In this document: positions 1 through 20,320 of the stretch, one piece after another
How the letters are laid out: every line of letters starts with the position of its first letter
How positions within the stretch are numbered: position 1 is the stretch's first letter
Origin: a virus
Taxonomy: Duplodnaviria > Heunggongvirae > Uroviricota > Caudoviricetes
Length of the DNA: 20,320 nucleotides
Direction: 5' to 3' (one strand)
IMG/VR virus record: IMGVR_UViG_2565956608_000010
Span: 1-20,320 of that record
The notes under the pieces: generated by a model
Database searches by the model: none
The model's input: the letters and a program-made list of their open reading frames with translations, nothing else
Told to the model about the DNA's origin: nothing
Made by a program: the position numbers and the translations under genes

Positions 1-35
1 TTTGTATGGTATGTAGCTGACACCTTCCAGGCCAT
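1..35 (-). CDS. 5' end of a leftward ORF running off the left edge (ATG at 35..33, [11 protein letters not shown]...); possibly the next lysis-cassette gene
   Basis: ATG followed by open frame to the window edge, 70 nt downstream of the holin-like stop; only 11 codons visible, so identity cannot be assigned. Confidence 0.2.
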
Positions 36-106
36 CGTTACCACTTGGTCCAGTGATTAACACAGATGCTATAGCAATAGCCCCGCCACTTATCGCCGCT
101 ATTACG

Positions 107-310
107 CTATTTCGTAGTGCCGGTGACATTGCCATTCAATCTGTCCTCGCGCTCTTTGCGCTTGTAGTACCAGTTGATGCCAAATGTGCCGACAGTACAA
201 AGAATACCAATGATGACAGCCCAGTCATTCAGGGAGAGAATGCCACCCATCGCAGTCAGTCCTCCGAAGCTGTAACTGAACCATTCTCTGATTTTGTCCA
301 TACGGTACAT
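107..310 (-). CDS. putative holin (67 aa small membrane protein with charged C-terminal tail)
   Basis: Six-frame ORF; hydrophobic segment [28 protein letters not shown] followed by a charged tail [10 protein letters not shown]; lies downstream of Q on the same strand, where lambdoid lysis cassettes begin. Confidence 0.5.
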
Positions 311-766
311 GCTCTACCCCTTCATTGAGGGGATTTGCTCTATTTAATTAGGAATAAGGTCGATTACTGATAGAACAAATCCAGGCTACTGTGTTTAGTA
401 ATCAGATTTGTTCGTGACCGATATGCACGGGCAAAACGGCAGGAGGTTGTTAGCGCAACCTCTTGCCACCCGCTTTCACGAAGGTCATGTGTAGAAGGCC
501 GCAGCGTAACTATCACTGATGAATTCAGGATAGCCAGTGGCTACGGCTCAGTTTGGGTTGTGCTGTTGCTGGGCGGCGATGACGCCTGTACGCATTTGGT
601 GATCCGGTTCTGCTTCCGGTATTCGCTTAATTCAGCACAACGGAAAGAGCACTGGCTAACCAGGCGCGCCGACTCTTCACGATTATCGACTCAATGCTCT
701 TACCTGTTGTGCAAATAAAAAAAGCCACCGTTGCAACTTAAGAGTCACTAACGGCAGCTTACATCT

Positions 767-1279
767 TTAAACGGTATGATATTTCATTCTGGCTGCCTCA
801 AAAGCCGCAGCGGCAAGTTCGGCAGTGTCATGGTATCCAAGGTTAATACACTTTCCAGACGCATTAATTCTTGCTCTCCATTTCCCGTACTTAGCATCCC
901 AAGACACGCCACGGTATCCAGATTTATTATTCTTCTGAATTTTCCTGTTTTGCATATTTTCGGAATGAGTGACAAGACGAAGATTTGATATCCGGTTATC
1001 TGTTCTTACCCTGTTGATGTGATCAATAAAACCATCGGGCATGGTGCCATAAACAATCAACCATGCCAGTCTGTGAGCAGGGCATGCTTTACCATTAATC
1101 ATAATCATTAAATACCCATCAGAATTTATTGATGAGCATTTCTTGAAAGCAAAACGAGAGTTCCATGTCAAAGTGGTCCTCTCTCTCCCCTGCCTCCATC
1201 TCCAGTGAAAGTCGCCTGATGATGGATTGTAATCAACAACAGAAAGCACCATTTCTGGCGTTAATTTTATTTCTTTCAT
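767..1279 (-). CDS. HNH homing-type endonuclease with C-terminal AP2-like DNA-binding domain (170 aa)
   Basis: HNH motif AHRLAWLIVYG...FIDHINRVRTDNRISNLRLVTHSENMQN, then GYRGVSWDAKYGKWRARI...LGYHDTAELAAAAFEAA typical of the AP2 domain in phage HNH endonucleases. Confidence 0.8.
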   Translation of the reverse strand: MKEIKLTPEMVLSVVDYNPSSGDFHWRWRQGRERTTLTWNSRFAFKKCSSINSDGYLMIMINGKACPAHRLAWLIVYGTMPDGFIDHINRVRTDNRISNLRLVTHSENMQNRKIQKNNKSGYRGVSWDAKYGKWRARINASGKCINLGYHDTAELAAAAFEAARMKYHTV

Positions 1280-1400
1280 CGCTTTACCTTAGGGATAGAG
1301 CCTGTTCGCGTAGATATGACAGCCAAGAGCGGAGCGATGTTTCCACCACCATATCTCAGGCCCATATCACTAAGACTCTTGTTTTGATTGCACGCGAATG

Positions 1401-1426
1401 CAAAAAAGCCCACAGGAGGTGGGCTT
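1401..1426 (-). terminator. Rho-independent terminator on minus strand just downstream of Q (candidate tR')
   Basis: Plus strand reads AAAAAA then AGCCCAC-AGGAG-GTGGGCT (7-bp stem 1407..1413 / 1419..1425, 5-nt loop); on the minus strand this is a hairpin followed by a U-run. Confidence 0.6.
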
Positions 1427-1473
1427 GTGATGGTTGCTGAATGCAAAAGCAGCAGCATATGTGAATATTATGG

Positions 1474-1992
1474 CTAAATGGCTAATTGCATGTCAAGACT
1501 TTTAACAGCAACATGCTTAACTTTCTCAACACGTTTACGCATTTTGAAAGCATTTTGCATTGGTTGGTACAAAACAAATAACGACGCTTTCAGGATGTCG
1601 TCAATTTCGTTTCTACAGGTTGCCATTGAAGGTTTTCTCCATCCCTCGCCACCACGTCCACACATCTTGCGTGGCTTTGCAGTCGCGTGATAGTAGGATG
1701 CAATTGCTCGCTTAGATGAACCATGAGCGTAGTAGCTGAGGAGGATGCCAAAGGCTTTCTTGTCAATGTACATGACGGAATCGACGACCTGAGAAATCAA
1801 CATTCCATCATCATCATTACACATTGGCCTTGTCATAACTCTTCCCGGCTCTACGCTCTCCATGAACTTCGCTATTACGCTGCTCATGCGCTTTTCCAGA
1901 CGACCTGAATAAACCCATGCGCCCCACAGTTCAAGCCAGCCATTCAGCCACTCATGCTGTTCTTTGGTGAGGTTTAGTTCTCTTATGCCCAC
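1474..1992 (-). CDS. Q: late-gene antiterminator Q (phage 21 / 933W-type Q family)
   Basis: Motif [10 protein letters not shown]...[17 protein letters not shown]...LLSYYAHG resembles the 933W-type Q that I recall (WGAW, RPQCCDDD, LLVDYYV); sits between the nin genes and the lysis genes. Start codon uncertain: the track ORF begins with GTG and overlaps ninI by 10 nt. Confidence 0.7.
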
Positions 1993-2654
1993 GCGCCTTC
2001 TCCCTGTACCTGAATCAATGTGAGATTTCCGCAGAACACTGCGCCGGTATCGATATACATCTGGTTGGCAAATTTGAGCGGTTTCACTGCTGGCGTATGA
2101 CCAAAGATGAACATGTCCGCGCCTTTGATTTCTTTCACGATCCCGTCTTGTGAGTTGCTGATTCGTTCGCGGTTCCAGATTACCTGCTGATGATCAACTG
2201 GCTTTCCAAACTCGTATTCGTCACAAGGATAATCGGCGTGGCAGATGACATATTTTTTATCTTTGCTCACCAGTTCGATGATTAACGGAAGTTCATCTGC
2301 TTTATGGGCAAGAGCTTTAGCCAGAATTTCTTTGTCGTAATCGAGATTAAAGAACCAGCCACCGCCATTAAGCAGCCAGTGATTGACGTTTCCACGCTCT
2401 GATAAGCCATCAATCATCATGTGCTCATGGTTTCCACGTACAGCTCTGAACCAGGGGAATGTGATTAATTCCAGGCATTCAACGTTCTCTGCACCACGAT
2501 CAACCAAATCGCCAACCGAGATAAGCAGGTCTTTTTTGGTGTCGAATCCAATCGTATCCAGTTTGTTCATCAGGTTCGTGTAGCATCCGTGCAGGTCGCC
2601 AGCTACCCAAATATTTCGGTATTTGCTGCCATCAATTCTTTCGTAGATATTCAT
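1983..2654 (-). CDS. ninI: NinI serine/threonine protein phosphatase (lambda PPase homolog, 223 aa)
   Basis: Near-identical to lambda phosphatase as I recall it ([30 protein letters not shown] metallophosphatase motifs); start overlaps the ninG stop (ATGA). Confidence 0.95.
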
Positions 2655-3262
2655 GCTGCCTCACTTCTGCTGTTTCGCAGATTTTTAAGTTTCTGCTGAT
2701 ACTCCGCCTTGATGGCCCTGCACTCTTCGACAGTCCAGCGATGGCGGTTATGGTTTAATTCGATTTCGTCTACTGCTTCCTGCCCGATGCGATTAATCAG
2801 TTCGACGCGATACGGAACGAGATTTCCGCTTTTGTGCTGGTTGCACACCACGCATTGCTTGTGAATATTGCGTTCATCAAATCGGAGTTGAGGTGCCGCA
2901 GCAGTTGTCCGGTAATGTCCGGCATCCCACTGAGCAGACGTGAGCGTTCCGCACGAGATACATGGTAAGTCGCGGTCTCTTTCTCTGATGAAGGCGTTTA
3001 CGGCTTGTTGGGCTTGTTTAATCCAGTAACTGCGGGGCTTTAAGGCGAGTTTTCGAATCTTAAGTTTATCTTTCTGTTTCTGCTCCTCTCGTCGTCGTTT
3101 CTTCTCTGCTGCTTTTTCCGCTTTTTCGCGTTCTTTACTTCGTCGTTCGAGTGCTATCTTGGTTCCACACTCTGGAGAGCACCACCACTGATTAGCGAAT
3201 GCAGGATGAAACCATTCCCGACATTTATCGTTTTTACATCGTCTTCGCGCTGGTTTAGCCAT
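2651..3262 (-). CDS. ninG: NinG (Rap) recombination-associated protein, 203 aa
   Basis: Cys-rich N-terminus ([12 protein letters not shown]...WCSPECG) and central CISCG...CVVCNQHK match lambda NinG; ATG overlaps the ninF stop. Confidence 0.9.
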
Positions 3263-3425
3263 CGTCTTCTTCCTCGTGCATCGAGCTATTCGGATCGCTC
3301 ATCAGTTCTGCACAGCAGTGCTCACACACGTGAACTTCCAGCACATGCAGCTTCTGACCGCAGTTAGCGCACGTTAAAGCTCGCTCGACGCTTTCTTGTT
3401 CGTAACTTCGATTTTGGTCAATCAC
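3255..3425 (-). CDS. ninF: NinF (56 aa, GTG start)
   Basis: Manual translation gives [56 protein letters not shown], matching lambda NinF; GTG start overlaps the ninE stop (GTGA). Confidence 0.8.
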
Positions 3426-3604
3426 CTTGTTTTCCTCGCACGTTCTCTAAGCCACCGGATATCCCACAGGTGAGCCGTGTAGTTGAAGGTTTTTACGTCA
3501 GATTCTTTTGGGATTGGCTTGGGTTTATTTCTGGAGCGTTTCGTTGGAAGGTATTTGCAGTTTTCGCAGATTATGTCGGTGAAACTTCGTCGCTGTCGTC
3601 TCAT
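3422..3604 (-). CDS. ninE: NinE (60 aa)
   Basis: Internal Met of the 80-aa track ORF gives [60 protein letters not shown], near-identical to lambda NinE; ATG overlaps the ninB stop. Confidence 0.85.
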
Positions 3605-4041
3605 GCCGCCCTGTCTCCCCATCGCGCTTTCCATTCGAGAGCCAGTCGCGCTTCGTCTGACCACTTAACGCCACGCTCTGTACCGAATGCCTGTATAAGC
3701 TCTAATAGCTCCGCAAATTCGCTTACACGCATCCTGCTGGTTGACTGGCCTATTACCACAAAGCCATTCCCGGCAAGGTTAGGAACAACATCCTGCTGCT
3801 TTAATGCTGCGGTAAACACACACTTCCAGCTTTCTGCATCCAGCCAGCGACCATGCCATTCAACCTGACGAGAGACGTCACCAAGGCAAGCCCAAAGCTT
3901 TCGATTCTGGTCTAAGCTGCGGTTGCGTTCCTGAATGCTTACTACGATTGGTTTGGTTGGGTCTGGAAGGATTTGCTGGATAGCTTGAATGGCGTTCTGC
4001 TGATGGATGGGGCTTCTTAGTTCAAATGTTAGTTTCCTCAT
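3601..4041 (-). CDS. ninB: NinB recombination protein (146 aa)
   Basis: From [34 protein letters not shown]... the sequence is near-identical to lambda NinB; the upstream extension of the track ORF is assumed not translated. Confidence 0.9.
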
Positions 4042-4210
4042 CACCCTTAATCCTCTCGAAGTTCTTCTCGAAGTTTTTGGTGTCGAACACTGACCACCGA
4101 CCATTATGAATGGCGTATGCACAGGTCTTGTTTTCGTCCTGATAAACTACCCTTACCTTGCGATAAAACCGTGGCTTAATCTCTCTGAATATTTGCTCGC
4201 TCATGCTCAC
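4022..4210 (-). CDS. hypothetical protein (62 aa)
   Basis: ORF with RBS AAGGAG 5 nt upstream of the ATG; overlaps the ninB start by 20 nt; no family recognised. Confidence 0.5.
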   Translation of the reverse strand: MSMSEQIFREIKPRFYRKVRVVYQDENKTCAYAIHNGRWSVFDTKNFEKNFERIKGDEETNI

Positions 4211-4214
4211 TCCT

Positions 4215-4430
4215 TCACTTTAAATCCAGACTCCGGATTATTCTGTTGCGCTGAAACTCATTGTTGAGTCTGAACAACCGCCGAAGAACACGGTCACGCG
4301 GATAGCGTCGTGCGGCAGGTGAATGCTCATACAACTCATCAAGCGGTAAACTGGACGATGAACGATACCGATACCAACGCGCCAACTCTTCACGAAAATT
4401 AGCCCTGACAAGCTCAGCTATCGTACTCAT
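4215..4430 (-). CDS. hypothetical protein (71 aa, basic/Arg-rich)
   Basis: ORF with strong RBS AGGAGG 8 nt upstream of the ATG; no family recognised. Confidence 0.55.
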   Translation of the reverse strand: MSTIAELVRANFREELARWYRYRSSSSLPLDELYEHSPAARRYPRDRVLRRLFRLNNEFQRNRIIRSLDLK

Positions 4431-4555
4431 TTCTTAAAACCTCCTAAAACGCATTCTGACGAACTTTTACATCTCGCCACCCAATTACATGCCTGAGCAA
4501 TGATTAGGTCGCCACAGGCTTATTTATGTGGCTTAAAATCGATTTTGCTTACATA

Positions 4556-4586
4556 CAAACAAAAGACCTGCGATTACCAGCAGGCC
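4556..4586 (-). terminator. putative Rho-independent terminator downstream of HNH endonuclease 2 (possibly bidirectional)
   Basis: Hairpin GGCCUGC / GCAGGUC (7 bp with one G-U pair, 8-nt loop) followed on the minus strand by UCUUUUGUUUG; on the plus strand the same hairpin is followed by a T-run (4587..4599). Confidence 0.45.
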
Positions 4587-4587
4587 T

Positions 4588-5199
4588 TTATCTTTTTTTA
4601 ACACGCTTTCGAGTCCTTTTAGATTTTTCCTTAAGATATTCCGCAAGTTTATCCTCATCATTATTAAATTGAGATAAAAGCTCATGCTCGCAATTAAGTG
4701 CTTTACTCGCATAAGTTCCATATAGTTTCTTTCTTGCTAGTGCTGCTATGAATGCTGCATCTTCTTTGCTATCGAAATACCCTAACGATATTGTCTTATT
4801 TTTATAACCAACATAAGACTTCCACCTGCCAGTTGTCTTATCCCAAGACACTCCAATCGCACCGGATGTGTTTAACCTATTCCCTACAATGTTTCTTGCA
4901 TTCTGCTCCTCTGTTGCCAGTCTTAGATTTGAAATCCTATTGTCAAGTCTGTTCCCATTTACATGATCAATAAACTTAGGAGGCCATTTTTTGTATACAT
5001 AGAACCAAGCAAGTCTATGCGCATAATACAAAACATTATTTATGCTAATGCATATATAACCACCACTAACACCTCCAGCAATACTACCTTTTACTCTTAC
5101 TACTGAATTTGTTTTTAGCCATTTAAATATTCCTGTTTCTGAGTCATATGATAATGTTGACAGAAGCTCATCGTGATCAATTAGTTTTTTTATTCGCAT
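4588..5199 (-). CDS. HNH homing-type endonuclease with AP2-like domain, second copy (203 aa), AT-rich
   Basis: AHRLAWFYVYKKWPPKFIDHVNGNRLDNRISNLRLATEEQN (HNH) and GVSWDKTTGRWKSYV...LGYFDSKEDAAFIAALA (AP2-like); same architecture as 767..1279; codon usage looks AT-rich compared with the neighbours. Confidence 0.8.
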   Translation of the reverse strand: MRIKKLIDHDELLSTLSYDSETGIFKWLKTNSVVRVKGSIAGGVSGGYICISINNVLYYAHRLAWFYVYKKWPPKFIDHVNGNRLDNRISNLRLATEEQNARNIVGNRLNTSGAIGVSWDKTTGRWKSYVGYKNKTISLGYFDSKEDAAFIAALARKKLYGTYASKALNCEHELLSQFNNDEDKLAEYLKEKSKRTRKRVKKR

Positions 5200-5277
5200 A
5201 AAGAATATACTTAATAATATATACAGTAAGAACCATTAGTAACGATAACCCTGCTATCAGCTCAGTGATGTAGATAG

Positions 5278-5547
5278 TCATTGCTTCATCTCCCTTTCCA
5301 TTTCATCAATGTCAACGTCATCAGGAAGATGGGAGCAATACGCCGCTATACCATGATGATTTATCTCATACCCTTTGAACGTTACCATCTGGCGCGTAAT
5401 CTCAACTTCGTTCAGGAATCCGTCATCGCATAACTGCCTGGCTATTTTCGATTTGGTCTGGATTATTGGTAGTGCCTGTTCTTTCAAAGCGTATGATATT
5501 TGTGCATCCCATGCCTTTTCGAGAATGGCTAATTGTTTTTTATTCAT
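5278..5547 (-). CDS. hypothetical protein (89 aa)
   Basis: ORF whose ATG directly abuts the primase-helicase stop (TAAATG); no family recognised. Confidence 0.5.
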   Translation of the reverse strand: MNKKQLAILEKAWDAQISYALKEQALPIIQTKSKIARQLCDDGFLNEVEITRQMVTFKGYEINHHGIAAYCSHLPDDVDIDEMEREMKQ

Positions 5548-7428
5548 TTAATACTCCGTCACGTTTTCCTGTCGCCACGCCTCGTCATATTCCGATTTCG
5601 GCATATTGGCGATGTAGCTATATGGCGATCCTGATTCAAGTTGCAGGAACTGGTGCGATTGCTCGTCAAGGAACAACGGGATACCACCTTCCCAACCTTC
5701 ACCGTTACGTTGTTTTTCAAGCAACAAAACAGATGCCGGAGACACCAGTAGCTGTTCGTCCTTCTCTGACATCTGTTCACCGCTTTGAACTCTCTGTAAC
5801 GCTCTCTCGCGAGCCTTGTTACGCCAGATGATAAAAAGGTTGTCTGTCAGGTCTGTTATCGCTCCAGAGCCTTTTACGTCCATTTTCCCGGTTGGTTTTT
5901 CTTCGCTGTCTCCTTTTCGCGAGTGAGTAACGAGAATGACGTGGGAGTTTGTTTTGTTTTTGAAGTCGCAAATCGAGTCAACAAACGCCTTCTGCCCGTT
6001 ATAGTCATCGTCGCCTATGCCACATTTCATCAGGCTGTCGATGATGAATAACTGGATACCGTATCGGCGGCGAGCGTAGTCGAATATTTCGATCAGCCTG
6101 TCGGCTTTCGCCGTTCCGGTCAGGCCAAACACCCAAAGTCTTTCGTCATAAAATTTAAATGCAGAGTCAATTTCCAGCACTGGCGGCATCTTGCAGCACG
6201 TCGCCTGACGGGTAAGGCGCTTAAGGAGAATACCAGGCTTCAGCTCAAGTGACGCGATGCACGTCTTCACACCCTGACGCATTGCCTCAAGTGCCATATG
6301 CCCGACAACCTCCGTTTTTCCGTGACCGTTCACACCATTGACCAGCGTCAACTCGGCCTCACGGAACTGGAATTTATCTGCCAGAGATTCCCACGGTGGA
6401 TTAAACAGATACTGCTGCTTGCCGTAGAAAGCGTTGATAGTGTCCTGGTAAAACTCTCGCGCGCTGTAGAGTTCTTCAGGATCGAAGTAGGATGCCGTGC
6501 CGATGTACTGCCAGATTTCATCCTCGGTAACACCGTTCATCAGGCATTCGTTGATGTCTTTGTACGGCAGAGTAACAAGACGGCAACGATGTTCACCGAG
6601 TCGGCTTGCGATTTCCCTTGCGGCTTCACGACCAACATCATCAACGTCCATCGAGATGAATATTTCCTCAAACCTGTCGAGGTTGTGATACTCAAACTCA
6701 ATCCACTGCTGCTTAGCGCCTTTCCCGCCACCAAACGGCACGGATAACGCCGAGATGCCGTATTGCGCATAGCTCATACAATCAATTTCGCCTTCGCAAA
6801 GTACAACCGCCCTCACGCCAGCGTCCAGAGCCTGCCATCCGAACAGACAAGGTTCGCAATCACCTTCTGCCATAATGACTTTCTTCCCGTCCGGGCGCTC
6901 AGTGCTGATTCGCTTGACCTGCAACAACTCACCATCGCGTTTGTACGGAATCACCAGAGCATCCAGTTCCCGCTCTCCATTCCACACCTTGCCGCTGACA
7001 ACCTCGTAGCGCTTTACGATTTCTGGCGATATGCCACGCGATTGCAGGTACTCAAGATGGGATTCTGTTCTGGTAACGTAGCGGGCGATTTTCTTGCGAT
7101 CAGGTCTGGAGAATTTCTTCTCACGTCTGGCATCGAAATGGTGATCGTCATCCTTGATACCGAGAAATGCTTTCGCTTCCTGCATAGCCTGATGCAGGTT
7201 AATTCCACGACATGCCATCCACAAATCAAGCATGTCACCGCCGTCTCCCTCAGCGAAATCAGCCCATTTTTTCTTGCCGCTAAGGTTGACCTTAAGGCTG
7301 TTTCCCTTGTCACCGTTGACGTTACCGGCAACCCACTCATGCCCCTCTTTCTTGCCATTTGGCAACAGGTGCGGAGCCACCCTGTCAACCTGCGCCCAAA
7401 GCAGGTCGCTAAGTTCACTTGGCCTCAT
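5548..7428 (-). CDS. bifunctional DNA primase-helicase (N-terminal primase-like region, TOPRIM, C-terminal P-loop ATPase), 626 aa
   Basis: TOPRIM-like acidic motif VVLCEGEIDCMS; Walker A LVNGVNGHGKTE; Walker B-like LFIIDSLMK; RBS GAGGGAA before the ATG at 7428; occupies the position of lambda O/P. Confidence 0.8.
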   Translation of the reverse strand: MRPSELSDLLWAQVDRVAPHLLPNGKKEGHEWVAGNVNGDKGNSLKVNLSGKKKWADFAEGDGGDMLDLWMACRGINLHQAMQEAKAFLGIKDDDHHFDARREKKFSRPDRKKIARYVTRTESHLEYLQSRGISPEIVKRYEVVSGKVWNGERELDALVIPYKRDGELLQVKRISTERPDGKKVIMAEGDCEPCLFGWQALDAGVRAVVLCEGEIDCMSYAQYGISALSVPFGGGKGAKQQWIEFEYHNLDRFEEIFISMDVDDVGREAAREIASRLGEHRCRLVTLPYKDINECLMNGVTEDEIWQYIGTASYFDPEELYSAREFYQDTINAFYGKQQYLFNPPWESLADKFQFREAELTLVNGVNGHGKTEVVGHMALEAMRQGVKTCIASLELKPGILLKRLTRQATCCKMPPVLEIDSAFKFYDERLWVFGLTGTAKADRLIEIFDYARRRYGIQLFIIDSLMKCGIGDDDYNGQKAFVDSICDFKNKTNSHVILVTHSRKGDSEEKPTGKMDVKGSGAITDLTDNLFIIWRNKARERALQRVQSGEQMSEKDEQLLVSPASVLLLEKQRNGEGWEGGIPLFLDEQSHQFLQLESGSPYSYIANMPKSEYDEAWRQENVTEY

Positions 7429-7532
7429 GATTCCCTCAGATTGAGATTTTTAAACCAGAAATCGACAAACGAAATACTTAACCAGCCGTGGTTATAACCA
7501 GCGACCAGTAGCGATTTGATTTTTGATTTCAT
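7425..7532 (-). CDS. possible small ORF (35 aa) translationally coupled between initiator and primase-helicase
   Basis: ATG at 7532 six nt after the initiator stop; its stop overlaps the primase ATG (ATGA); manual translation MKSKIKSLLVAGYNHGWLSISFVDFWFKNLNLRES; may be only an intergenic spacer. Confidence 0.25.
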   Translation of the reverse strand: MKSKIKSLLVAGYNHGWLSISFVDFWFKNLNLRES

Positions 7533-7535
7533 GGT

Positions 7536-8333
7536 TCACCTGTCGAAAAACACGTAGCCAGTTTTCGATACGGTGATTGCGGATGATGGTTTGGATTGTG
7601 GTTGAATGGTTTCTGGCTTTTCGTCGTTCCAGCGCTGACCTTTCAGGTAGCTCGATGGTAACAACCTGTCGAATCCAAACTGCTTACCATTCCTGCATGC
7701 GATGTCTTCTGCCAGCATCGTGGCAAACTCGCTTGCCGTACCCCTGGTAGTTTTACGCCATTCCCTGAACTGTGTTCTGAATGCCGACGCTGCGTTTTTC
7801 TTCCCGGCCTTCCGCATGCCTGCACACCAGAATATTTCCTCGAATGCCTTGTCGGTTTCTTCGTGACGGTCAGGAGTTTTTTCACACTCCGTTCGGACAT
7901 GTTCGAACATAATGTTTTTAGGTTCATTGACTGGTTCAAAAGAGTGATAGGTTCTGGGGGCAGCTCCTGCCCCACCCCCTAGGGCAGCTCCTGCCCCACC
8001 CCGGGCAGCTCCTGCCCCACCCCGGGCAGCTCCTGCCCCACCTGATTCTGGTGGGATTTGTTGTGCATTATCCAGCGTCAGATAAAAAACGTTTGACTGG
8101 TTAAGCTCTCCTTTTCTTCTGCATTCCCTTTTCAAAAGACCCATCTCTTCCAGTGCCCTAATGTGACTTTTTACTGTCGATCTGCTCACCTCACACTGGT
8201 CAGCGACATGTTGATATGAAGGCCAGCATTCGCCATTATCATTGGCGTTATCGGCAAGTTTAATCAGAACCAGTTTTCTCAGTGGGTTGCCAACCTTTAT
8301 ATTCATGGCCTTAGCCATAAGATTCATGCTCAT
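7536..8333 (-). CDS. putative replication initiator / origin-binding protein (HTH N-terminal domain, Gly/Ala repeat linker), 265 aa
   Basis: N-terminal winged-helix-like segment (LVLIKLADNANDNGECWPSYQHVADQCEVSRSTVKSHIRALEEMGLLK); contains the iteron array in its coding sequence (translated as GGAGAARGGAGAARGGAGAALGGGAGAA); sits upstream of the primase-helicase in the lambda O position. Confidence 0.65.
   Translation of the reverse strand: MSMNLMAKAMNIKVGNPLRKLVLIKLADNANDNGECWPSYQHVADQCEVSRSTVKSHIRALEEMGLLKRECRRKGELNQSNVFYLTLDNAQQIPPESGGAGAARGGAGAARGGAGAALGGGAGAAPRTYHSFEPVNEPKNIMFEHVRTECEKTPDRHEETDKAFEEIFWCAGMRKAGKKNAASAFRTQFREWRKTTRGTASEFATMLAEDIACRNGKQFGFDRLLPSSYLKGQRWNDEKPETIQPQSKPSSAITVSKTGYVFFDR
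7956..8042. repeat. four tandem direct repeats of about 21 bp (GGGCAGCTCCTGCCCCACCCC), each with internal dyad GGCAG-CTC-CTGCC; putative ori iterons
   Basis: Unit starts at about 7958, 7982, 8003 and 8024 (periods 24, 21, 21), read directly; a more AT-rich stretch follows at about 7895..7950; arrangement parallels lambda ori inside gene O. Confidence 0.7.
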
Positions 8334-8473
8334 TTTGACTTCTCCGAAGTTTTGTACCTGTTAAGTATTTCTCTCAGTGGCACAGCTATTGCTGGATTAA
8401 CCCCCTGATAAAACTGGTCACGTAGCACATCTTTTCGGTGATTAACGCGTTTATTTTCCTGCGTTTTTCGCAT
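8330..8473 (-). CDS. small hypothetical protein (47 aa) between cII and the initiator
   Basis: Internal Met of the 103-aa track ORF (MRKTQENKRVNHRKDVLRDQFYQGVNPAIAVPLREILNRYKTSEKSK) with RBS GAGG before the ATG; stop overlaps the initiator ATG (ATGA); the longer track ORF overlaps cII and is rejected. Confidence 0.4.
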   Translation of the reverse strand: MRKTQENKRVNHRKDVLRDQFYQGVNPAIAVPLREILNRYKTSEKSK

Positions 8474-8495
8474 ATAATTACCTCGTTGGATGTTG

Positions 8496-8795
8496 TTAAA
8501 ATTCCATCTGGATTTGTTCAGAACGCTCGGTCTTGCACACCGGGCGTTTTTTATTGGTGAGTCCATCAAGTGCATACTTAAAAGCCCTGCTAATCGGACT
8601 GATGTCTGATGCCATTCCGAAAGCACACAAGACCGAAGCAATAAATCTCCAGTCCGTTCTGCTTATCTTCGATTCATGACAGCCAATCATCTTTGCCAGA
8701 CCGCGCTGGGTAAGCGTTGACAGGTTGATGAGTAAATCTGTTTCTGCGCGATCAACGTCGCGCTGGGATAGTTTGCTGTAACTTGTTTGTGTCAT
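8496..8795 (-). CDS. cII: CII-like transcriptional activator (99 aa)
   Basis: C-terminus TNKKRPVCKTERSEQIQMEF matches the lambda CII C-terminus (…TNKKRPAATERSEQIQMEF); position immediately downstream of cro. Confidence 0.85.
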   Translation of the reverse strand: MTQTSYSKLSQRDVDRAETDLLINLSTLTQRGLAKMIGCHESKISRTDWRFIASVLCAFGMASDISPISRAFKYALDGLTNKKRPVCKTERSEQIQMEF

Positions 8796-8880
8796 TTCTT
8801 AATATTTCCAATAGTGAATAGTTAGTTGAAAGGTATGCGTGGAAACGCATATGGCCTTAGTTGGTCAGATATATTGGGAC

Positions 8881-8926
8881 TCGCTTTGTCAGCGACGTAG
8901 GACGAATGTCCATTGTGAAAAGAGCG
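8881..8926 (-). promoter_or_regulatory. nutR-like site: boxA-like CGCTCTTTT and boxB hairpin UCGCU-GACAA-AGCGA
   Basis: Minus strand reads CGCTCTTTTC (8917..8926) just after the cro stop, then about 21 nt, then a 5-bp stem with GACAA pentaloop (8881..8895). Confidence 0.5.
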
Positions 8927-8933
8927 GTGTTAC

Positions 8934-9143
<210 letters not shown>

Positions 9144-9158
9144 TTAGTACATGCAACC

Positions 9159-9228
9159 ATTATCACCGCTAGAGGTAAAATAGTCAACACGCACGGTGTT
9201 AGATATTTATCCCTTGCGGTGATAGATT
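9159..9228. promoter_or_regulatory. Right operator OR1-OR2-OR3 with divergent promoters pR (minus strand, to cro) and pRM (plus strand, to cI)
   Basis: OR1 TATCACCGCTAGAGGTA 9161..9177; OR2 CAACACGCACGGTGTTA 9185..9201; OR3 TATCCCTTGCGGTGATA 9208..9224; pR -35 TTGACT (9187..9182) and -10 GATAAT (9164..9159) on the minus strand; pRM -35 TAGATA 9200..9205 and -10 TAGATT 9223..9228. Confidence 0.9.
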
Positions 9229-9231
9229 TAA

Positions 9232-9948
<717 letters not shown>

Positions 9949-10116
9949 TTGTGTGAAACAGGCTGCAGAAATGCAGTCTTTTTCGGTTATCGATGTCACC
10001 ACTGGTAAATCGTTTACCATAAGTCTTGATCTATTTGGTTTACCGTGTCACTCTTGGTGCACCACTTTACCAATGGTAAAACATTAACCAGCAATGACAT
10101 CGTTAACCAGGAGTTT

Positions 10117-11139
10117 ATGATGAAGAAATATGCTATATGGAACAACAAGGGAGGAACAGGGAAAACAAGCCTGTCATTTCAAGCTATTTGCAGATATGCA
10201 GAAATTCACCCGCTTGAGCGCGTGTTGGTTATTGATGTGTGCCCACAGGCAAACTTGTCAGAGCTTTTTCTTGGGGGGTTAATAGGTAATGGAAGCATAA
10301 ACTTATTGACTAGGCATGATATAAATAATAGATGTACTTTGGGTGGCTACTTCCAAATGCGCCTCCCGACGCCTTATCAAAAACCCATTGTTGATGCCCA
10401 CGATTATTTGACACACCCAAAAAAATTCAACGAACATATTCCAGCCAATATATCGTTGGTATGCGGTGACCCGCTTCTTGAGCTTCAAGCAAACGCCATC
10501 AACACTCTTGCTAATCAGCAGATTCCAGGAACAAATGCATGGGTAAGCATCATTGATTGGATTAATGATCTTATTAAAGATCTAAATGATGAGTACGATG
10601 TTTTATTTATTGACTGTAATCCTAGTTTTTCAATTTATACTCAAATAGCATTAGCTGCTGTAGAAAAGCTCATCTTGCCAGTTATGGCTGATGATTCCTC
10701 TCGTCGCGCCATTCAAAATGCTTTCTCTTTGATTTATGGATTAAAGTTGCCATCTGATATTTATGCATCCTACGCATTTGCAAACAAACTTACCGCGGTG
10801 AGCAGACCACTACCCAAAGTTCATATGATCGCAAAAAACCGTCTTACACAGTATATGGGGCCTGCATCAGCCTATGCCGCAGTTCTAAAATCAATCGATA
10901 ATGATATTCAGCAACTATTACTAAGTAACCCTGAAATTTTCGACTTCGAAAATATTGAAGAGGGAGTGGTAAATATTAAAGATTTTCAGACAACTGGTGT
11001 TGTTGCCTTTGCTAAAGGATGTCCATTTTCGATCCTACCAACAGGTAGTGTACGAGTTATGAACAGAAGGGTAAAAGTTAATGCCCCATATAAACAATCT
11101 TGCTTAGAAGCCATTGATAGGATGGTGGTTAAACTATAA
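10117..11139 (+). CDS. ParA/MinD-like P-loop ATPase (340 aa from MMKKYAIWNNKGGTGKTS) in the rexAB position; function unknown, candidate exclusion/defence gene
   Basis: Deviant Walker A KGGTGKTS near the N-terminus, ParA-type motif VLVIDVCPQANLS and later VLFIDCNPS; RBS AGGAG 4 nt upstream of ATGATG at 10117; AT-rich by eye; flanked by the cI terminus and a terminator before OL. Confidence 0.7.
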   Translation: MMKKYAIWNNKGGTGKTSLSFQAICRYAEIHPLERVLVIDVCPQANLSELFLGGLIGNGSINLLTRHDINNRCTLGGYFQMRLPTPYQKPIVDAHDYLTHPKKFNEHIPANISLVCGDPLLELQANAINTLANQQIPGTNAWVSIIDWINDLIKDLNDEYDVLFIDCNPSFSIYTQIALAAVEKLILPVMADDSSRRAIQNAFSLIYGLKLPSDIYASYAFANKLTAVSRPLPKVHMIAKNRLTQYMGPASAYAAVLKSIDNDIQQLLLSNPEIFDFENIEEGVVNIKDFQTTGVVAFAKGCPFSILPTGSVRVMNRRVKVNAPYKQSCLEAIDRMVVKL

Positions 11140-11147
11140 ATCAACCA

Positions 11148-11174
11148 ACCCGGCCCCAGTGCCGGGTTTTCTTT
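11148..11174 (+). terminator. Rho-independent terminator after the ParA-like gene
   Basis: ACCCGGC-CCCAGT-GCCGGGT stem-loop followed by TTTCTTTG. Confidence 0.6.
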
Positions 11175-11331
11175 GCCTCACGATCCCCTTCACCCAATAA
11201 CACATAACCAATTGTATTTATTTGAAAATTAATAGATACAACTCACTAAACATCGCAATTCAGATCTCTCGATCACCTCCCAAGCCACACACCCCTGCAA
11301 AAAAATAAATCTATATAAAAAACATACAGAT

Positions 11332-11394
11332 AACCATCTGCGGTGATAAATTATCTCTGGCGGTGTTGACATAAATACCACTGGCGGTGATACT
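11332..11394 (+). promoter_or_regulatory. Left operator OL3-OL2-OL1 with promoter pL
   Basis: OL3 AACCATCTGCGGTGATA 11332..11348; OL2 TATCTCTGGCGGTGTTG 11352..11368; OL1 TACCACTGGCGGTGATA 11376..11392; pL -35 TTGACA 11366..11371, 17-bp spacer, -10 GATACT 11389..11394; matches lambda OL/pL as recalled. Confidence 0.9.
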
Positions 11395-11462
11395 AAACAC
11401 ATCAGCAGGACGCACTACTCACCAGGGCGGTGAATATACAACGATTCGAATATGAATCTACG

Positions 11463-11477
11463 GCGCTGACAAAGCGC
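11463..11477 (+). promoter_or_regulatory. nutL boxB-like hairpin GCGCU-GACAA-AGCGC in the N leader
   Basis: 5-bp stem with GACAA pentaloop about 65 nt downstream of pL; same loop as the nutR hairpin; no clear boxA identified upstream. Confidence 0.5.
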
Positions 11478-11642
11478 AATAACCAAAGTGAACTTTGGGG
11501 TGTGGTGAAGGGTTCATGGACGGGAATATGTCGCACGTAAAGCGGCGAGGCCTGCAGGACTATTGCCGAATTGAAGTAGGCCGAAACAGGTCGAAATGGG
11601 TCTCCCACCTACCACACCACCAAAGTTCATCAGGAGGTCTAT

Positions 11643-12026
11643 ATGACACGCAGAACTCAGTTCAAAGGCAATTCACGTTCTCGTCGTCGTGAGCGTTTAA
11701 AGGCAAAGGCATTAGCTAACGGCGTGCTGGCCCGCGAAGAAGCAATAAGTTCAGAAGTATTACACCGCCCTACTCTAAGCAGAGCGCAGATTCAGGCTAA
11801 AGGTACTCACGAAACGCCTGAGCGCATAGAAGACGCTAAGCCAATTAAGTTCATGGCACAGGACGTGATCTGGCAACAGAAAGAATACAGACGCAATCTG
11901 GAGCGAGCGGCCATTGTGTACGCGAATGAGTTTGGACATAAGCAACCAGAAACTGGTGTATGTCTTCCAAACGTAGCCATTTACGCGGCAGGCTACCGGA
12001 AATCCAAACAACTGACGGCGAGGTGA
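11643..12026 (+). CDS. N: N-like transcription antiterminator (127 aa, arginine-rich N-terminal motif)
   Basis: First gene of the pL operon after a ~240-nt structured leader; Arg-rich motif TRRTQFKGNSRSRRRERLKAKALA; RBS AGGAGG before the ATG; not lambda N by sequence but the same position and features. Confidence 0.75.
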   Translation: MTRRTQFKGNSRSRRRERLKAKALANGVLAREEAISSEVLHRPTLSRAQIQAKGTHETPERIEDAKPIKFMAQDVIWQQKEYRRNLERAAIVYANEFGHKQPETGVCLPNVAIYAAGYRKSKQLTAR

Positions 12027-12047
12027 CGATCCCCCGCCGTCGAGGAA

Positions 12048-12587
12048 CTAAATTAGCTCATCAGCTTTACCAGCAAAGCGCATATAACACTCATGGAACC
12101 AGACGTCAGGTATAACAAATTTCTCTCTACCTGACGCGCTGTAAGTCACACCTGAGCGATGGAGAAGGCCTTTTCTCATAAGAGATAAAGCGACCGGATC
12201 GCCGTGCTTAAGTACGATTTTGTTATTTGCCATAACAGCAAATGCTAAAACCTCTTTTTCCTGAATACTCAGAGAATTGAACAGGCGCTCAGTCTCCACA
12301 ATTACTTTAGCCTCATCTCTCTTACTGAGATATTTTTTATATCTGTCTGAAGATGCCAGAAATATAAACTCCATCACCCTGTTCAGAACATAACTGATAC
12401 ACAAAAGCATTGCGTAATACATCCAGTGATCTGGAAGTATTTCTGGGTTCCTTATATCTACCCACTCTTTAATTGATGCGGGGGTGATTATTATCAAGGC
12501 AATTAAAATAATAAGCATATGAATTAACTGTTGTAGCGTAAGACCACGCAGGAAGAAACGTAATAGTTCCTGCCACCAGTTACTCAT
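12048..12587 (-). CDS. SieB-like superinfection exclusion membrane protein (179 aa)
   Basis: Convergent, tail-to-tail with N as I recall lambda sieB being; hydrophobic helix LIHMLIILIALIIITPASI; assignment by position and topology, not by recognised sequence identity. Confidence 0.45.
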   Translation of the reverse strand: MSNWWQELLRFFLRGLTLQQLIHMLIILIALIIITPASIKEWVDIRNPEILPDHWMYYAMLLCISYVLNRVMEFIFLASSDRYKKYLSKRDEAKVIVETERLFNSLSIQEKEVLAFAVMANNKIVLKHGDPVALSLMRKGLLHRSGVTYSASGREKFVIPDVWFHECYMRFAGKADELI

Positions 12588-12797
12588 CGGTGAATCTCCA
12601 TCATTCTCTCTGTAGGGGGTGAATAGAGTTTATCCGATTTCTCGCTGTAGGGGTACACGAGAACCACCGAGCCTGATGTGGTTAAAAGACAGGCACAATC
12701 TTTACTACCGCAAGCCACGCAGTGAAATGGGTGTGACTTGTGTTGGTCGCCAGAAAATGAAATTAGGCAGCAAACCACTTATTTGAGAGGAATTAAT

Positions 12798-13421
12798 ATG
12801 TCATCAATCCGCTTAACTACGAGAATGAAAGAGGAAATCGCTCGTAACGCTTTAATTAAGTCCGGGGTGTTCACTGAACTTGAAGAAGTAACAAAGTTAA
12901 AGAACCAGCTTGCACTTGACGCCAGAGTTATTGCGTTTGGCGGGAAAAAGAAAACCGAAGAAGTGGACCAGCTGGCATCAAAGTTAATGGCTGCAAGTGA
13001 GGAACTTCAAAAGCTGGGATGTTCATTTTACTCATGCGATGTCAGTTCATGTTCGATTTATCTGACTGTATCTGGAAGAAGGGTTGGCTGGCATTCATAC
13101 GGAAAAGACGGCAACGGTGAAGATATATTGCTCCCTACCCCCGACAAAGATAAATGCATGTTTGACGCAGAACACAAAATAACAAAAAGGTTTGATGAAA
13201 TCTGCGCATTGCAACAAAAACTTGAAGCCAGGAAAAAGGATATAGAATCAAACGTATGGGCTGCTTTGAACTCAGTCACAACAGTTAAGCGACTTATTGA
13301 AGTTTGGCCTGAAAGCAAAGAGTTGCTACCAAAAGAAGCAGATAAAGCAAGTGCAGCACTTCCTGCTTTACGGGTAGAAGATTTGAATAAGATGATTGGA
13401 CTTCCTTCCGAGGCCGCATAA
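12798..13421 (+). CDS. hypothetical protein (207 aa from MSSIRLTTRMKEEIA), coiled-coil-rich; occupies the ral/ea10 region of the pL operon
   Basis: Internal Met of the track ORF preceded by RBS GAGAGGA; followed by a terminator hairpin; no family recognised. Confidence 0.6.
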   Translation: MSSIRLTTRMKEEIARNALIKSGVFTELEEVTKLKNQLALDARVIAFGGKKKTEEVDQLASKLMAASEELQKLGCSFYSCDVSSCSIYLTVSGRRVGWHSYGKDGNGEDILLPTPDKDKCMFDAEHKITKRFDEICALQQKLEARKKDIESNVWAALNSVTTVKRLIEVWPESKELLPKEADKASAALPALRVEDLNKMIGLPSEAA

Positions 13422-13436
13422 TCGGCCTTTATTTTT
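13412..13436 (+). terminator. Rho-independent terminator-like hairpin at the end of the 207-aa gene
   Basis: GGCCG-CATAAT-CGGCC followed by TTTATTTTTGG; the stop codon lies in the loop. Confidence 0.5.
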
Positions 13437-13645
13437 GGCATAAACAACAGAATAAACACTGCACTGTGTATTCATTCCAACGAGTGAATACACGGAGCAA
13501 TGTCGCTCGTAACTAAACAGGAGCCGACTTGTTCTGATTATTGGAAATCTTCTTTGCCCTCCAATGTGATGGCTTTTTTATATGCATACCAATAACGCTT
13601 AACTAGAGGCGTTTTCGTTATGCAATCAAACAGAAGGAGCATCCT

Positions 13646-13816
13646 ATGCAACAGTTCGCTATTGCAGGGGCGGCATCGGTTCGCCCTTTCAACCCGATTT
13701 TATCGGTACAGCATTCACGAAAAAATATTTTAACCGGAGCAGACTTTAAACAACCAAGAATGAAAAGTTTGCTCGAAAAGCTTTGGGATATTTTGAAACA
13801 ACAAGGCCGCCCATGA
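13646..13816 (+). CDS. cIII: CIII-like protein (56 aa)
   Basis: Manual translation MQQFAIAGAASVRPFNPILSVQHSRKNILTGADFKQPRMKSLLEKLWDILKQQGRP; resembles lambda CIII (MQYAIAG..., ...LIDILNQPG); RBS AGGAG before the ATG; below the length cut-off of the ORF track. Confidence 0.7.
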   Translation: MQQFAIAGAASVRPFNPILSVQHSRKNILTGADFKQPRMKSLLEKLWDILKQQGRP

Positions 13817-13971
13817 GTTTTACAGATAACTGGTCAGACGAAGAATTCATTCGTCAGATGAAAGAATTAATCGGTAACGAAGGAGATATTCATGTCACTT
13901 GCAACCACAGTGAAGGAGAGCAAGTTACAGAGGCGCATGTACACGCAGAAAGCTCTCTGGTATCGCCATAA
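13813..13971 (+). CDS. small protein in the kil position (52 aa), function unknown
   Basis: ATG overlaps the cIII stop (ATGA); MSFTDNWSDEEFIRQMKELIGNEGDIHVTCNHSEGEQVTEAHVHAESSLVSP; assigned by position only. Confidence 0.4.
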   Translation: MSFTDNWSDEEFIRQMKELIGNEGDIHVTCNHSEGEQVTEAHVHAESSLVSP

Positions 13972-14070
13972 TGGTGACCGCGAAGGAATGCGGGTATGCC
14001 TTAATTTGTCCAGAGTCGAAGTATTAAATCAGCGTTATTTCCTTGGTCCATGTCCATTCTGAGGTGAATT

Positions 14071-14778
14071 ATGGATTTAAATAAATTCGATGAGCCATTC
14101 AGCCCTGAAGATATTGAATGGCGAATACAGCAAAGCGGTAAAACACGCGATGGCAAGGTGCGGGCTATGGTGCTGGCTTATGTCACGAACCGGGCAATCA
14201 TGAAACGCCTGGACGATGTTTGCGGCAAAGCAGGATGGCGCAATGAATACCGCGATATTCCCAACAACGGCGGCGTTGAATGCGGCATATCAATAAAGAT
14301 TGATTCCGAATGGGTAACCAAATGGGATGCTGCTGAAAACACGCAGGTAGAAGCCGTCAAAGGTGGTCGTTCCGGTGCAATGAAGCGTGCTGCCGTTCAG
14401 TGGGGAATCGGTCGGTATCTGTATAACCTTGAGGGAGGTTTCGCACAAACATCTCTCGATAAAAAGCAGGGGTGGCACAGGGCAAAACTGAAGGATGGAA
14501 CAGGATTTTACTGGCTCCCTCCATCGCTGCCGGGATGGGCAATCCCAGCATCAGATAACAAACCATCACCAGAAAATACCAACCAGAAATCTCTATCGGT
14601 TGACTGCGAACGAATCCTGAAAGACTTCAGCGATTATGCTTCGACAGAAACTGACAAGAAAAAACTCATCGAACGTTATCAGCATGACTGGCAATTAATG
14701 GCTGGCAATGAGGATGCGCAGGCTAAATGCGTTCAGGTAATGAACATCAGAGTTAACGAACTAAAACAGGCGGCATAA
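14071..14778 (+). CDS. single-strand annealing protein, probably Rad52/Sak-like family (235 aa)
   Basis: Segment GGRSGAMKRAAVQWGIGRYLYNL resembles the conserved Rad52-family segment; RBS GAGGTG; directly followed by ssb and an exonuclease; not similar to lambda Bet or RecT as recalled. Confidence 0.6.
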   Translation: MDLNKFDEPFSPEDIEWRIQQSGKTRDGKVRAMVLAYVTNRAIMKRLDDVCGKAGWRNEYRDIPNNGGVECGISIKIDSEWVTKWDAAENTQVEAVKGGRSGAMKRAAVQWGIGRYLYNLEGGFAQTSLDKKQGWHRAKLKDGTGFYWLPPSLPGWAIPASDNKPSPENTNQKSLSVDCERILKDFSDYASTETDKKKLIERYQHDWQLMAGNEDAQAKCVQVMNIRVNELKQAA

Positions 14779-15294
14779 ATGGCAAGCAGAGGCGTAAATA
14801 AGGTGATCATTATTGGTCGCCTTGGGCATGATCCAGAAATCAGATATTCGCCATCAGGAACGGCATTTGCAAACCTTACAGTTGCTACGTCAGAACAATG
14901 GCGTGATAAGCAAACTGGAGAGCAAAAGGAGCAGACGGAGTGGCACCGTGTGGTAATGAGCGGGAAACTGGCAGAAATTGCCAGCGAATATCTGCGAAAA
15001 GGCTCTGAGGTTTATCTTGAAGGCAAATTGCGGACAAGAAAATGGCAGGATCAAAGCGGACAGGATCGGTTCACTACCGAAGTTATCGTGGGCGTTGGTG
15101 GAACCATGCAAATGCTTGGTGGCAAGCAAGGAAGCAATGAACAGTCTTCACCTCAGCGAAATAACGGCCAGCAACAAAGACAGCAATCTCAGCAGCAGGG
15201 GAATCACAGCGAACCACCTATGGATTTTGACGACGATATACCCTTTGCGCCAGTAACTCTCCCCTTCCCTCGTCACGCTATTCACGCAATTTAA
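14779..15294 (+). CDS. ssb: single-stranded DNA-binding protein SSB with a 15-aa extension past the DDDIPF motif (171 aa)
   Basis: Strong similarity to E. coli SSB (MASRGVNKV...TEWHRVV...[15 protein letters not shown]...[12 protein letters not shown]...[11 protein letters not shown]); the ORF continues [15 protein letters not shown] before the stop. Confidence 0.9.
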
Positions 15295-15302
15295 GGACTT
15301 AC

Positions 15303-15851
15303 ATGAATCACTTAATGGTTGACCTTGAAACAATGGGCAACGGGCCATACGCGCCAGTTATTTCTATTGGGGCGGTATTCTTTGACCCGAATACCGGAGA
15401 AACAGGAGAAGAGTTCTCGGTAAATATCTCGCTTGAGTCATCAATGCGATATCGGGCGCGTCCTGACGCTTCAACGATTTTATGGTGGCTGGAACAGAGT
15501 GAAGAAGCCAGAAAATCGCTAACCAGCAACACTCAGGAGCTTTCAACGGCTCTTTCATGGTTATCTGAATTCATCATAAAGAACGCTAACCACAAATTCG
15601 TTCAGGTTTGGGGGAATGGAGCATCATTTGACTGCGTTATTCTCCGCAACAGTTATTCGCTGACAGGGCAGCCAGTTCCGTGGCAGTGGTGGAATGACCG
15701 CGACGTAAGAACAATCGTCGAACTTGGGAAGGTAATAGGATTCAACCCTAAGCGAGATATGCCATTCAAAGGAACTCGCCACAACGCGCTTGATGATGCC
15801 ATTCACCAAGCCAAATACGTTTCAGCGATCTGGAAAAAGTTAGCTAAATAA
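15303..15851 (+). CDS. DEDDh-type 3'-5' exonuclease (182 aa)
   Basis: Exo motifs VDLETMG (Exo I), WGNGASFD (Exo II) and HNALDDAIHQA (Exo III with His); RBS AAGGA before the ATG. Confidence 0.8.
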   Translation: MNHLMVDLETMGNGPYAPVISIGAVFFDPNTGETGEEFSVNISLESSMRYRARPDASTILWWLEQSEEARKSLTSNTQELSTALSWLSEFIIKNANHKFVQVWGNGASFDCVILRNSYSLTGQPVPWQWWNDRDVRTIVELGKVIGFNPKRDMPFKGTRHNALDDAIHQAKYVSAIWKKLAK

Positions 15852-15867
15852 TCAACAGGAGAAAACC

Positions 15868-16164
15868 ATGCCAGCGCCTCTGTATGGTGCGGATGACGCG
15901 CGCCGCTGTTCCGGCAATTCCGTATCGGAGGTGCTGGATAAGTTCAGAAAAAACTACGATCGGATAATGTCGCTACCGCAGGAAACGAAAGAGGAAAAGG
16001 AATTTCGCCACTGTATATGGCTTGCAGAGAAAGAAGAACGAGAGCGAATTTACCAGACATCAATCCGACCATTCCGCAAAGCCACATATACCCACTTCCC
16101 TGAACATATCGACCCGCGCCTGCGTAATTACCGCTCACGTTATGGTGCTATCAGTAATGACTGA
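15868..16164 (+). CDS. hypothetical protein (98 aa)
   Basis: ORF with RBS AGGAG 7 nt upstream of the ATG; no family recognised. Confidence 0.55.
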
Positions 16165-16174
16165 GGAATTTACC

Positions 16175-16339
16175 ATGAGAGGACTTGCATACAATCCCGG
16201 CATTCTTCCGGCAGAAATGATTATTCGCCAACGCGTAAAGCCAATGCCATCGAGAGAGGAATTGCTTAAGAGAAATTCTTTTCCGTCAGTGAATCAAAAC
16301 AAATATCTGAATGCGATGTTGCGGAGTGGGAAGAAATGA
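16175..16339 (+). CDS. small hypothetical protein (54 aa)
   Basis: Internal Met of the track ORF 16022..16339 with RBS GAGG before the ATG; stop overlaps the next ATG (ATGA). Confidence 0.4.
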
Positions 16340-16881
16340 AACAAATGTCACTAATTGAGATGGATGGATTCCTGAAAGGTAAATGCATCCCAAGCGATTT
16401 AAAGGTTAACGAAACAAACGCTGAATATCTGGTGCGTAAATTTGCTGAAGCGGAGGCCAAGTGCGCGGCGCTGGCGGCGGAGAGTGCGCTGGCTCGTAAG
16501 GCAGTTCAGGCATTCTGCGATGTTGTTGGCGACAACACTGAGATTATCTCCGAGTTGGTTGGGCAAGATGGCGTTCTGGTTATTTTGAAGGCCATGAAGG
16601 CAACAGGAAATATGTCAGCCACCGACGCTTTCCTGGCTGAAATACGTGCGGAGGCACGCAACGAGGGGATTAACTACACCGCAAGCCGTCTTGCTGCTGC
16701 GTTCAATCACGGATTTATCAATAAGTCTTTGCGTGAAGTTTTCGACGTTACACGCATGATTTTGTCAGCGAAAGAAGAGTTGGCTAATGAACCGCATCCG
16801 ATTGATGGCCTGTCCGGTGAATATGCGGAGAAATCCCTTGAAGAATGGGCGGAACAGATTCGCAAAGGAGGCAACCAGTGA
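16336..16881 (+). CDS. hypothetical protein (181 aa)
   Basis: ORF translationally coupled to neighbours on both sides; no family recognised. Confidence 0.6.

Positions 16882-20320: not shown

Follow-up and report, generated by a model that had tools for sequence, protein, structure and literature searches.

Two HNH–AP2 nuclease genes of probable homing-endonuclease type in fixed linkers of a lambda-like Escherichia coli prophage

A lambda-like prophage of E. coli harbors two separately acquired HNH–AP2 nuclease genes, HNH1 and HNH2, within the 20,320-nucleotide stretch analysed here (the window; IMG/VR record IMGVR_UViG_2565956608_000010; Table 1). On balance, they are probably free-standing genes of the homing-endonuclease type that were acquired independently and reside as discrete cassettes in fixed, non-coding ‘linkers’ of lambdoid genomes, each cassette ending 0–10 nt from a resident intrinsic terminator. 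This reading draws on the observed domain identity, on a catalytic motif that is complete in both proteins, and on filled and empty alleles with precise junctions, whose slots are fixed while their flanks vary. In classic phages both genes already bear the annotation HNH endonuclease, and they are ordinary for such phages; the one unexpected feature of the cassettes is a strongly conserved RNA leader.

Table 1 Features at the two nuclease sites (window coordinates)
Feature	Position	Strand	Details
Class II holin, first lysis gene	107..310	-	HP1/P22-type; Pfam Phage_holin_2_3, 4.4e-21
Resident phage-21-type late leader remnant	712..762	-	From putative pause element TAAGCT (761-756) to terminator tR' (‘A’)
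HNH1 cassette	763..1466	-	704 bp in place of 6 bp (TAGAAG) of the Sf6-type empty allele
HNH1	767..1279	-	170 aa; HNH_3 + AP2 endonuclease gene, HK629 gp61 allele
Conserved HNH1 5'UTR	1280..1399	-	~120 nt; long hairpin can pair Shine-Dalgarno AAGG
Cassette-borne late leader	1400..1466	-	-10-like putative pause element TATGCT, small hairpin, intrinsic terminator ‘B’
Late promoter pR'	1467..1496	-	-35 TTGACA 1496-1491, -10 CATAAT 1472-1467; promoter scan 11/12 matches
Inferred Q21 binding element	1486-1479 ATTAGCCA + 1478-1471 TTTAGCCA	-	Adjacent 8-bp direct repeats in pR' spacer
Antiterminator Q gene, phage-21-type	1474..1992	-	Pfam Phage_antitermQ, 1.1e-25; 98.6% identical to Sf6 gene 59 region
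Resident intrinsic terminator, lambda tR2 equivalent	4552..4589	-	Terminator scan + fold; hairpin 4589-4562
HNH2 cassette	about 4588..5258	-	~660-670 bp; right junction = stop codon; left junction fades over 5250-5258
HNH2	4588..5199	-	203 aa; HNH_3 + AP2 endonuclease gene, HK022 gp57 allele; Stx-phage annotation ‘HNH endonuclease’
Small hydrophobic ORF	5177..5281	-	34 aa, MTIYITEL..., HK022 gp56 allele; overlaps HNH2 start

In both genes an I-HmuI-like HNH nuclease of the beta-beta-alpha-metal type at the N-terminus is followed by a C-terminal AP2 DNA-binding domain, which is the shared architecture, in exactly the same reading frames, that the original prediction had proposed. Pfam HNH_3 (PF13392) matches HNH1 at 3.8e-18 (65.3 bits) and HNH2 at 8.1e-16 (57.8 bits), both above the cut-off of 24.8, and AP2 (PF00847) matches them at 1.6e-08 and 1e-07, with 35.1 bits for HNH1 exceeding the gathering cut-off of 33.3 and 32.6 bits for HNH2 falling marginally under it; both also match PHROG 99 ‘HNH endonuclease’ (~1e-72). 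The catalytic motif is complete (catalytic Asp-His, structural Asn and metal-binding Asn; D86, H87, N99 and N108 in HNH1), the equivalent residues of HNH2 lie within IDHVN...NLR...EQN, and the motif aligns to VDH...NLR...KIN of I-HmuI (D-H...N...N). Across a 31-sequence family alignment, D86, H87, N99 and N111 are invariant and N108 is nearly so, and all five are present in HNH1 and HNH2, so that a degenerate active site, named beforehand as a reason to doubt the assignment, is found in neither protein. The AF2 model of HNH1 (pLDDT 90.7) has I-HmuI (1u3e) as its best PDB match (probability 1.00, 107 columns, E = 1.3e-3), with a TM score of only 0.36 because the C-terminal domains differ; its AP2 region matches the AP2 domains of AtERF1 and TEM1 (r.m.s.d. 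1.5–1.6 Å) and, in sequence, that of WRI1 as well. Since the two proteins are 40% identical to each other (BLASTP; 161 aa, E = 5e-33), no more than to family members in unrelated bacteria, they are independent acquisitions from a very large family and not the products of a duplication; the term ‘paralogous’ used for them originally applies at best in a loose sense.

The same alleles occupy the same sites in known phages, with no substantive difference from the window genes: HK629 gp61 (AFM76545.1) is 99.9% identical over the 704-bp HNH1 cassette, and HK022 gp57 (AUM59825.1) and the ‘HNH endonuclease’ of Stx phages 1717, PA28 and SH2026Stx1 are 99.1% and 98.2–98.5% identical, respectively, over the HNH2 cassette. 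The present prophage has both cassettes, as does the near-identical prophage of E. coli VR50. A literature search for these alleles found no cleavage, nicking, homing or other biochemical characterisation. Membership of the terminase-associated HNH type (HK97 gp74) was considered and set aside: no terminase or portal gene neighbors either gene, and most related prophages lack them. The likeness to T4-like free-standing mob and seg genes (intronless homing) lies in intergenic cassettes that some otherwise collinear relatives carry and others lack; the T4 elements differ in combining other nuclease and DNA-binding domains and in cutting within neighboring conserved genes. In T4-type endonuclease genes, RNA hairpins that cover the ribosome-binding site hold expression down, much as proposed for the HNH1 hairpin below. 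The top structural match, I-HmuI (the HNH nicking homing endonuclease of SPO1, PDB 1U3E), shares the N-terminal beta-hairpin and the beta-beta-alpha-metal nuclease with its D-H...N...N motif, but is intron-encoded, carries helical/HTH DNA-binding modules instead of AP2 and is only ~20% identical. HNH_3 and I-HmuI are placed together in His-Me finger group 2 (PMC5714182), and an N-terminal HNH with a C-terminal AP2 is a recognised homing endonuclease family (Magnani 2004, as cited in PMC10448857 and PMC5714182). The ‘IPA-HNH’ genes of vibriophage ICP1 have the same domain order and are likewise free-standing and located at boundaries of genetic exchange (PMC10448857); however, their HNH domains are too divergent for Pfam HNH_3 (PMC10448857), which the window genes match strongly, and ICP1 is lytic, whereas the window genes belong to a temperate lambdoid phage.

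At site 1, the junctions come from pairwise BLAST and from reading the sequence directly alongside those of Sf6, Oslo, HK629 and E2348/69. Sf6, Oslo and others have only the hexanucleotide at this position, E2348/69 adds the cassette to the arrangement of Sf6, and 39 E. coli genomes contain the complete 704 bp at ≥99% identity; GC content over HNH1 is 0.42–0.44. The equivalent promoter in Sf6 is annotated as ‘nearly identical to phage 21 late promoter’. According to a paper on Q21, two 8-bp subsites arranged as a direct repeat make up its binding element, within -40 to -1 of pR'21, and on this basis the two repeats in the spacer are a candidate Q-binding element; in diverged loci, the repeats vary in step with the type of Q. 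Within the cassette, TATGCT (1459–1454) begins 7 nt past the pR' -10 element, the same spacing as TAAGCT in the Sf6 leader, and is a putative pause element; it is followed by terminator ‘B’ (stem 1426–1406 plus T-tract, fold z = -3.9). Downstream of the gene, the resident leader remnant is 98% identical to Sf6 L002 1901–1950, annotated as late leader terminator/qut, and contains the terminator-like hairpin tR' (~760–719, fold z = -3.1). HNH1 is thus flanked by two terminators, the upstream one belonging to the cassette and the downstream one being the resident phage-21-type tR'. The predicted position between Q with its terminator and a holin-like gene was correct as regards Q upstream and a class II holin downstream, but the terminator was wrongly credited to Q; the predicted placement in the late operon agrees with pR' (11/12 matches), the Q21-type repeats and then a terminator upstream of the gene. 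Beyond pR', the promoter scan found no other promoter-like site upstream of the HNH1 start codon. Other cargo is known from this slot (tRNA-Asn and tRNA-Thr in Sf6, Oslo and E2348/69; a CP-933V-type ORF in PhiR12_1), which HNH1 thereby shares with the lambdoid late-leader cargo carried after pR'-tR' (stx genes, tRNAs). That cargo, however, lies downstream of the resident tR', whereas HNH1 lies upstream of it, between the -10 element and the resident pause element, and, unlike stx or tRNA cargo, brings a putative substitute pause element and a terminator.

At site 2, the HNH2 cassette disrupts a small ORF that directly precedes lambda tR2. Alignments, the HK022 annotation and the lambda sequence indicate that the 5' 23 nt of this ORF are resident lambdoid linker and the remainder is cassette, and in BLAST against the empty allele of phage 24B, positions 4561–4587 and 5250–6000 are contiguous in 24B. 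HNH2 had been credited with a terminator of its own; this hairpin is instead resident, because it is present in HNH-free alleles, both between ren and ninB in lambda, where it is presumably the terminator named tR2, and in 24B. The copy here includes one G-U pair, and its T-tract is weaker. The gene is AT-rich, as predicted (GC 0.35–0.38 versus 0.45–0.52 in the flanks), and does lie between the nin cluster and the replication genes, with DUF7301/NinB genes (3601–4430) on one side and primase/helicase and PHROG 2239 genes (5278–7428) on the other. No promoter-like site was found upstream of its start codon by the promoter scan.

Both sites are therefore polymorphic for presence and absence, with filled and empty junctions resolved to the base in otherwise homologous genomes. 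That the genes are discrete insertions, as originally proposed, is borne out by the empty alleles (Sf6 and Oslo at site 1, 24B and lambda at site 2). HNH1 was found at 44 places, compared with 839 places carrying a Q21-type Q (~5%), the contiguous empty junction being present in 696 genomes, and HNH2 at 138 places, compared with 2950 places carrying the tR2 linker (~5%). Each cassette was found at one site only, flanked by linkers common to hundreds to thousands of prophages. Its copies are 98–100% identical yet lie beside unrelated flanks: holins and the presence of tRNAs vary between copies, and the replication module beside HNH2 is P22-type in HK022, O/P/ren in PA28 and primase-helicase in this prophage. 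Mosaic joints lie 0–70 bp from the ends of both cassettes, in line with the predicted recombination breakpoints. The slots extend to relatives: HNH1 orthologues (61–70% identity) directly follow Q in E. coli, Serratia and Pantoea, and an HNH2 relative (62%) directly follows the same type of primase/helicase. The genes do not have the build of ‘morons’, as no promoter-like site beyond pR' precedes either start codon and the downstream terminators of both are resident and present in empty alleles.

From these features we infer a scheme of expression timing, translational control, cleavage specificity and homing. HNH2 belongs to the early operon of pR, directly before tR2, and should therefore be co-transcribed with the replication genes. 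HNH1 follows pR' directly within the late operon and would be expressed only after Q antitermination; the sigma-dependent pause element that the cassette would bring as a replacement, at the correct spacing, together with its own terminator, would preserve Q loading and Q dependence. During co-infection, or when a phage meets a prophage, each enzyme would nick or cut the cassette-free allele at or near the empty site, and the break would be repaired from the cassette-bearing genome by phage recombination functions, of which the window encodes a Rad52-like recombinase, SSB, NinB and NinG. Repair would copy the cassette with flanking markers and leave mosaic joints there.

Near-identical cassettes in unrelated flanks are compatible with homing, but ordinary recombination between linkers would explain them equally well, and homologous recombination at conserved linkers could spread single-site cassettes without any nuclease activity. 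We accordingly give some weight, well short of that given to homing, to the alternative that the cassettes are passive mosaic modules (‘morons’), kept or lost by homologous recombination at the pR'/tR' leader and the small-ORF/tR2 linker, with a nuclease that may be inactive or purposeless and has no current role in spread. The single site per cassette, embedded in sequence common to hundreds to thousands of prophages, fits such passive exchange, although homing itself predicts fixed-site occupancy. So do truncated copies (PhiR12_1 and NCTC9112 for HNH1, L136 for HNH2), which indicate that loss is tolerated, and WCHEC115106, where terminator B is fused to downstream sequence in a likely deletion derivative. 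Against it, a full-length ORF with intact catalytic residues is retained in 39/41 (HNH1) and 126/126 (HNH2) genomes, and orthologues at only 61–69% identity keep the catalytic residues too, which implies selection on the protein.

A second alternative is use as a weapon of competition or exclusion, cutting the DNA of related superinfecting phages to the benefit of the host phage and not of cassette copying; we regard this as improbable. Expression would occur during infection, or in the prophage through readthrough that leaks past the constitutive pR' leader. HNH1 does lie behind a single terminator downstream of pR', a promoter outside prophage repressor control, but with a second terminator, and with a hairpin that covers the ribosome-binding site, repression in the lysogen looks tight. 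The prophage also has SieB and other exclusion-type genes, and phage conflicts do employ nuclease genes at exchange boundaries (PMC10448857); yet a weapon overlaps mechanistically with homing and with marker exclusion, from which it is inseparable by sequence alone. Least credible by a wide margin is a role in the phage’s own DNA metabolism, like that of the terminase-associated HNH protein of HK97 (gp74), or as AP2-type transcription regulators. Cos cleavage in some phages needs HNH proteins, and AP2 is a DNA-binding domain. However, neither gene adjoins a terminase gene, and the VR50 prophage, a close relative, has its terminase on the far side of the lysis cassette; both nuclease genes sit in regulatory or replication regions. 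Their Pfam family is HNH_3 (the I-HmuI group) and not a packaging-associated type, ~95% of otherwise equivalent prophages lack them, so they are dispensable, and the conserved catalytic residues speak against a pure regulator.

Returning to the homing-type cassettes, the ~190 nt of HNH1 leader and 5'UTR are 90–95% identical among E. coli, Serratia and Pantoea prophages, although the coding sequences behind them are only 40–80% identical in nucleotides and the proteins only 61–69% identical. In the consensus fold of the 5'UTR, 97% of cells are paired; covariation for the hairpin was not significant (43/500 shuffles reached the observed score), and Rfam gave no match for the 5'UTR. Pairing of the ribosome-binding site by this hairpin probably dampens translation of HNH1. 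Tentatively, the HNH1 element may be a self-contained ‘late-leader replacement module’ of pause element, terminator, ~120-nt 5'UTR and nuclease gene, with the leader as an undescribed functional RNA; insertion of the module between pR' and qut/tR' would leave Q antitermination unbroken. The leader could then be a riboregulator that gates translation of the nuclease; alternatively, the short transcript from pR' to the terminator could function as a conserved sRNA of the phage, analogous to StxS.

Neither gene is cargo of medical interest in a toxin slot; both are standard selfish nuclease cassettes, and the practical value of the finding is modest. Homing has been studied mainly in lytic T4-like phages, and filled and empty alleles defined to the base would make a homing assay straightforward in genetically tractable lambdoid phages. 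A leader conserved more strongly than the protein it precedes is a small, concrete lead for a regulatory RNA. The anatomy of HNH1 illustrates how the most sensitive regulatory spot of a lambdoid phage, which lies between late promoter and Q-loading pause site, can be taken by a cassette without killing the phage: the cassette carries along a substitute for the pause element, as predicted from its sequence, and a terminator.

Both open reading frames named in the original prediction are present exactly as it stated, and its assignment of a shared architecture holds, with Pfam HNH_3 followed by AP2 in each protein. This order, HNH at the N terminus and AP2 at the C terminus, is that of a recognized homing endonuclease family (PMC10448857; PMC5714182; each cites Magnani et al. 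2004). The two proteins, HNH1 (an allele of HK629 gp61) and HNH2 (an allele of HK022 gp57), both belong to PHROG 99, and a pairwise comparison gives 40% identity across 161 residues. The family is very large, a search with HNH2 giving 1766 database clusters (E ≤ 1e-10). In an alignment of 31 sequences from two database searches, D86, H87, N99 and N111 (HNH1 numbering) are invariant and N108 is nearly so; HNH1 and HNH2 each hold all five. The D-H...N...N motif of I-HmuI lines up with conserved residues of both proteins; the degenerate catalytic residues that would have counted against the original prediction are therefore not seen. In the AlphaFold2 model of HNH1 (pLDDT 90.7), the part up to roughly residue 110 has I-HmuI (1u3e) as its top PDB match, and the C-terminal 50 residues match the plant AP2 domains of AtERF1 and TEM1 at 1.5–1.6 Å. 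Within the alignment, HNH1 is 39% identical to HNH2 and 35–69% identical to the others; since HNH2 is among the family members least similar to HNH1, the two genes are independent acquisitions, without duplication inside this genome. The AT-richness of HNH2 was also correctly perceived (GC 0.35–0.38 versus 0.45–0.52 in the flanks).

The window is a lambdoid prophage, a P22/lambda mosaic that extends from integrase through holin. The ParA/MinD-like gene, with cI on one side and N on the other, is in a region of low GC (0.37–0.41); because it occupies the slot where lambda has rexAB, it may be a moron serving defence or exclusion. Inside the O-like gene (7536–8333), a 21-bp unit is repeated in 3.9 copies with 95% matches (7958–8042); these units code for the initiator protein's GGAGAA... 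repeats and are presumably the origin iterons.

Gene order and coordinates of features in the window
Feature	Position	Strand	Placement or remark
cI	9235-9948	+	
ParA/MinD-like ATPase gene (AAA_31)	10045-11139	+	
N	11643-12026	+	
Nmad5-domain gene		+	past N, outward from immunity region
Rad52-family recombinase, SSB, exonuclease genes		+	between Nmad5-domain gene and AntA antirepressor
AntA antirepressor gene		+	between exonuclease and integrase
Integrase	19247 to window end	+	
SieB	12048-12587	-	amid plus-strand immunity-to-integrase genes
cro, cII, O-like initiator with presumed iterons		-	first in minus-strand transcription order
Primase/helicase	5548-7428	-	626 aa
PHROG 2239 gene	5278-5547	-	
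HNH2	4588-5199	-	
DUF7301, NinB, NinG, NinI phosphatase		-	after HNH2, before Q in transcription order
Q	1474-1992	-	
HNH1	767-1279	-	
Class II holin	107-310	-	

The Q gene upstream of HNH1 is of the phage-21 type, and the homologous promoter, qut and terminator carry phage-21-like annotation in the Sf6 record. A promoter scan placed pR' across the end of Q (TTGACA, 1496–1491; CATAAT, 1472–1467; 11/12 consensus match), with two adjoining 8-bp direct repeats, ATTAGCCA and TTTAGCCA, in its spacer. In the structural paper on Q21, the Q binding element (QBE) comprises two 8-bp subsites in direct repeat within −40 to −1 of pR'21; we infer that the repeats found here are this element, a reading that fits their variation together with the Q gene in diverged relatives. 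The HK629 annotators' pR', at window 1309–1314, was not adopted owing to its misfit with a phage-21-type promoter overlapping the end of Q.

Homology to Sf6, which lacks the cassette, ends just past the −10 element (1467) and restarts at 762, so that 704 bp (763–1466) stand in place of 6 bp (TAGAAG). The insert opens with a −10-like hexamer, TATGCT, 7 nt past the −10 and thus at the spacing of TAAGCT in the Sf6 leader, followed by a small hairpin, a strong intrinsic terminator (1426–1406), ~120 untranslated nucleotides and HNH1. The terminator assigned here agrees with that of the HK629 annotators (window 1402–1424). Four bases past the HNH1 stop codon the resident leader starts, from its TAAGCT pause-like element to the phage-21-type tR' (762–712). 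With its own terminator before it and the resident tR' after it, HNH1 is thus flanked by two terminators within the late leader, and the cassette appears to bring a replacement for the pause element that its insertion displaced, both elements being predicted. An imperfect 8-bp direct repeat marks the cassette ends (left, TATGCTGC; right, TAAGCTGC).

Directly past the resident terminator, window 631–711 (minus strand) forms a ~80-nt hairpin, with counterparts at loci L001, L009, L056 and L057, in the slot that holds tRNA-Asn and tRNA-Thr in Sf6 and E2348/69. Its 18–20 bp stem is conserved, with compensatory changes in Serratia, its 35–45 nt interior is wholly different from phage to phage, and the minimum free energies of this hairpin and its counterparts are −30 to −41 kcal/mol. 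A tRNA search found none in the Q–holin interval of the window, and Rfam returned nothing meaningful for the whole window at the gathering threshold, matches in 250–1600 at permissive E-values being sub-threshold noise.

Filled alleles of this site occur in HK629 (gp61, 99.9% identical), VR50 and E2348/69, the last displaying the exact Sf6 arrangement, both tRNAs included, with the cassette added. The cassette occupies 44 places in 41 of 5426 complete E. coli genomes, compared with 839 places holding Q21-type Q genes and 696 genomes with a contiguous empty junction; occupancy is therefore about 5%. In all 38 viral contigs (38/38), a Q21-type Q precedes the cassette and the resident terminator follows it. 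The flanks of these contigs change just 5' of Q, which borders there on NinI or NinH; right past the terminator, with tRNAs or unrelated DNA beyond it; and again at the holin. The prophage of E. coli VR50 (L010) is near-identical to the window (99.6% over 1–2200) and contains both HNH cassettes, with an IS3-family element between HNH2 and the primase/helicase gene (L010, 10946–12174). In one genome, WCHEC115106, the cassette leader and terminator are joined straight to sequence normally found past the resident terminator, most simply by deletion between two GGCTTTTTT tracts. The leader and a truncated remnant of HNH1, its first 68 nt, are all that PhiR12 phages and NCTC9112 (NZ_LR134079.1) keep; in PhiR12_1 (L007, 2000–2255) this is fused to unrelated DNA, 5' of a CP-933V-type large ORF.

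Orthologues of HNH1 with 61–70% identity, from E. coli, Serratia, Pantoea and metagenomes, likewise lie between a Q gene, which they directly follow, and the lysis genes; a 47% relative is not in this slot. At such loci in E. coli, Serratia and Pantoea prophages (L052, L053, L056, L057, L059, L100 and L103), the leader transcribed ahead of the start codon, beginning near +1 (window 1280–1466, minus strand), shows 90–95% nucleotide identity to the window, with an HNH coding sequence only 40–80% identical and a different promoter and QBE. A 60-aa ORF (1276–1458) and an opposite-strand ORF (1165–1440) were considered as reasons for this conservation; indels of 1–2 nt between lineages break both frames, so that coding on neither strand accounts for it. 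The consensus is predicted to fold into a long hairpin in which the Shine–Dalgarno region is paired at the base of the stem (97% of cells paired). Compensatory changes occur at two pairs, but the leaders vary too little for the covariation to be significant, its score being equalled in 43 of 500 shuffles. Rfam holds no match for the leader. Among 39 viral-contig and five metagenome loci none has the leader without the HNH gene, and species-representative genomes gave 0 matches; since every match in viral contigs and metagenomes sits 5' of HNH1 or its 61% orthologue, the leader was never found alone in these collections, which added no diversity for covariation. We read it as belonging to the HNH1 cassette and probably functioning as a translational throttle.

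At the second site, window segments 4561–4587 and 5250–6000 are contiguous in the Stx phage 24B, so that the HNH2 cassette amounts to about 660 extra bp. It lies inside a small hydrophobic ORF starting ATGACCATCTACATCACTGAGCT (MTIYITEL) and immediately 5' of the hairpin AGGCCTGCTGGTAATCGCAGGCCTTTTT, which we take to be lambda tR2 and whose sequence serves as a terminator cassette in transcription templates. HNH2 had been credited with its own terminator; because lambda, free of HNH, has the identical ORF start and hairpin between ren and ninB, this terminator is resident, not cassette-borne. The cassette restores a 34-aa hydrophobic ORF (an HK022 gp56 allele), which past the junction reads IAGLSLL..., resembling the displaced ITGLLVI..., and imperfect copies of the target sequence ATAACAGG lie on both sides. 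Immediately past tR2, window 4445–4560 forms a third patch of variation: it spans 116 bp in the window and 19 bp in 24B, and in PA28 and Stx2_16002 its length is about 380 bp and includes an additional ORF.

Filled alleles include HK022 gp57 (99.1%), PA28, 1717, SH2026Stx1 and other Stx phages, whose copies are annotated as HNH or homing endonuclease. HNH2 occupies 138 places in 126 of 5426 E. coli genomes, against 2950 places for the tR2 linker core, an occupancy of about 5%. Across 30 viral contigs, window 5281–4561 (ORF start, HNH2 and tR2) is a constant block with varying DNA on both sides; on its 5' side the neighbours are a primase/helicase gene (in some cases together with the PHROG 2239 gene), the lambda O/P/ren set, or replication genes of P22 type. 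A 62% relative (protein P0124; L106, 3001–3516) directly follows the same primase/helicase type. Its first ~60 residues are identical to HNH2 and the remainder has diverged, so this is a chimeric endonuclease gene that arose by recombination inside the ORF. At another related locus (L136), the HNH2 copy is cut after 22 codons.

The two nuclease genes are thus discrete cassettes, each at a fixed linker site of low occupancy. Their catalytic motifs are intact, their copies in unrelated backgrounds are almost the same in sequence, and mosaic joints lie at the cassette edges. Free-standing homing endonuclease genes would be expected to show this pattern, which agrees with the original reading of selfish insertions. 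The pattern is no proof of homing; the cassettes could also have been moved by nothing more than recombination at the conserved linkers. GenBank and RefSeq already list both alleles as HNH endonucleases of classic phages, and their architecture is that of a described family. Literature searches for HK629 with HNH found nothing, and those for lambdoid nin-region HNH genes found no characterization; as far as these searches show, the base-level anatomy and a leader more conserved than its protein are undescribed, modest findings.

Judging by position, HNH2, 5' of tR2, would be expressed as part of the early pR transcript, and expression of HNH1 would have to wait for Q. The retention of full-length, catalytically intact ORFs at the same slot through 30–40% protein divergence argues for selection on the protein. 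Further HNH_3 genes, some with AP2, are found between NinG or NinH and Q at related loci (L052, L054, L056–L059 and L103), so this nuclease family has repeatedly landed in the lambdoid nin-to-Q region.

Follow-up and report, generated by a model that had tools for sequence, protein, structure and literature searches.

The prophage DNA analysed here (20,320 nt at its full length, hereafter the window) carries, between cII and the nin genes in the pR operon of what its sequence marks as a lambda-immunity lambdoid prophage, a replication cassette that takes the place of O-P-ren and that would supply its own initiator, helicase and primase. We put the probability of this reading, with the mechanism proposed below as the whole explanation, at roughly 0.8. 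The observation itself is confirmed, and the replication module is one already known and annotated repeatedly since 2005. Recognising the cassette here is nothing conceptually new, and what can be added to the known module is minor: a conserved 35-aa gene, a coupled 47-aa ORF, the loss of zinc ligands and a missing intein.

The genes of the locus are as follows.
8330-8473, minus strand: orf47, a small conserved ORF of 47 aa, coupled upstream of the initiator gene
7536-8333, minus strand: gene of the 265-aa HTH initiator (from the ORF list)
7425-7532, minus strand: orf35, 35 aa, ES18 gp60 type, ATGA-coupled to the primase-helicase gene
5548-7428, minus strand: primase-helicase gene, 626 aa, T7 gp4/Twinkle architecture
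5278-5547, minus strand: orf89, 89 aa, ES18 gp62 type, coupled downstream of the primase-helicase gene

The initial annotation had described an HTH initiator-like ORF, a possible 35-aa ORF and a 626-aa ORF, linked by near-overlapping or overlapping stop and start codons, and all of these are present at these positions on the minus strand. The TGA stop of the initiator gene (7538-7536) is separated from the ATG of orf35 (7532-7530) by a gap of 3 nt, and the orf35 stop overlaps the start of the 626-aa gene in the ATGA at 7428-7425. Two further coupled ORFs, which that annotation had not included, flank these genes: the 47-aa ORF upstream, whose stop is joined to the initiator ATG by another ATGA overlap, and the 89-aa ORF downstream, whose start codon in the ORF list immediately abuts the primase-helicase stop.

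The small ORF suspected between the two larger genes is, on comparative grounds, a conserved and translationally coupled gene under purifying selection. It matches phrog_21848 (4e-26), is exactly 35 codons long in the window and in 21 other loci (22 sequences; roughly a dozen named genera, plus MAGs), and shows a median pN/pS of 0.38 at a pS of 0.70. Its neighbours also belong to known families: orf47 matches phrog_1913 over its full length (4.7e-22) and is positioned like ES18 gp58 and mEp043 gp53, while orf89 matches phrog_2239 (3.6e-63) and has identically placed counterparts in ES18 and phi24B. Elsewhere, the window also encodes a phage SSB, Erf and Abc2.

That lambda O/P has been replaced, as was first proposed, is shown directly by blastn against lambda. 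On one side, window positions 8920-9949 are a 98% match to cro-OR-cI and 8500-8561 match the 3' end of cII; on the other, 4561-4591 match lambda 40591-40622 in the ren-ninB spacer, 3601-4044 match ninB, and the sequence is lambda-like from ninB onward. The same search returned no lambda match within 4592-8499, and since both flanks are lambda-like, it is O-P-ren that has been replaced. The promoter and the boundary elements are listed here.
9159..9187, minus strand: pR-type promoter, TTGACT-17-GATAAT (promoter scan, best match 10/12)
8496..8795, minus strand: cII-like activator gene (Phage_CII, 1e-34), its 3' end forming the left boundary of the replaced segment
8520..8550, plus strand: antisense terminator of the oop type, within the 3' end of cII (terminator scan: 12-bp stem and T-run)
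4562..4589, minus strand: terminator-like hairpin, homologue of the ren-ninB spacer (terminator scan), at the right boundary of the replaced segment

The promoter sits in the 98% lambda-identical cro/OR/cI block and, by analogy with lambda, would drive a cro-cII-replication operon. The lambda DNA match of the cII-like gene is limited to 8500-8561, and the oop-type terminator falls within this interval as a boundary element, probably as the counterpart of lambda oop. The hairpin at the opposite boundary we take, from the lambda map, to be tR2.

The initiator gene contains the following features.
8049..8333, minus strand: N-terminal winged-HTH domain, aa 1-95 (HTH_36), presumed iteron reader
7958..8040, no strand: iteron array, four exact GGGCAGCTCCTGCCCCA copies at 7958, 7982, 8003 and 8024 (TRF score 143)
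7870..7957, no strand: lower-GC stretch adjoining the iterons, 38% GC, presumed unwinding region
7539..7919, minus strand: C-terminal domain (aa 139-265) that presumably recruits the primase-helicase

The reading of the 265-aa protein as initiator-like holds up, and an O-like initiator is supported by its sequence, by iterons in its own gene and by a C-domain common to ES18 gp59 and mEp043 gp54. Pfam places HTH_36 (PF13730) at aa 17-67 (5.5e-14), PHROG replication-initiation families match at 1e-75 to 1e-31, and the protein is 96% identical to phi24B 'O'. Pfam found no match to Phage_rep_O (PF04492) in it; having HTH_36 without PF04492, the protein therefore resembles O in organisation without belonging to the O sequence family.

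The iteron array, an observation beyond the initial annotation, lies in frame in the middle of the initiator gene, at the same within-gene position as the rep_origin feature of ES18, and encodes GGAGAAR peptide repeats. Each GGGCAGCTCCTGCCCCA is a 17-bp dyad (GGGCAG-CTC-CTGCCC), with spacings of 24, 21 and 21 bp; four matches compare with 0.05 expected by chance, and zero others occur in the window. At least three to four direct dyad iterons in frame mid-gene make up the lambda-O-type arrangement, and it is this arrangement that is found here, with four copies as against three in phi24B. The 265-aa initiator would probably bind these iterons. GC content falls from 0.75-0.77 in the iterons to 0.38 in 7870-7957, against roughly 50% elsewhere in the gene; a 12-bp palindrome, ATGTTCGAACAT, lies at 7899-7910 within the lower-GC stretch. 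By analogy with the lambda ori, unwinding may occur at 7870..7957, a stretch that at just 62% A+T is presumably less A+T-rich than its lambda counterpart.

One could instead take the 265-aa HTH protein for a transcriptional regulator and the 21-bp repeats for coding Gly/Ala low complexity, and place the origin elsewhere. Weak Pfam matches to regulator-type HTH families (GntR, IclR, ArsR) and an NCBI name that reads just 'helix-turn-helix domain-containing protein' would fit such a view, to which we nevertheless give almost no credence, given the PHROG initiator matches, the gene's occupation of the O slot and the nature of the repeat. The latter is conserved as DNA, in four exact dyad-symmetric 17-mers, and changes in copy number by whole iterons; its equivalents in ES18 and mEp043 are unrelated iterons that occupy the corresponding position and encode a peptide not rich in Gly/Ala.

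Comparison with these two phages places a mosaic joint at the origin of the O-like initiator. The C-domain is identical to those of ES18 gp59 and mEp043 gp54 at 119-122 of 127 residues (94-96%), whereas the N-domains differ, the HTH_36 domain of the window being unrelated to, and not alignable with, their Phage_rep_O-type N-domains. The iterons of ES18 (TCCCTCAnTTTGAGGGA) and mEp043 (TGTCACCnnnnGGTGACA) are different dyads in the same place in the gene, and DNA homology to both phages stops near 7920. The C-domain occurs fused to either PF13730 or PF04492 N-domains, and is clearly related (local score of at least 230) in 23 of 32 further loci with an initiator ORF beside the primase-helicase gene. 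A different C-domain is paired with the primase-helicase in Xenorhabdus (L019 and L021) and also in L011, L020, L023 and L025, and orf35 is absent from L015, L019, L021 and L029; neither partner is therefore obligatory. In the majority of the relatives compared, the C-domain accompanies the primase-helicase, and the N-domain and iterons are swapped between phages. The C-domain, co-inherited with the primase-helicase across different N-domains, may be the part of the initiator that contacts it.

The primase-helicase can be divided into the following parts.
7153..7428, minus strand: ZBD-like N-terminal domain, aa 1-92, without Cys/His zinc ligands
6499..7116, minus strand: RNA-polymerase/TOPRIM primase domain, aa ~105-310 (Toprim_2 at aa 209-296; pLDDT 78-92)
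5659..6366, minus strand: SF4 RecA-fold helicase domain, aa ~355-590 (AAA_25 and DnaB_C at aa 355-578)
5551..5631, minus strand: acidic/aromatic C-terminal tail, YIANMP..EYDE.W..ENVTEY, conserved in the homologue alignment

The 626-aa protein, to which the initial annotation had ascribed a primase-like N-terminus, a TOPRIM motif and a P-loop ATPase, is by sequence and modelled fold a primase-helicase of the T7 gp4/Twinkle type, in which a DnaG-type TOPRIM domain is fused to an SF4 helicase. TOPRIM, SF4 and ZBD-like domains were all identified, and the ATPase falls inside the helicase families as an SF4 (DnaB/gp4-type) member. The protein matches phrog_239 'DNA primase/helicase' at 9e-171, and phmmer against PDB sequences gives T7 gp4 at 3e-23 and Twinkle at 6.5e-14; Pfam identifies Toprim_2 (3e-12, 47 bits against a cut-off of 22) and AAA_25. 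A DnaB-family helicase was considered and rejected, DnaB_C scoring 22.8 bits, below its Pfam cut-off of 27, and Pfam giving no match to the DnaB N-terminal domain, which leaves kinship at the SF4 superfamily level only. Also rejected was an SF3 primase-helicase (P4 alpha, D5-like), as no Prim-Pol/P4-type primase or D5_N/Pox_D5 match was found in Pfam, PHROG or NCBIfam.

Identity to T7 gp4 and Twinkle is about 21-28% only, but the domain order is common to all (ZBD-like, TOPRIM RNA-polymerase domain, linker, SF4 helicase, C-terminal tail) and the catalytic residues align one to one. E212, E214, D216, D261, D263 and D291 align to T7 E157, E159, D161, D207, D209 and D237, and K371/T372, E395, D464 and H502 to T7 K318/S319, E343, D424 and H465; Walker A reads G365-x4-GK371T, and the motif 4 region DVKGSGAITDLTD aligns to T7 DLRGSGALRQLSD. 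Across 20 homologues (69-94% identity) there is no variation in the TOPRIM acidic residues, in the SF4 motifs or in a K572-Q-R574-N-G motif in which, by motif comparison, we take R574 to be the arginine finger, the phmmer alignment ending at residue 539. The leading Foldseek matches are 5ikn, 1q57 and 7t8c, with full-length T7 gp4 among the best; the top 14 all belong to T7 gp4 or Twinkle, with E values as low as 6e-19 over 514-633 alignment columns, and the structural neighbours comprise gp4, Twinkle, DnaG, KaiC and DnaB. Fold and domain order agree with the solved gp4 structures, in a model of moderate confidence (pLDDT 62.8) that is poor in the linker and in parts of the helicase domain. 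The C-terminal tail may, by analogy, resemble the polymerase-binding tail of T7 gp4. No publications on the biochemistry of this protein family (ring assembly, unwinding, priming) were found in the literature searched.

In the primase half, TIGR01391 (dnaG) matches aa 26-143 at 2e-9, and the ZBD-like domain is modelled as a beta-ribbon with helices (pLDDT 70-87), with a fold match to the Aquifex DnaG ZBD+RPD (2au3). Neither Cys nor His is conserved in this domain across the alignment of 20 homologues, and the Cys4/CHC2 zinc-binding domain of the gp4 type is lacking from the 626-aa protein; this loss, a further observation beyond the initial annotation, recalls metazoan Twinkle. All four ligands are missing throughout the proteobacterial prophage clade, the zinc-less state being conserved down to 34% identity, and they are kept in distant homologues (L043, L044, L047 and L054). 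Template-directed priming by T7 gp4 requires the ZBD, whose loss in metazoan Twinkle is accompanied by that of primase activity. Since the ZBD-like domain is without zinc ligands, primase activity is putative, and the 626-aa protein might be a helicase only, with, as in metazoan Twinkle, a primase half that is silent or repurposed, for example for initiator docking, and with host DnaG still needed. The clade-wide absence of ligands that distant homologues retain, and the standing of Twinkle among the best structural and sequence matches, speak for such a loss of function. On the other hand, the six TOPRIM acidic residues, catalytic in T7 gp4, are all invariant, the zinc-less domain is itself strongly conserved (more than 25 invariant positions in aa 21-91), and the RNA-polymerase domain is the highest-confidence part of the structure model. 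These observations together argue that selection maintains an active-site-like surface, and we regard a helicase-only protein as unlikely, preferring one that would also act as a primase.

In the mechanism that we propose, the N-terminal winged-HTH domain of the initiator would bind the four 17-bp iterons within its own gene, and this binding would open the adjacent lower-GC stretch. The initiator C-domain would recruit the phage's own T7-gp4-like enzyme, possibly with help from the 35-aa protein; the enzyme would form an SF4 helicase ring on single-stranded DNA, and its TOPRIM domain would make the RNA primers. The phage would in this way supply initiator, helicase, primase and SSB, with only the polymerase coming from the host. 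A P/DnaC-type loader would not be involved, and probably neither would host DnaB or DnaG. The lower dependence on host DnaB, DnaC and DnaG is a reasonable inference from the domains; no experiments on this module type or on its host-factor independence were found in the literature searched.

Dependence on DnaB/DnaC would persist if the primase-helicase did not load itself, and either required a host loader or worked alongside host DnaB (e.g., in a late or sigma mode). No P/DnaC-type loader is recognisable in the phage by Pfam or PHROG, which fits either self-loading or another factor. T7 gp4, the closest characterised relative, loads itself on ssDNA with no loader; moreover, the helicase gene lies exactly in the slot of lambda P and of the P22-like DnaB-type gp12, and the initiator C-domain is co-inherited with the helicase. 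We therefore consider continued loader dependence quite improbable, and favour recruitment of the phage enzyme by the initiator.

The cassette resembles lambda O/P in its operon position, in the four dyad iterons within the initiator gene, next to which lies a stretch that may melt easily, and in a two-domain initiator with a mosaic joint at the origin. There is, however, no sequence similarity to O/P and no helicase loader: lambda hijacks DnaB, whereas the window phage would provide a helicase and a primase itself. P22 gp18/gp12 and phage L likewise offer a lambdoid module with its own replicative helicase beside an iteron-binding initiator, described as an O-like initiator with a DnaB-type helicase (PMC8022706, PMC10307801). 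P22 gp12 lacks a primase domain and cooperates with host DnaG (Wickner 1984, via PMC8022706), whereas the window has a DnaG-type primase fused to the helicase. Unlike that of T7, the window enzyme belongs to a temperate phage without its own polymerase and has an iteron-type initiator as its partner, T7 origins being transcription-primed.

Among known phages, ES18 (gp59-gp60-gp61), together with epsilon34, g341c, SEN22, Sf101 and mEp043, has a related cassette with the same order of small ORF, origin-bearing initiator, 35-aa ORF, 626-aa primase-helicase and gp62-type ORF, and the DNA of this group is 88-98% identical to the window from the primase-helicase through the initiator C-domain. The ES18 record reads 'putative primase/helicase; similar to phage T7 gene 4' and marks the iteron array as rep_origin; the same module has been described for ES18-type phages (PMC10307801). 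The 'O2/P2' of phi24B, for which TOPRIM and GP4d helicase domains were described in 2012 (PMC3430580), and Eru5 (Stx2a_F403) are 96-98% identical to the window over the initiator, orf35 and primase-helicase exteins. The Eru5 type, an HTH_36 protein plus a primase, was classed in 2022 (Fagerlund et al., PMC8951638), and the window has just such an HTH_36 protein and a primase-helicase as in Stx2a_F403, divergent from cI; its nucleotide identity to AP012529 (Stx2a_F403) is 97.1% over 98% of 5200-8900. In contrast to these Stx phage relatives, the immunity region of the window is lambda cI/cro, and the 342-aa intein that interrupts the Walker A loop of phi24B, Min27 and F403 (GHGK|A...HN|T) is absent from the window copy. 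Within its 20,320 nt, the window contains no stx gene.

The cassette is widespread: the nearest protein cluster comprises 5,632 sequences, and at least 80% of the queried 3.7-kb segment (5200-8900) is present in 99 of 5,426 complete E. coli genomes and in 10 phage records. The type of replication module decides which host factors a temperate phage requires, and work on Stx phages has connected it with how they are induced and how much toxin they yield (PMC8044961, PMC8951638). With its clean, intein-free cassette and lambda immunity, the window copy would be convenient for biochemical work. More tentatively, and with some doubt, we suggest that the cassette may be a three-part replisome starter independent of the host helicase, in which a zinc-free or initiator-docking ZBD is combined with the 35-aa protein as a required adaptor or loader that connects the initiator C-domain to the helicase. 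If this is true, DnaB, DnaC, DnaG and the DnaK/DnaJ chaperones would be dispensable for the replication of many prophages of E. coli and Salmonella, Stx2a phages among them.

Alignment of the window to lambda 35,000-44,000 by blastn bears out the proposal of the initial annotation that lambda O and P have been replaced. The lambda cro/OR/cI block recurs at 8920-9949 (98%), the last 60 nt of cII at 8500-8561, the ren-ninB spacer at 4561-4591, ninB at 3601-4044, ninE-ninG at 2651-3597 and ninI at 1990-2645, and 4592-8499 yields no lambda match in this search. Given such lambda-like flanks around a stretch devoid of lambda homology, O-P-ren (~1.9 kb) has been replaced by ~3.9 kb of other sequence. 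Both edges of the replaced segment consist of a short lambda-homologous island bearing a terminator-like hairpin (8520-8550, plus strand; 4562-4589, minus strand), the second of which we take to be lambda tR2. Module exchange could plausibly have used these two islands as linkers. The top promoter-like site of the region in a promoter scan, TTGACT-17-GATAAT at 9187-9159, is assigned to pR because it lies inside the lambda-identical block. A search of the entire window against Rfam at gathering thresholds gave no match, so that no annotated RNA element accounts for any part of the region.

Features of the replication module, its edges and the phage SSB gene
8520-8550, plus strand: oop-type terminator hairpin inside the cII 3' end (terminator scan)
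8330-8473, minus strand: orf47, 47-aa ORF between cII and the initiator gene
7536-8333, minus strand: 265-aa ORF, the initiator (ORF listing)
7425-7532, minus strand: orf35, 35-aa ORF (ORF listing)
5548-7428, minus strand: 626-aa ORF, the primase-helicase (ORF listing)
5278-5547, minus strand: orf89, 89-aa ORF after the 626-aa gene
4562-4589, minus strand: terminator-like hairpin, tR2-like, in the ren-ninB spacer (terminator scan)
14779-15294: phage SSB gene (PHROG/Pfam scans)

The minus strand carries all three ORFs described in the initial annotation (265, 35 and 626 aa), and the overlapping or near-overlapping stop and start codons said to link them can be read directly at the junctions. 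The orf47 stop and the 265-aa gene start share an ATGA overlap; the orf35 ATG (7532) lies 3 nt from the 265-aa stop (7538-7536); the orf35 stop and the 626-aa gene start form another ATGA overlap; and the orf89 ATG directly adjoins the 626-aa stop (5548-5550). These junctions, running from orf47 to orf89, indicate that cII is followed by a chain of five genes coupled in translation.

The 35-aa ORF, previously listed as possible, is on comparative grounds a real, conserved gene. It matches phrog_21848 (4e-26), has a counterpart in gp60 of ES18 (a phage with the same cassette and another initiator N-domain), and keeps a length of exactly 35 codons across 22 sequences (the window's plus those of 21 loci, spread over about a dozen named genera and MAGs), with the consensus MKSxIKxLLIAGYNHGLLSxxFVRYWFxKLxLRxx. 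Among these 22 sequences its stop overlaps the helicase start or falls within a few bases of it, and the median pN/pS is 0.38 at a pS of 0.70. A few relatives lack it, namely L015, L019, L021 and L029 among the loci with a homologous primase-helicase gene. As for the outer genes, orf47 (MRKTQENKRV...) is preceded by a GAGG Shine-Dalgarno sequence, matches phrog_1913 from end to end and is the counterpart of ES18 gp58 and of gp53 (DUF2740) of mEp043, a second phage with the cassette and a different initiator N-domain; it carries no annotation in the Stx2-phage relative phi24B. The counterpart of orf89 (phrog_2239) is ES18 gp62.

The TOPRIM and P-loop ATPase regions attributed to the 626-aa protein are both recovered by Pfam (Toprim_2, 3e-12; AAA_25), with DnaB_C falling under its threshold. 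The protein also matches PHROG 239 "DNA primase/helicase" over residues 5-622 (9e-171) and NCBIfam dnaG over residues 26-143 (2e-9), and its best PDB sequence matches are T7 gp4 (5ikn, 6n7i, 1q57; ~3e-23, residues 192-539) and Twinkle (6.5e-14). In the PDB alignment, E212, E214, D216, D261, D263 and D291 correspond to the TOPRIM metal-binding residues E157, E159, D161, D207, D209 and D237 of T7, while K371/T372, E395, D464 and H502 correspond to K318/S319, E343, D424 and H465 of helicase motifs 1, 1a, 2 and 3; motif 4 is near-identical to that of T7 gp4. All of these TOPRIM and helicase positions, as well as a K572-Q-R574-N-G strand matching the DnaB/gp4 arginine-finger motif, are invariant in 20 aligned homologues (69-94% identity) from Salmonella, Klebsiella, Citrobacter, Pantoea, Erwinia, Xenorhabdus, Pragia and Proteus. 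The AlphaFold2 model is of moderate overall confidence (mean pLDDT 62.8), the primase half being well defined (pLDDT 70-92) and the linker and parts of the helicase poorly so. Its top 14 Foldseek neighbors in the PDB are full-length T7 gp4 and Twinkle, followed by the ZBD+RPD of Aquifex DnaG. From this domain, alignment and fold evidence, the protein is predicted to be a gp4/Twinkle-type bifunctional enzyme with primase and helicase domains, its ATPase falling in SF4 among the helicase classes that the initial annotation had left to a domain search (SF3 or SF4, DnaB C-terminal). The domain evidence rejects a DnaB orthologue (DnaB_C sub-threshold in Pfam; Foldseek neighbors) and likewise membership of SF3, the P4 alpha type (Pfam, Foldseek). 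Membership of a defense system was also rejected, the PADLOC signal being a weak, TOPRIM-level match to a DRT-associated DnaG-like model. At its end (5551-5631, minus strand) the gene encodes a strongly conserved acidic/aromatic tail, YIANMP..EYDE.W..ENVTEY, which recalls the tail through which T7 gp4 binds its polymerase, the window's phage being without a polymerase of its own.

The departure from T7 gp4 lies in the primase N-domain (7153-7428, minus strand), a homologue of the DnaG/gp4 zinc-binding domain that, in the 20-homologue alignment, lacks the Cys/His ligands. Searched on its own against PDB sequences, the N-terminal 190-aa segment matched nothing even at E=10, so the zinc-binding-domain assignment rests on the dnaG NCBIfam match and the fold match. 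The zinc-less domain is one of the best-conserved parts of the protein, with a near-invariant pattern (E31-W-V-x-G...G-x-S-L-K-x-N-L-x-G-K...W-x-D-F-A-E-G...G-D-x-L-D-L-W), and the zinc-less state extends to all proteobacterial relatives compared, down to 34% identity (loci L026-L040); the CxxC/CHC2 ligands are kept in more distant homologues from Desulfobacterota, Firmicutes and Bacteroidota (L043, L044, L047, L054). This missing zinc site is the main uncertainty of the mechanism that we propose below, and it speaks for a rival account, improbable in our estimation, in which the protein is a helicase only and DnaG is still needed. In the bifunctional gp4/Twinkle-type enzyme that we favor, primase activity would follow the precedent of T7 gp4.

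The 265-aa protein had been called an HTH initiator-like protein, a description that agrees with its N-terminal HTH_36 winged helix (Pfam, 5.5e-14) and with its PHROG matches to replication-initiation families; against PDB sequences it finds HTH regulators only, all insignificant. Four exact iterons, GGGCAGCTCCTGCCCCA, begin mid-gene at 7958, 7982, 8003 and 8024 (4 matches vs 0.05 expected by chance, and none elsewhere in the window), each holding the dyad GGGCAG-CTC-CTGCCC, and the array encodes GGAGAAR peptide repeats. Directly downstream of the iterons in the direction of transcription, the composition profile drops from 75-77% GC to 38% at 7870-7957, a stretch that includes the 12-bp palindrome ATGTTCGAACAT (7899-7910). 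Phi24B has 3 repeats vs the window's 4, a difference of exactly 7 aa, in frame.

At the same gene position, ES18 gp59 carries another dyad iteron, TCCCTCAnTTTGAGGGA x4, and mEp043 gp54 yet another, TGTCACCnnnnGGTGACA; the ES18 array is labeled in its GenBank record as a rep_origin "similar to lambda ori". The N-domains of these two proteins are unrelated to that of the window's initiator, but from residue 139 onward 119-122 of 127 positions (94-96%) are identical among all three, and DNA homology to ES18 and mEp043 ends at ~7920. The initiator is thus a chimera with its joint at the origin, and sequence comparison divides it into an exchangeable N-domain-plus-iteron unit and a C-domain retained together with the primase-helicase. 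The C-domain is clearly related in 23 of 32 further loci with an initiator ORF beside the primase-helicase gene, and its database matches have either PF13730 or PF04492 as N-domain. In the lambda paradigm, the N-domain of O binds the iterons and its C-domain binds P. The window's initiator resembles O in having an exchangeable N-domain/iteron half and a C-domain co-inherited with the helicase gene, and this parallel is our main, though indirect, reason for supposing that the C-domain would recruit the helicase. A database search with the C-domain (aa 137-265) returned mostly partial proteins truncated close to the repeats, perhaps because short-read assemblies often break at the GC-rich iteron array.

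To what is observed here (the identities of the genes, their motifs, the iterons and the mosaic structure) a mechanism can be fitted that takes binding, recruitment, self-loading, primase activity and independence from host factors from the T7 gp4 and lambda/P22 precedents. Transcription from pR after cI inactivation would express the coupled genes; the initiator would bind the four iterons in its own gene and destabilize the adjacent lower-GC stretch; and its C-domain would bring in the gp4-like enzyme, possibly with orf35. The enzyme would then self-load as a ring helicase where the strand has been opened and prime with its TOPRIM site, DNA synthesis falling to host Pol III. A phage SSB (14779-15294) is available.

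PHROG and Pfam scans of the rest of the window recover the gene order typical of lambdoid early regions: integrase and excisionase; Abc2, exonuclease, SSB and Erf; SieB and an N-like antiterminator; a 364-aa ParA-like ATPase; and then cI, cro and cII, the replication module, an HNH endonuclease, and NinB, NinG, NinI and Q. The ATPase gene (ParA/MinD-like; 10045-11139, plus strand; AAA_31 1.3e-16, phrog_164) replaces lambda rexA/rexB, a position that suggests a prophage-expressed exclusion or defense gene; it has no PADLOC match. The early-left region also encodes an Nmad5 (nucleotide-modification-associated domain 5) protein (12738-13421, plus strand; 1.5e-68) and a SieB superinfection-exclusion homologue (12048-12587, minus strand). 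Two free-standing, paralogous HNH-AP2 endonuclease genes (4588-5199 and 767-1279, both minus strand; 40% identity; both in phrog_99) occupy module boundaries, the latter downstream of Q. The former follows orf89 just upstream of the tR2-like hairpin and starts in a 27-40% GC stretch (~5200-5290); its absence from the equivalent position in phi24B, ES18 and mEp043 suggests a mobile homing endonuclease.

The initiator plus primase-helicase module is itself already known. The phi24B "P" protein was described in 2012 as having TOPRIM_primase and GP4d_helicase domains and an intein at residues 372-702, within a system termed "O2/P2" (PMC3430580); the cassette has been typed as "Eru5", an HTH_36 protein plus primase with Stx2a_F403 as reference phage (PMC8951638); and the ES18-type cassette is also treated in PMC10307801. 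The ES18 GenBank record labels gp61 a "putative primase/helicase; similar to phage T7 gene 4" and gp59 O-like, with the origin in the gene. Comparison of phi24B HM208303 (1790-4696) with window 5548-7428 shows the Walker A loop of the phi24B protein to be interrupted by 342 extra residues (ACPLNE...VATHN) precisely between GHGK and TEVV, as in the Min27 and F403 copies. The insertion, an intein whose first residue is Ala, had already been described by Smith et al. (2012); the window's copy, in contrast to that of phi24B, is intein-free. Ten phage records match window 5200-8900 at 97-98% identity across 98% or more of the segment, at least 80% of this segment is present in 99 of 5,426 complete E. 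coli genomes, and the closest protein cluster has 5,632 member sequences. A literature search found no published experiments on DnaB/DnaG independence, host-factor needs or enzymology of the module or its protein family.

The observation of the initial annotation is confirmed, and, as far as domains and organization go, its interpretation is supported. To what was known of this module, the analysis adds an exact delimitation against lambda, the sequence of the iteron and the variation in its copy number, the location of the mosaic joint at the origin, the evidence for orf35 as a conserved gene, and the clade-wide loss of zinc ligands from the primase N-domain.

Follow-up and report, generated by a model that had tools for sequence, protein, structure and literature searches.

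A probable replication origin formed by iterons inside the HTH_36-type initiator gene of a lambdoid prophage

An initiator-like gene in the early-right operon

The analysed DNA, called the window, is a 20,320-nucleotide stretch of a Caudoviricetes record whose genes follow the order cI, cro, cII, initiator gene, Toprim-DnaB primase-helicase and nin genes. The initiator gene has the early-right operon position of a lambdoid origin, after cII and before a helicase-type gene of 626 aa. The initiator had previously been placed upstream of a primase-helicase, and a Toprim/DnaB-type gene does come next. The closest genome match is a prophage of Escherichia coli N32, a CSF isolate. The coding features are as follows.

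5548..7428, minus strand: primase-helicase gene, 626 aa, with Toprim_2 and DnaB-like/AAA_25 domains (Pfam, PHROG)
7536..8333, minus strand: initiator (O-like) gene, 265 aa (Pfam HTH_36, PHROG, AlphaFold)
8070-8333, minus strand: N-terminal winged helix, aa 1-88 (AlphaFold, pLDDT 77-88)
about 7914-8066, minus strand: predicted disordered linker, aa ~90-140, encoded by the iterons and a conserved element (AlphaFold)
7539-7913, minus strand: C-terminal domain, aa ~141-265, with a conserved stretch in its last 17 residues

The 265-aa protein matches Pfam HTH_36 (PF13730) at aa 17-67 (E 5.5e-14; 52.1 bits against a cutoff of 25), as well as the PHROG replication initiation families phrog_4617 (1e-75) and phrog_270 (2.4e-67). 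The family set used for HTH_36-type phage replication initiators comprises PF13730 and PHROGs 4617, 270, 8540 and 391. Phage_rep_O is absent from the Pfam matches of the protein at E<=0.01, BLASTP of the initiator against P22 gp18 gives no match, and a PDB sequence search returns insignificant matches only. Foldseek retrieves generic winged helices, with no E below 0.001.

AlphaFold predicts a confident winged helix at aa 1-88, followed by a region (aa 90-161) with a pLDDT of about 30, which includes the repeat-encoded segment and suits a linker. For the C-terminal domain, the model is of low confidence and was left out of the interpretation. The C-half of the initiator has been exchanged independently in phages ES18 and SI5. 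As in lambdoid initiators, the iterons described below thus separate a DNA-binding domain at the N-terminus from an independently exchangeable C-terminal domain, in what is predicted to be a linker.

Four iterons within the coding sequence

Tandem Repeats Finder reports one array at 7958-8042, with the repeat unit GGGCAGCTCCTGCCCCACCCC (period 21, 3.9 copies, 95% matches, score 143).

7958..8042, minus strand: iteron array, four 21-bp units (Tandem Repeats Finder, 13-mer scan, shuffles, geometry compared with relatives)
7958-7972, 7982-7996, 8003-8017 and 8024-8038, minus strand: 15-bp dyad cores, GGGCAGCTCCTGCCC

Exact copies of the 13-mer GGCAGCTCCTGCC lie at 7959, 7983, 8004 and 8025 and at no further site in the 20-kb window; with two mismatches allowed, 0.36 matches are expected, and 0 of 100 shuffles reached 5. 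Start-to-start spacings are 24, 21 and 21 bp in window coordinates (21, 21 and 24 on the gene strand), and the 24-bp step adjoins the conserved element. Every copy contains the dyad GGGCAG-CTC-CTGCCC, which extends to 7+3+7 in the first copy. The array is translated as GGAGAARGGAGAARGGAGAALGGGAGAA within the ORF 7536..8333 (minus strand, 265 aa), such that the 21-bp units encode the peptide repeat GGAGAAR. These results confirm the first-pass annotation, which had described four tandem iterons of ~21 bp, each with an internal dyad, that are read as a Gly/Ala-rich repeat within a 265-aa HTH gene.

The lambdoid pattern of at least three to four iterons of ~18-24 bp inside the initiator ORF is present here. 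An origin located inside the initiator gene is the textbook layout for lambda and P22, and iterons are therefore to be expected in a lambdoid prophage. The array very probably represents this usual lambda-type arrangement in another initiator family, with the repeats as binding sites of the protein that their own gene encodes.

Iteron copy number varies among close relatives

Among relatives that are 86-98% identical, iteron copy number ranges from 2 to 9, although some of these numbers derive from short-read assemblies in which repeats have possibly collapsed. Many database homologues are recorded as 'partial' proteins, as would fit contigs that break off in or close to the array. Two phages whose 4-kb flanks differ by one base carry 7 and 2 copies, respectively; Stx2_EH2085 (7 copies) and Stx2_EH2086 (2 copies) form such a near-isogenic pair, and phage phi24B carries three copies of the window-type iteron. 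Such variation between nearly identical flanks indicates that most copies cannot be individually essential. Indeed, the only part of the array that is constant over the variants with 2-9 copies is the terminal pair, spaced by 24 bp, nearest the downstream element. The copies in the window are near-identical, which marks the expansion as recent, and this expansion was clearly driven by slippage.

This pattern, along with the predicted disorder of the encoded segment, is what would be seen if the array were a slippage-prone coding repeat that supplies a low-complexity Gly/Ala linker and has no role in cis, with the origin located elsewhere. The first-pass annotation had taken hypervariable copy number without functional consequence as a sign of exactly such a repeat. 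Copy number is indeed hypervariable, but the conserved position, period and geometry of the array disfavour a coding role alone. Specifically, the 21/24-bp period, dyad-like arms and variable centres are kept across Gammaproteobacteria despite complete change of the encoded peptide, the 24-bp terminal step and the junction to an invariant DNA element are fixed, and the homologous position in phage ES18 is occupied by genuine iterons of lambda type. We therefore consider a purely coding repeat to be very improbable.

Iteron sequence tracks the recognition helix

A tandem array is present in all nine phage relatives whose N-domains are 37-76% identical, and likewise in each of about 60 additional distinct variants. 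It is located at gene nucleotides ~265-400, and 56 of the 64 variants have a period of 21 or 24. The 24-bp step is always beside the downstream element, which starts directly after the last iteron. The repeat sequences and the peptides they encode differ among these relatives (GGAGAAR, PPKSTAPV, GMPADST, GVVTQSH and others), and in the old arrays of ST64B and ZF40 the copies have diverged such that the arms are retained and the centres are variable. The Gly/Ala peptide is probably no more than a disordered linker, and it is the repeat DNA sequence that would be under selection for binding.

The sequence of the repeats follows that of the recognition helix. The helix SKRSVMNHI pairs with GTGCA-N5-TGCAC, KRTAMR pairs with GTGAC-N5-GTCAC, and the helix/wing combination STVK..GELNQSN pairs with GGGGCAG. 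When the window core GGGCA-GGAGC-TGCCC is compared with GTGCA-GGAGA-TGCAC, the second position of each arm is changed (T to G, and the mirror-image A to C), as is one position of the central spacer. The family comparison yields what appears to be a simple code that relates the recognition helix and wing to the 15-bp core. As a point against the binding-site reading, the perfect dyad is absent in EH2085, SI5 and others despite an essentially identical recognition helix, and the second arms in these relatives are GGTCAG...CTGCC or ATAACC. A distinct initiator-iteron specificity, as had been suggested from the window by itself, is supported by relatives that carry different repeats at the same place in step with the recognition helix.

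The N-domain and iterons are inherited as one cassette

Homology between the window and other lambdoid initiator genes breaks at a defined position beside the array.

7919..7922, no strand assigned: mosaic junction (ES18-type genes shared up to 7921; SI5-type from 7919 onward)

The initiators of ES18, epsilon34 and mEp043 have C-halves that are 93-97% DNA-identical to that of the window and N-halves that are lambda-O-like (PMC2629481). For this group, which also includes Sf101 and SEN22, the identity (90-97%) covers the initiator C-half, the short spacer downstream of it and the gene for the primase-helicase, which forms one contiguous block with the shared C-terminal domain in all five phages. 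This enzyme is the presumed partner recruited by the C-terminal domain of the initiator. The epsilon34 gp50 protein is 96% identical to ES18 gp59, and its N-terminal part has 94% identity with aa 17-148 of lambda gpO, a protein for which origin binding by the first 162 residues is reported (PMC2629481). A search of 5,426 E. coli genomes returned many matches that share just window positions 7700-7920.

In contrast to the window, ES18 gp59 has an N-half and iterons of lambda type (ATCCCTCAAAACGAGGGAT-like), with homology to the window ending at 7921. Its iterons occupy the homologous position and are annotated as a rep_origin 'similar to lambda ori'. The same C-half thus occurs with a lambda-O N-domain and lambda-type iterons, which demonstrates that the N-domain and iterons swap as one cassette. 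This exchange and the helix-iteron pairing provide the covariation and joint inheritance of N-domain and iterons that characterize lambdoid origins. Gene position, domain layout and the ES18 rep_origin also bear out the proposal that the layout mirrors that of lambda, with iterons inside the initiator gene that encode its linker. The accompanying statement that repeats and protein are unrelated to lambda O holds for the iteron sequence and the N-domain family, but not for the C-half, which is shared with the lambda-O-like-N-half initiators of ES18, epsilon34 and mEp043.

An invariant DNA element adjoins the array

The DNA on the promoter-distal side of the iterons carries the following features, one of which has a copy on the other side of the array.

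7921..7957, minus strand: family-invariant DNA element, CCCAGAACCTATCACTCTTTTGAACCAGTCAATGAACC on the gene strand (synonymous-site test, reading frames, database occurrence)
7928-7936, minus strand: exact AACCAGTCA within the element
7945-7953, minus strand: degenerate 9-mer copy AACCTATCA within the element, proximal to the array
8094..8102, minus strand: second exact AACCAGTCA in the same orientation, promoter-proximal of the array; frame 0 reads N-Q-S
7880..7939, no strand assigned: part of the gene with the highest AT content, which overlaps both the conserved element and ...CCTAAAAACATTAT... (GC 33-38%)
7891..7908, no strand assigned: short palindrome GTTCGGACATGTTCGAAC on the C-domain side of the mosaic junction, also a period-10 repeat

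In a synonymous-site test covering Gammaproteobacteria, only 6 of 1176 codon pairs differ within the element (0.5%), versus 1996 of 3507 (57%) in a control segment. The general form of the element is two to three direct AACCAGTCA 9-mers with spacings of 17 and 12 bp, and the 9-mer is read in three frames. The promoter-proximal copy at 8094..8102 is restricted to the 'GELNQSN' wing group. The element occurs in 139 phage records and at 71 genome places, in virtually every case within this gene context, and is present irrespective of iteron sequence or helicase partner. Its exact 24-base core is found in prophages of Enterobacterales, Pseudomonas, Vibrio, Shewanella, Haemophilus, Cardiobacteriaceae and others, where the local GC content is 38-63%.

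Several explanations for this constraint were rejected. An overlapping ORF does not fit, because near-zero synonymous variation is confined to about 36 nt and the flanks are free. A promoter such as lambda pO is disfavoured by a promoter scan, which found no sigma-70-like site in or beside the element. A recombination linker came into question through the mosaic junctions at the element edge, but its identity would be hard to maintain across hosts of 38-63% GC. Single-strand folding of 7880-8110 gives no support for a special cruciform, as it does not clearly surpass shuffles (z = -1.9). Inspection of the element by eye revealed no DnaA-box or IHF consensus, and Rfam gives no match on the window.

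The stretch at 7880-7939 has the lowest GC content of the gene (33-38%, not extreme, with 75-83% in the array) and is a candidate unwinding region. An AT-richer stretch had been placed at about 7895..7950; it is real, but only modest. In its position, the palindrome GTTCGGACATGTTCGAAC resembles the one that lies to the right of the AT-rich DNA of ori-lambda. The ES18 gp59/gp61 region has the palindrome and 'AAAAACATTAT' in common with the window, and ES18 reads GTCCGAAAGTGTTCGGAC where the window has GTTCGGACATGTTCGAAC. A conserved A-rich stretch, ACACAAAAGACA.TAT.CAAAAGA, adjoins the different iterons of ES18 and P22, and is a parallel to the constrained element beside the window iterons.

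The ~36-bp element is probably the constant core of these origins. A related reading, to which we give nearly an even chance, is that the invariant AACCAGTCA element and the AT-rich stretch form the true cis core, and that the iterons have an accessory, specificity or enhancing role in which only the terminal pair matters. The near absence of synonymous change, the use of three reading frames for the 9-mer, the presence of the element with every iteron type and helicase partner, and the constancy of the 24-bp-spaced terminal pair alone all favour this arrangement, whereas the degenerate proximal 9-mer of the window (AACCTATCA) does not. It would refine rather than contradict the assignment of the region as an origin. 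A more specific proposal, which we advance tentatively and rate somewhat short of an even chance, is that the element could serve as a universal site of unwinding, helicase entry or single-strand contact by the initiator for the very large family of HTH_36 phage initiators, in which case the variable iterons would be only half of the origin.

A model for origin function

We propose, with a probability of roughly 0.8, that the iterons make up that part of the prophage replication origin to which the initiator binds, in a lambdoid design that places the origin within the initiator gene. The window and its relatives present the repeats, their coding context, the domain layout, a conserved array position and geometry, and cassette inheritance of the N-domain and iterons. 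From these we infer that the initiator binds the array, that DNA nearby unwinds, that the helicase is recruited and that the region is active as an origin. The initiator, as dimers, would bind the 15-bp dyad cores through the N-terminal winged helix, and the sites, which are about two helical turns apart, would assemble into a nucleoprotein complex. This complex would destabilize the adjoining conserved and AT-richer DNA at 7880-7957. The variable C-terminal domain would then recruit the primase-helicase that the phage itself encodes in the following gene.

Sites of the same kind might instead serve regulation by the initiator or another regulator, which could take the form of autoregulation, of a roadblock to transcription of the pR operon or of handcuffing that controls copy number. 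Proteins with an HTH_36 winged helix frequently carry annotations as transcriptional regulators, and plasmid iterons also serve control functions. However, the array position is equivalent to that of the lambda and ES18 origins, and the PHROG assignments are to replication initiation. Furthermore, the initiator gene is coupled to a helicase or helicase-loader gene in the window, ES18 and SI5, and six annotated relatives were also checked: four of them (ZF40, RothD, PseuP_222 and S1249) show this coupling, and in the other two, ST64B and Vibrio D65, differently annotated genes follow. A regulatory role could coexist with origin function rather than replace it, and as a substitute for origin function we regard it as very improbable.

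If the origin assignment is correct, the probable origin of the Eru5 replication region is now located, for which proteins alone have been catalogued so far (PMC8951638). The existence of nearly identical phages with 2 to 9 iterons offers a handle on replication rate and possibly on toxin gene dosage, and the proposed code between helix/wing and 15-bp core is open to residue and base swaps. A functional AACCAGTCA element would be the core that stays constant throughout a widespread class of phage origins. Searchable papers yielded no experimental evidence for an origin of the HTH_36 initiator family and no description of phi24B/Eru5, HTH_36 or SfV/ST64B origins. Literature searches with the iteron core and with the 9- and 10-mers gave no match or only chance primer and miRNA matches, and no description of the AACCAGTCA element was found in the literature searched.

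Comparison with known replication systems

Some resemblance exists to RepA_N initiators of Gram-positive plasmids, in which a winged-helix N-domain binds iterons mid-gene and a host- or partner-specific C-domain follows. RepA of pSK41/pTZ2162 (PDB 4pql, 4pt7 and 5kbj) is among the Foldseek matches of the window protein, but at E 0.008-0.03, amid generic MarR/Fur winged helices, and these initiators belong to plasmids rather than phages. The 265-aa protein has no Pfam match to the RepA_N domain, so membership was rejected and the resemblance serves as a lead only.

The same module as in the window is carried by Eru5-type phages (Stx2a_F403, AP012529; phi24B, with genes 'O' and 'P'; Min27), at 93.6-93.8% identity over the 1101-bp query; the Eru5 representative AP012529 is 93.8% identical over 100% of window 7400-8500. 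phi24B differs in having three iterons rather than four. An stx gene was not noticed among the genes of the window. This type of module occurs in Stx2a phages of outbreak O157:H7 strains and in phi24B, and its published description comprises an HTH_36 protein and a primase, naming proteins only, without origin, iterons or repeats (PMC8951638).

An origin within the initiator gene, with phage-specific iterons, is an established principle for lambda, P22 and L (PMC8022706), and the window, like lambda ori/O and gene 18 of P22 and phage L, would conform to it. Shared features are about four dyad-symmetric repeats of ~20 bp between N-terminal DNA-binding and C-terminal recruitment domains, an AT-richer stretch (modest in the window) and palindrome on the promoter-distal side of the repeats, a place in the pR operon after cII and before a helicase or loader gene, and the use of different iterons by different phages (PMC8022706). 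In contrast to lambda, the window initiator has an HTH_36 N-domain and no Phage_rep_O, its iteron sequence is unrelated, the element beside the iterons consists of AACCAGTCA repeats rather than an A-rich ACAAAAGACA-type stretch, and the partner is a phage-encoded T7-gp4-like primase-helicase in place of lambda P and host DnaB.

Probable iteron array and its gene

Within the open reading frame 7536..8333 (-), which encodes 265 aa, Tandem Repeats Finder detects a single strong array (score 143) that covers 7958-8042 with 3.9 copies of period 21 at 95% matches; its unit is GGGCAGCTCCTGCCCCACCCC and its translation GGAGAARGGAGAARGGAGAALGGGAGAA. The 13-mer core GGCAGCTCCTGCC occurs exactly at 7959, 7983, 8004 and 8025 (spacing of 24, 21 and 21 on the + strand) and nowhere else in the 20,320-base window. 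At up to two mismatches the chance expectation is 0.36, and five or more matches were found in 0 of 100 shuffles. Every copy contains the dyad GGGCAG-CTC-CTGCCC. The first-pass annotation had read four tandem ~21-bp copies with a dyad in this gene, next to AT-richer DNA, as a putative replication origin. Repeat finding recovers the copies and their unit boundaries, and the AT-richer flank is present though modest, with GC of 33-38% at 7880-7939 versus 75-83% within the array.

The protein matches Pfam HTH_36 at aa 17-67 (E 5.5e-14) and the PHROG groups 'replication initiation protein' and 'replication initiation O-like' (E down to 1e-75). In an AlphaFold model built from 68 sequences, aa 1-88 fold confidently as a winged helix (H-H-H followed by a beta hairpin, pLDDT 77-88), aa 90-161, which are encoded by the repeats and the motif that follows them, have a pLDDT of about 30, and the C-terminal helices are of low confidence. 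The neighbouring genes are as follows.

Genes around the initiator
5548..7428 (-), primase-helicase gene, 626 aa, Toprim_2 plus DnaB-like/AAA_25, PHROG 'DNA primase/helicase', next downstream of the initiator
8496-8795 (-), CII gene, same strand as the initiator and upstream of it (Pfam)
8934-9134 (-), Cro gene, same strand, upstream (Pfam)
9235-9948, divergent, cI-type repressor gene (Pfam)

The initiator and the primase-helicase, which had been correctly placed downstream of the HTH gene, thus occupy, as a pair, the place of lambda O and P in a lambdoid prophage. The nearest complete genome match, a prophage of E. coli N32 (99.2% identity, equal iteron copy number), labels them in RefSeq only as 'helix-turn-helix domain-containing protein' and 'toprim domain-containing protein'.

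Several other features were observed in this neighbourhood. Upstream of cro, and facing the divergent repressor gene of cI type, a promoter-like site at 9159-9187 (-), TTGACT-17-GATAAT (10/12), is presumably pR. The gene (-) strand of 7958-8042, the non-template strand of pR transcription, is G-rich (GGGGTGGGG-N12-GGGGTGGGG and so on) and could form G-quadruplexes with hairpin loops, a potential particular to the window's iteron type and not common to the family. A strong terminator-like hairpin at 8520-8550 (+), with 12 pairs and then a T run, is antisense to the 3′ end of cII; it has no Rfam family match, and we take its position to be that of the lambda oop RNA terminator. A 20-nt inverted repeat (8269-8288 / 8399-8418, 90% complementary, 110 nt apart) brackets the initiator start codon. 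Between the primase-helicase and nin genes, a 203-aa HNH_3 plus AP2-domain endonuclease gene at 4588-5199 (-) may be a homing-endonuclease insertion; it adjoins an 89-aa ORF (5278-5547) that has no Pfam match.

Repeats across the HTH_36 initiator family

Relatives among annotated phages were fetched by tblastn with the N-domain (aa 1-97), and an alignment of their N-domains was used to fetch 80 viral contigs. The nine phages examined (Pectobacterium ZF40, Klebsiella RothD, Pseudomonas PseuP_222, Vibrio D65 and D77, Salmonella ST64B, Aggregatibacter S1249, E. coli mEp044 and Shigella SfIV) have N-domains that match the window's at 37-76% identity. A tandem array occupies the same position (nt ~265-400, directly after the wing) in every gene examined; of 64 distinct variants, 56 have a period of 21 or 24 bp. 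The repeat sequences and their peptides (GGAGAAR, PPKSTAPV, GMPADST, GVVTQSH, SDPSK) are mutually unrelated. Many arrays are built on a 15-bp frame in which the arms are conserved and the centre is free (GTGCA-N5-TGCAC or GTGAC-N5-GTCAC, for example). Compared with the ST64B-type GTGCA-GGAGA-TGCAC, the window's GGGCA-GGAGC-TGCCC has a changed second position in each arm (T to G, mirrored by A to C) and one change in the central spacer.

Repeat type tracks the recognition helix and wing: genes with SKRSVMNHI have GTGCA..TGCAC, those with KRTAMR have GTGAC..GTCAC, and those with STVK..RRKGELNQSN have a GGGGCAG half-site. The old arrays of ST64B and ZF40 keep their arms although divergence has brought the copies down to 65-70% identity, and the window, S1249, ST64B, ZF40 and D77 all show spacing of ...21, 21, 24, with the 24-bp step beside the downstream element. 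Were the repeats a mere coding repeat, neither the conserved position, period and arms nor the helix-tracking and geometry would be expected. We put the probability that the array is the iteron part of an origin at roughly 0.8.

Exchange of the N-domain and iterons as a cassette

ES18 gp59 has sequence in common with the window only up to 7921, as do epsilon34 gp50, mEp043, Sf101 and SEN22. Matches occur in 304 of 5,426 complete E. coli genomes, and most other matching genomes likewise extend only to 7921. The common part takes in the initiator's C-terminal half, the spacer and the beginning of the primase-helicase gene, and the N-halves of these ES18-type proteins are lambda-O-like. Exactly at the place of the window's array, ES18 has lambda-type iterons (ATCCCTCAA..GAGGGAT), which carry the depositors' rep_origin annotation, 'similar to lambda ori'. 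Epsilon34 gp50 is 96% identical to ES18 gp59, and its N-terminal part is reported to match lambda gpO aa 17-148 at 94% identity; origin binding is reported for the first 162 residues of lambda gpO (PMC2629481).

The reciprocal mosaic is SI5, which has the window-type N-domain, iterons and downstream motif but a different C-terminal body, with the junction at 7919. From these mosaics, the N-domain and iterons behave as a single exchangeable specificity cassette, the C-domain travelling with the primase-helicase. The last 17 residues of the initiator (PSSAITVSKTGYVFFDR) are kept even in SI5 and may be a primase-helicase contact or overlap expression signals of that gene. The 3′ end of the initiator gene also has a 19-bp near-tandem repeat (AAACCATCAACCACAATCC, 1.9 copies, gene strand, 7575-7612), present in ES18 too.

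The protein was said to be unrelated to lambda O, and Pfam places its N-domain in HTH_36. P22 gene 18, by sequence a lambda-O family gene and not an HTH_36 one, carries repeats of its own and an annotated rep_origin; its product (gp18) has no BLASTP match to the window's protein. By these two tests the N-domain falls outside the lambda O sequence family.

Iteron copy number in Stx2-converting phages

The region is 93.6-97.7% identical to that of the Stx2-converting phages phi24B, Min27, Stx2a_F403/F451 and Stx2_EH2085/EH2086. The 'Eru5' replication region, of which Stx2a_F403 is the published representative, is described only as an HTH_36 protein plus primase, in a paper that makes no mention of an origin, iterons or repeats (PMC8951638). 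The window's initiator is a member of both the HTH_36 initiator family and the Eru5 module. Copy number across relatives is highly variable, from 2 to 9, in counts that short-read assemblies may have lowered by collapsing such repeats.

Iteron copies in the window and its relatives
2, Stx2_EH2086 and Salmonella phage SI5
3, phi24B and several O157:H7 genomes
4, window
5, one viral contig
7, Stx2_EH2085
4 to 9, database proteins 86-98% identical (265 to 301 aa, mostly 7-aa steps)

EH2085 and EH2086, with seven and two copies, differ by one base in flanks of 2058 + 1958 bp, and array expansion and contraction must therefore be very fast. The promoter-distal pair with 24-bp spacing (peptide ...ALGGGAGAA) is kept across all copy-number variants; what varies is the count of 21-bp units on the side away from it. 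Given such rapid change, only this terminal pair is likely to be essential, and the extra iterons may adjust the strength of the origin or the titration of initiator, or be nearly neutral. In lambda-type Stx phages that carry six iterons, O binds efficiently to only four of them (PMC7466680). Many database homologues of the N-domain are 'partial', at about 95-170 aa, a length that fits contigs ending within or near the array. Short-read assemblies seem to break or collapse here, and published copy numbers and Stx phage replication-region typing may be unreliable at the initiator locus.

An invariant element beside the iterons

In every family member the last iteron is followed directly by CCCAGAACCAGTCACTCTTYWGAACCAGTCAA, which encodes the peptide PRTSHSFEPV.

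Elements flanking the array
7921-7957 (-), invariant element, direct AACCAGTCA repeats, the first (proximal) 9-mer being degenerate (AACCTATCA)
8094-8102 (-), extra exact AACCAGTCA, on the opposite side of the array
7891-7908, palindrome GTTCGGACATGTTCGAAC, just past the AT-rich stretch; it also scores as a terminator-like hairpin and as a period-10 repeat
ES18 record 2040-2075 and P22 record ~1925-1960, A-rich stretch ACACAAAAGACA.TAT.CAAAAGA

Synonymous change was assessed in 17 diverse genes retrieved by N-domain peptide patterns only, a sample unbiased for the element. Same-residue codon pairs differ in 6 of 1176 cases (0.5%) within the element, versus 1996 of 3507 (57%) in an equally protein-conserved N-domain segment of the same genes (PLRKLVLIKLADNANDxGECWPSYQHIADQ). 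Without exception, and even in Pseudomonas phages, Arg is encoded by AGA, Ser by AGT or TCT and Pro by CCA. Moreover, the 9-mer is read in three frames: T-S-H in one copy, E-P-V in the next, and N-Q-S in mEp044, in another contig and at 8094-8102 of the window. The near absence of synonymous change and the use of several frames indicate that the conserved object is DNA (or RNA), not the peptide.

An exact 24-base version occurs in at least 120 viral contigs, and all 107 untruncated contig occurrences are in frame in an HTH_36 O-like gene, after its repeat region. It is found once each in 139 phage records; among the phage matches listed, all but a few fall under replication, primosomal or HTH gene annotation, the remainder being unannotated or 'hypothetical'. 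A one-genome-per-species collection has it at 71 places (local GC 38-63%), in Pseudomonas, Xenorhabdus, Photorhabdus, Vibrio, Photobacterium, Shewanella, Haemophilus, Cardiobacteriaceae, Microbulbifer, Amphritea, Providencia, Proteus, Pantoea and Erwinia. The element is present whatever the iteron type and whatever the partner, be it primase-helicase, DnaB-like helicase or lambda-P-like loader.

Neither a promoter scan nor Rfam gave a match within the element, and no description of it turned up in the literature searched. It may be the constant part of HTH_36 origins, serving as an unwinding or helicase-entry site or as a single-strand initiator contact. The A-rich stretch common to ES18 and P22, which have lambda-type genes and different iterons, also lies beside the iterons and looks analogous. 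ES18 has a palindrome of different sequence (GTCCGAAAGTGTTCGGAC) at the place of 7891-7908, a position that we take to be like that of the ori-lambda palindrome.

Proposed model for initiation

The array, with its dyads and phasing, lies in a predicted disordered linker between the winged helix and a separable C-domain, is inherited as a cassette with the N-domain, and keeps a fixed geometry relative to the invariant element, the AT-richer stretch and the small palindrome. In the model we propose, initiator dimers would bind the 15-bp cores, and sites two turns apart would build a wrapped complex. The adjoining segment 7880-7957 would then open, and the C-terminal domain would load the primase-helicase that the phage itself encodes, so that initiation would not depend on host DnaB, DnaC or DnaG.

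Comparison with known systems

RepA_N plasmids have iterons inside rep, and for this reason it is noteworthy that staphylococcal RepA_N initiator N-domains (4pql, 4pt7, 5kbj) were among the Foldseek matches to the window's N-domain. Foldseek placed the N-domain among generic winged helices, every E value being above 0.001, and the RepA_N likeness is one of resemblance, not membership. The putative origin would work like ori-lambda with O and is of the same architectural kind, with an initiator N-domain from a different sequence family. Iterons at this position are what specialists would expect, and the phi24B genes of the module are already named 'O' and 'P' in GenBank. Beyond this, three points stand out: the connection with replication of Stx2a phages, the instability recorded between 2 and 9 copies and, most of all, the invariant AACCAGTCA element.

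What the first reader, a model, noticed from the sequence alone, without database searches (positions are those of the whole stretch)
9949..11180. ParA/MinD-like ATPase replaces rexA-rexB in the cI-to-OL slot: candidate undescribed exclusion/defence gene
OR, cI, OL and pL here are essentially lambda's, yet the interval that carries rexA-rexB in lambda holds a single 340-aa ORF with a ParA-type deviant Walker A (KGGTGKTS) and ParA-like motifs (VLVIDVCPQ, VLFIDCNPS). No ParB partner or obvious parS is nearby, so a partition role is unlikely, and the gene looks AT-rich against lambda-like flanks, suggesting separate acquisition. The cI-to-pL interval is a known slot for lysogen-expressed exclusion genes. 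Upstream there are a hairpin plus T-run after cI (9963..9985) and two palindromes sharing one motif (TGGTAAA-N3-TTTACCA at 10003..10019; TTTACCA-N1-TGGTAAA at 10066..10080), which may give it independent regulation. A terminator follows at 11148..11174.
Basis: partly seen in the sequence, partly recalled or inferred. Interest (0 to 1): 0.85.

Follow-up and report, generated by a model that had tools for sequence, protein, structure and literature searches.

The report
Orphan ParA ATPase in rex slot
A lambda-immunity prophage carries, exactly where lambda has its rexAB exclusion genes, a lone and very highly conserved ParA-family ATPase gene with its own repeat-studded control region. It is not a partition gene, its role is untested, and it is a reasonable but unproven candidate for a new phage-competition factor.

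Summary
Window 10120..11139 (+) encodes a 339-aa ParA/Soj-fold ATPase. It lies between a cI gene 98% identical to lambda's and lambda's Timm terminator, OL and pL, in place of rexA-rexB.

It has no ParB, the phage has a lambda-type integrase, and relatives on plasmids sit beside ordinary par systems. It is therefore not a partition gene.

It belongs to a large stand-alone family that stays 64-70% identical from enterobacteria to Streptomyces and shows dN/dS of 0.05. The family rides on prophages, plasmids and recombinase elements. In enterobacterial lambdoid phages it recurs directly downstream of different CI repressors.

The gene travels with its own cis module: an upstream terminator plus clustered inverted and direct repeats. 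In other clades these are GTCCA-N3-TGGAC palindromes inside consensus sigma-70 promoters, or 9-bp arrays of up to 666 bp. Repeat type co-varies with a basic beta-hairpin at residues 308-320. This suggests the ATPase reads its own operators, which is inference only.

No PADLOC model or held paper describes the family. The nearest precedent is RemA, the ParA-like ATPase of the three-gene RemAIN defence system of Gifsy-1. A defence role is plausible from position and precedent only.

The parts
9235..9948 (+). cI repressor of lambda immunity. It forms the left border of the slot.
   Evidence: Pfam HTH_3 plus Peptidase_S24. 98.1% nucleotide identity to lambda cro-cI; homology ends at the cI stop codon.
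9960..9984 (+). Intrinsic-terminator-like hairpin (8-bp stem, GAAA loop, T5) at the 5' edge of the cassette.
   Evidence: Scan. The same element, in stronger form (GGTCGCAGARATGCGGCC plus T6-7), precedes the gene in most clade-1 loci, including Rahnella L011, which has no cI.
9985..10108 (.). Cluster of repeated sites, taken to be a putative operator region. It holds A-box copies at 9985-10000 and, inverted, at 10093-10108. It holds palindromes TGGTAAA-N3-TTTACCA (10003-10019) and TTTACCA-N1-TGGTAAA (10066-10080). It also holds further TAACCA half-sites at 10085 and 10104.
   Evidence: There are 7 half-sites in 172 bp against 2.8 per kb in the window. The architecture is conserved in 14 diverged loci whose synonymous sites are saturated. 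RNAalifold gives no support for an RNA structure.
10109..10113 (+). Shine-Dalgarno sequence AGGAG.
   Evidence: Read directly from the sequence. It lies 6 nt upstream of ATG 10120.
10120..11139 (+). Stand-alone ParA/Soj-fold ATPase gene, 339 aa. Walker A KGGTGKT is at residues 10-16, Walker A' is Asp39, and Walker B is Asp165. A basic beta-hairpin lies at about residues 308-320.
11147..11174 (+). The lambda-type Timm terminator. It forms the right border of the inserted cassette.
   Evidence: Scan. Homology to lambda, HK97 and HK542 starts here. It is annotated as Timm in EF120458.
11332..11394 (+). OL3-OL2-OL1 operators and the pL promoter.
   Evidence: Sequence, promoter scan, and annotation of the homologous HK542 region.

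Best explanation
The feature is an autonomous one-gene cassette (a 'moron') inserted between cI and Timm in place of rexAB. Its parts are an upstream terminator, a cluster of repeated DNA sites, and a 339-aa ParA/Soj-class ATPase gene. The claims below carry different confidence.

Shown (confidence about 0.9). The protein is a catalytically intact ParA-fold ATPase. It has no partner gene. It is not the partition ATPase of this integrating phage. It belongs to a strongly constrained family that moves among prophages, plasmids and recombinase elements.

Inferred (about 0.55). As an ATP-dependent dimer, the protein itself binds the palindromic and iterated sites upstream of its gene, probably through the basic beta-hairpin at residues 308-320. 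It thereby represses its own promoter. In this lambda-immunity lineage both the cassette terminator and the second repeat unit are degenerate. Part of its expression may therefore come from pRM read-through in the lysogen.

Inferred (about 0.4). Its biological role is in conflict between mobile elements. It would be a lysogen-expressed exclusion or defence factor acting through ATP-dependent DNA binding on incoming or replicating foreign DNA. The cis sites would set its dose and might titrate it when the prophage itself replicates.
For: Identity of the protein:
- Pfam and PHROG hits.
- AlphaFold2 model with pLDDT 86.7 and pTM 0.90.
- Foldseek best matches are Soj 2BEK (E 1e-12), ParA 8RAY, McdA 6NOP and DIP2308 3PG5.
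- K10, K15, D39 and D165 are invariant in 37 homologues.

Stand-alone status:
- No neighbour is conserved across clades other than CI-type repressors in lambdoid loci.
- No small ORF outside the gene is conserved.
- The exact protein always sits in a cro-cI-X-N module while the replication, N and recombination modules around it vary.

Not a partition gene:
- The window has an integrase and no ParB.
- Plasmid pXfc32 carries the family in addition to a canonical small parA with partner and StbB.
- NCBIfam partition equivalogs score far below their cut-offs.

Constraint on the family:
- 64-70% identity to actinobacterial and xanthomonad proteins.
- dN/dS of 0.046, with synonymous sites saturated at 90% amino-acid identity.

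Cis module:
- describe the repeats.
- GTCCA-N3-TGGAC palindromes lie at -41 to -127 in 15 of 29 other loci. That is 58 times the background density, and paired sites are spaced 21 bp apart.
- The palindromes sit inside or over promoters scoring 12/12, 10/12 and 10/12 against the sigma-70 consensus in Stenotrophomonas, Streptomyces and an enterobacterial phage.
- 9-bp arrays of 4 to about 74 copies occur upstream of the gene. In IMG/VR phage contigs such arrays are found only next to this gene; the one other hit is a coding repeat in a giant-virus contig.

Hairpin:
- 6 of the 15 residues that perfectly separate TTACC-type from GTCCA-type loci fall within residues 308-316.
- All GTCCA-type loci keep Arg317. 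Every locus with another residue at that position lacks GTCCA sites.

Role:
- The same slot holds rexAB in lambda, a NYN-domain gene in ev099, and unrelated gene pairs in HK97 and HK542.
- The cI-N interval is a recognised hotspot that also holds the BstA abortive-infection gene (PMC8585504).
- Gifsy-1 has a defence system in its immunity region with a ParA-like ATPase, RemA of RemAIN (PMC9879122 and PMC13043305).
- Distant relatives (39% identity) are the only cargo gene of 5-kb ColE1-type mobilisable plasmids.
- Some loci have restriction-modification or Abi-like neighbours.
Against: - No experiment or expression data exist for this gene.
- There is no effector domain such as a nuclease or a membrane segment. 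No PADLOC model matches. Longer relatives show no informative domain fusions.
- Extreme purifying selection and cross-phylum conservation are unusual for defence genes.
- Neighbourhood association with defence genes is weak and was not tested against a background.
- DNA binding by the protein is inferred only from co-variation, which is confounded by phylogeny because the TTACC-type loci form one clade.
- No convincing sigma-70 promoter was found in the window's own upstream region. The only tool hit, 10094-10121, overlaps the start codon.
- A host factor binding the repeats cannot be excluded.
Confidence: 0.4

Rival explanations
1. It is a one-protein DNA-tethering or organising module. The ATPase binds its own cis array, which would act like a centromere. 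In the ATP form it also binds the nucleoid non-specifically. This would anchor or organise the element's DNA, for example non-integrated or excised circles and plasmids, without a ParB.
For: - ParA fold.
- Iteron-like arrays directly upstream of the gene, reaching 666 bp or 74 copies in L036. In IMG/VR phage contigs they are found only next to this gene.
- The family occurs on conjugative plasmids next to MobF relaxase genes and in a two-recombinase element.
Against: - This phage integrates.
- pXfc32 already has a complete par system.
- The distant relatives on plasmids sit on small ColE1-type plasmids. From general knowledge, these are multicopy and need no active partition.
- Most lineages have only 1-3 palindromes, placed over the promoter as an operator would be.
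Confidence: 0.2
2. It is a regulator rather than a weapon. One option is a DNA-binding ATPase that modulates the lysis-lysogeny switch, as RexA does. The other is an ATPase that acts on a universal host process such as replication initiation or nucleoid organisation, as Soj acts on DnaA.
For: - It lies immediately downstream of cI in many lambdoid phages.
- Cross-phylum conservation fits a universal partner.
- The 9-bp unit GATGTCCAC resembles the actinobacterial DnaA box TTGTCCACA. This rests on my own knowledge and was not tested.
Against: - The family also occurs on plasmids and in non-lambdoid elements that have no CI/Cro switch.
- The GTCCA-N3-TGGAC palindromes match a DnaA box poorly (my own reading of the sequences).
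- No composite sites occur elsewhere in the window.
Confidence: 0.15
3. It is a sensor or regulatory ATPase of a RemAIN-like system that has lost its partners or works with effectors encoded elsewhere. Alone it would be inactive.
For: RemAIN (STM14_3218-3220) combines a ParA-like ATPase with an immunity protein and a HEPN nuclease, in the immunity region of a lambdoid prophage.
Against: - The slot holds a single ORF.
- The family is solitary in every clade.
- It is under strong purifying selection, so it is functional on its own.
- RemA is 279 aa against 339 aa here.
Confidence: 0.07
4. It is a bona fide partition ParA whose ParB and parS lie elsewhere in the element.
For: The PHROG family name is 'ParA-like partition protein'. 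There are weak hits to the RepA and ParA partition models.
Against: - All partition equivalogs fall far below their cut-offs: 40.5 against 348, 35 against 180, and 12 against 725.
- The 20-kb window has no ParB but does have an integrase.
- The flanks vary between prophages that carry the identical protein.
Confidence: 0.02
5. The 124-nt inverted repeat upstream (9985-10108) acts as an RNA leader structure controlling translation, not as DNA sites.
For: The window RNA folds at -56.7 kcal/mol, with a z-score of -4.6 against shuffles. The 3' arm ends next to the Shine-Dalgarno sequence.
Against: - The consensus fold of 14 relatives is only -8.2 kcal/mol, with a covariation term of +0.33.
- The units occur as two direct copies plus one inverted copy.
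- In other clades the palindromes lie in the promoter spacer or over the -10 element, upstream of any transcript.
- There is no Rfam hit in this region.
Confidence: 0.08

Closest known systems
RemA of the RemAIN system (STM14_3218-3220, Gifsy-1 of S. Typhimurium 14028; Sargen & Helaine 2024, cited in PMC13043305; genetics in PMC9879122)
   Same: It is a ParA-like ATPase without a ParB. It is encoded in the immunity region of a lambdoid prophage, and its expression is unchanged by mitomycin C. It is part of an experimentally shown anti-phage and prophage-competition system.
   Different: RemA is 279 aa. It works as a unit with RemI (immunity protein) and RemN (HEPN anticodon nuclease). Here there is one 339-aa gene and no partner in any clade. 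Orthology could not be tested because no RemA sequence was available.
Lambda RexA-RexB
   Same: It occupies the same position, between cI and Timm, and is potentially transcribed from pRM in the lysogen. RexA is a DNA-binding protein.
   Different: There is no sequence or fold relationship. Rex has two genes, including a membrane protein, whereas here there is a single cytoplasmic-type ATPase with its own terminator and repeat cluster upstream.
BstA with its aba DNA element (prophage BTP1; PMC8585504)
   Same: It is a single prophage gene downstream of the repressor. Its activity is tied to DNA, and a cognate cis DNA element within the locus gives self-immunity. This offers a model for what the cis repeats here might do.
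   Different: BstA is not an ATPase of this fold. A self-immunity function for the repeats here is pure conjecture.
Type Ia partition ATPases (P1 ParA, F SopA) acting as autorepressors (my own knowledge)
   Same: They are ParA ATPases that bind specific operator DNA at their own promoter. They share an insertion between Walker A' and Walker B, and P1 ParA 3EZ2 is among the structural hits.
   Different: They use an N-terminal helix-turn-helix domain, which is absent here because Walker A starts at residue 10. They also need ParB and parS. NCBIfam SopA scores 12 against a cut-off of 725.
Chromosomal Soj/ParA and McdA
   Same: They are the best structural matches and have the same catalytic motifs.
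   Different: They are about 250 aa. They bind DNA non-specifically and depend on Spo0J/ParB or McdB. The family here has an insertion of roughly 60 aa and a C-terminal beta-hairpin.
DIP2308 of Corynebacterium diphtheriae (PDB 3PG5, structural genomics, uncharacterised)
   Same: It is the only solved structure that aligns across the N-terminal half including the insertion (residues 2-198).
   Different: Identity is low (16-21% in the Foldseek alignments), its function is unknown, and the C-terminal part does not align by sequence.

Membership tests
ParA/MinD (SIMIBI, deviant Walker A) ATPase superfamily | Deviant Walker A motif KGGxGK[ST] with the signature lysine | tested here: met
   KGGTGKTS lies at residues 10-17. 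K10 and K15 are invariant in 37 homologues.
ParA/MinD (SIMIBI, deviant Walker A) ATPase superfamily | ParA/Soj three-dimensional fold | tested here: met
   AlphaFold2 model with pLDDT 86.7 and pTM 0.90. Foldseek matches to Soj, ParA and McdA at probability 1.0, with target-normalised TM scores of 0.74-0.80.
ParA/MinD (SIMIBI, deviant Walker A) ATPase superfamily | Pfam domain score above the gathering threshold | tested here: met
   AAA_31 scores 61.7 against 27. CbiA scores 28.3 against 25.4.
Type I partition system (parA-parB-parS) | An adjacent gene for a centromere-binding protein (ParB, ParG or similar) | tested here: not met
   The slot holds a single ORF. No neighbour or small ORF is conserved in 50 loci. 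No ParB-like product was found among the Pfam-scanned ORFs of the window.
Type I partition system (parA-parB-parS) | Carried by a replicon that needs active partition | tested here: not met
   The prophage has a lambda-type integrase. On pXfc32 the gene is additional to a canonical par pair.
Type I partition system (parA-parB-parS) | Repeated centromere-like sites next to the operon | tested here: inconclusive
   Repeat clusters and 9-bp arrays do exist upstream. In most lineages, however, they overlap the promoter as operators would.
Type I partition system (parA-parB-parS) | Score above the NCBIfam equivalog cut-offs (ParA_partition, RepA, SopA) | tested here: not met
   35 against 180, 40.5 against 348, and 12.2 against 725.
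RemAIN defence system | Three-gene unit: ATPase RemA, immunity protein RemI and HEPN nuclease RemN | tested here: not met
   There is one ORF between cI and Timm, with no HEPN gene or small partner. The system's composition is taken from PMC13043305.
RemAIN defence system | Location in the immunity region of a lambdoid prophage | tested here: met
   The order is cro-cI-gene-OL/pL-N.
RemAIN defence system | Orthology of the ATPase to RemA | not testable with these tools
   No RemA sequence could be obtained and the primary paper is not held. The lengths differ: 339 aa here against 279 aa (840 bp).
Rex exclusion system | Homology to RexA or RexB | tested here: not met
   Homology to lambda stops at the cI stop codon and resumes at Timm. 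The protein matches only ParA-type families.
MinD cell-division ATPases | Score above the MinD model cut-off | tested here: not met
   TIGR01969 scores 19 against 201.75. MinD structures rank below Soj and ParA.
Catalogued anti-phage defence proteins (PADLOC-DB 2.0.0) | A match to any of the 5027 models | tested here: not met
   0 families at E <= 1.

The most novel reading that the evidence does not exclude
The gene is a self-contained, ParB-independent ParA machine. It would read its own specific DNA sites through a C-terminal beta-hairpin, and together with those sites it would form a new single-gene class of defence or competition module carried by prophages and plasmids. The adjacent site array would act as dose control and as a DNA decoy that spares the carrier element when it replicates, analogous to BstA-aba.
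Probability: 0.2. Interest if true: 0.85.

Novelty: new variant of a known kind. Interest (0 to 1): 0.6.

Why it matters
ParA ATPases are understood as nucleoid-bound positioning motors that depend on a partner protein for specificity. This family is more conserved than Soj itself. It is spread across phyla on every kind of mobile element, always solitary, and always accompanied by co-evolving DNA repeats.

If the protein reads those sites itself, that would be a new way for a ParA fold to gain sequence specificity.

If it proves to be an exclusion factor, it would add a widespread single-gene family to the defence repertoire. It would also give the rex slot of lambda-immunity phages another testable occupant, in an experimentally easy host and phage background.

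The co-variation between the hairpin and the operator makes a direct specificity-swap experiment possible.

Tried and rejected
- Rfam scan of the whole window found nothing in 9949-11180.
- The RNA-leader idea for the long inverted repeat started well, with z -4.6. It was rejected on the alignment fold.
- The search for a hidden partner covered neighbour clustering at >=60 aa and small ORFs at >=25 aa. Only out-of-frame shadows of the conserved gene were found.
- Domain fusions in ten longer relatives showed only ParA domains.
- BFVD viral structures gave nothing informative.
- The PADLOC search returned no hit.
- Dispersed copies of the composite sites in the 20-kb window were sought and none found. 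The sites therefore do not look like a genome-wide target set.
- The 9-bp array was searched across IMG/VR. It occurred only next to this gene, apart from an unrelated coding repeat in a giant-virus contig.
- The 5.87-kb Salmonella 'plasmids' carrying the gene have no replication gene. They look like assembly circles of a prophage immunity region, so they were not used as evidence for a plasmid lifestyle.
- Reading the GTCCAC arrays as DnaA boxes was considered. The palindromic sites fit a DnaA box poorly, so this is kept only as a low-probability note.
- No credible sigma-70 promoter was found for the window clade. At best there is a conserved TTGAYC followed 16-17 nt later by a weak xAxCAT.
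- The defence-island test on 150 neighbour ORFs returned a few restriction-modification and Abi-like hits. It had no background control, so it was not used as strong evidence.
- The RemAIN primary paper and Degnan et al. 2007 could not be read.
Full report
WHAT IS THERE

The window is a lambdoid early region read in the opposite orientation to the lambda map. Gene by gene:
- Q, NinG and NinB lie on the minus strand.
- A primase-helicase and an O-like replication protein follow.
- cII is at 8496-8795 (-) and cro at 8934-9134 (-).
- OR is followed by cI at 9235-9948 (+).
- The finding comes next, then OL/pL and N at 11643-12026 (+).
- A SieB homologue, an Nmad5 protein, Rad52-type recombinase, SSB and Ea22 follow.
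- A lambda-type integrase starts at 19247.

The cro-OR-cI block is 98.1% identical to lambda and 99.6% identical to HK97. Homology to lambda-immunity phages stops at the cI stop codon. It resumes at about 11147 with the Timm terminator, OL3-OL1 and pL.

The interval in between holds a single gene. The best start is ATG 10120, which gives 339 aa. AGGAG lies 6 nt upstream, and homologues are 339-340 aa long. The compositional dip is real but modest: 39.1% GC against 46.2% for the window, in the lowest 4% of same-size windows.

WHAT THE PROTEIN IS

It is a ParA/Soj-class ATPase.
- Pfam AAA_31 and CbiA score above their gathering thresholds. PHROG_164 matches at E 7e-39.
- The AlphaFold2 model is confident (pLDDT 86.7, pTM 0.90).
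- The best structural matches are Thermus Soj, a ParA-ATP complex, McdA, Helicobacter Soj and the uncharacterised DIP2308.
- The signature lysine, the P-loop lysine, the Walker A' aspartate and the Walker B aspartate are invariant in an alignment of 37 homologues.

It differs from the roughly 250-aa Soj proteins in two ways. It has an insertion between Walker A' and Walker B, shared with DIP2308 and with type Ia ParAs. It also has a confidently modelled basic beta-hairpin at residues 309-320, just before the last helix.

It is not a member of any curated partition, MinD, BcsQ or ArsA equivalog, because every NCBIfam score is far below its cut-off. It matches no PADLOC model.

THE FAMILY

The word-indexed search returned 5,338 relatives. 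The best 120 are all at least 64% identical over the full length. They include proteins from Rahnella, Serratia, Hafnia, Yersinia and Morganella, and also from Streptomyces, Micromonospora, Mycolicibacterium, Nocardia, Xanthomonas and Stenotrophomonas. The exhaustive search of 50%-identity representatives found 102 clusters at E <= 1e-30.

Selection is strongly purifying. dN/dS is 0.046 against a 98%-identical copy. Against relatives that are 90% identical in protein, synonymous sites are saturated (pS 0.78-0.92) while pN is 0.07.

The exact protein of the window is on record as 'ParA family protein [Escherichia coli]'. Near-identical copies are common in Salmonella Infantis. None of 5,426 complete RefSeq E. 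coli genomes holds it at megablast sensitivity, although 843 of them hold the flanks.

CONTEXT

The gene is always alone. Clustering all ORFs within 3 kb in 51 loci found only one recurrent class of neighbour: CI-type repressors immediately upstream on the same strand, together with other lambdoid early genes. No partner is shared across clades. A search for small ORFs found only out-of-frame shadows of the gene itself.

The identical protein sits in the cro-cI-X-N module of prophages whose replication genes, N alleles and recombination modules all differ. Close relatives sit behind other repressor and Cro types (L013).

Elsewhere the family is found in several settings:
- at the edge of prophages;
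- with two tyrosine recombinases inside a split ligase gene in Streptomyces;
- next to MobF relaxase genes on a Xanthomonas and a Cryobacterium plasmid.

The Xanthomonas plasmid also has a normal small parA with partner, plus StbB. Relatives at 39% identity are the only cargo gene of 5-kb ColE1-type mobilisable plasmids.

Together with the integrase in the window, this rules out a conventional partition role. In other lambda-immunity phages the same slot holds rexAB, a NYN-domain gene, or unrelated gene pairs.

THE CIS MODULE

This is the most unexpected result. The upstream DNA travels with the gene.

In the window clade the conserved order is as follows:
1. a GC-rich terminator hairpin;
2. 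two direct copies of a unit of about 36 nt, GGTTAACGATGTCACC-A-n-TGGTAAA-nn-GTTTACCA, separated by a conserved CTTGAYC;
3. an optional extra palindrome;
4. an inverted copy of the first box, abutting the ribosome-binding site.

The Rahnella locus keeps this module although no cI lies upstream. These non-coding positions are conserved between lineages whose synonymous sites are saturated.

In the window itself the elements are at 9960-9984 (hairpin, weaker than in relatives), 9985-10000, 10003-10019, 10066-10080 and 10093-10108. The second unit is degenerate. Half-sites are about 14-fold enriched.

Other clades carry a different site, the 13-bp palindrome GTCCA-N3-TGGAC.
- It is present at -41 to -127 in 15 of 29 loci, at 58 times the background density. 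When two are present they are spaced exactly 21 bp apart.
- In Stenotrophomonas it fills the spacer of a perfect TTGACA-16-TATAAT promoter.
- In Streptomyces it fills the spacer of TTGCCA-17-TAGAAT.
- In an enterobacterial phage it overlaps the -10 element.
- In the Hafnia-type clade it is followed by tandem 9-bp GRYGTCCAC units, from 4 copies up to a 666-bp array.
- In IMG/VR phage contigs such arrays occur only next to this gene; the one other match is a coding repeat in a giant-virus contig.
- Further lineages have yet other palindromes, and so do the ColE1-type relatives.

An RNA-structure reading is not supported.

WHO BINDS THE SITES?

No partner is encoded, and the sites are conserved from Actinobacteria to Proteobacteria. 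The simplest reading is that the ATPase binds them itself, as a two-fold symmetric ATP dimer.

Two observations are consistent with this. Six of the 15 alignment positions that perfectly separate TTACC-type from GTCCA-type loci lie in residues 308-316 of the beta-hairpin. Across independent lineages, every GTCCA-type locus keeps Arg317, and every locus with another residue at that position lacks GTCCA sites.

This is correlation only, and it is partly confounded by phylogeny. Nothing here shows binding. If true, it is a different route to sequence specificity from the N-terminal helix-turn-helix of type Ia ParAs (my own knowledge).

FUNCTION

Nothing computed here reveals the role, and I commit only with stated uncertainty.

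In favour of a role in competition or defence between mobile elements:
- The cI-N interval is a known hotspot of accessory genes. It holds the rexAB and BstA abortive-infection systems (PMC8585504).
[quoted passage not shown] Its first gene, STM14_3218 or RemA, is a ParB-less ParA-like ATPase expressed in the lysogen (PMC9879122; PMC13043305).
- The family is carried as cargo by many kinds of mobile element.
- A perfect-consensus promoter held down by an operator suggests a product whose dose must be tightly limited.

Against such a role:
- There is no effector domain and no partner.
- Conservation is extreme.
- Association with known defence genes is weak and uncontrolled.

I put the defence or exclusion role at about 0.4. 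A tethering or DNA-organising role built on the cis arrays gets about 0.2. A regulatory role on the switch or on a universal host process gets about 0.15. A true partition role gets about 0.02.

NOVELTY

The fold and superfamily are known, and databases already label the protein 'ParA family protein'. Four things appear to be undescribed in PADLOC 2.0.0 and in the held literature (ten searches):
- the existence of this solitary, cross-phylum subfamily;
- its co-travelling and co-varying repeat module;
- the hairpin as a candidate reading head;
- its recurrent residence in the repressor-downstream slot.

I therefore rate it a new variant of a known kind. It is of moderate-to-high interest, chiefly because clear experiments are available in a lambda and E. 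coli or Salmonella setting.

Noticed in passing
window 18218-18302 (+): Near-threshold match to the Rfam family sRNA-Xcc1 (RF02221): 49.6 bits against a gathering score of 53, E 2.6e-6, full-length model. It lies about 1 kb upstream of the integrase gene.
   Followed up: no
window 767-1279 (-) and 4588-5199 (-): Two paralogous ORFs with HNH_3 plus AP2 domains, resembling homing endonucleases (weak PADLOC HEase hits). The second lies in the most AT-rich island of the window, 35-38% GC at about 4400-5400.
   Followed up: partly
window 12048-12587 (-) and 12738-13421 (+): A SieB superinfection-exclusion homologue lies directly after N, followed by an Nmad5 (nucleotide-modification-associated) domain protein. 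The prophage therefore carries at least one recognised exclusion gene next to the slot.
   Followed up: partly
window 7536-8333 (-): The O-like HTH_36 replication protein contains a fourfold GGAGAA(R/L) repeat in its middle (translation). This probably reflects origin iterons inside the gene, as in lambda O (my own knowledge).
   Followed up: no
L036 5313-5978 (IMGVR_UViG_2869851316_000002): A 666-bp tandem array, with an 18-bp period and 38 copies (about 74 nine-base units GRYGTCCAC), lies directly upstream of a 74%-identical homologue. Sister loci have 4-10 units.
   Followed up: partly
L005 7273-14381 (Streptomyces sp. DK15, JAMYEJ010000001): The homologue and two tyrosine recombinases (800 and 415 aa) lie between the N-terminal and the C-terminal (HHH/BRCT) parts of an NAD-dependent DNA ligase gene. 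This looks like an element inserted in ligA.
   Followed up: no
L072 (CP148862.1 and 16 similar Salmonella Infantis records): These records are deposited as 5.87-kb circular 'plasmids'. They consist only of a lambdoid immunity region (cII, cro, cI, the ParA-like gene, N and a few others) and have no replication gene. They are probably assembly circles rather than plasmids.
   Followed up: partly
L060 5797-7856: A type II restriction-modification pair, a C5 methyltransferase and a restriction enzyme (PADLOC E 1e-126 and 3e-128), lies 1.4 kb downstream of a 54%-identical homologue. That homologue's upstream palindromes are of a third type, ACGTAA...TTACGT.
   Followed up: partly
L073 1269-2327 (pSUH-5 and about 100 similar 5-kb plasmids of E. 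coli, Salmonella and Enterobacter): A 39%-identical ParA-like gene is the only non-mobilisation, non-replication cargo of small ColE1-type MOBP plasmids. GTTAGC/GCTAAC inverted repeats lie upstream of it.
   Followed up: partly

Follow-up and report, generated by a model that had tools for sequence, protein, structure and literature searches.

A close described counterpart of the locus analysed here is the N leader of phage lambda, in which N and the Nus factors at NUTL repress the translation of N though NUTL lies ~200 nt from the Shine-Dalgarno sequence, SD (PMC5725501, citing Wilson 1997, 2002). The intervening leader is described as 'highly structured', with RNase III modulating the repression (PMC5725501; see also PMC8708148) and with a structure that may compact the loop from NUTL to the SD (PMC5725501), and the RNase III site of the leader (rIII) as well as the translational autoregulation of N are credited to Kameyama 1991 and Wilson 1997/2002 (summarised in PMC5725501). 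As regards the recognition of RNA by N, the systems to compare are P22, where the N-peptide complex contains a 15-mer RNA that equals the nutL boxB of our sequence (PMC11480772), and H-19B, whose nutR was used in N antitermination and footprinting experiments (Muteeb et al. 2012; PMC3526286). Our literature searches found no report of RNase III cleavage in a leader of the 933W/HK97/H-19B type, and nothing useful on the nut sites of 933W, HK97 and mEp234.

The DNA considered here (hereafter the window) is a whole stretch of 20,320 nt from a virus of the Caudoviricetes (IMG/VR record IMGVR_UViG_2565956608_000010, positions 1 to 20,320). The region that precedes N in it is very probably the leader that runs from pL to N in a lambdoid prophage of lambda immunity, with an N module of the HK97/933W/H-19B type and a lambda-like, RNase III-regulated N. 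The coordinates of its features are given in Table 1, and all of the features noted are already known for the HK97/933W/H-19B-type sequence family.

Table 1 Features of the early control region, in window coordinates and in order of position
Feature	Position	Strand	Sequence or description	Evidence
cII	8496-8795	-		
nutR boxB	8881-8895	-	UCGCU-GACAA-AGCGA (DNA TCGCT-GACAA-AGCGA)	MFE and centroid
nutR spacer hairpin	8900-8911	-	GGAC-AUUC-GUCC	MFE and centroid; identical to H-19B nutR spacer oligo
nutR boxA	8918-8926	-	CGCUCUUUU	1 mismatch vs CGCTCTTTA; annotated nutR boxA in mEp234
cro	8934-9134	-		
cI	9235-9948	+		
pL promoter	11366-11394	+	TTGACA-17-GATACT, overlapping lambda-type OL operators	promoter scan, 10/12 matches
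Equivalent of the mEp234-annotated 'nutL boxA'	11411-11419	+	CGCACTACT	poor: 4 mismatches vs CGCTCTTTA
Small 5' leader hairpin	11419-11433	+	CACCA-GGGCG-GUGAA region	MFE and centroid
nutL spacer hairpin	11443-11458	+	GAUUC-GAAUAU-GAAUC	MFE and centroid
nutL boxB	11463-11477	+	GCGCU-GACAA-AGCGC (DNA GCGCT-GACAA-AGCGC), P22-type pentaloop	MFE and centroid; identity to P22 nutL boxB
Local hairpin	11483-11498	+	CCAAAG-UGAA-CUUUGG, competing for the CUUUGG core of the 5' arm	fold prediction
5' arm of the long-range stem	11488-11506	+	GUGAACUUUGGGGUGUGGU; includes boxC-like GGUGUGG	
Hairpin interior	11507-11610	+	length 104 nt; folds into 3 or 4 sub-hairpins	
3' arm of the long-range stem	11611-11630	+	ACCACACC-A-CCAAAGUUCAU, A11619 bulged	
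N Shine-Dalgarno and start	11632-11645	+	AGGAGG 11632-11637, 5-nt spacer, AUG 11643	
N antiterminator gene	11643-12026	+	127 aa	Pfam PF25694 N_peptide, 2.1e-15

Early control region and nut sites

The immunity region of the window is lambdoid, with the repressor system of lambda itself and with OL and OR operators of the lambda type. The transcript from pL starts at ~11401 on the + strand and runs into N; its first 15 nt are identical in the pL transcript of lambda, and the mEp234 record has a homologous pL with OL1-3 and the +1 annotated. The 701-bp segment from pL to N is 99.7% identical to that of PhiR5_2 and 98% identical to those of HK97, mEp234, and HK106, and from the transcript start on, ~99.4% identity is seen in 933W and in dozens of Stx1/Stx2 phages. 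The immunity itself is lambda's, as in mEp234 and HK106, and not that of H-19B or 933W. The small hairpin at the 5' end of the leader was present in every 933W/HK97/Salmonella-type leader folded, and lambda has one at the conserved position, as ACCAC-CAUGA-AGGUG. An Rfam scan of 8300-12300 (E-value mode) gave no relevant family, only a chance match to rliD (E = 0.63). A coding reading of the open reading frames at 11495-11692 (+) and 11402-11608 (-) was rejected, as related leaders have interiors that resemble one another in neither sequence nor length.

A first-pass annotation of the letters alone had proposed that both nut sites carry a hairpin with a 5-bp stem and a GACAA loop. Both hairpins were recovered where it had placed them, in the MFE and centroid folds of the leader as well as of the cro-to-cII side, and a search of both strands of the 20.3-kb window gave no other hairpin with a perfect 5-bp stem and a GACAA loop (mean expectation 0.043, P(≥2) = 0.001 in 2000 shuffles). 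The nutL boxB follows the start of the pL transcript after 62 nt, and the nutR boxB follows the stop codon of cro after 39 nt on the - strand, so that position and transcribed strand are as expected of lambdoid nut sites. Their identification as boxBs is backed by annotation at homologous positions, namely boxA and boxB of both nutL and nutR in the mEp234 immunity-region record (EF120460) and nutL in the 933W record (AF125520), and by a match to H-19B: the antisense oligonucleotides for the spacer, boxB, and downstream part of H-19B nutR (Muteeb et al. 2012) have 0 mismatches to the window, and the boxA oligonucleotide has one mismatch to the nutR boxA of the window, which is the nearer of the two to the consensus. 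N-dependent antitermination was shown for this matching nutR in H-19B (PMC3526286). The nutR of mEp234 is base-for-base identical to that of the window, and the nutL region is identical in 933W and in the H-19B-like ST2-8624. Both nut sites of the window have a hairpin in the spacer, as do the NUT sites of H-19B, 933W, HK97, and mEp234; the one in nutL was found in all 933W/H-19B-type leaders folded, mEp234 having a loop variant in which the stem is kept.

The boxA consensus used as nut-site criterion was CGCUCUUUA, located upstream of boxB. While nutR has such an element, nothing within three mismatches of CGCTCTTTA was found in 11401-11480, and compared with lambda the nutL of the window combines a P22-type boxB with the lack of a consensus boxA. 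The 'nutL boxA' of EF120460 aligns with lambda sequence other than lambda's boxA. Since nutL has no recognisable boxA, Nus factors may be tethered to NUTL in another way here than in lambda, whose model of autoregulation requires such tethering. Neely and Friedman reportedly found in 2000 that the N of H-19B works without boxA, NusB, or S10, and its nut spacers are said to contain dyad symmetries.

A boxB of this type is defined by a short G+C-rich stem and a GNRA-like pentaloop specific for its cognate N, GACAA in the case of P22. The GACAA loop had been noted to differ from the loops of lambda, which are indeed GAAGA (nutL) and GAAAA (nutR), and to fit a non-lambda N. This fit is borne out by the comparison with P22: the 15-mer of the nutL boxB is identical to that of P22 nutL (GCGCUGACAAAGCGC; NC_002371), and the N of the window, which is 100% identical to 933W N, 98.4% identical to HK97 N, and only marginally similar to lambda N (E = 0.012), belongs to the lineage of P22 gp24. 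The BLAST match to gp24 is restricted to 30 aa of the C-terminus (67% identity, E = 3e-10), where both proteins have LPxVAxYAAGxRKSKQxTAR, while the MAFFT alignment gives ~40% identity overall and also aligns the arginine-rich motifs (F-GN..RR.ER; FKGNSRSRRRERLKAKA vs. FAGNAKTRRHERRRKLA). Unlike the window, P22 has a boxA of consensus type in nutL (GCUCUUUAA) and lacks a spacer hairpin of the window kind there, and the stem of its nutR boxB is different. A PDB sequence search with N returned nothing relevant, the P22 N peptide being too short for such a search.

As an independent test, 113 related leaders were taken from IMG/VR, and across them the subtype of the arginine-rich motif tracks the type of boxB: on one and the same leader scaffold, N proteins with the motif FKGNSRSRRRE go with the GACAA boxB and those with FNGSA(A/S)GRRRE with a GGCU-GAAA-AGCC boxB. 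BoxB and arginine-rich motif thus change together and behave as cognate pairs should. The sister N group with FNGSA(A/S)GRRRE (IMG/VR leaders L025, L030, L032, L060, L062, and others) has a boxB loop of 4 nt, GAAA, and the SPN9CC-type leaders (N motif FKGTSRARRRE) have GCUC-CGUCAAC-GAGC in place of the GACAA boxB. The boxB variants across N subtypes look like a natural specificity series for the recognition of boxB by N.

Long-range stem of the N leader

The two arms downstream of nutL form one helix of ~19 pairs with one bulge (A11619), which encloses 104 nt and sits between the nutL boxB and the SD of N, its base 2 nt before the latter. An inverted-repeat search detected 11489-11498/11620-11629 at 100% and 11494-11506/11611-11623 at 85%. 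The stem is present in both the MFE and the centroid structure of the 260-nt leader, which folds with z = -3.3 (one of 200 shuffles folded as well), and the isolated duplex has -30 kcal/mol. With 19 pairs and a bulged A it is comparable to the folded lambda stem and stands at the short end of typical substrates of E. coli RNase III, for which dsRNA of about two helical turns would be suitable. The first-pass annotation had described an inverted repeat around ~105 nt just before the N ribosome-binding site and had named its absence from the MFE structure as one part of a refutation; the repeat is real and part of that structure, the size and place of the enclosed segment hold, and the 3' arm is exact at 11612-11627, but AACTTTGGGGTGTGGTG of the 5' arm occupies 11491-11507 and not 11490-11506. 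An intrinsic terminator at the stem was rejected, there being no U-run after it and no terminator-like match.

The SD is predicted to be unpaired with a mean probability of 0.53 when the leader is intact, of 0.61 when it resembles a cut product, and of 0.93 when the stem is left out. As the predicted shift in accessibility between the intact and the cut-like leader is modest, uncoupling from NUTL is the more plausible effect of a cut than the relief of direct occlusion.

The core of the 5' arm is also claimed by a local hairpin of -4.8 kcal/mol, compared with -30 for the long duplex. According to the predictions, 11493-11498 stays in this local hairpin in every truncated transcript that ends before the 3' arm is complete (at 11630), and the hairpin may be a co-transcriptional folding intermediate. 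Equivalent hairpins are located upstream in lambda (CAAAGC/GCUUUG, with the same CAAAG/CUUUG as in the window) and in P22 (CCAAAC/GUUUGG), and phi80 is without one. A three-way covariation of the upstream CCAAAG with both arms was considered as a sign that the alternative hairpin is conserved and was rejected, since the innermost lambda pair has no counterpart in the window and phi80 has no upstream copy.

The stem had been called reminiscent of the structure in the lambda N leader, and the likeness is stronger than this. At the equivalent positions, TTTGGGGTGTG and CACACCACCAAAG are identical in lambda, with identical cores of 11-13 nt: the lambda leader has CUUUGGGGUGUG on the 5' side and CACACCACCAAAG on the 3' side as well as the same bulged A, CTTTGGGGTGTG being the part of the 5' arm and CACACCACCAAAG the part of the 3' arm in common. 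The lambda stem stands at the same place, between the nutL boxB and the SD of N. Identical core strings and the same bulged fold before the SD indicate that the two stems are homologous. They differ in the basal pairs, which are G-C in lambda and A-U in the window (compensatory changes), in the distance from the stem base to the SD (~10 nt vs. 2 nt), and in the interior of the hairpin, which is unrelated.

Eleven other N leaders were folded for comparison. The same stem, with its base beside the SD, was obtained for lambda, phi80, P22, ST2-8624, BIS08P22, g341c, and SPN9CC; the fold of the short VT2-Sakai leader had no long stem, and BP-4795 seemed to be without it solely because its annotated N start lies within the hairpin interior. 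This annotated N (ORF19, 150 aa; L007, 864-1313) thus begins inside an interior whose sequence is that of ST2-8624, and its start is probably placed too far upstream.

To score covariation, 25 distinct arm pairs were aligned in a fixed register, with those of lambda, phi80, and ArgO145 included; the IMG/VR leaders have 22 distinct arm pairs. Paired cells amounted to 94.9%, compared with 35-43% when the register was slid by 1 to 3 columns, and the covariation score was reached by none of 500 column shuffles. Double-sided (compensatory) changes were present at 13 of the 21 pairs, the lower-stem 3' strand being fixed by the search pattern, so that it is mostly the upper stem, together with the rows of lambda, phi80, and ArgO145, that provides informative variation. 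Since 106 of the 113 leaders contain the 5'-arm anchor GTGARCTTTGG at one place only, the choice of the arms is not circular. The occurrence of G-U pairs in the + (transcribed) sense points to pairing of RNA rather than DNA. This covariation gives quantitative support to the view that lambdoid phages of E. coli and Salmonella have conserved the stalk of the N leader as an RNA structure. That the hairpins and the inverted repeat are functionless chance features is barely conceivable in view of the probability of ~0.001 for two GACAA hairpins, the leader fold (z = -3.3), the clear covariation controls, and the identity with nut sites used in experiments.

Hairpin interior and neighbouring genes

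The interior has 91-96% identity to the leaders of three phages with other N genes, phi80, ArgO145, and Louie, which makes the hairpin an exchangeable module. In the IMG/VR leaders, this stem with its one-base bulge closes at least 13 interiors unrelated to one another, giving hairpins of 81-239 nt, and such a diversity within one stem would be expected of a duplex that is itself functional. Relatives of the interior have one compensatory pair only (66-101), a variation too small to judge the sub-helices.

The arms could also be understood as patches of DNA homology, i.e., recombination linkers for the exchange of leader and N modules, the pairing of the RNA being incidental. The mosaic joints coincide with the arms, the interior together with the upper arms is common to phi80, ArgO145, and Louie despite their different N genes, and the arms flank 13 or more different interiors. 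Linkers, however, need identity and not complementarity, while the arms of the upper stem vary together (13 pairs with double changes) and only the transcribed sense tolerates G-U pairs, so we regard this explanation as very improbable. Somewhat less remote, though still decidedly unlikely, is that the stalk is a universal 'cassette holder' from which RNase III would free structured interiors of ~60-220 nt as cargo RNAs with a regulatory or decoy role very early in infection. The positive evidence for it is limited to the horizontal retention of interiors, as in the 91-96% identity among phages with unrelated N genes; some interiors also have D-arm/T-arm strings of tRNA type. Its alternative is that the interiors are neutral spacers. 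The tRNA-like strings (GUAGCUCAGUUGGAAAGAGC, GGUUCGAAUCCAGCC) occur in the interiors of L062, L113, L089, and L006, with acceptor-like GGAUG/CAUCC flanks; ARAGORN predicted no tRNA in L062, L113, L089, L025, L055, L006, or the window.

The place of rexAB in lambda and of hicAB in mEp234, between cI and pL, is taken in the window by a gene for a ParA/MinD-like ATPase (10120-11139, +; Pfam AAA_31 1.1e-16, CbiA), which is followed by a bidirectional terminator (11147-11168). The arrangement of cI, the ParA-like gene, and pL is absent from the complete genomes of E. coli, of which the best covers 63% and matches in the flanks alone; the sole close phage match is Salmonella phage S.Inf 5-2 (98.5%), and distant ParA-like proteins are encoded by Pseudomonas phi297 and a Klebsiella phage. 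The gene may be a moron or an exclusion gene expressed from the prophage.

Downstream of N lies a gene for the superinfection-exclusion protein SieB (12048-12587, -; Pfam SieB 3.6e-20). Beyond the intact 933W-type N and downstream of sieB, a remnant of a lambda/21-type N C-terminus (YYRKPRSEMGVTCVGRQKMKLGSKPLI; 12703-12786, +) is contained in the open reading frame 12619-12786. It has 59% identity to the 27 C-terminal residues of lambda N (E = 7e-8) and resembles a scar left by recombination when an older N module was replaced. The protein encoded at 12738-13421 (+) has a full-length Nmad5 ('nucleotide modification associated domain 5') match (1.5e-68). PADLOC gave no match for the ParA-like, SieB, or Nmad5 proteins.

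Proposed control of N

In the first step of the mechanism that we propose, the transcripts from pL (+) and from pR (-, after cro) carry NUT sites whose GACAA boxB is the one bound by the arginine-rich N-terminus of the cognate N, as sequence identity to phages that have been studied shows. N, NusA, and RNA polymerase would then constitute an elongation complex resistant to termination. In the second step, the boxC-like 5' arm that follows nutL pairs with the 3' arm 104 nt further on, and the role of this structure would be the one known from lambda. The local hairpin at 11483-11498 probably holds the 5' arm first, according to the predicted folds, and would be replaced by the long duplex once the 3' arm has emerged at ~11630. 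As long as the leader is intact, N and Nus factors at NUTL, tethered to RNA polymerase, would repress the translation of N as in lambda, and a compact structured leader would keep NUTL near the ribosome-binding site. By homology with the lambda stem, cleavage by RNase III would separate NUTL from the ribosome-binding site and remove the stem adjacent to the SD, so that the synthesis of N would rise and the level of N could become coupled to the RNase III activity of the host.

Such a function of the stem, in which RNase III cleavage relieves the repression of N translation, is likely by homology with lambda. The other reading of the stem is purely structural: uncut by RNase III, it would position NUTL beside the ribosome-binding site of N or protect the mRNA, and structure alone would set the translation of N. 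The stem base is only 2 nt from the SD, a compaction of the NUTL-to-SD loop by the leader is considered for lambda in PMC5725501, and the helix is bulged and just ~19 bp long. Two observations make this reading unlikely: the arm cores are identical to those of the lambda stem, where regulation of N mRNA by RNase III is documented, and a long duplex kept around freely swapped interiors is what would be predicted for the site of a double-strand-specific nuclease.

For regulation by RNase III, a functional analogue may be seen in the rrn leader of E. coli, which has the same order of a Nus-factor loading site (boxA in rrn) followed by a G/U-rich boxC 5' strand (UCUGUGUGGG in rrn, GGGGUGUGGUG in the window). 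In both, the partner of the boxC-like strand is a 3' strand far away, and the two make up a stalk for RNase III, which in rrn is the leader-trailer helix and for the window is a prediction. The structure of the rrn helix matters more than the boxC sequence (PMC10250234), a rule that is paralleled by the covariation of the window stem. The rrn helix encloses the 16S rRNA and has a trailer, whereas that of the window encloses a 104-nt spacer and has no trailer; the outcome is the maturation of rRNA in the former and would be the control of mRNA translation in the latter.

The early reading of the region from sequence alone has proved trustworthy and allows a confident annotation of pL, nutL, the rIII-type stem, N, and nutR. 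For the window itself the importance of this is small, since its leader is nearly identical to those of HK97, mEp234, HK106, 933W, and many Stx phages. The N of Stx phages is driven by the same leader, and by extrapolation the control of N by RNase III could thus affect the induction dynamics of Stx prophages.

Follow-up and report, generated by a model that had tools for sequence, protein, structure and literature searches.

A P22-type sieB gene and an Nmad5-family gene as independently assorting neighbours between N and cIII of a lambdoid phage

In phage lambda the sieB gene (34482-35036) abuts N and converges on it, and P22 sieB is likewise convergent with N. P22 SieB aborts the lytic growth of heteroimmune phages that superinfect, and an antisense RNA called sas has also been described (PMC10883804, PMC12197685). 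The known antidote to SieB is its own truncated form, Esc, which the P22 record annotates as sieB from codon 25. Lambda Ral, P22 ral and P22 gene 17 all sit in the chromosomal slot that is the subject here, between the linker with the sieB promoter (PsieB) and the terminator block upstream of cIII; the P22 record annotates gene 17 as serving growth on a Fels-2 lysogen. The early left (pL) operon encodes a set of small proteins, Ral, Gam, Abc2, Kil and cIII, that bind and modulate host or defence proteins. For the Nmad5 family, which also occurs in this slot, the phenotypes reported come from Dhillonvirus, where nmad5 could not be cloned, apparently owing to toxicity, and where the single substitution K296E lets the phage escape from the Tmn defence (PMC11846954). 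Deletion of the same gene left Tmn sensitivity unchanged (PMC11846954), and the link between nmad5 and Tmn is therefore indirect.

The DNA analysed here is a stretch of 20,320 nucleotides from a virus of the Caudoviricetes (IMG/VR record IMGVR_UViG_2565956608_000010), called the window below. A promoter scan places the early-left promoter pL (TTGACA-17-GATACT) at 11366..11394 on the plus strand, within a lambda-type OL operator sequence. The pL/OL region, TATCTCTGGCGGTGTTGACATAAATACCACTGGCGGTGATACT, can be read directly off the window, and we take it to be the equivalent of lambda pL/OL. A nutL boxB-like hairpin, GCGCTGACAAAGCGC, lies in the gap between pL and N (11463..11477, plus strand, read from the sequence) and presumably resembles the boxB of P22. 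The N antiterminator gene (127 aa, 11643..12026, plus strand) matches the Pfam family N_peptide with an E-value of 2.1e-15 and phrog_271 with 3e-39. As the initial annotation had it, a 179-aa reading frame (12048..12587, minus strand) is convergent with N; it is followed by a 207-aa gene (12798..13421, plus strand). Since cIII comes next (56 aa, 13646..13816, plus strand; phrog_550, E 1e-22), the label of N-to-cIII interval given to this region is right. Profile matches place genes for Erf, SSB, an exonuclease and Abc2 further downstream within the window.

The 179-aa protein had been called SieB-like by position and topology only, and the assignment is correct: homology searches now back it with matches to PF14163 (E 3.6e-20; 72.5 bits, above the curated cutoff of 26 bits) and phrog_1301 (E 4.9e-94), and with 49% identity to P22 SieB across 99% of the length. 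Judged by homology, this is a true SieB, superinfection exclusion protein B, and the layout relative to N is the same as in lambda. That it is a membrane protein also holds as far as can be judged from the hydropathy profile alone, which gives two hydrophobic segments near the N terminus, at about residues 16-39 and 57-78 (Kyte-Doolittle; 19-residue maxima of 2.65 at residues 21-39 and 1.72 at residues 59-78). The N-terminal hydrophobic helices of P22 SieB are conserved in the window protein, whose C-terminal end falls 13 residues short of that of P22 SieB. The first 70 residues share 68% identity with P22, and residues 71-179 share 37%. With only 37% identity in the C-terminal ~110 residues, the diverged domain may confer a different specificity of exclusion and of self-protection through Esc, and this allele could be used for mapping SieB/Esc specificity. 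A homology search returned no SieB allele more than 60% identical in any phage record. An NCBIfam scan gave zero matches for SieB or Nmad5, and PADLOC-DB v2 gave zero matches for SieB, Nmad5 or a ParA-like protein at E<=0.01.

The control region of sieB also follows the P22 pattern. The 31-mer TGTACCCCTACAGCGAGAAATCGGATAAACT at 12627..12657 (minus strand) matches, letter for letter, the mapped promoter that the P22 record places upstream of sieB, and PsieB is recognised solely by this identity; a simple sigma-70 scan found no promoter on either strand of the sieB-Nmad5 intergenic region and left PsieB unflagged. The transcript is predicted to start near 12620. PsieB lies in a linker block (12610..12718) that is 95.4% identical to lambda 34373-34480, directly 5' of lambda sieB, and that is also conserved in P22. 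An Esc-equivalent internal frame is predicted from the alignment to P22 esc. It would start in frame at Met24 of SieB (12048..12518, minus strand), a residue that aligns with the P22 esc start and is invariant in all four SieB sequences compared (window, P22, sal4, lambda). Upstream of Met24 there is no obvious Shine-Dalgarno sequence. The promoter scan identified no sas promoter, and an Rfam scan of the whole window gave zero matches, including to any known sRNA such as a sas model. A probable sieB terminator, a 10-bp GC-rich hairpin with a weak T-run, was found by terminator scan just past the stop codon at 12014..12041 (minus strand), where it overlaps the 3' end of N; its fold of -21.5 kcal/mol (z -3.4) was equalled by 0 of 200 shuffled sequences. 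If the P22 model carries over, sieB would be an abortive-infection exclusion gene transcribed from PsieB in the lysogen, against the direction of pL. The membrane-anchored protein would shut down macromolecular synthesis when superinfecting relatives are halfway through their lytic cycle, an antisense RNA would switch translation from SieB to Esc, and Esc, the N-terminally truncated in-frame product, would protect the phage itself.

The 207-aa protein had been described as belonging to no recognisable family, and this does not hold. Residues 4-203 match PF18757 end to end (profile positions 1-206 of 206; E 1.1e-68; 231.9 bits, above the curated cutoff of 27 bits), phrog_1965 matches with an E-value of 3e-81, and the RefSeq name is "Nmad5 family putative nucleotide modification protein". 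The locus is ordinary in that each gene falls in a named family and carries that label in RefSeq, and their identity is already known. Mechanically, the reading frame starts at TTG 12738 and would give 227 aa. We discarded this longer reading for a start at ATG 12798, since the Met of MSSIRL found there is the first residue in 25 of the 27 homologues aligned. The ribosome binding site and the terminator hairpin that had been noted for this gene are both present. The Shine-Dalgarno sequence GAGAGG, read from the sequence, is at 12785..12790 (plus strand), 7 nt before the ATG. The intrinsic terminator (13410..13438, plus strand; terminator scan, fold and alignment) consists of a hairpin at 13410-13429 with a predicted free energy of -11 kcal/mol, followed by TTTATTTTT. 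A homology search finds 71 Nmad5 homologues in Enterobacterales, and the family as a whole comprises 2,652 clusters (50% identity) at E<=1e-3. Nearly all of the best 150 of these 2,652 representatives are about 200 aa long, and the window protein, which stands alone, is like most family members in this. It carries the C-terminal motif SVTT.KRLIEVWPE...LPA...DLN..IGLP, and across 49 diverse members L166, W170, E172 and N197 are invariant while P171 and G201 are at least 90% conserved. The literature on HK542, mEp235, HK244, PhiR12 or PF18757 yielded nothing relevant.

The boundaries of the Nmad5 module can be drawn by comparison with lambda. On the left it is bounded by the linker block with PsieB, and on the right by a conserved block at 13424..13584 that shares 96.3% identity with the ral-ea10 gap of lambda (33920-34082). 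In lambda the same two blocks, 95-96% identical, flank orf28 and ral, so that Nmad5, by sequence comparison, takes the position of ral within the N-dependent pL operon. The initial annotation expected genes for exclusion or anti-restriction in this place, and the module indeed replaces exactly the orf28+ral segment of lambda. Alignment with lambda downstream of ral, with sal4 and with HK542 shows that the right-hand block begins inside the terminator hairpin, so that the ascending stem belongs to the Nmad5 module and the descending stem and T-run to the conserved flank; a second, degenerate hairpin with a T-run is found inside the block at about 13556-13579. Lambda Ral and P22 ral are likewise transcribed from pL and end in the same shared terminator. 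Nmad5 is a positional analogue of Ral only: at 207 aa it is three times larger than Ral (66 aa), and a tblastn search of the window with the Ral proteins of lambda and P22 gave zero matches at E<=1e-3. Homologues of ral, P22 gene 17 and ea10 were found by tblastn neither in the window nor in 8 other Nmad5-bearing loci. In Salmonella phage 118970_sal4, a hydrophobic, unrelated 121-aa ORF is in the same slot after sieB. Lambdoid slots also house functionally unrelated morons, which counts against a counter-defence reading of Nmad5.

The two genes had been put forward as a divergent defence or counter-defence cassette, in which the 207-aa protein would act as SieB's partner, antidote or regulator. 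The genes do lie next to each other in divergent orientation, with 210 bp between them, and a prophage of E. coli NRG 857C carries the same pair with 96% identity. They do not travel together, however, and as a pair they stand only in the sense of neighbours. Of 5,426 complete E. coli genomes, 209 have the Nmad5 allele and 70 the sieB allele, compared with a single genome for the junction. HK542, PhiR12_1 and Kapi1, as well as the Klebsiella, Serratia and Providencia prophages examined, have Nmad5 but no sieB; in HK542 and PhiR12_1 the gene comes immediately after N. Conversely, P22, lambda and sal4 have sieB but no Nmad5. The intergenic region offers the cassette no help, being the linker common to lambda and P22, both of which lack Nmad5, and SieB already has its antidote in Esc. 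The idea of a cassette is contradicted by this distribution and has next to no chance of being right; sieB and Nmad5 are independently assorting lambdoid genes, and there is no two-gene system.

What Nmad5 does has to be judged from its other contexts. The name derives from neighbourhoods with modification enzymes, which are its contextual basis and no membership criterion of the Pfam model. In Pseudomonas phage M6 the homologue ORF056 is set between hypermodification genes and a thymidylate-synthase-like gene, and the SN1 genome note counts Nmad5 in a thymidine-modification cassette (PMC9476957). In Salmonella phage SP-058 the gene comes after ThyX and before an exonuclease, primase, Sak4 and SSB. 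Such places beside modification, ThyX or replication genes favour a role in DNA metabolism, and one form of it would be an accessory of a base-modification pathway, working with an enzyme of the host or of the phage outside the window and shielding phage DNA from restriction. HK542, which encodes two glycosyltransferases elsewhere in its genome, could be read in the same way. The enzymes of such a pathway (hydroxymethylase, nucleotide kinase, aGPT-Pplase, radical-SAM or PLP enzyme) are, however, absent from the 20-kb window and unannotated in the complete HK542 genome. Beside Nmad5, base-modification enzymes are present in M6 and absent in the window, in HK542 and in the Klebsiella, Serratia and Providencia loci examined. 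Unlike the M6/SN1 type with its accompanying nucleotide-modification genes, the window Nmad5 belongs to the early pL operon of a temperate lambdoid phage, and the alignment to the M6 protein is limited to the C-terminal ~87 residues. The AlphaFold2 model (pLDDT 83.7) is a helical bundle with long helices and a beta-hairpin, the conserved tail (KRLIEVWPE...LPAL..DLN..IGLP) being predicted as disordered; as modelled, the protein shows no enzyme-like or catalytic fold, and the invariant residues (L, W, E, N) form no obvious catalytic set. A Foldseek search against viral models (BFVD) matched only other uncharacterised Nmad5 proteins. On this evidence, an accessory role in base modification is unlikely.

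The same neighbourhoods bear on a role in recombination or replication, for example as a loader or regulator acting on DNA ends or ssDNA together with Erf, SSB, exonuclease and Abc2. Nmad5 lies upstream of these four genes in the window, precedes DUF2800, an Enc34 ssDNA-binding protein and PolA in a Providencia prophage, and is followed by the replication genes named above in SP-058. In the window, though, two terminator-like sites, cIII and another small gene separate it from erf, and the boundaries of its module match the ral slot and not the recombination module. Elsewhere the association is lost: in Klebsiella prophages kil and small ORFs come after Nmad5 and no recombinase is called, in phage ZRG1 it lies between terminase and portal, and in Dhillonvirus it is beside scaffolding genes. 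We consider a part in this module quite improbable.

The more constant feature is an early position. Across the prophages examined from E. coli, Klebsiella, Providencia and Serratia, Nmad5 lies in the early left operon, and at most one called gene stands between it and the repressor. In the window a sigma-70 scan found no plus-strand promoter-like site between N and Nmad5. Lacking any promoter-like site of its own, the gene would be read from pL after N-mediated antitermination, expressed at an early stage of lytic growth and shut off in the lysogen. The two genes are thus expected to be on in opposite states, since sieB has its own prophage promoter and Nmad5 is in the repressor-controlled pL operon.

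The explanation that we find rather probable, with modest confidence, is that these are two unrelated accessory modules, a P22-type sieB and an Nmad5 that acts as a non-enzymatic factor of counter-defence or host takeover; lambdoid mosaic recombination would have brought them together. Because the replacement of ral is so precise, our best guess, which we infer from analogy with the other small pL-operon proteins, is that Nmad5 would bind a protein of the host or of a defence system and modulate it, serving counter-defence or host takeover, and would not modify DNA chemically. A counter-defence role is proposed from position and analogy only. An acidic DNA mimic of the Ocr/ArdA anti-restriction type was rejected as a candidate, as Nmad5 is not acidic (pI 6.76, net charge -0.3; family median pI 7.07).

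The Dhillonvirus toxicity and the K296E escape support a host-directed activity of Nmad5. CDS0006 of Dhillonvirus SM_S22 is a genuine Nmad5 protein (E 1e-55), and its K296 corresponds in the alignment to R165 of the window protein, inside the most conserved motif of the family. The Dhillonvirus protein differs in having an 80-residue N-terminal extension, and, as with M6, only its C-terminal ~87-90 residues align with the window protein. In Dhillonvirus HK578, Nmad5 was not found in the first 14 kb.

A more far-reaching proposal, which we put forward tentatively and regard as rather doubtful, is that stand-alone Nmad5 proteins at the start of lambdoid early left operons form a novel and widespread class of counter-defence proteins, non-enzymatic in nature, that take over the function of Ral. 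If this is true, Nmad5 might bind and re-program a host DNA-modification/restriction complex or another defence complex. The KR-L..WPE surface, with R165, would then be the functional interface as well as the feature sensed by KAP-NTPase defences such as Tmn, and it would be explained why Nmad5 is kept beside base-modification enzymes in hypermodifying phages. What is useful in this locus is a testable lead on a large phage family (~2,650 clusters at 50% identity): a lambdoid Nmad5 that is an early gene without nearby modification enzymes and has been swapped precisely for the anti-restriction gene ral. The Tmn-escape site is a residue of the most conserved Nmad5 motif, and K296E is the only known mutation in the family that gives a phenotype.

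The window spans the early region of a lambdoid prophage. Found on its plus strand are a 237-aa repressor, a ParA-like ATPase, N (11643..12026), an Nmad5-family gene, cIII (from 13646, 3' of the Nmad5-family gene), Erf, SSB, exonuclease, Abc2, an Ant-like gene and integrase; Q, ninI, ninG, ninB, two HNH genes, a primase/helicase, an O-like replication gene and cII are on the minus strand, as is sieB (12048..12587), with N on one side of it and the Nmad5-family gene on the other. Promoter scanning and the sequence itself give a promoter-like site, TTGACA-17-GATACT, at 11366-11394. The surrounding sequence we take to be a lambda-type OL/pL, and a hairpin at 11463-11477 (GCGCTGACAAAGCGC) resembles nutL boxB. 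These two elements make the plus strand the pL direction. The 179-aa ORF of sieB is convergent with N, as the initial annotation described, and the signals it gave for the 207-aa ORF (ATG 12798 to 13421) are also in place: GAGAGG 7 nt 5' of ATG 12798, and a hairpin followed by TTTATTTTT at 13410-13438. A mechanical ORF call starting at TTG 12738 was rejected; the homologues in the alignment begin at MSSIRL.

The 207-aa protein, previously placed in no recognisable family, is assigned by homology to the Nmad5 family. Its match to PF18757 is full-length (E 1.1e-68), phrog_1965 matches as well, and in RefSeq identical and near-identical copies go by 'Nmad5 family putative nucleotide modification protein'. 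E. coli SCU-104 carries a 100% DNA match to the gene, and homologues with 43-93% identity are found in Escherichia, Cronobacter, Klebsiella, Raoultella, Enterobacter, Lelliottia, Pantoea, Erwinia, Providencia and Serratia. Searching 1.84 billion representatives with a profile gave 2,652 clusters at E<=1e-3; of the 150 top-scoring representatives listed, nearly all have a size of about 200 aa. In many Stx2a-converting phages the frame matches in two separate pieces, residues 34-207 and 1-37 (examples are LC616075 at 11131-11652 and LC616031 at about 12830-12940), which suggests that the gene is interrupted in this lineage, perhaps by an insertion.

Judged from pairwise alignments, the Nmad5 gene occupies the slot of ral, the anti-restriction gene of lambda. 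To its left, window 12610-12718 is 95% identical to lambda 34373-34480, the DNA immediately 5' of lambda sieB, and to its right window 13424-13584 is 96% identical to lambda 33920-34082. Between these two conserved blocks lambda has orf28 and ral, P22 has ral, orf78, orf87 and gene 17 (which according to the record annotation allows growth on a Fels-2 lysogen), and Salmonella phage 118970_sal4 has ORF15, while the window and the phages HK542, PhiR12 and Kapi1 all have Nmad5. No homologues of ral, gene 17 or ea10 were found in the window or in 8 other Nmad5-bearing loci. The right junction lies within the terminator hairpin, both in the window (13410-13429) and at the corresponding positions of lambda, sal4 and HK542; the descending stem and T-run belong to the shared block, and the ascending stem is brought by each insert, be it ral, ORF15 or Nmad5. 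A second hairpin and T-run at window 13556-13579 reads GCCCTCCAATGTGAGGGC in lambda, sal4 and HK542 as against GTGATGGC in the window, where a G-to-T change breaks the stem, so that this downstream terminator may be weakened. On the early-left side of Klebsiella, Providencia and Serratia prophages, the first gene call past the repressor is Nmad5. In one Providencia prophage (locus L016, 6001-12621), the early-left operon continues after Nmad5 with DUF2800, an Enc34-type ssDNA-binding protein, a family-A DNA polymerase and a TIR-domain (CAP12-PCTIR) gene, a replication module that is unusual for a lambdoid-style prophage.

The 179-aa protein, first called SieB-like from position and topology, is a SieB protein by homology (Pfam SieB E 3.6e-20; phrog_1301 E 4.9e-94), with two hydrophobic segments at residues about 16-39 and 57-78. 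When P22-like phages superinfect, the genetically studied P22 SieB stops macromolecular synthesis midway in their lytic cycle (PMC10883804). A cis-antisense RNA, sas, toggles translation between the sieB-encoded peptides, of which Esc, the truncated one, gets round exclusion (PMC12197685). P22 SieB and the window protein share 49% identity over 99% of length, but this is uneven, with 68% over residues 1-70 and only 37% over residues 71-179. The layout is that of lambda, where sieB (34482-35036) abuts N (35037-35438), and the 31-nt promoter annotated 5' of P22 sieB is unchanged at window 12627-12657 on the minus strand. The P22 annotation places the start of esc at codon 25 of sieB; the counterpart of this codon in the window protein is Met24, invariant in the four SieB proteins compared (window, P22, sal4 and lambda). 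Neither a sas promoter nor an Esc ribosome-binding site was located in the window, and the phage records contain no sieB allele with >60% identity to the window protein. A direct repeat, CCCCTACAG(C/A)GAG, flanks the -10 region and transcript start of the sieB promoter (window 12605-12660, minus strand, CCCCTACAGCGAG ... CCCCCTACAGAGAG). It is also kept in P22 and lambda, and could serve to regulate sieB or a sas-like antisense RNA.

The initial annotation was largely right: its SieB call is correct, its statement of an unknown family is wrong, and its further idea that the two genes form a cassette is unsupported. Among 5,426 complete E. coli genomes, with presence taken as 80% or more coverage, the Nmad5 allele occurs in 209 and the sieB allele in 70 (where it is called 'super-infection exclusion protein B'), whereas a probe over the junction (window 12250-13150) is covered in one, NRG 857C. 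Nmad5 comes directly after N without sieB in HK542 and PhiR12_1, and Kapi1 has Nmad5 and lacks sieB; the order in sal4 is N, sieB and an unrelated 121-aa ORF, and in P22 and lambda ral comes after sieB. The two genes would also be expected to be on in opposite states, because sieB has a prophage promoter and Nmad5 is preceded by pL, nutL and N, with no promoter-like site of its own found in the promoter scan.

The name Nmad5 derives from gene neighbourhoods such as that in Pseudomonas phage M6, where the homologue lies among thymidine-hypermodification genes (PMC9476957), and in Salmonella phage SP-058 a homologue comes after ThyX. The M6 alignment with the window protein is limited to the C-terminal ~87 residues, and there are no hypermodification-type enzymes in the window, the complete HK542 genome or the other prophage loci examined. 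The AlphaFold model (pLDDT 83.7, pTM 0.69) has long helices at 8-72 and 127-158, a beta-hairpin at 86-100 and short C-terminal helices, ending in a tail that is of low model confidence yet highly conserved. The only experimental data for the family are from Dhillonvirus, where the single change K296E in nmad5 gives escape from the Tmn anti-phage defence, deletion of the gene gives no escape, and cloning failed with apparent toxicity (PMC11846954). The Dhillonvirus protein SM_S22 CDS0006 proved to be a genuine member of the family (E 1.2e-55), and K296 aligns with window R165, within the conserved KRLIEVWPE motif. Given its expected early expression from pL, its place in the ral slot, a predicted helical fold that is not enzyme-like, the conserved tail predicted to be disordered and the toxicity, we favour the reading that Nmad5 would modulate a host or defence factor through protein binding; roles in base modification or as a recombination accessory are less likely alternatives. 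Since sieB and Nmad5 are both already known and annotated, novelty is low, and the wider interest is confined to the replacement in the ral slot and the R165/K296 correspondence.

Two other features of the window deserve mention. Between the lambda-type repressor and OL/pL, in the interval where lambda carries rexA-rexB, lies a gene for a 364-aa ParA/MinD-like ATPase (10045-11139, plus strand, terminator 11147-11168; Pfam AAA_31 E 1e-16, phrog_164). It is absent from all complete E. coli genomes searched, where matches are confined to the cI and pL flanks, and Salmonella phage S.Inf 5-2 matches it at 94%; hicAB or higB fills the same slot in other phages. PADLOC gave no match for the protein, and it is possible that this is a lysogen-expressed defence or moron gene. 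The two HNH endonuclease genes of the nin/replication region are at 767-1279 and 4588-5199, both on the minus strand and both assigned to phrog_99 (each with E about 1e-72); one adjoins Q and the other lies between ninB and the primase/helicase.

Follow-up and report, generated by a model that had tools for sequence, protein, structure and literature searches.

A probable P22/HK620-like recombination module with a facultative DexA-like exonuclease in the early-left operon of a lambdoid prophage

The early-left (pL) operon of the lambdoid prophage analysed here carries a recombination (Rec) module which, with a probability of roughly 0.6, works in the manner of P22 and HK620 and not of lambda Red: host RecBCD, modified by the phage protein Abc2, would resect the DNA, and an accompanying exonuclease would trim 3' ends. 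This 3'-5' exonuclease most probably acts as an optional helper rather than as the enzyme preparing the DNA ends, since the fourth gene of the module encodes an Abc2 predicted to hijack host RecBCD. The module itself is already known. It was described in 2008 (PMC2629481), and Casjens/Smith and colleagues catalogued it in 2025 as an anti-RecBCD + SSB + nuclease + annealase type citing "DnaQ-like 3'-to-5' nucleases" (the 'ES18 functional type', with the epsilon34 'DnaQ' nuclease; PMC12315714); as it is also part of routine RefSeq annotation, no new kind of system is added here. The puzzle it poses is the presence in a Rec module of a 3'-5' exonuclease, a class which normally destroys recombinogenic 3' tails, and the authors of the 2025 catalogue called it curious, given that recombination is usually inhibited by nucleases of this kind (PMC12315714). 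The finding that the exonuclease follows the SSB behind annealases of Rad52, ERF and Sak4 type makes it testable whether it is an SSB-recruited trimmer of 3' ends or an enzyme of reversed-polarity resection, and either answer would be relevant to recombineering toolkits derived from annealase/SSB pairs.

Gene content and operon setting

The three reading frames singled out in a preliminary description of the window (the whole stretch of 20,320 nucleotides that was analysed), where they had been read as a Rad52-like annealase, a bacterial-type SSB and a DEDDh 3'-5' exonuclease of a fold unlike that of lambda Exo, were found on the + strand with exactly the same ends (Table 1), and the family assignments all hold. 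Their placement in a pL operon is supported by the cI-like repressor, the promoter-like site, N, and an uninterrupted run of + strand genes from the N region through xis/int. Genes within 14071-16164 are spaced by 0-16 bp, and the block is flanked by cIII and by the ea/xis/int region.

Table 1. Positions of the Rec module genes and of the neighbouring features in the window
Feature	Positions	Strand	Length and remarks
cI-like repressor	9235-9948		
Promoter-like site	11366-11394		
N antiterminator	11643-12026		
cIII	13646-13816		
Small acidic ORF	13813-13971	+	52 aa from ATG 13813; phrog_2123; directly 5' of annealase
Small ORF	13892-14062	+	56 aa; phrog_1723, E=9.4e-36
SSA protein (annealase)	14071-14778	+	235 aa
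Bacterial-type SSB	14779-15294	+	171 aa; OB fold, Gln-rich linker, acidic tip
15-codon extension capping the SSB tip	15247-15291	+	
DexA-like DEDDh exonuclease (predicted 3'-5')	15303-15851	+	182 aa
Abc2 anti-RecBCD protein (predicted)	15868-16164	+	98 aa; PF11043, phrog_656
xis/int	19051-20320	+	

None of the scanned ORFs of the early-left operon matched the lambda Exo/YqaJ, Beta/RecT or Gam families, in agreement with the view that this is something other than a Red exo/bet/gam module. The further claim, that a Gam-like gene is lacking, does not hold in functional terms, because the gene next after the exonuclease encodes Abc2, which on its sequence is the predicted anti-RecBCD counterpart of Gam. 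The match is full length in Pfam (PF11043, E=3.1e-61) and is repeated in PHROG (phrog_656, E=1.8e-55), and the protein shares 92% of its residues with P22 Abc2, the IRPF segment around Pro68 among them. NCBIfam gave no model for the annealase, the exonuclease or Abc2, and no Rfam RNA family was found within the window. Chi sites are absent from the window, where only 0.5 per 20 kb would be expected, and the idea that Abc2 phages might be marked by an avoidance of Chi was therefore dropped, the count being uninformative.

The annealase matches Pfam Rad52_Rad22 (PF04098) over residues 4-136 (E=1.7e-25; 90.2 bits, cut-off 20.3). Its N-terminal domain is 58% identical over 155 residues (E=3e-65) to Sak from the lactococcal phage ul36, the biochemically characterised member of the Rad52/Sak family used as reference, and the Rad52-type beta-beta-beta-alpha fold is present. 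Pfam gave no match to the ERF N-terminal annealing domain (PF04404) at E<=0.01; with respect to the three classes that had been considered (Rad52/Sak, Erf and RecT), the protein falls into the first. The Rad52/Sak-type annealing domain (residues 1-160) is followed by a disordered linker (163-175) and by a domain modelled as a three-helix bundle (179-234, pLDDT about 88) with 63% identity to residues 134-205 of P22 Erf, and in a BLAST comparison with P22 Erf only residues 157-235 align. The annealase is best described as a chimera of a Sak N-domain and the C-terminal domain of P22 Erf. Since PF04404 is missing and the likeness to Erf is confined to the C-terminus, the PHROG label 'Erf-like' is misleading for it.

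The SSB matches PF00436 (OB fold, E=2.1e-38) and TIGR00621 (183.8 bits, cut-off 54). The exonuclease matches the Rv2179c-like family PF16473 over its full length (profile positions 1-177 of 177; E=2.6e-73, 245.9 bits), and its DEDDh residues D7, E9, D110, H160 and D165 are kept in at least 98% of 114 homologues. It has the RNase-H-like DEDD fold, its closest solved relative being T4 DexA (PDB 8KEL/8KEN), whereas with E. coli Exonuclease I, known from the Exonuclease I/SSB pair, it shares only the fold and has no relationship at the sequence level. By analogy with DexA (DNA) and Rv2179c (RNA), both of which PF16473 includes, the enzyme would degrade with 3'-5' polarity, presumably on DNA. T4 DexA is a 3'-5' DNA exonuclease which contributes to recombination-dependent intron homing and which in vitro degrades double-stranded DNA and whole phage genomes (PMC12153337). 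The exonuclease described here is 45 residues shorter, lacks the extra loops of DexA as well as an equivalent of its tetramer-forming D90, and lies in a wholly different genomic context. With regard to the 5hmC-reading residues of DexA, W152 is aligned to W130, and D169 falls opposite F147/N148; residue 148, an Asn in this protein, is Asp in 81 of the 114 relatives.

Two small ORFs, overlapping in different frames, precede the annealase. The acidic one, for which the mechanical ORF start is TTG at 13783, matches phrog_2123 over residues 11-62 (E=3.4e-41); pairwise BLAST against P22 Arf returned only a 7-residue motif ('SDEEFI', E=0.018), but the ORF holds the slot of Arf, and its position alone would suggest that it belongs to the module. 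The other has AGGAG as ribosome binding site (RBS) and a stop codon adjoining the RBS of the annealase, and its homologues are annotated as gp34 in mEpX2 and gp29 in Sf6.

Distribution of the module and of its exonuclease

Epsilon34, g341c, mEpX2 and mEp235 carry all four genes, likewise arranged as Sak/Erf-chimera annealase, SSB, DEDDh exonuclease and Abc2, with 85-92% DNA identity across the block and differences that are allelic only; the mEpX2 exonuclease, for example, has D148 instead of N148. Among 5426 complete E. coli genomes, the annealase is present in 397, the exonuclease allele in 173 and the full four-gene block in 140, and only about 35% (about a third) of the E. coli prophages with the annealase have the exonuclease within the block. 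Abc2 accompanies the annealase in every close relative examined, and the genes between the two vary: Abc1 with neither SSB nor exonuclease in BTP1, the SSB alone in ECP1, SSB and HNH in Sf6, SSB and exonuclease in mEpX2 and in this window, and SSB, HNH and exonuclease in Bas106. Two further HNH-AP2 genes are found in the window. The exonuclease constitutes a clean cassette of ~560 bp (about 15295-15855), extending from the ssb stop to the RBS of abc2, and behaves as an exact indel with conserved flanks. It is missing from the plaque-forming phages ECP1, N7 and IME10, whose annealases are 97-98% identical; these three and HK75 are viable phages with the same annealase, SSB and Abc2 but no nuclease.

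In all eight of the enterobacterial lineages sampled for the exonuclease subfamily (at least 66% identity), the exonuclease directly follows an SSB which itself follows an annealase. The annealase is of Rad52 type in three of the lineages, ERF in three and Sak4 in two, and the SSBs are of two types. As it follows the SSB in eight lineages behind three unrelated annealase families, the exonuclease is probably a genuine recombination accessory. Prophages of Providencia and Photorhabdus join an HK620-like Sak4/SSB-2 pair with this same subfamily. In Pectobacterium, Pantoea/Mixta, Providencia and Serratia, the trio is followed by a gene that cannot be recognised as an Abc2, and the flanks examined (3-4 kb) yielded no call of a second nuclease; a search by BLAST and PHROGs for cryptic Abc2 relatives at this position was negative in Pantoea, Pectobacterium and Providencia, and a divergent Abc2 is present in Klebsiella. 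Relatives of the exonuclease also occur outside Rec modules: a sister clade (~60% identity) lies beside xis/int, others come after DndB-like genes, and in mEp460 one forms the C-terminal domain of an 823-aa protein.

Resection and the role of the exonuclease

Because Abc2 adjoins the module, the proper comparison is with the P22/HK620 type. The Arf-Erf-Abc1-Abc2 module of P22 resembles the present one in Abc2, in the C-terminal domain of its annealase and in its early-left position after cIII/kil. It differs in the annealing domain, which is ERF (PF04404) in P22 and Sak/Rad52-type (PF04098) here, and in that Abc1 is replaced here by SSB and exonuclease; Abc1 has no similarity to any protein of the module, and Arf is not recognisable beyond the short motif mentioned above. 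The experimentally tested HkaM-Sak4-SSB-Abc2 module of HK620 has the same order of small ORF, annealase, SSB and Abc2, but its annealase has a RecA fold, its SSB comes from a different family and it has no exonuclease. In HK620, the SSB stimulates the annealase, and the acidic tip of the SSB is required. Lambda Red shares a Rad52-superfamily annealase and a RecBCD countermeasure at the same operon position; YqaJ/lambda-Exo and Gam are however missing here, the fold of Exo differs from that of the present exonuclease and its polarity is opposite to the one predicted here, and RecBCD would be modified here instead of blocked.

Abc2 binds RecC and has been proposed to hijack RecBCD for supplying an exonuclease activity and for loading the phage recombinase (PMC9836394), and it is said to turn RecBCD into a 5'-3' exonuclease (PMC5928155). 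For P22/HK620-type modules, 5'-3' resection by the Abc2-modified host enzyme has been proposed on this basis (PMC9836394, PMC5928155), although the hijack model is itself still partly hypothetical (PMC9836394). Considering the identity to P22 Abc2 and the published work on that protein, Abc2 would here act on RecC and make RecBCD a Chi-independent degrader of the 5' strand, leaving 3' single-stranded tails. The phage SSB would then cover the single-stranded DNA and aid the loading of the annealase, as in the analogous Sak4/SSB pair of HK620, and the Sak/Rad52-type annealase would pair the tail with complementary single-stranded DNA. The Erf-type three-helix bundle at its C-terminus, a domain whose identity is clear and for which we infer a partner, is the likely docking module. 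The exonuclease, facultative as the genomes above show, would serve as a processor of 3' ends and not as the primary resection nuclease; non-homologous 3' tails, or the flaps of annealed intermediates, are what it may cut back, and it probably acts on SSB-coated DNA in the way E. coli ExoI does.

It weighs against this reading that the 3' tails proposed for Abc2-RecBCD are just what an exonuclease of 3'-5' polarity would degrade, and that in the trios without a recognisable Abc2 after the exonuclease, the latter could be the resection enzyme. The preliminary description had pointed out that resection polarity would differ from Red if the nuclease were the partner of the annealase. At this locus, the partnership is not supported, the exonuclease being a facultative cassette and the BTP1 annealase occurring with Abc1 and Abc2 but with neither SSB nor exonuclease; more generally, the idea gains some weight from the trio being kept across three annealase families, several times with no detectable Abc2. 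It is unlikely, for the module as a whole, that the DexA-like exonuclease resects double-stranded ends 3'-to-5' and exposes complementary 5' tails for the SSB and the annealase to pair, while Abc2 merely neutralises RecBCD. The eight trios with their three annealase families and two SSB types speak in favour of such a scheme, as do those with neither a recognisable Abc2 nor another nuclease in the flanks examined, but Abc2 is present here, the exonuclease is dispensable in ECP1, N7, IME10 and HK75, about two thirds of the annealase-bearing E. coli prophages do not have it in the block, and the sister clade lies beside xis/int without a Rec module. Moreover, in the known pairs of annealase and exonuclease (Beta-Exo, RecT-RecE) each protein is specific to the other, whereas here one exonuclease subfamily is found with three unrelated annealases, so that its partner would rather be the SSB or the DNA than the annealase. 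Precedents for the chemistry exist: T4 DexA is able to degrade duplex DNA in vitro (PMC12153337), and two-component annealing started by a 3' exonuclease is established in poxviruses, where the 3'-5' exonuclease of vaccinia virus E9 and the I3 SSB carry out annealing-based recombination stimulated by the SSB (PMC9415595). The vaccinia nuclease is however the proofreading domain of a polymerase and works with no separate annealase. A self-contained version, in which the trio is the bacterial-virus counterpart of E9/I3, with the exonuclease recruited by the SSB tail to degrade the 3' strands and the 5' tails annealed, would explain why one exonuclease subfamily is found behind the SSB with three annealase families, including modules in which neither a recognisable Abc2 nor another nearby nuclease was seen, but we consider it rather improbable.

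We also regard it as improbable that the exonuclease stands apart from recombination as an independent cassette, serving instead in defence or exclusion of the HREX kind (a nuclease which destroys the modified DNA of competing T-even phages), or else, having merely lodged in a permissive intergenic site, in counter-defence or nucleotide salvage. Its clean, gene-sized presence/absence polymorphism, its relatives outside Rec modules (xis/int and DndB-like neighbours, the mEp460 fusion) and W130 as the equivalent of DexA W152 would fit such a role, and EcD, the only DexA homologue of E. coli that has been put to the test, reportedly cleaves 5hmC DNA alone and guards against T4 (PMC12153337). On the other hand, chance insertion would hardly place it strictly next to the SSB in eight lineages, and Asn occupies the position beside the equivalent of DexA D169 where most relatives have Asp. 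The gene also lies in a repressed early-left operon 8 bp past ssb, and a promoter for expression in lysogens was rejected, since no promoter-like site is found in or adjoining the cassette, the nearest (13819-13846) being about 1.5 kb upstream, and the region has fewer such sites than shuffled sequence; expression in the lysogen, which defence would need, is thus unlikely. The PADLOC defence models gave only a weak, generic DEDDh match (E=2e-4). EcD (HAK9828821.1), sought by means of its cloning primers, was not among the 120 closest homologues of the exonuclease, and scans for the primers, two of viral contigs and one of a genome, returned nothing or chance matches. Finally, the exonuclease could assist the homing of HNH endonucleases by widening gene-conversion tracts, as published for DexA in T4 intron homing (PMC12153337). 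The HNH cassette immediately 5' of the exonuclease in Bas106, the use of the same slot in Sf6 and the HNH-AP2 genes of the window are in line with this, but the exonuclease has no adjacent HNH gene here or in mEpX2, Sf6 has the HNH gene without the exonuclease, and the tie to SSB and annealase is far steadier than that to HNH genes, which makes homing a very unlikely explanation.

The capped tip of the SSB

The acidic tip of the SSB (DDDIPF, residues 151-156) is followed by 15 more residues, so that the terminal Phe is not free; the TIGR00621 model stops at residue 156. In Sf6 and Bas106, the HNH endonuclease cassette (444 bp) is inserted precisely at the 5' edge of this extension. A coupling of the cap to the exonuclease was ruled out, as the cap is present in ECP1, which lacks the exonuclease, and other exonuclease-linked SSBs are free-tipped. 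A capped tip may bind partners differently from a free DDDIPF one, which is a further point against the P22/HK620-like reading. The motif of the extension is also kept in unrelated phage SSBs, and the cap provides a small separate lead, in that phage SSBs might use it to evade or redirect the SSB-interaction network of the host.

Composition and setting of the recombination module

The ORFs coding for the annealase, the SSB and the exonuclease abut one another at exactly the coordinates of the preliminary description (see table), within the early-left operon of a lambdoid prophage. HMM classification with Pfam confirmed a Rad52/Sak-type annealase, a bacterial-type SSB and a 3'-5' exonuclease, and no matches to the Red Exo, Beta/RecT or Gam families were found among the early-left operon ORFs scanned. 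Considering these family matches and the lack of Red families in the scanned ORFs, the three-gene observation is real and far exceeds chance, and the module is not of the Red exo/bet/gam kind.

Features of the window and of the comparison loci (L-numbers)
Feature	Position	Strand	Remarks
HNH_3 + AP2-domain endonuclease, free-standing	767-1279	-	early-right (nin) region
NinG/Rap	2651-3262
NinB/Orf	3601-4122
HNH_3 + AP2-domain endonuclease, free-standing	4588-5199	-	early-right (nin) region
cI-type repressor	9235-9948
ParA/MinD-like ATPase	10045-11139	+	AAA_31, E=1.3e-16
Terminator-like hairpin	11147-11168		after the ParA-like ATPase gene
Promoter-like site	11366-11394		TTGACA-17-GATACT
N antiterminator	11643-12026
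SieB		opposite to early-left operon genes
Nmad5 protein	12738-13421	+	PF18757, E=1.5e-68
Terminator-like hairpin	13410-13429
cIII	13646-13816
Small ORF	13813-13971		phrog_2123, 'recombinase'
Small ORF	13892-14062		phrog_1723, 'recombinase'
Annealase	14071-14778	+	235 aa; Rad52_Rad22 PF04098, E=1.7e-25
SSB	14779-15294	+	171 aa; PF00436, E=2.1e-38
SSB cap	15247-15291		SSB residues 157-171, [15 protein letters not shown]
Exonuclease	15303-15851	+	182 aa; Rv2179c-like 3'-5' exonuclease PF16473, full length, E=2.6e-73
Exonuclease residue 148	15744-15746		Asn
Abc2 anti-RecBCD protein	15868-16164	+	full length; PF11043, E=3.1e-61; phrog_656, E=1.8e-55
xis	19051-19269	+	near end of unbroken + strand run after cIII
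int	19247 to window end	+	last of that run
HNH cassette, Sf6	L002 about 3438-3884
HNH cassette, Bas106	L004 about 3197-3643
823-aa protein, mEp460_ev081	L005 2078-4549		DexA-like DEDDh domain, residues 642-813
PF10108 exonuclease, Photorhabdus prophage	L035 1008-1694		DNA_pol_B_exo2
Small proteins after the exonuclease, Abc2-less trios	L034 3572-4096; L036 3571-3972; L026 4570-4869; L016 4619-4951; L018 4623-4817

Residues 6-159 of the annealase share 58% identity with Sak from Lactococcus phage ul36, and residues 157-235 share 63% identity with the C-terminal part of P22 Erf; the ERF annealing domain gave no match in this protein. Judging by these alignments, the annealase is a chimera of a Sak-type front and an Erf tail, and the same domain swap was reported in the 2008 epsilon34 genome paper (PMC2629481). 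The Rad52/Sak assignment is right since the Erf similarity is confined to the C-terminal part, and the PHROG label "Erf-like" stems from the tail only. This Erf-type C-terminal domain is common to the annealase and the other Abc2-linked annealase. The two putative small genes upstream lie in different frames, with an overlap of 80 nt. The first has a 'SDEEFI' motif in common with P22 Arf; the second, coupled to the start of the annealase gene, possesses a strong ribosome-binding site.

The catalytic DEDDh residues of the exonuclease (D7, E9, D110, H160 and D165) are conserved at 98% or more among 114 homologues, and its best solved-structure match by sequence is T4 DexA (8KEL/8KEN, E=9e-14). 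DexA degrades DNA in the 3'-5' direction, and its published roles are the scavenging of host DNA and recombination-dependent intron homing (PMC12153337), so that the word "exoribonuclease" used by Pfam does not rule out a role on DNA. Residue 148, an Asp in mEpX2, Bas106 and 81 of the 114 relatives, adjoins the equivalent of DexA D169, a reported reader of 5-hydroxymethylcytosine.

The module has been described previously and its annotation is widespread. The four-gene block including Abc2 is found in mEpX2, mEp235, epsilon34, g341c and NM-3 (85-92% DNA identity) and in 140 of 5426 complete E. coli genomes, the annealase being present in 397 of them and this exonuclease allele in 173; PGAP names the products Rad52/Rad22 family protein, SSB, 3'-5' exonuclease and phage anti-RecBCD protein. 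The epsilon34 paper listed as likely recombination genes Abc2, a nuclease "unusual in this context", SSB and the Erf chimera (PMC2629481). A survey published in 2025 and covering 325 lambdoid phages has anti-RecBCD + SSB + nuclease + annealase among its functional types of Rec module, and deemed the epsilon34 nuclease a legitimate member (PMC12315714). The role of the 3'-5' exonuclease is an acknowledged question, which the synteny found here makes experimentally approachable.

Abc2 and the exonuclease cassette

The gene directly following the exonuclease codes for a protein with 92% identity to P22 Abc2; in P22-like phages, Abc2 corresponds functionally to Gam. Abc2 binds RecC, and has been proposed to convert RecBCD into a phage resection engine and recombinase loader (PMC9836394; PMC5928155). 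The preliminary description, while correct about the families, stated that no Gam-like gene was recognised, which is true for homology but not for function, and the proper reference system is P22/HK620 rather than lambda.

In a five-phage alignment, the exonuclease gene is a precise indel of about 560 bp, located between the ssb stop codon and the abc2 ribosome-binding site, with conserved flanks. Phages with a near-identical annealase show five arrangements, all with Abc2: the intervening genes are Abc1 in BTP1, SSB in ECP1 (and in HK75, N7 and IME10, by DNA match and annotation), SSB and an HNH endonuclease in Sf6, SSB and the exonuclease in this window and mEpX2, and SSB, HNH endonuclease and exonuclease in Bas106. 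As several of these phages combine the annealase and Abc2 without the exonuclease, the annealase has no need of it.

In all eight sampled lineages of the exonuclease subfamily (at least 66% identity), annealase, SSB and exonuclease follow each other directly. The annealase is of the Rad52/Sak type in E. coli/Salmonella (this one), Pectobacterium and Serratia, a true ERF protein in Pantoea/Mixta, Klebsiella and a metagenomic enterobacterial contig, and Sak4 (RecA fold), with an unrelated SSB-2, in Providencia and Photorhabdus. The adjacency of SSB and exonuclease is evidence that the latter belongs to recombination. Of these lineages, only E. coli/Salmonella and Klebsiella have Abc2 next after the exonuclease. 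The others have small proteins in its place, either unrelated or without a known function; those without a known function could be new anti-RecBCD or accessory factors. Two of them belong to phrog_38486, those of Pantoea and Pectobacterium form a weakly related pair, and the Providencia protein (64 aa) is very acidic. The Photorhabdus prophage has a second predicted 3'-5' exonuclease gene directly upstream of its trio, its module therefore encoding two.

A sister clade (about 60% identity) is located beside xis/int or after DndB/YfdP-type genes, without a Rec module. In mEp460, the exonuclease domain forms the C-terminus of an 823-aa protein, the first 640 residues of which matched no Pfam family; its gene in mEp460_ev081 is adjacent to xis/int with no annealase nearby. 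It is annotated 'exodeoxyribonuclease ... CP-933P', a RecE-style name implying a 5'-3' enzyme, whereas the DEDDh domain predicts the opposite polarity.

Possible roles of the exonuclease

The most likely mechanism, to which we give a probability of about 0.6, combines Abc2-RecBCD resection, SSB-aided annealase loading, annealase pairing and DexA-like trimming of 3' ends. Abc2-modified RecBCD would remove the 5' strand, and the phage SSB would cover the 3' tail and aid annealase loading, as in the precedent of HK620 Sak4/SSB, where SSB-aided loading was shown and the acidic SSB tip was required. The annealase would then join complementary strands, and the DexA-like enzyme could clip 3' tails or flaps, with DNA coated by SSB as its probable substrate, in analogy to host ExoI with SSB and to DexA at T4 homing breaks.

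The partnership of nuclease and annealase suggested in the preliminary description would amount to annealing with reversed polarity, for which the vaccinia E9/I3 reaction is a real precedent (PMC9415595) and to which the trios without a recognisable Abc2 lend support. It is not favoured at this locus and seems unlikely, as Abc2 is present and the exonuclease cassette is facultative. We also find it improbable that the gene is an independent defence, counter-defence or salvage cassette: anti-T4 activity has been reported for EcD, the E. coli DexA homologue, but the gene sits in a repressed operon, strictly adjacent to SSB, and no promoter-like site was found near it. That the exonuclease acts as a helper of homing endonucleases is very improbable.

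The SSB cap and other genes of the window

The SSB C-terminus (...[26 protein letters not shown]) extends 15 residues after the canonical DDDIPF, curated SSB models stopping at the Phe. Unrelated phages carry the same extension after DDDIPF (DDDIPF-AP(I/V)GL(P/Q)Y(G/P)R(N/H)..I in Klebsiella phage BIS47, Vibrio phage phiV039C and Proteus phage V3), which indicates a conserved motif and not a scar. Its consensus, AP[IV]GLP[YF]xR[NH]x[IL][HY]xI, is C-terminal (window 15247-15291; L029, L030 and L031); no description of it was found in the literature searched. Exonuclease-linked SSBs of other genera have free tips, and the cap is therefore unrelated to the exonuclease. In its classical form, SSB-partner binding presumably requires a free terminal Phe, so capped phage SSBs may have a different set of partners. 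An HNH endonuclease cassette of 444 bp is inserted in frame in Sf6 and Bas106, precisely at the junction of the SSB IPF codons with the cap (window 15246/15247), leaving an SSB with a free terminal IPF; the endonuclease ORF runs into the last 14 ssb codons and inherits those residues. The arrangement resembles a homing-type insertion polymorphism within the Rec module.

The ParA-like ATPase gene, flanked by the cI repressor and the pL-like promoter, occupies the position of lambda rexAB and may serve in exclusion or defence, with expression in the lysogen; PADLOC gave no match for it, and its scores are far below partition-equivalog cut-offs. The gene for the Nmad5 (nucleotide-modification-associated domain 5) protein is in the early-left operon, right before the second terminator-like hairpin. 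The two HNH-AP2 endonuclease genes are probably mobile homing-type genes, the one at 4588-5199 lying within a low-GC stretch (0.37-0.41, about 4000 to 5500).

Follow-up and report, generated by a model that had tools for sequence, protein, structure and literature searches.

In bacteria, replication, repair and recombination are organised around the free C-terminal tip of SSB, which is also pursued as an antibiotic target. The phage locus analysed here raises the question of what an SSB does when this tip is no longer the end of the protein. The window, a stretch of 20,320 nucleotides, contains an ssb gene in which the original prediction had recognised an internal canonical tip followed by 15 extra residues. 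The ORF at 14779-15294 and its match to Pfam PF00436 confirmed this organisation. The gene consists of the following parts:

14779..15294, + strand: ssb, from the ORF list; bacterial-type SSB of 171 amino acids with a C-terminal extension.
14794..15093, + strand: OB-fold ssDNA-binding domain, residues 6-105, from the Pfam match and the AF2 beta-barrel.
15094..15213, + strand: Gln/Gly/Pro-rich disordered linker, residues about 106-145, from AF2 and sequence variability.
15214..15246, + strand: canonical acidic SSB tip, residues 146-156 (P146-F156), here internal; direct reading.
15247..15291, + strand: 15-residue tail, A157-I171; direct reading, with the TAA stop at 15292-15294.

The ATG start codon of ssb abuts the stop codon of the upstream gene (TAAATG). 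Residues 6-105 match PF00436 with E 2e-38, the protein matches PHROG 44 (SSB) with E 3e-70, and its DNA shares 97-98% identity with ssb of the phages HZ41, ECP1 and Sf6. In the AF2 monomer model the OB domain forms the strands of a beta-barrel (pLDDT about 60-80), residues 114-171 including the tail are disordered (pLDDT about 30), and docking of the tail on the OB fold was not seen. The linker is the least conserved segment of the protein and contains indels. Three hallmarks of a bacterial-type SSB, the OB fold, the disordered linker and the D-D-D-I-P-F tip, are all present. The missing one is the location of the tip at the extreme C-terminus with the free alpha-carboxylate of its Phe; here 15 residues come after it. 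The Phe156 codon (TTT) occupies 15244-15246, and GCG (Ala, 15247-15249) follows in place of a stop. The coordinates originally given for the locus were exact with the exception of this Phe codon, which had been placed near 15258, about 12 nt off. A programmed frameshift that would create a canonical end was rejected: the +1 frame meets a TAA in CCAGTAACT but yields ...DDDIPLRQ instead of IPF-stop, and the -1 frame is open, which leaves no way to a canonical product.

The simplest explanation would be an artefact or a recent accident, that is a sequencing error or a private stop-codon loss followed by neutral read-through. The chance of finding 15 open codons past a lost stop is about 0.49, thus the open run is not improbable in itself; the tail exceeds chance expectation because it is conserved. 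The 45 nt encoding it are 100% identical in at least 24 phage records. The same tail DNA is present in HK75, mEp235, mEpX2 and epsilon34, although at the DNA level their SSB bodies share only about 74% identity with that of the window. It was also found in 402 of 5,426 complete E. coli genomes. A probe for the SSB-tail junction was covered in about 298 E. coli genomes, and a probe joining the tail to an endonuclease gene (see below) in about 107. Sequencing error, which had been raised as a possibility, is refuted by these numbers. A recent loss of the stop codon, also considered originally, is refuted by a tail that is common, almost always 15 residues long and shared across genera with synonymous changes. 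Hundreds of complete genomes and phage isolates, independent of one another, have the identical junction, and its conservation between genera is accompanied by synonymous variation; these findings refute an accidental origin. The RefSeq name of the fused gene is plain 'ssb'.

The distribution of the tail was assessed with the whole SSB as query, a search that did not select for the tail. Among the best 120 protein clusters (90%-identity clusters, 75-98% identical to the query) about 113 had the 15-residue tail. The tail-bearing clusters were from E. coli, several Klebsiella species, Citrobacter and Salmonella. Their tail consensus is [AS]P[VI]TLPFPRH[AT][IV][HY][AV][IL], with a nearly invariant PVTLPFPRH core. 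A second search, seeded with a divergent member from Tatumella, returned the 15-residue tails APIGLQHPTHFIYSI, ASIGLQHPSHAIHSI, APVGLPYPRHCIYLI and APIGLQFSRHSIHAI; the divergent tails of Tatumella, Pantoea and Phytobacter retain both the length and the pattern. The family can be described as A-[PS]-[VI]-x-L-x-[FYH]-[PS]-x-H-x-I-[HY]-x-[IL]-COOH, nearly always with 15 residues. Being common to several genera of Enterobacterales, the tail is old.

An internal tip was found in 16 of 150 representatives of 50%-identity clusters. Some of the internal-tip SSBs carry short extensions unrelated to the present tail (APVPFY, APEFR, SNYELRSVI), therefore C-terminal capping of phage-type SSBs is recurrent. 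The present tail is the largest family of such caps seen here. The SSB of the window is a member of a widespread, previously unremarked phage and prophage subfamily characterised by a conserved, disordered 15-residue C-terminal peptide, and encoded in lambdoid/P22-like modules with the order SSAP, SSB, optional exonuclease, Abc2. A full-text search of 8 million papers did not find the tail peptide, and the tail goes unmentioned in the genome paper of epsilon34 and in the ETfinder paper. Phage genome papers and database records handle the gene as an ordinary ssb.

Homologues with a stop codon directly after IPF had been named as an observation that would speak against a meaningful extension. 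Such homologues exist, but mostly because an HNH-like gene occupies the junction and takes over the tail. The ssb genes of Sf6, IME10, N7, CurroJimenez and Huey match the window in two pieces 447 nt apart; in Sf6, IME10 and N7 the sequences flanking the 447-nt insert are 97-98% identical to the window. In these phages the SSB ends with ...PPMNFDDSDIPF-stop, and a 159-residue ORF (gene 26 of Sf6) starts nine nt further on. This ORF reads into the tail, which there forms the C-terminus of the endonuclease. A second endonuclease lineage, only 47% identical to the first, occupies the same place behind HK75-type SSBs ending in ...MNFDDEIPF-stop, and has the same tail at its end. Among the sampled E. 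coli genomes with the endonuclease ORF, most have it uncalled in their RefSeq annotation.

Comparison with Sf6 defined one more feature of the window:

15223..15249, + strand: putative homing site, empty, 27 nt, from the collinearity between the window and Sf6.

Collinearity stops after the ATG of Met148 (15220-15222) and restarts at CCAGTAACT (15250), therefore the intervening 27 nt of the window can be regarded as the 'empty site'. In the invaded alleles these 27 nt are replaced by a recoded tip, a stop codon and the endonuclease ORF, which adds 447 nt net in Sf6. A DDSDIPF, DDEIPF or DDQDIPF tip with recoded codons was found in each of the 28 unique alleles that carry the HNH-like gene, but in none of the 85 unique alleles fused to the tail (83 encode DDD[IV]PF and two YDDIPF). 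The association between occupancy and tip is not absolute, as a few tail-fused proteins with DDSDIPF or DDEIPF exist; these could be either scars left by loss of the endonuclease gene or donors of the flanking tract. The altered tip may confer immunity to the endonuclease. Occupied and empty states were both found with either downstream gene.

Does the tail belong to the SSB or to the endonuclease? Relatives of the endonuclease in Cronobacter and in metagenomic contigs also lie 8-11 nt past the stop codon of a phage ssb. Their sequences stop shortly after ...NKPIY, with a few variable residues but no tail. Of the 159 residues, the PHROG 2340 'endonuclease' profile spans 1-143, stopping short of the tail. 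Because of these two observations we assign the tail to the ssb locus, and rejected the alternative that it is the native C-terminus of the endonuclease and the SSB fusion a deletion product.

Invariant pairs of Cys and an HH...C..CH..WH signature characterise the inserted protein. Its AF2 model has a pLDDT of 94.5, and the tail is disordered in this context, too. Pfam, PDB-sequence and Foldseek searches gave no significant match for it. The fold evidence is consistent with an HNH-like protein but weak. An internally deleted endonuclease remnant in the Klebsiella phage phiKp_30 represents a decay product. We also found SSB::endonuclease chimeras (P0131, P0134) and endonuclease::exonuclease chimeras (P0144, P0173, P0180, P0183). 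The locus thus displays features expected of a homing cycle: presence/absence polymorphism at one precise site in near-identical backgrounds, a strong link between occupancy and an altered tip, and stages of degeneration. Judged from these sequence comparisons, the tip/tail junction is the insertion site of a free-standing HNH-like endonuclease gene, and the window carries the un-invaded allele.

To see how selection acts on the different parts of the protein, pN/pS was calculated by region for 60 unique tail-bearing ssb sequences. The ratio was 0.18 for the OB domain and 0.46 for the linker. The 11-residue tip, with normal synonymous diversity (pS 0.50), had a value of 0.027 and is the most strongly constrained segment of the SSB. 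The tail had a pN/pS of 0.15 with a pS of only 0.125. Four tail residues, L161, F163, R165 and H166, do not vary in the protein alignment, and another six reach 90% conservation or more, whereas not one column of the linker is invariant. Some DNA versions of the tail differ by as many as seven synonymous changes and yet specify an identical peptide. Between the window and a Klebsiella prophage the tail differs by three synonymous changes and two conservative replacements, compared with 56 synonymous codons in the whole gene. The synonymous variants, the low pN/pS and the invariant positions together indicate that the tail is constrained as a peptide. Purifying selection thus acts on the tail and, more strongly, on the now-internal tip. 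The idea that the extension is a deliberate, that is selected, modification plausibly altering partner recruitment gains support from this conservation. The opposite suggestion, that it is common and functionally neutral, was correct in its first half only: the tail is common, but its conservation argues against neutrality.

The tail has only a quarter of the synonymous diversity of the remaining gene (pS 0.125 versus about 0.50 in the E. coli/Salmonella sample), and nucleotide diversity dips in a valley that is centred on the tail and extends about 100 nt into the downstream gene. Among the E. coli/Salmonella phages this stretch has therefore undergone recent homogenisation as well, and part of the apparent conservation of the tail in this sample is due to recent spread or gene conversion. 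The valley fits co-conversion around a homing site; recombination at a module boundary would look alike.

The same observations could indicate that the 45 nt are conserved as DNA or RNA, with the peptide being incidental. The segment would then serve as a homing recognition site or homology arm, as a recombination linker where mosaic modules meet, or as an element coupling translation to the downstream gene. Besides the low pS and the diversity valley, the 100% identity of the tail DNA next to SSB bodies that are only 74% identical would agree with such a role, and the next start codon is always 8-13 nt past the tail. In phages, nuclease genes have been reported as markers of exchange boundaries (PMC10448857). 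However, the amino acid pattern and the 15-codon length persist in strongly diverged DNA (L157 from Tatumella and L213 from Klebsiella), the pN/pS of the tail is 0.15, and the tail does not include the Shine-Dalgarno sequence of the next gene. Moreover, in phiKp_30, where the endonuclease ORF is broken, the tail gathers non-synonymous changes. We therefore consider conservation at the nucleic acid level quite unlikely as the explanation of the tail. An RNA-level function was rejected as the main explanation: four constructs that were folded gave z-scores between -1.3 and +1.0, no better than shuffled sequences, and there was no Rfam match at E<=1 within 14000-16500. Overlapping ORFs (minus strand 15148-15348 and +1 frame 14978-15256) were also discarded as a source of the constraint, because their sequence would change with the alternative downstream genes.

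The function of the tail was considered in the context of the genes surrounding ssb:

14071..14778, + strand: Rad52/Rad22-like single-strand annealing protein, 235 amino acids (Pfam PF04098, E 2e-25); abuts ssb translationally.
15303..15851, + strand: 3'-5' exonuclease, Rv2179c-like, 182 amino acids (Pfam PF16473, E 3e-73); starts 8 nt past the ssb stop.
15868..16164, + strand: abc2-type anti-RecBCD gene, 98 amino acids (ORF); two differences in 98 residues from an E. coli X14-3 protein.

The E. coli X14-3 counterpart of the abc2-type protein is annotated as 'phage anti-RecBCD protein'. The operon of the window is the early-left recombination module of P22-like/lambdoid phages. A Rad52-like gene lies upstream of the tail-bearing ssb in nearly all sampled loci, also in Klebsiella, Tatumella and Phytobacter, and the ssb-exonuclease order recurs in epsilon34 and in Klebsiella and Phytobacter prophages. 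The annealing proteins adjoining tail-bearing SSBs are Rad52-like, in one case ERF-type, and the downstream genes are variable. Salmonella phage 146851_sal5, a close relative, has the same annealing protein and an SSB without the tail. No partner for the tail stood out from the gene neighbourhood, given the varied annealing-protein types and downstream genes and the occurrence of the same annealing protein in tail-less relatives.

In the pockets of SSB partner proteins the terminal Phe is buried, and a basic lip anchors its alpha-carboxylate; deletion of the terminal Phe abolishes binding and is lethal (PMC10164576). Since the host partners anchor a free alpha-carboxylate and the tail removes it, canonical docking should weaken or vanish. 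In its place the tail would present a new, C-terminally anchored disordered linear motif. Recombination intermediates could then be covered by the phage SSB while host nucleases and helicases (ExoI, RecJ or RecQ, for example) are not recruited. The tail could serve as a private handle whose most likely user is a recombination partner encoded by the phage, or else a selected host partner. That the C-terminus of a phage SSB can serve the neighbouring annealing protein is known from Sak4 of HK620 (PMC5928155). Where the endonuclease gene is present, the SSB keeps a canonical though altered free tip and the tail passes to the endonuclease. We propose that the capped SSB is a re-wired hub, which shields the intermediates from host partners and offers a private handle; we give this reading a probability of roughly 0.45. 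The neighbour analysis, which points to no single partner, speaks against it. Viable Sf6-type phages have an SSB without the tail, therefore the tail must be dispensable.

If the tail simply masked the tip, the extreme conservation of the tip would be unexpected. The strong conservation of the internal tip implies that it has kept a function, be it within a bipartite motif or through intramolecular regulation. One way in which it could work is that the protein is a pro-SSB: the tail would be an inhibitory cap, and endoproteolysis after Phe156, at the conserved F|AP junction, would free the canonical tip under certain conditions. The pN/pS of 0.027 in the internal tip would be accounted for, position 157 is nearly always occupied by Ala or Ser, and AP is also the start of several unrelated extension types. 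Nevertheless, the module does not encode a phage protease, a mere cap would not need conservation of the motif and of the length of the whole tail, and we know of no cytoplasmic protease with such specificity. Conditional uncapping by proteolysis thus seems very unlikely.

The C-terminal end of the tail is compatible with a different role. The tail could be a degradation tag which, through its last residues and an adaptor-like segment upstream of them, would deliver its carrier, the SSB or the endonuclease, to a cytoplasmic AAA+ protease, so that a potentially toxic protein is kept short-lived. The last residues are non-polar (..AI, ..VI, ..AL, ..SI), with a small-then-aliphatic pair in all variants, and the distance to the C-terminus is nearly fixed. 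By eye, they may resemble the ClpX-type tags of ssrA (..LAA) and MuA (..KKAI). The tail is disordered on both carriers, and it is in frame on two endonuclease lineages that share only 47% identity. A tag of this type would, however, leave the conservation of the internal tip unexplained, and the most conserved positions are not just the last three but those of the upstream L-x-[FYH]-P-x-H motif. On balance we consider a degradation tag unlikely.

The upstream motif itself allows for a contact with the host replication machinery. The tail contains a hexapeptide, [PS]-[VI]-x-L-x-[FYH], which is like a sliding-clamp-binding motif and could tether the SSB to the host beta clamp. The hydrophobic-x-Leu-x-aromatic spacing is found in all tail variants, and we compared it by eye with the clamp-binding motifs QLxLxL, QLSLPL and QL[SD]LF. 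The hallmark Gln in the first position is never present, several lineages have His in the last motif position (GLQH), and the conserved P-x-H-x-I-[HY]-x-[IL] end would have no explanation, which makes tethering to the clamp highly improbable.

To return to the re-wired hub, a broader and more tentative picture can be drawn, which we regard as possible but doubtful. The protein would be a natural 'capped' SSB, a hub redirected away from its host interactors, towards either a private phage channel or regulated turnover, insulating recombination intermediates from host nucleases. A selfish endonuclease gene, homing into the DNA for the universally conserved SSB tip, would toggle the SSB between the capped and the canonical form and carry the tail onto itself.

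With a capped SSB in about one of 20 E. coli genomes and in many Klebsiella, Salmonella and Citrobacter prophages, a ready-made natural experiment is available. It could show the effect of coating ssDNA without the canonical docking mode. It could also explain how modules composed of an annealing protein, SSB, exonuclease and anti-RecBCD protein keep host nucleases off their intermediates. Relevance to recombineering is possible, as annealing-protein/SSB pairs determine portability between hosts. An HNH-like mobile endonuclease landing in the DNA that encodes the SSB tip would be a new example of selfish nucleases choosing a highly constrained sequence, and would also illustrate how mosaic boundaries are shaped in temperate phages. 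In summary, what is new here is the capped SSB subfamily and a previously undescribed putative endonuclease homing site in tip-encoding DNA. The structure and evolution of the locus are well supported, whereas the mechanism proposed for the tail is an inference.

Compared with the chromosomal SSB of E. coli (PF00436), the SSB of the window has the same OB domain, a Gln/Pro/Gly-rich disordered linker and exactly the same tip sequence. In the chromosomal protein the tip is terminal (DDDIPF-COOH), whereas in the window it is internal and the free alpha-carboxylate of the Phe is gone. The window gene lies in a prophage recombination operon and not at the chromosomal ssb locus. HK620 (PMC5928155) offers a parallel in gene context: in this P22-like phage, too, a phage SSB adjoins a single-strand annealing protein in the early-left operon. 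The HK620 SSB is, however, a distant homologue with a free NDYPPF end, and has neither an internal canonical tip nor such a tail. Its partner is the RecA-like Sak4, whereas the neighbour in the window is Rad52-like.

The closest relationship is with genes 27 (SSB) and 26 ('endonuclease') of Sf6. The ssb bodies are 98% identical to that of the window at the DNA level, and the 45-nt tail is equally far from the next gene. In Sf6, unlike in the window, a 159-amino-acid HNH-like ORF separates tip and tail, and the SSB ends with DSDIPF-stop. The remark in the Sf6 record is limited to '14 contiguous amino acids identical to E. coli SSB'.

For the endonuclease, the T4 segG gene is a precedent: it is a free-standing homing endonuclease gene that adjoins and targets the phage SSB gene 32 (PMC2988022). 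The two loci are alike in the presence/absence polymorphism among relatives and, presumably, in the co-conversion of flanking sequences. They differ in the proteins involved, as SegG is a GIY-YIG enzyme and gp32 belongs to an unrelated SSB type, whereas the present enzyme is HNH-like with putative cleavage activity. Unlike segG, the endonuclease gene described here sits at the 3' end of the SSB gene inside the reading frame, where it splits off a C-terminal peptide. Among the known systems, segG of T4 is the nearest precedent for the putative homing site of the window.

The HNH-like endonuclease whose gene, in relatives of the window, inserts at the tip/tail junction (IPF|APV) of ssb was found as an intact ORF in E. 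coli:

L006 1567-2046, also in L007 (loci of E. coli X14-3 and Res13-Lact-PEB17-18): intact HNH-like endonuclease ORF, 159 aa

The ORF is flanked by ssb and abc2 (L006 and L007; hits H122-H126), and in most of the E. coli genomes sampled its RefSeq/PGAP annotation is 'none'. The junction between endonuclease and tail occurs in about 107 complete E. coli genomes.

Altered forms of the endonuclease gene were also recovered:

L005 1349-1545, Klebsiella phage phiKp_30: decayed copy of the endonuclease gene
P0131, P0134: chimeric ORFs, SSB N-terminus joined to endonuclease C-terminus and tail
P0144, P0173, P0180, P0183: chimeric ORFs, endonuclease N-terminus joined to the Rv2179c-like exonuclease

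The phiKp_30 copy has retained codons 1-8 and the last ~20 codons, the middle being replaced. Its tail, which now lies outside any long ORF, carries non-synonymous changes (AAYAI versus AIHAI). The six chimeric ORFs look like deletion products, from which part of the endonuclease gene and a segment of the neighbouring gene were removed, and they fit a homing cycle in its degeneration phase.

In two viral contigs the tail was found next to foreign sequence:

L103, ~1326, minus strand: tail
L077, ~3461, minus strand: tail

Both lack the SSB body. In L103 unrelated DNA lies immediately 5′ of APV and IPF is not kept; in L077 IPF is kept before the tail, and the unrelated, GC-rich DNA lies immediately 5′ of it. 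The tip/tail junction seems to be a breakpoint of a more general kind.

A metagenomic phage locus carries a nuclease gene at the other end of ssb:

L218 2990-3517: HNH_3-family endonuclease gene, between erf and ssb

This locus encodes an ERF-type annealing protein and an SSB with the tail ASIGLQHPSHAIHSI. The HNH_3-family gene overlaps the start of ssb and differs from the endonuclease of the tip/tail junction. This makes two nuclease insertion sites, one at either end of ssb.

Further SSB cluster representatives (P0271, P0284, P0289, P0321, P0334, P0361, P0392 and P0402) have an internal DDDIPF followed by differing short extensions: APVPFY, APEFR, MGLGYDTARSAIYAL, SNYELRSVI, RQYQHRQLY... 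Ala-Pro stands at the start of several of these. The capped SSB tip may have originated, or diversified, repeatedly. Within the first tail codons of the window (15250-15258) the +1 reading frame contains a TAA (CCAGTAACT); a hypothetical +1 slip at CCC-T would give an SSB ending in ...DDDIPLRQ.

The same early-left operon, in a Klebsiella prophage, contains another phage gene touching the host replisome:

L213/L214 5461-5718: DNA polymerase III theta-subunit homologue (PF06440)

The window's annealing protein (14071-14778), upstream of ssb, matches Pfam Rad52_Rad22, and tblastn ties it to true ERF proteins too. These double links agree with what has been published on epsilon34: only the C-terminal 56 residues of its gp36 are in common with P22 Erf, a domain swap. 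As a candidate region for contact with SSB, this shared C-terminal domain stands out.
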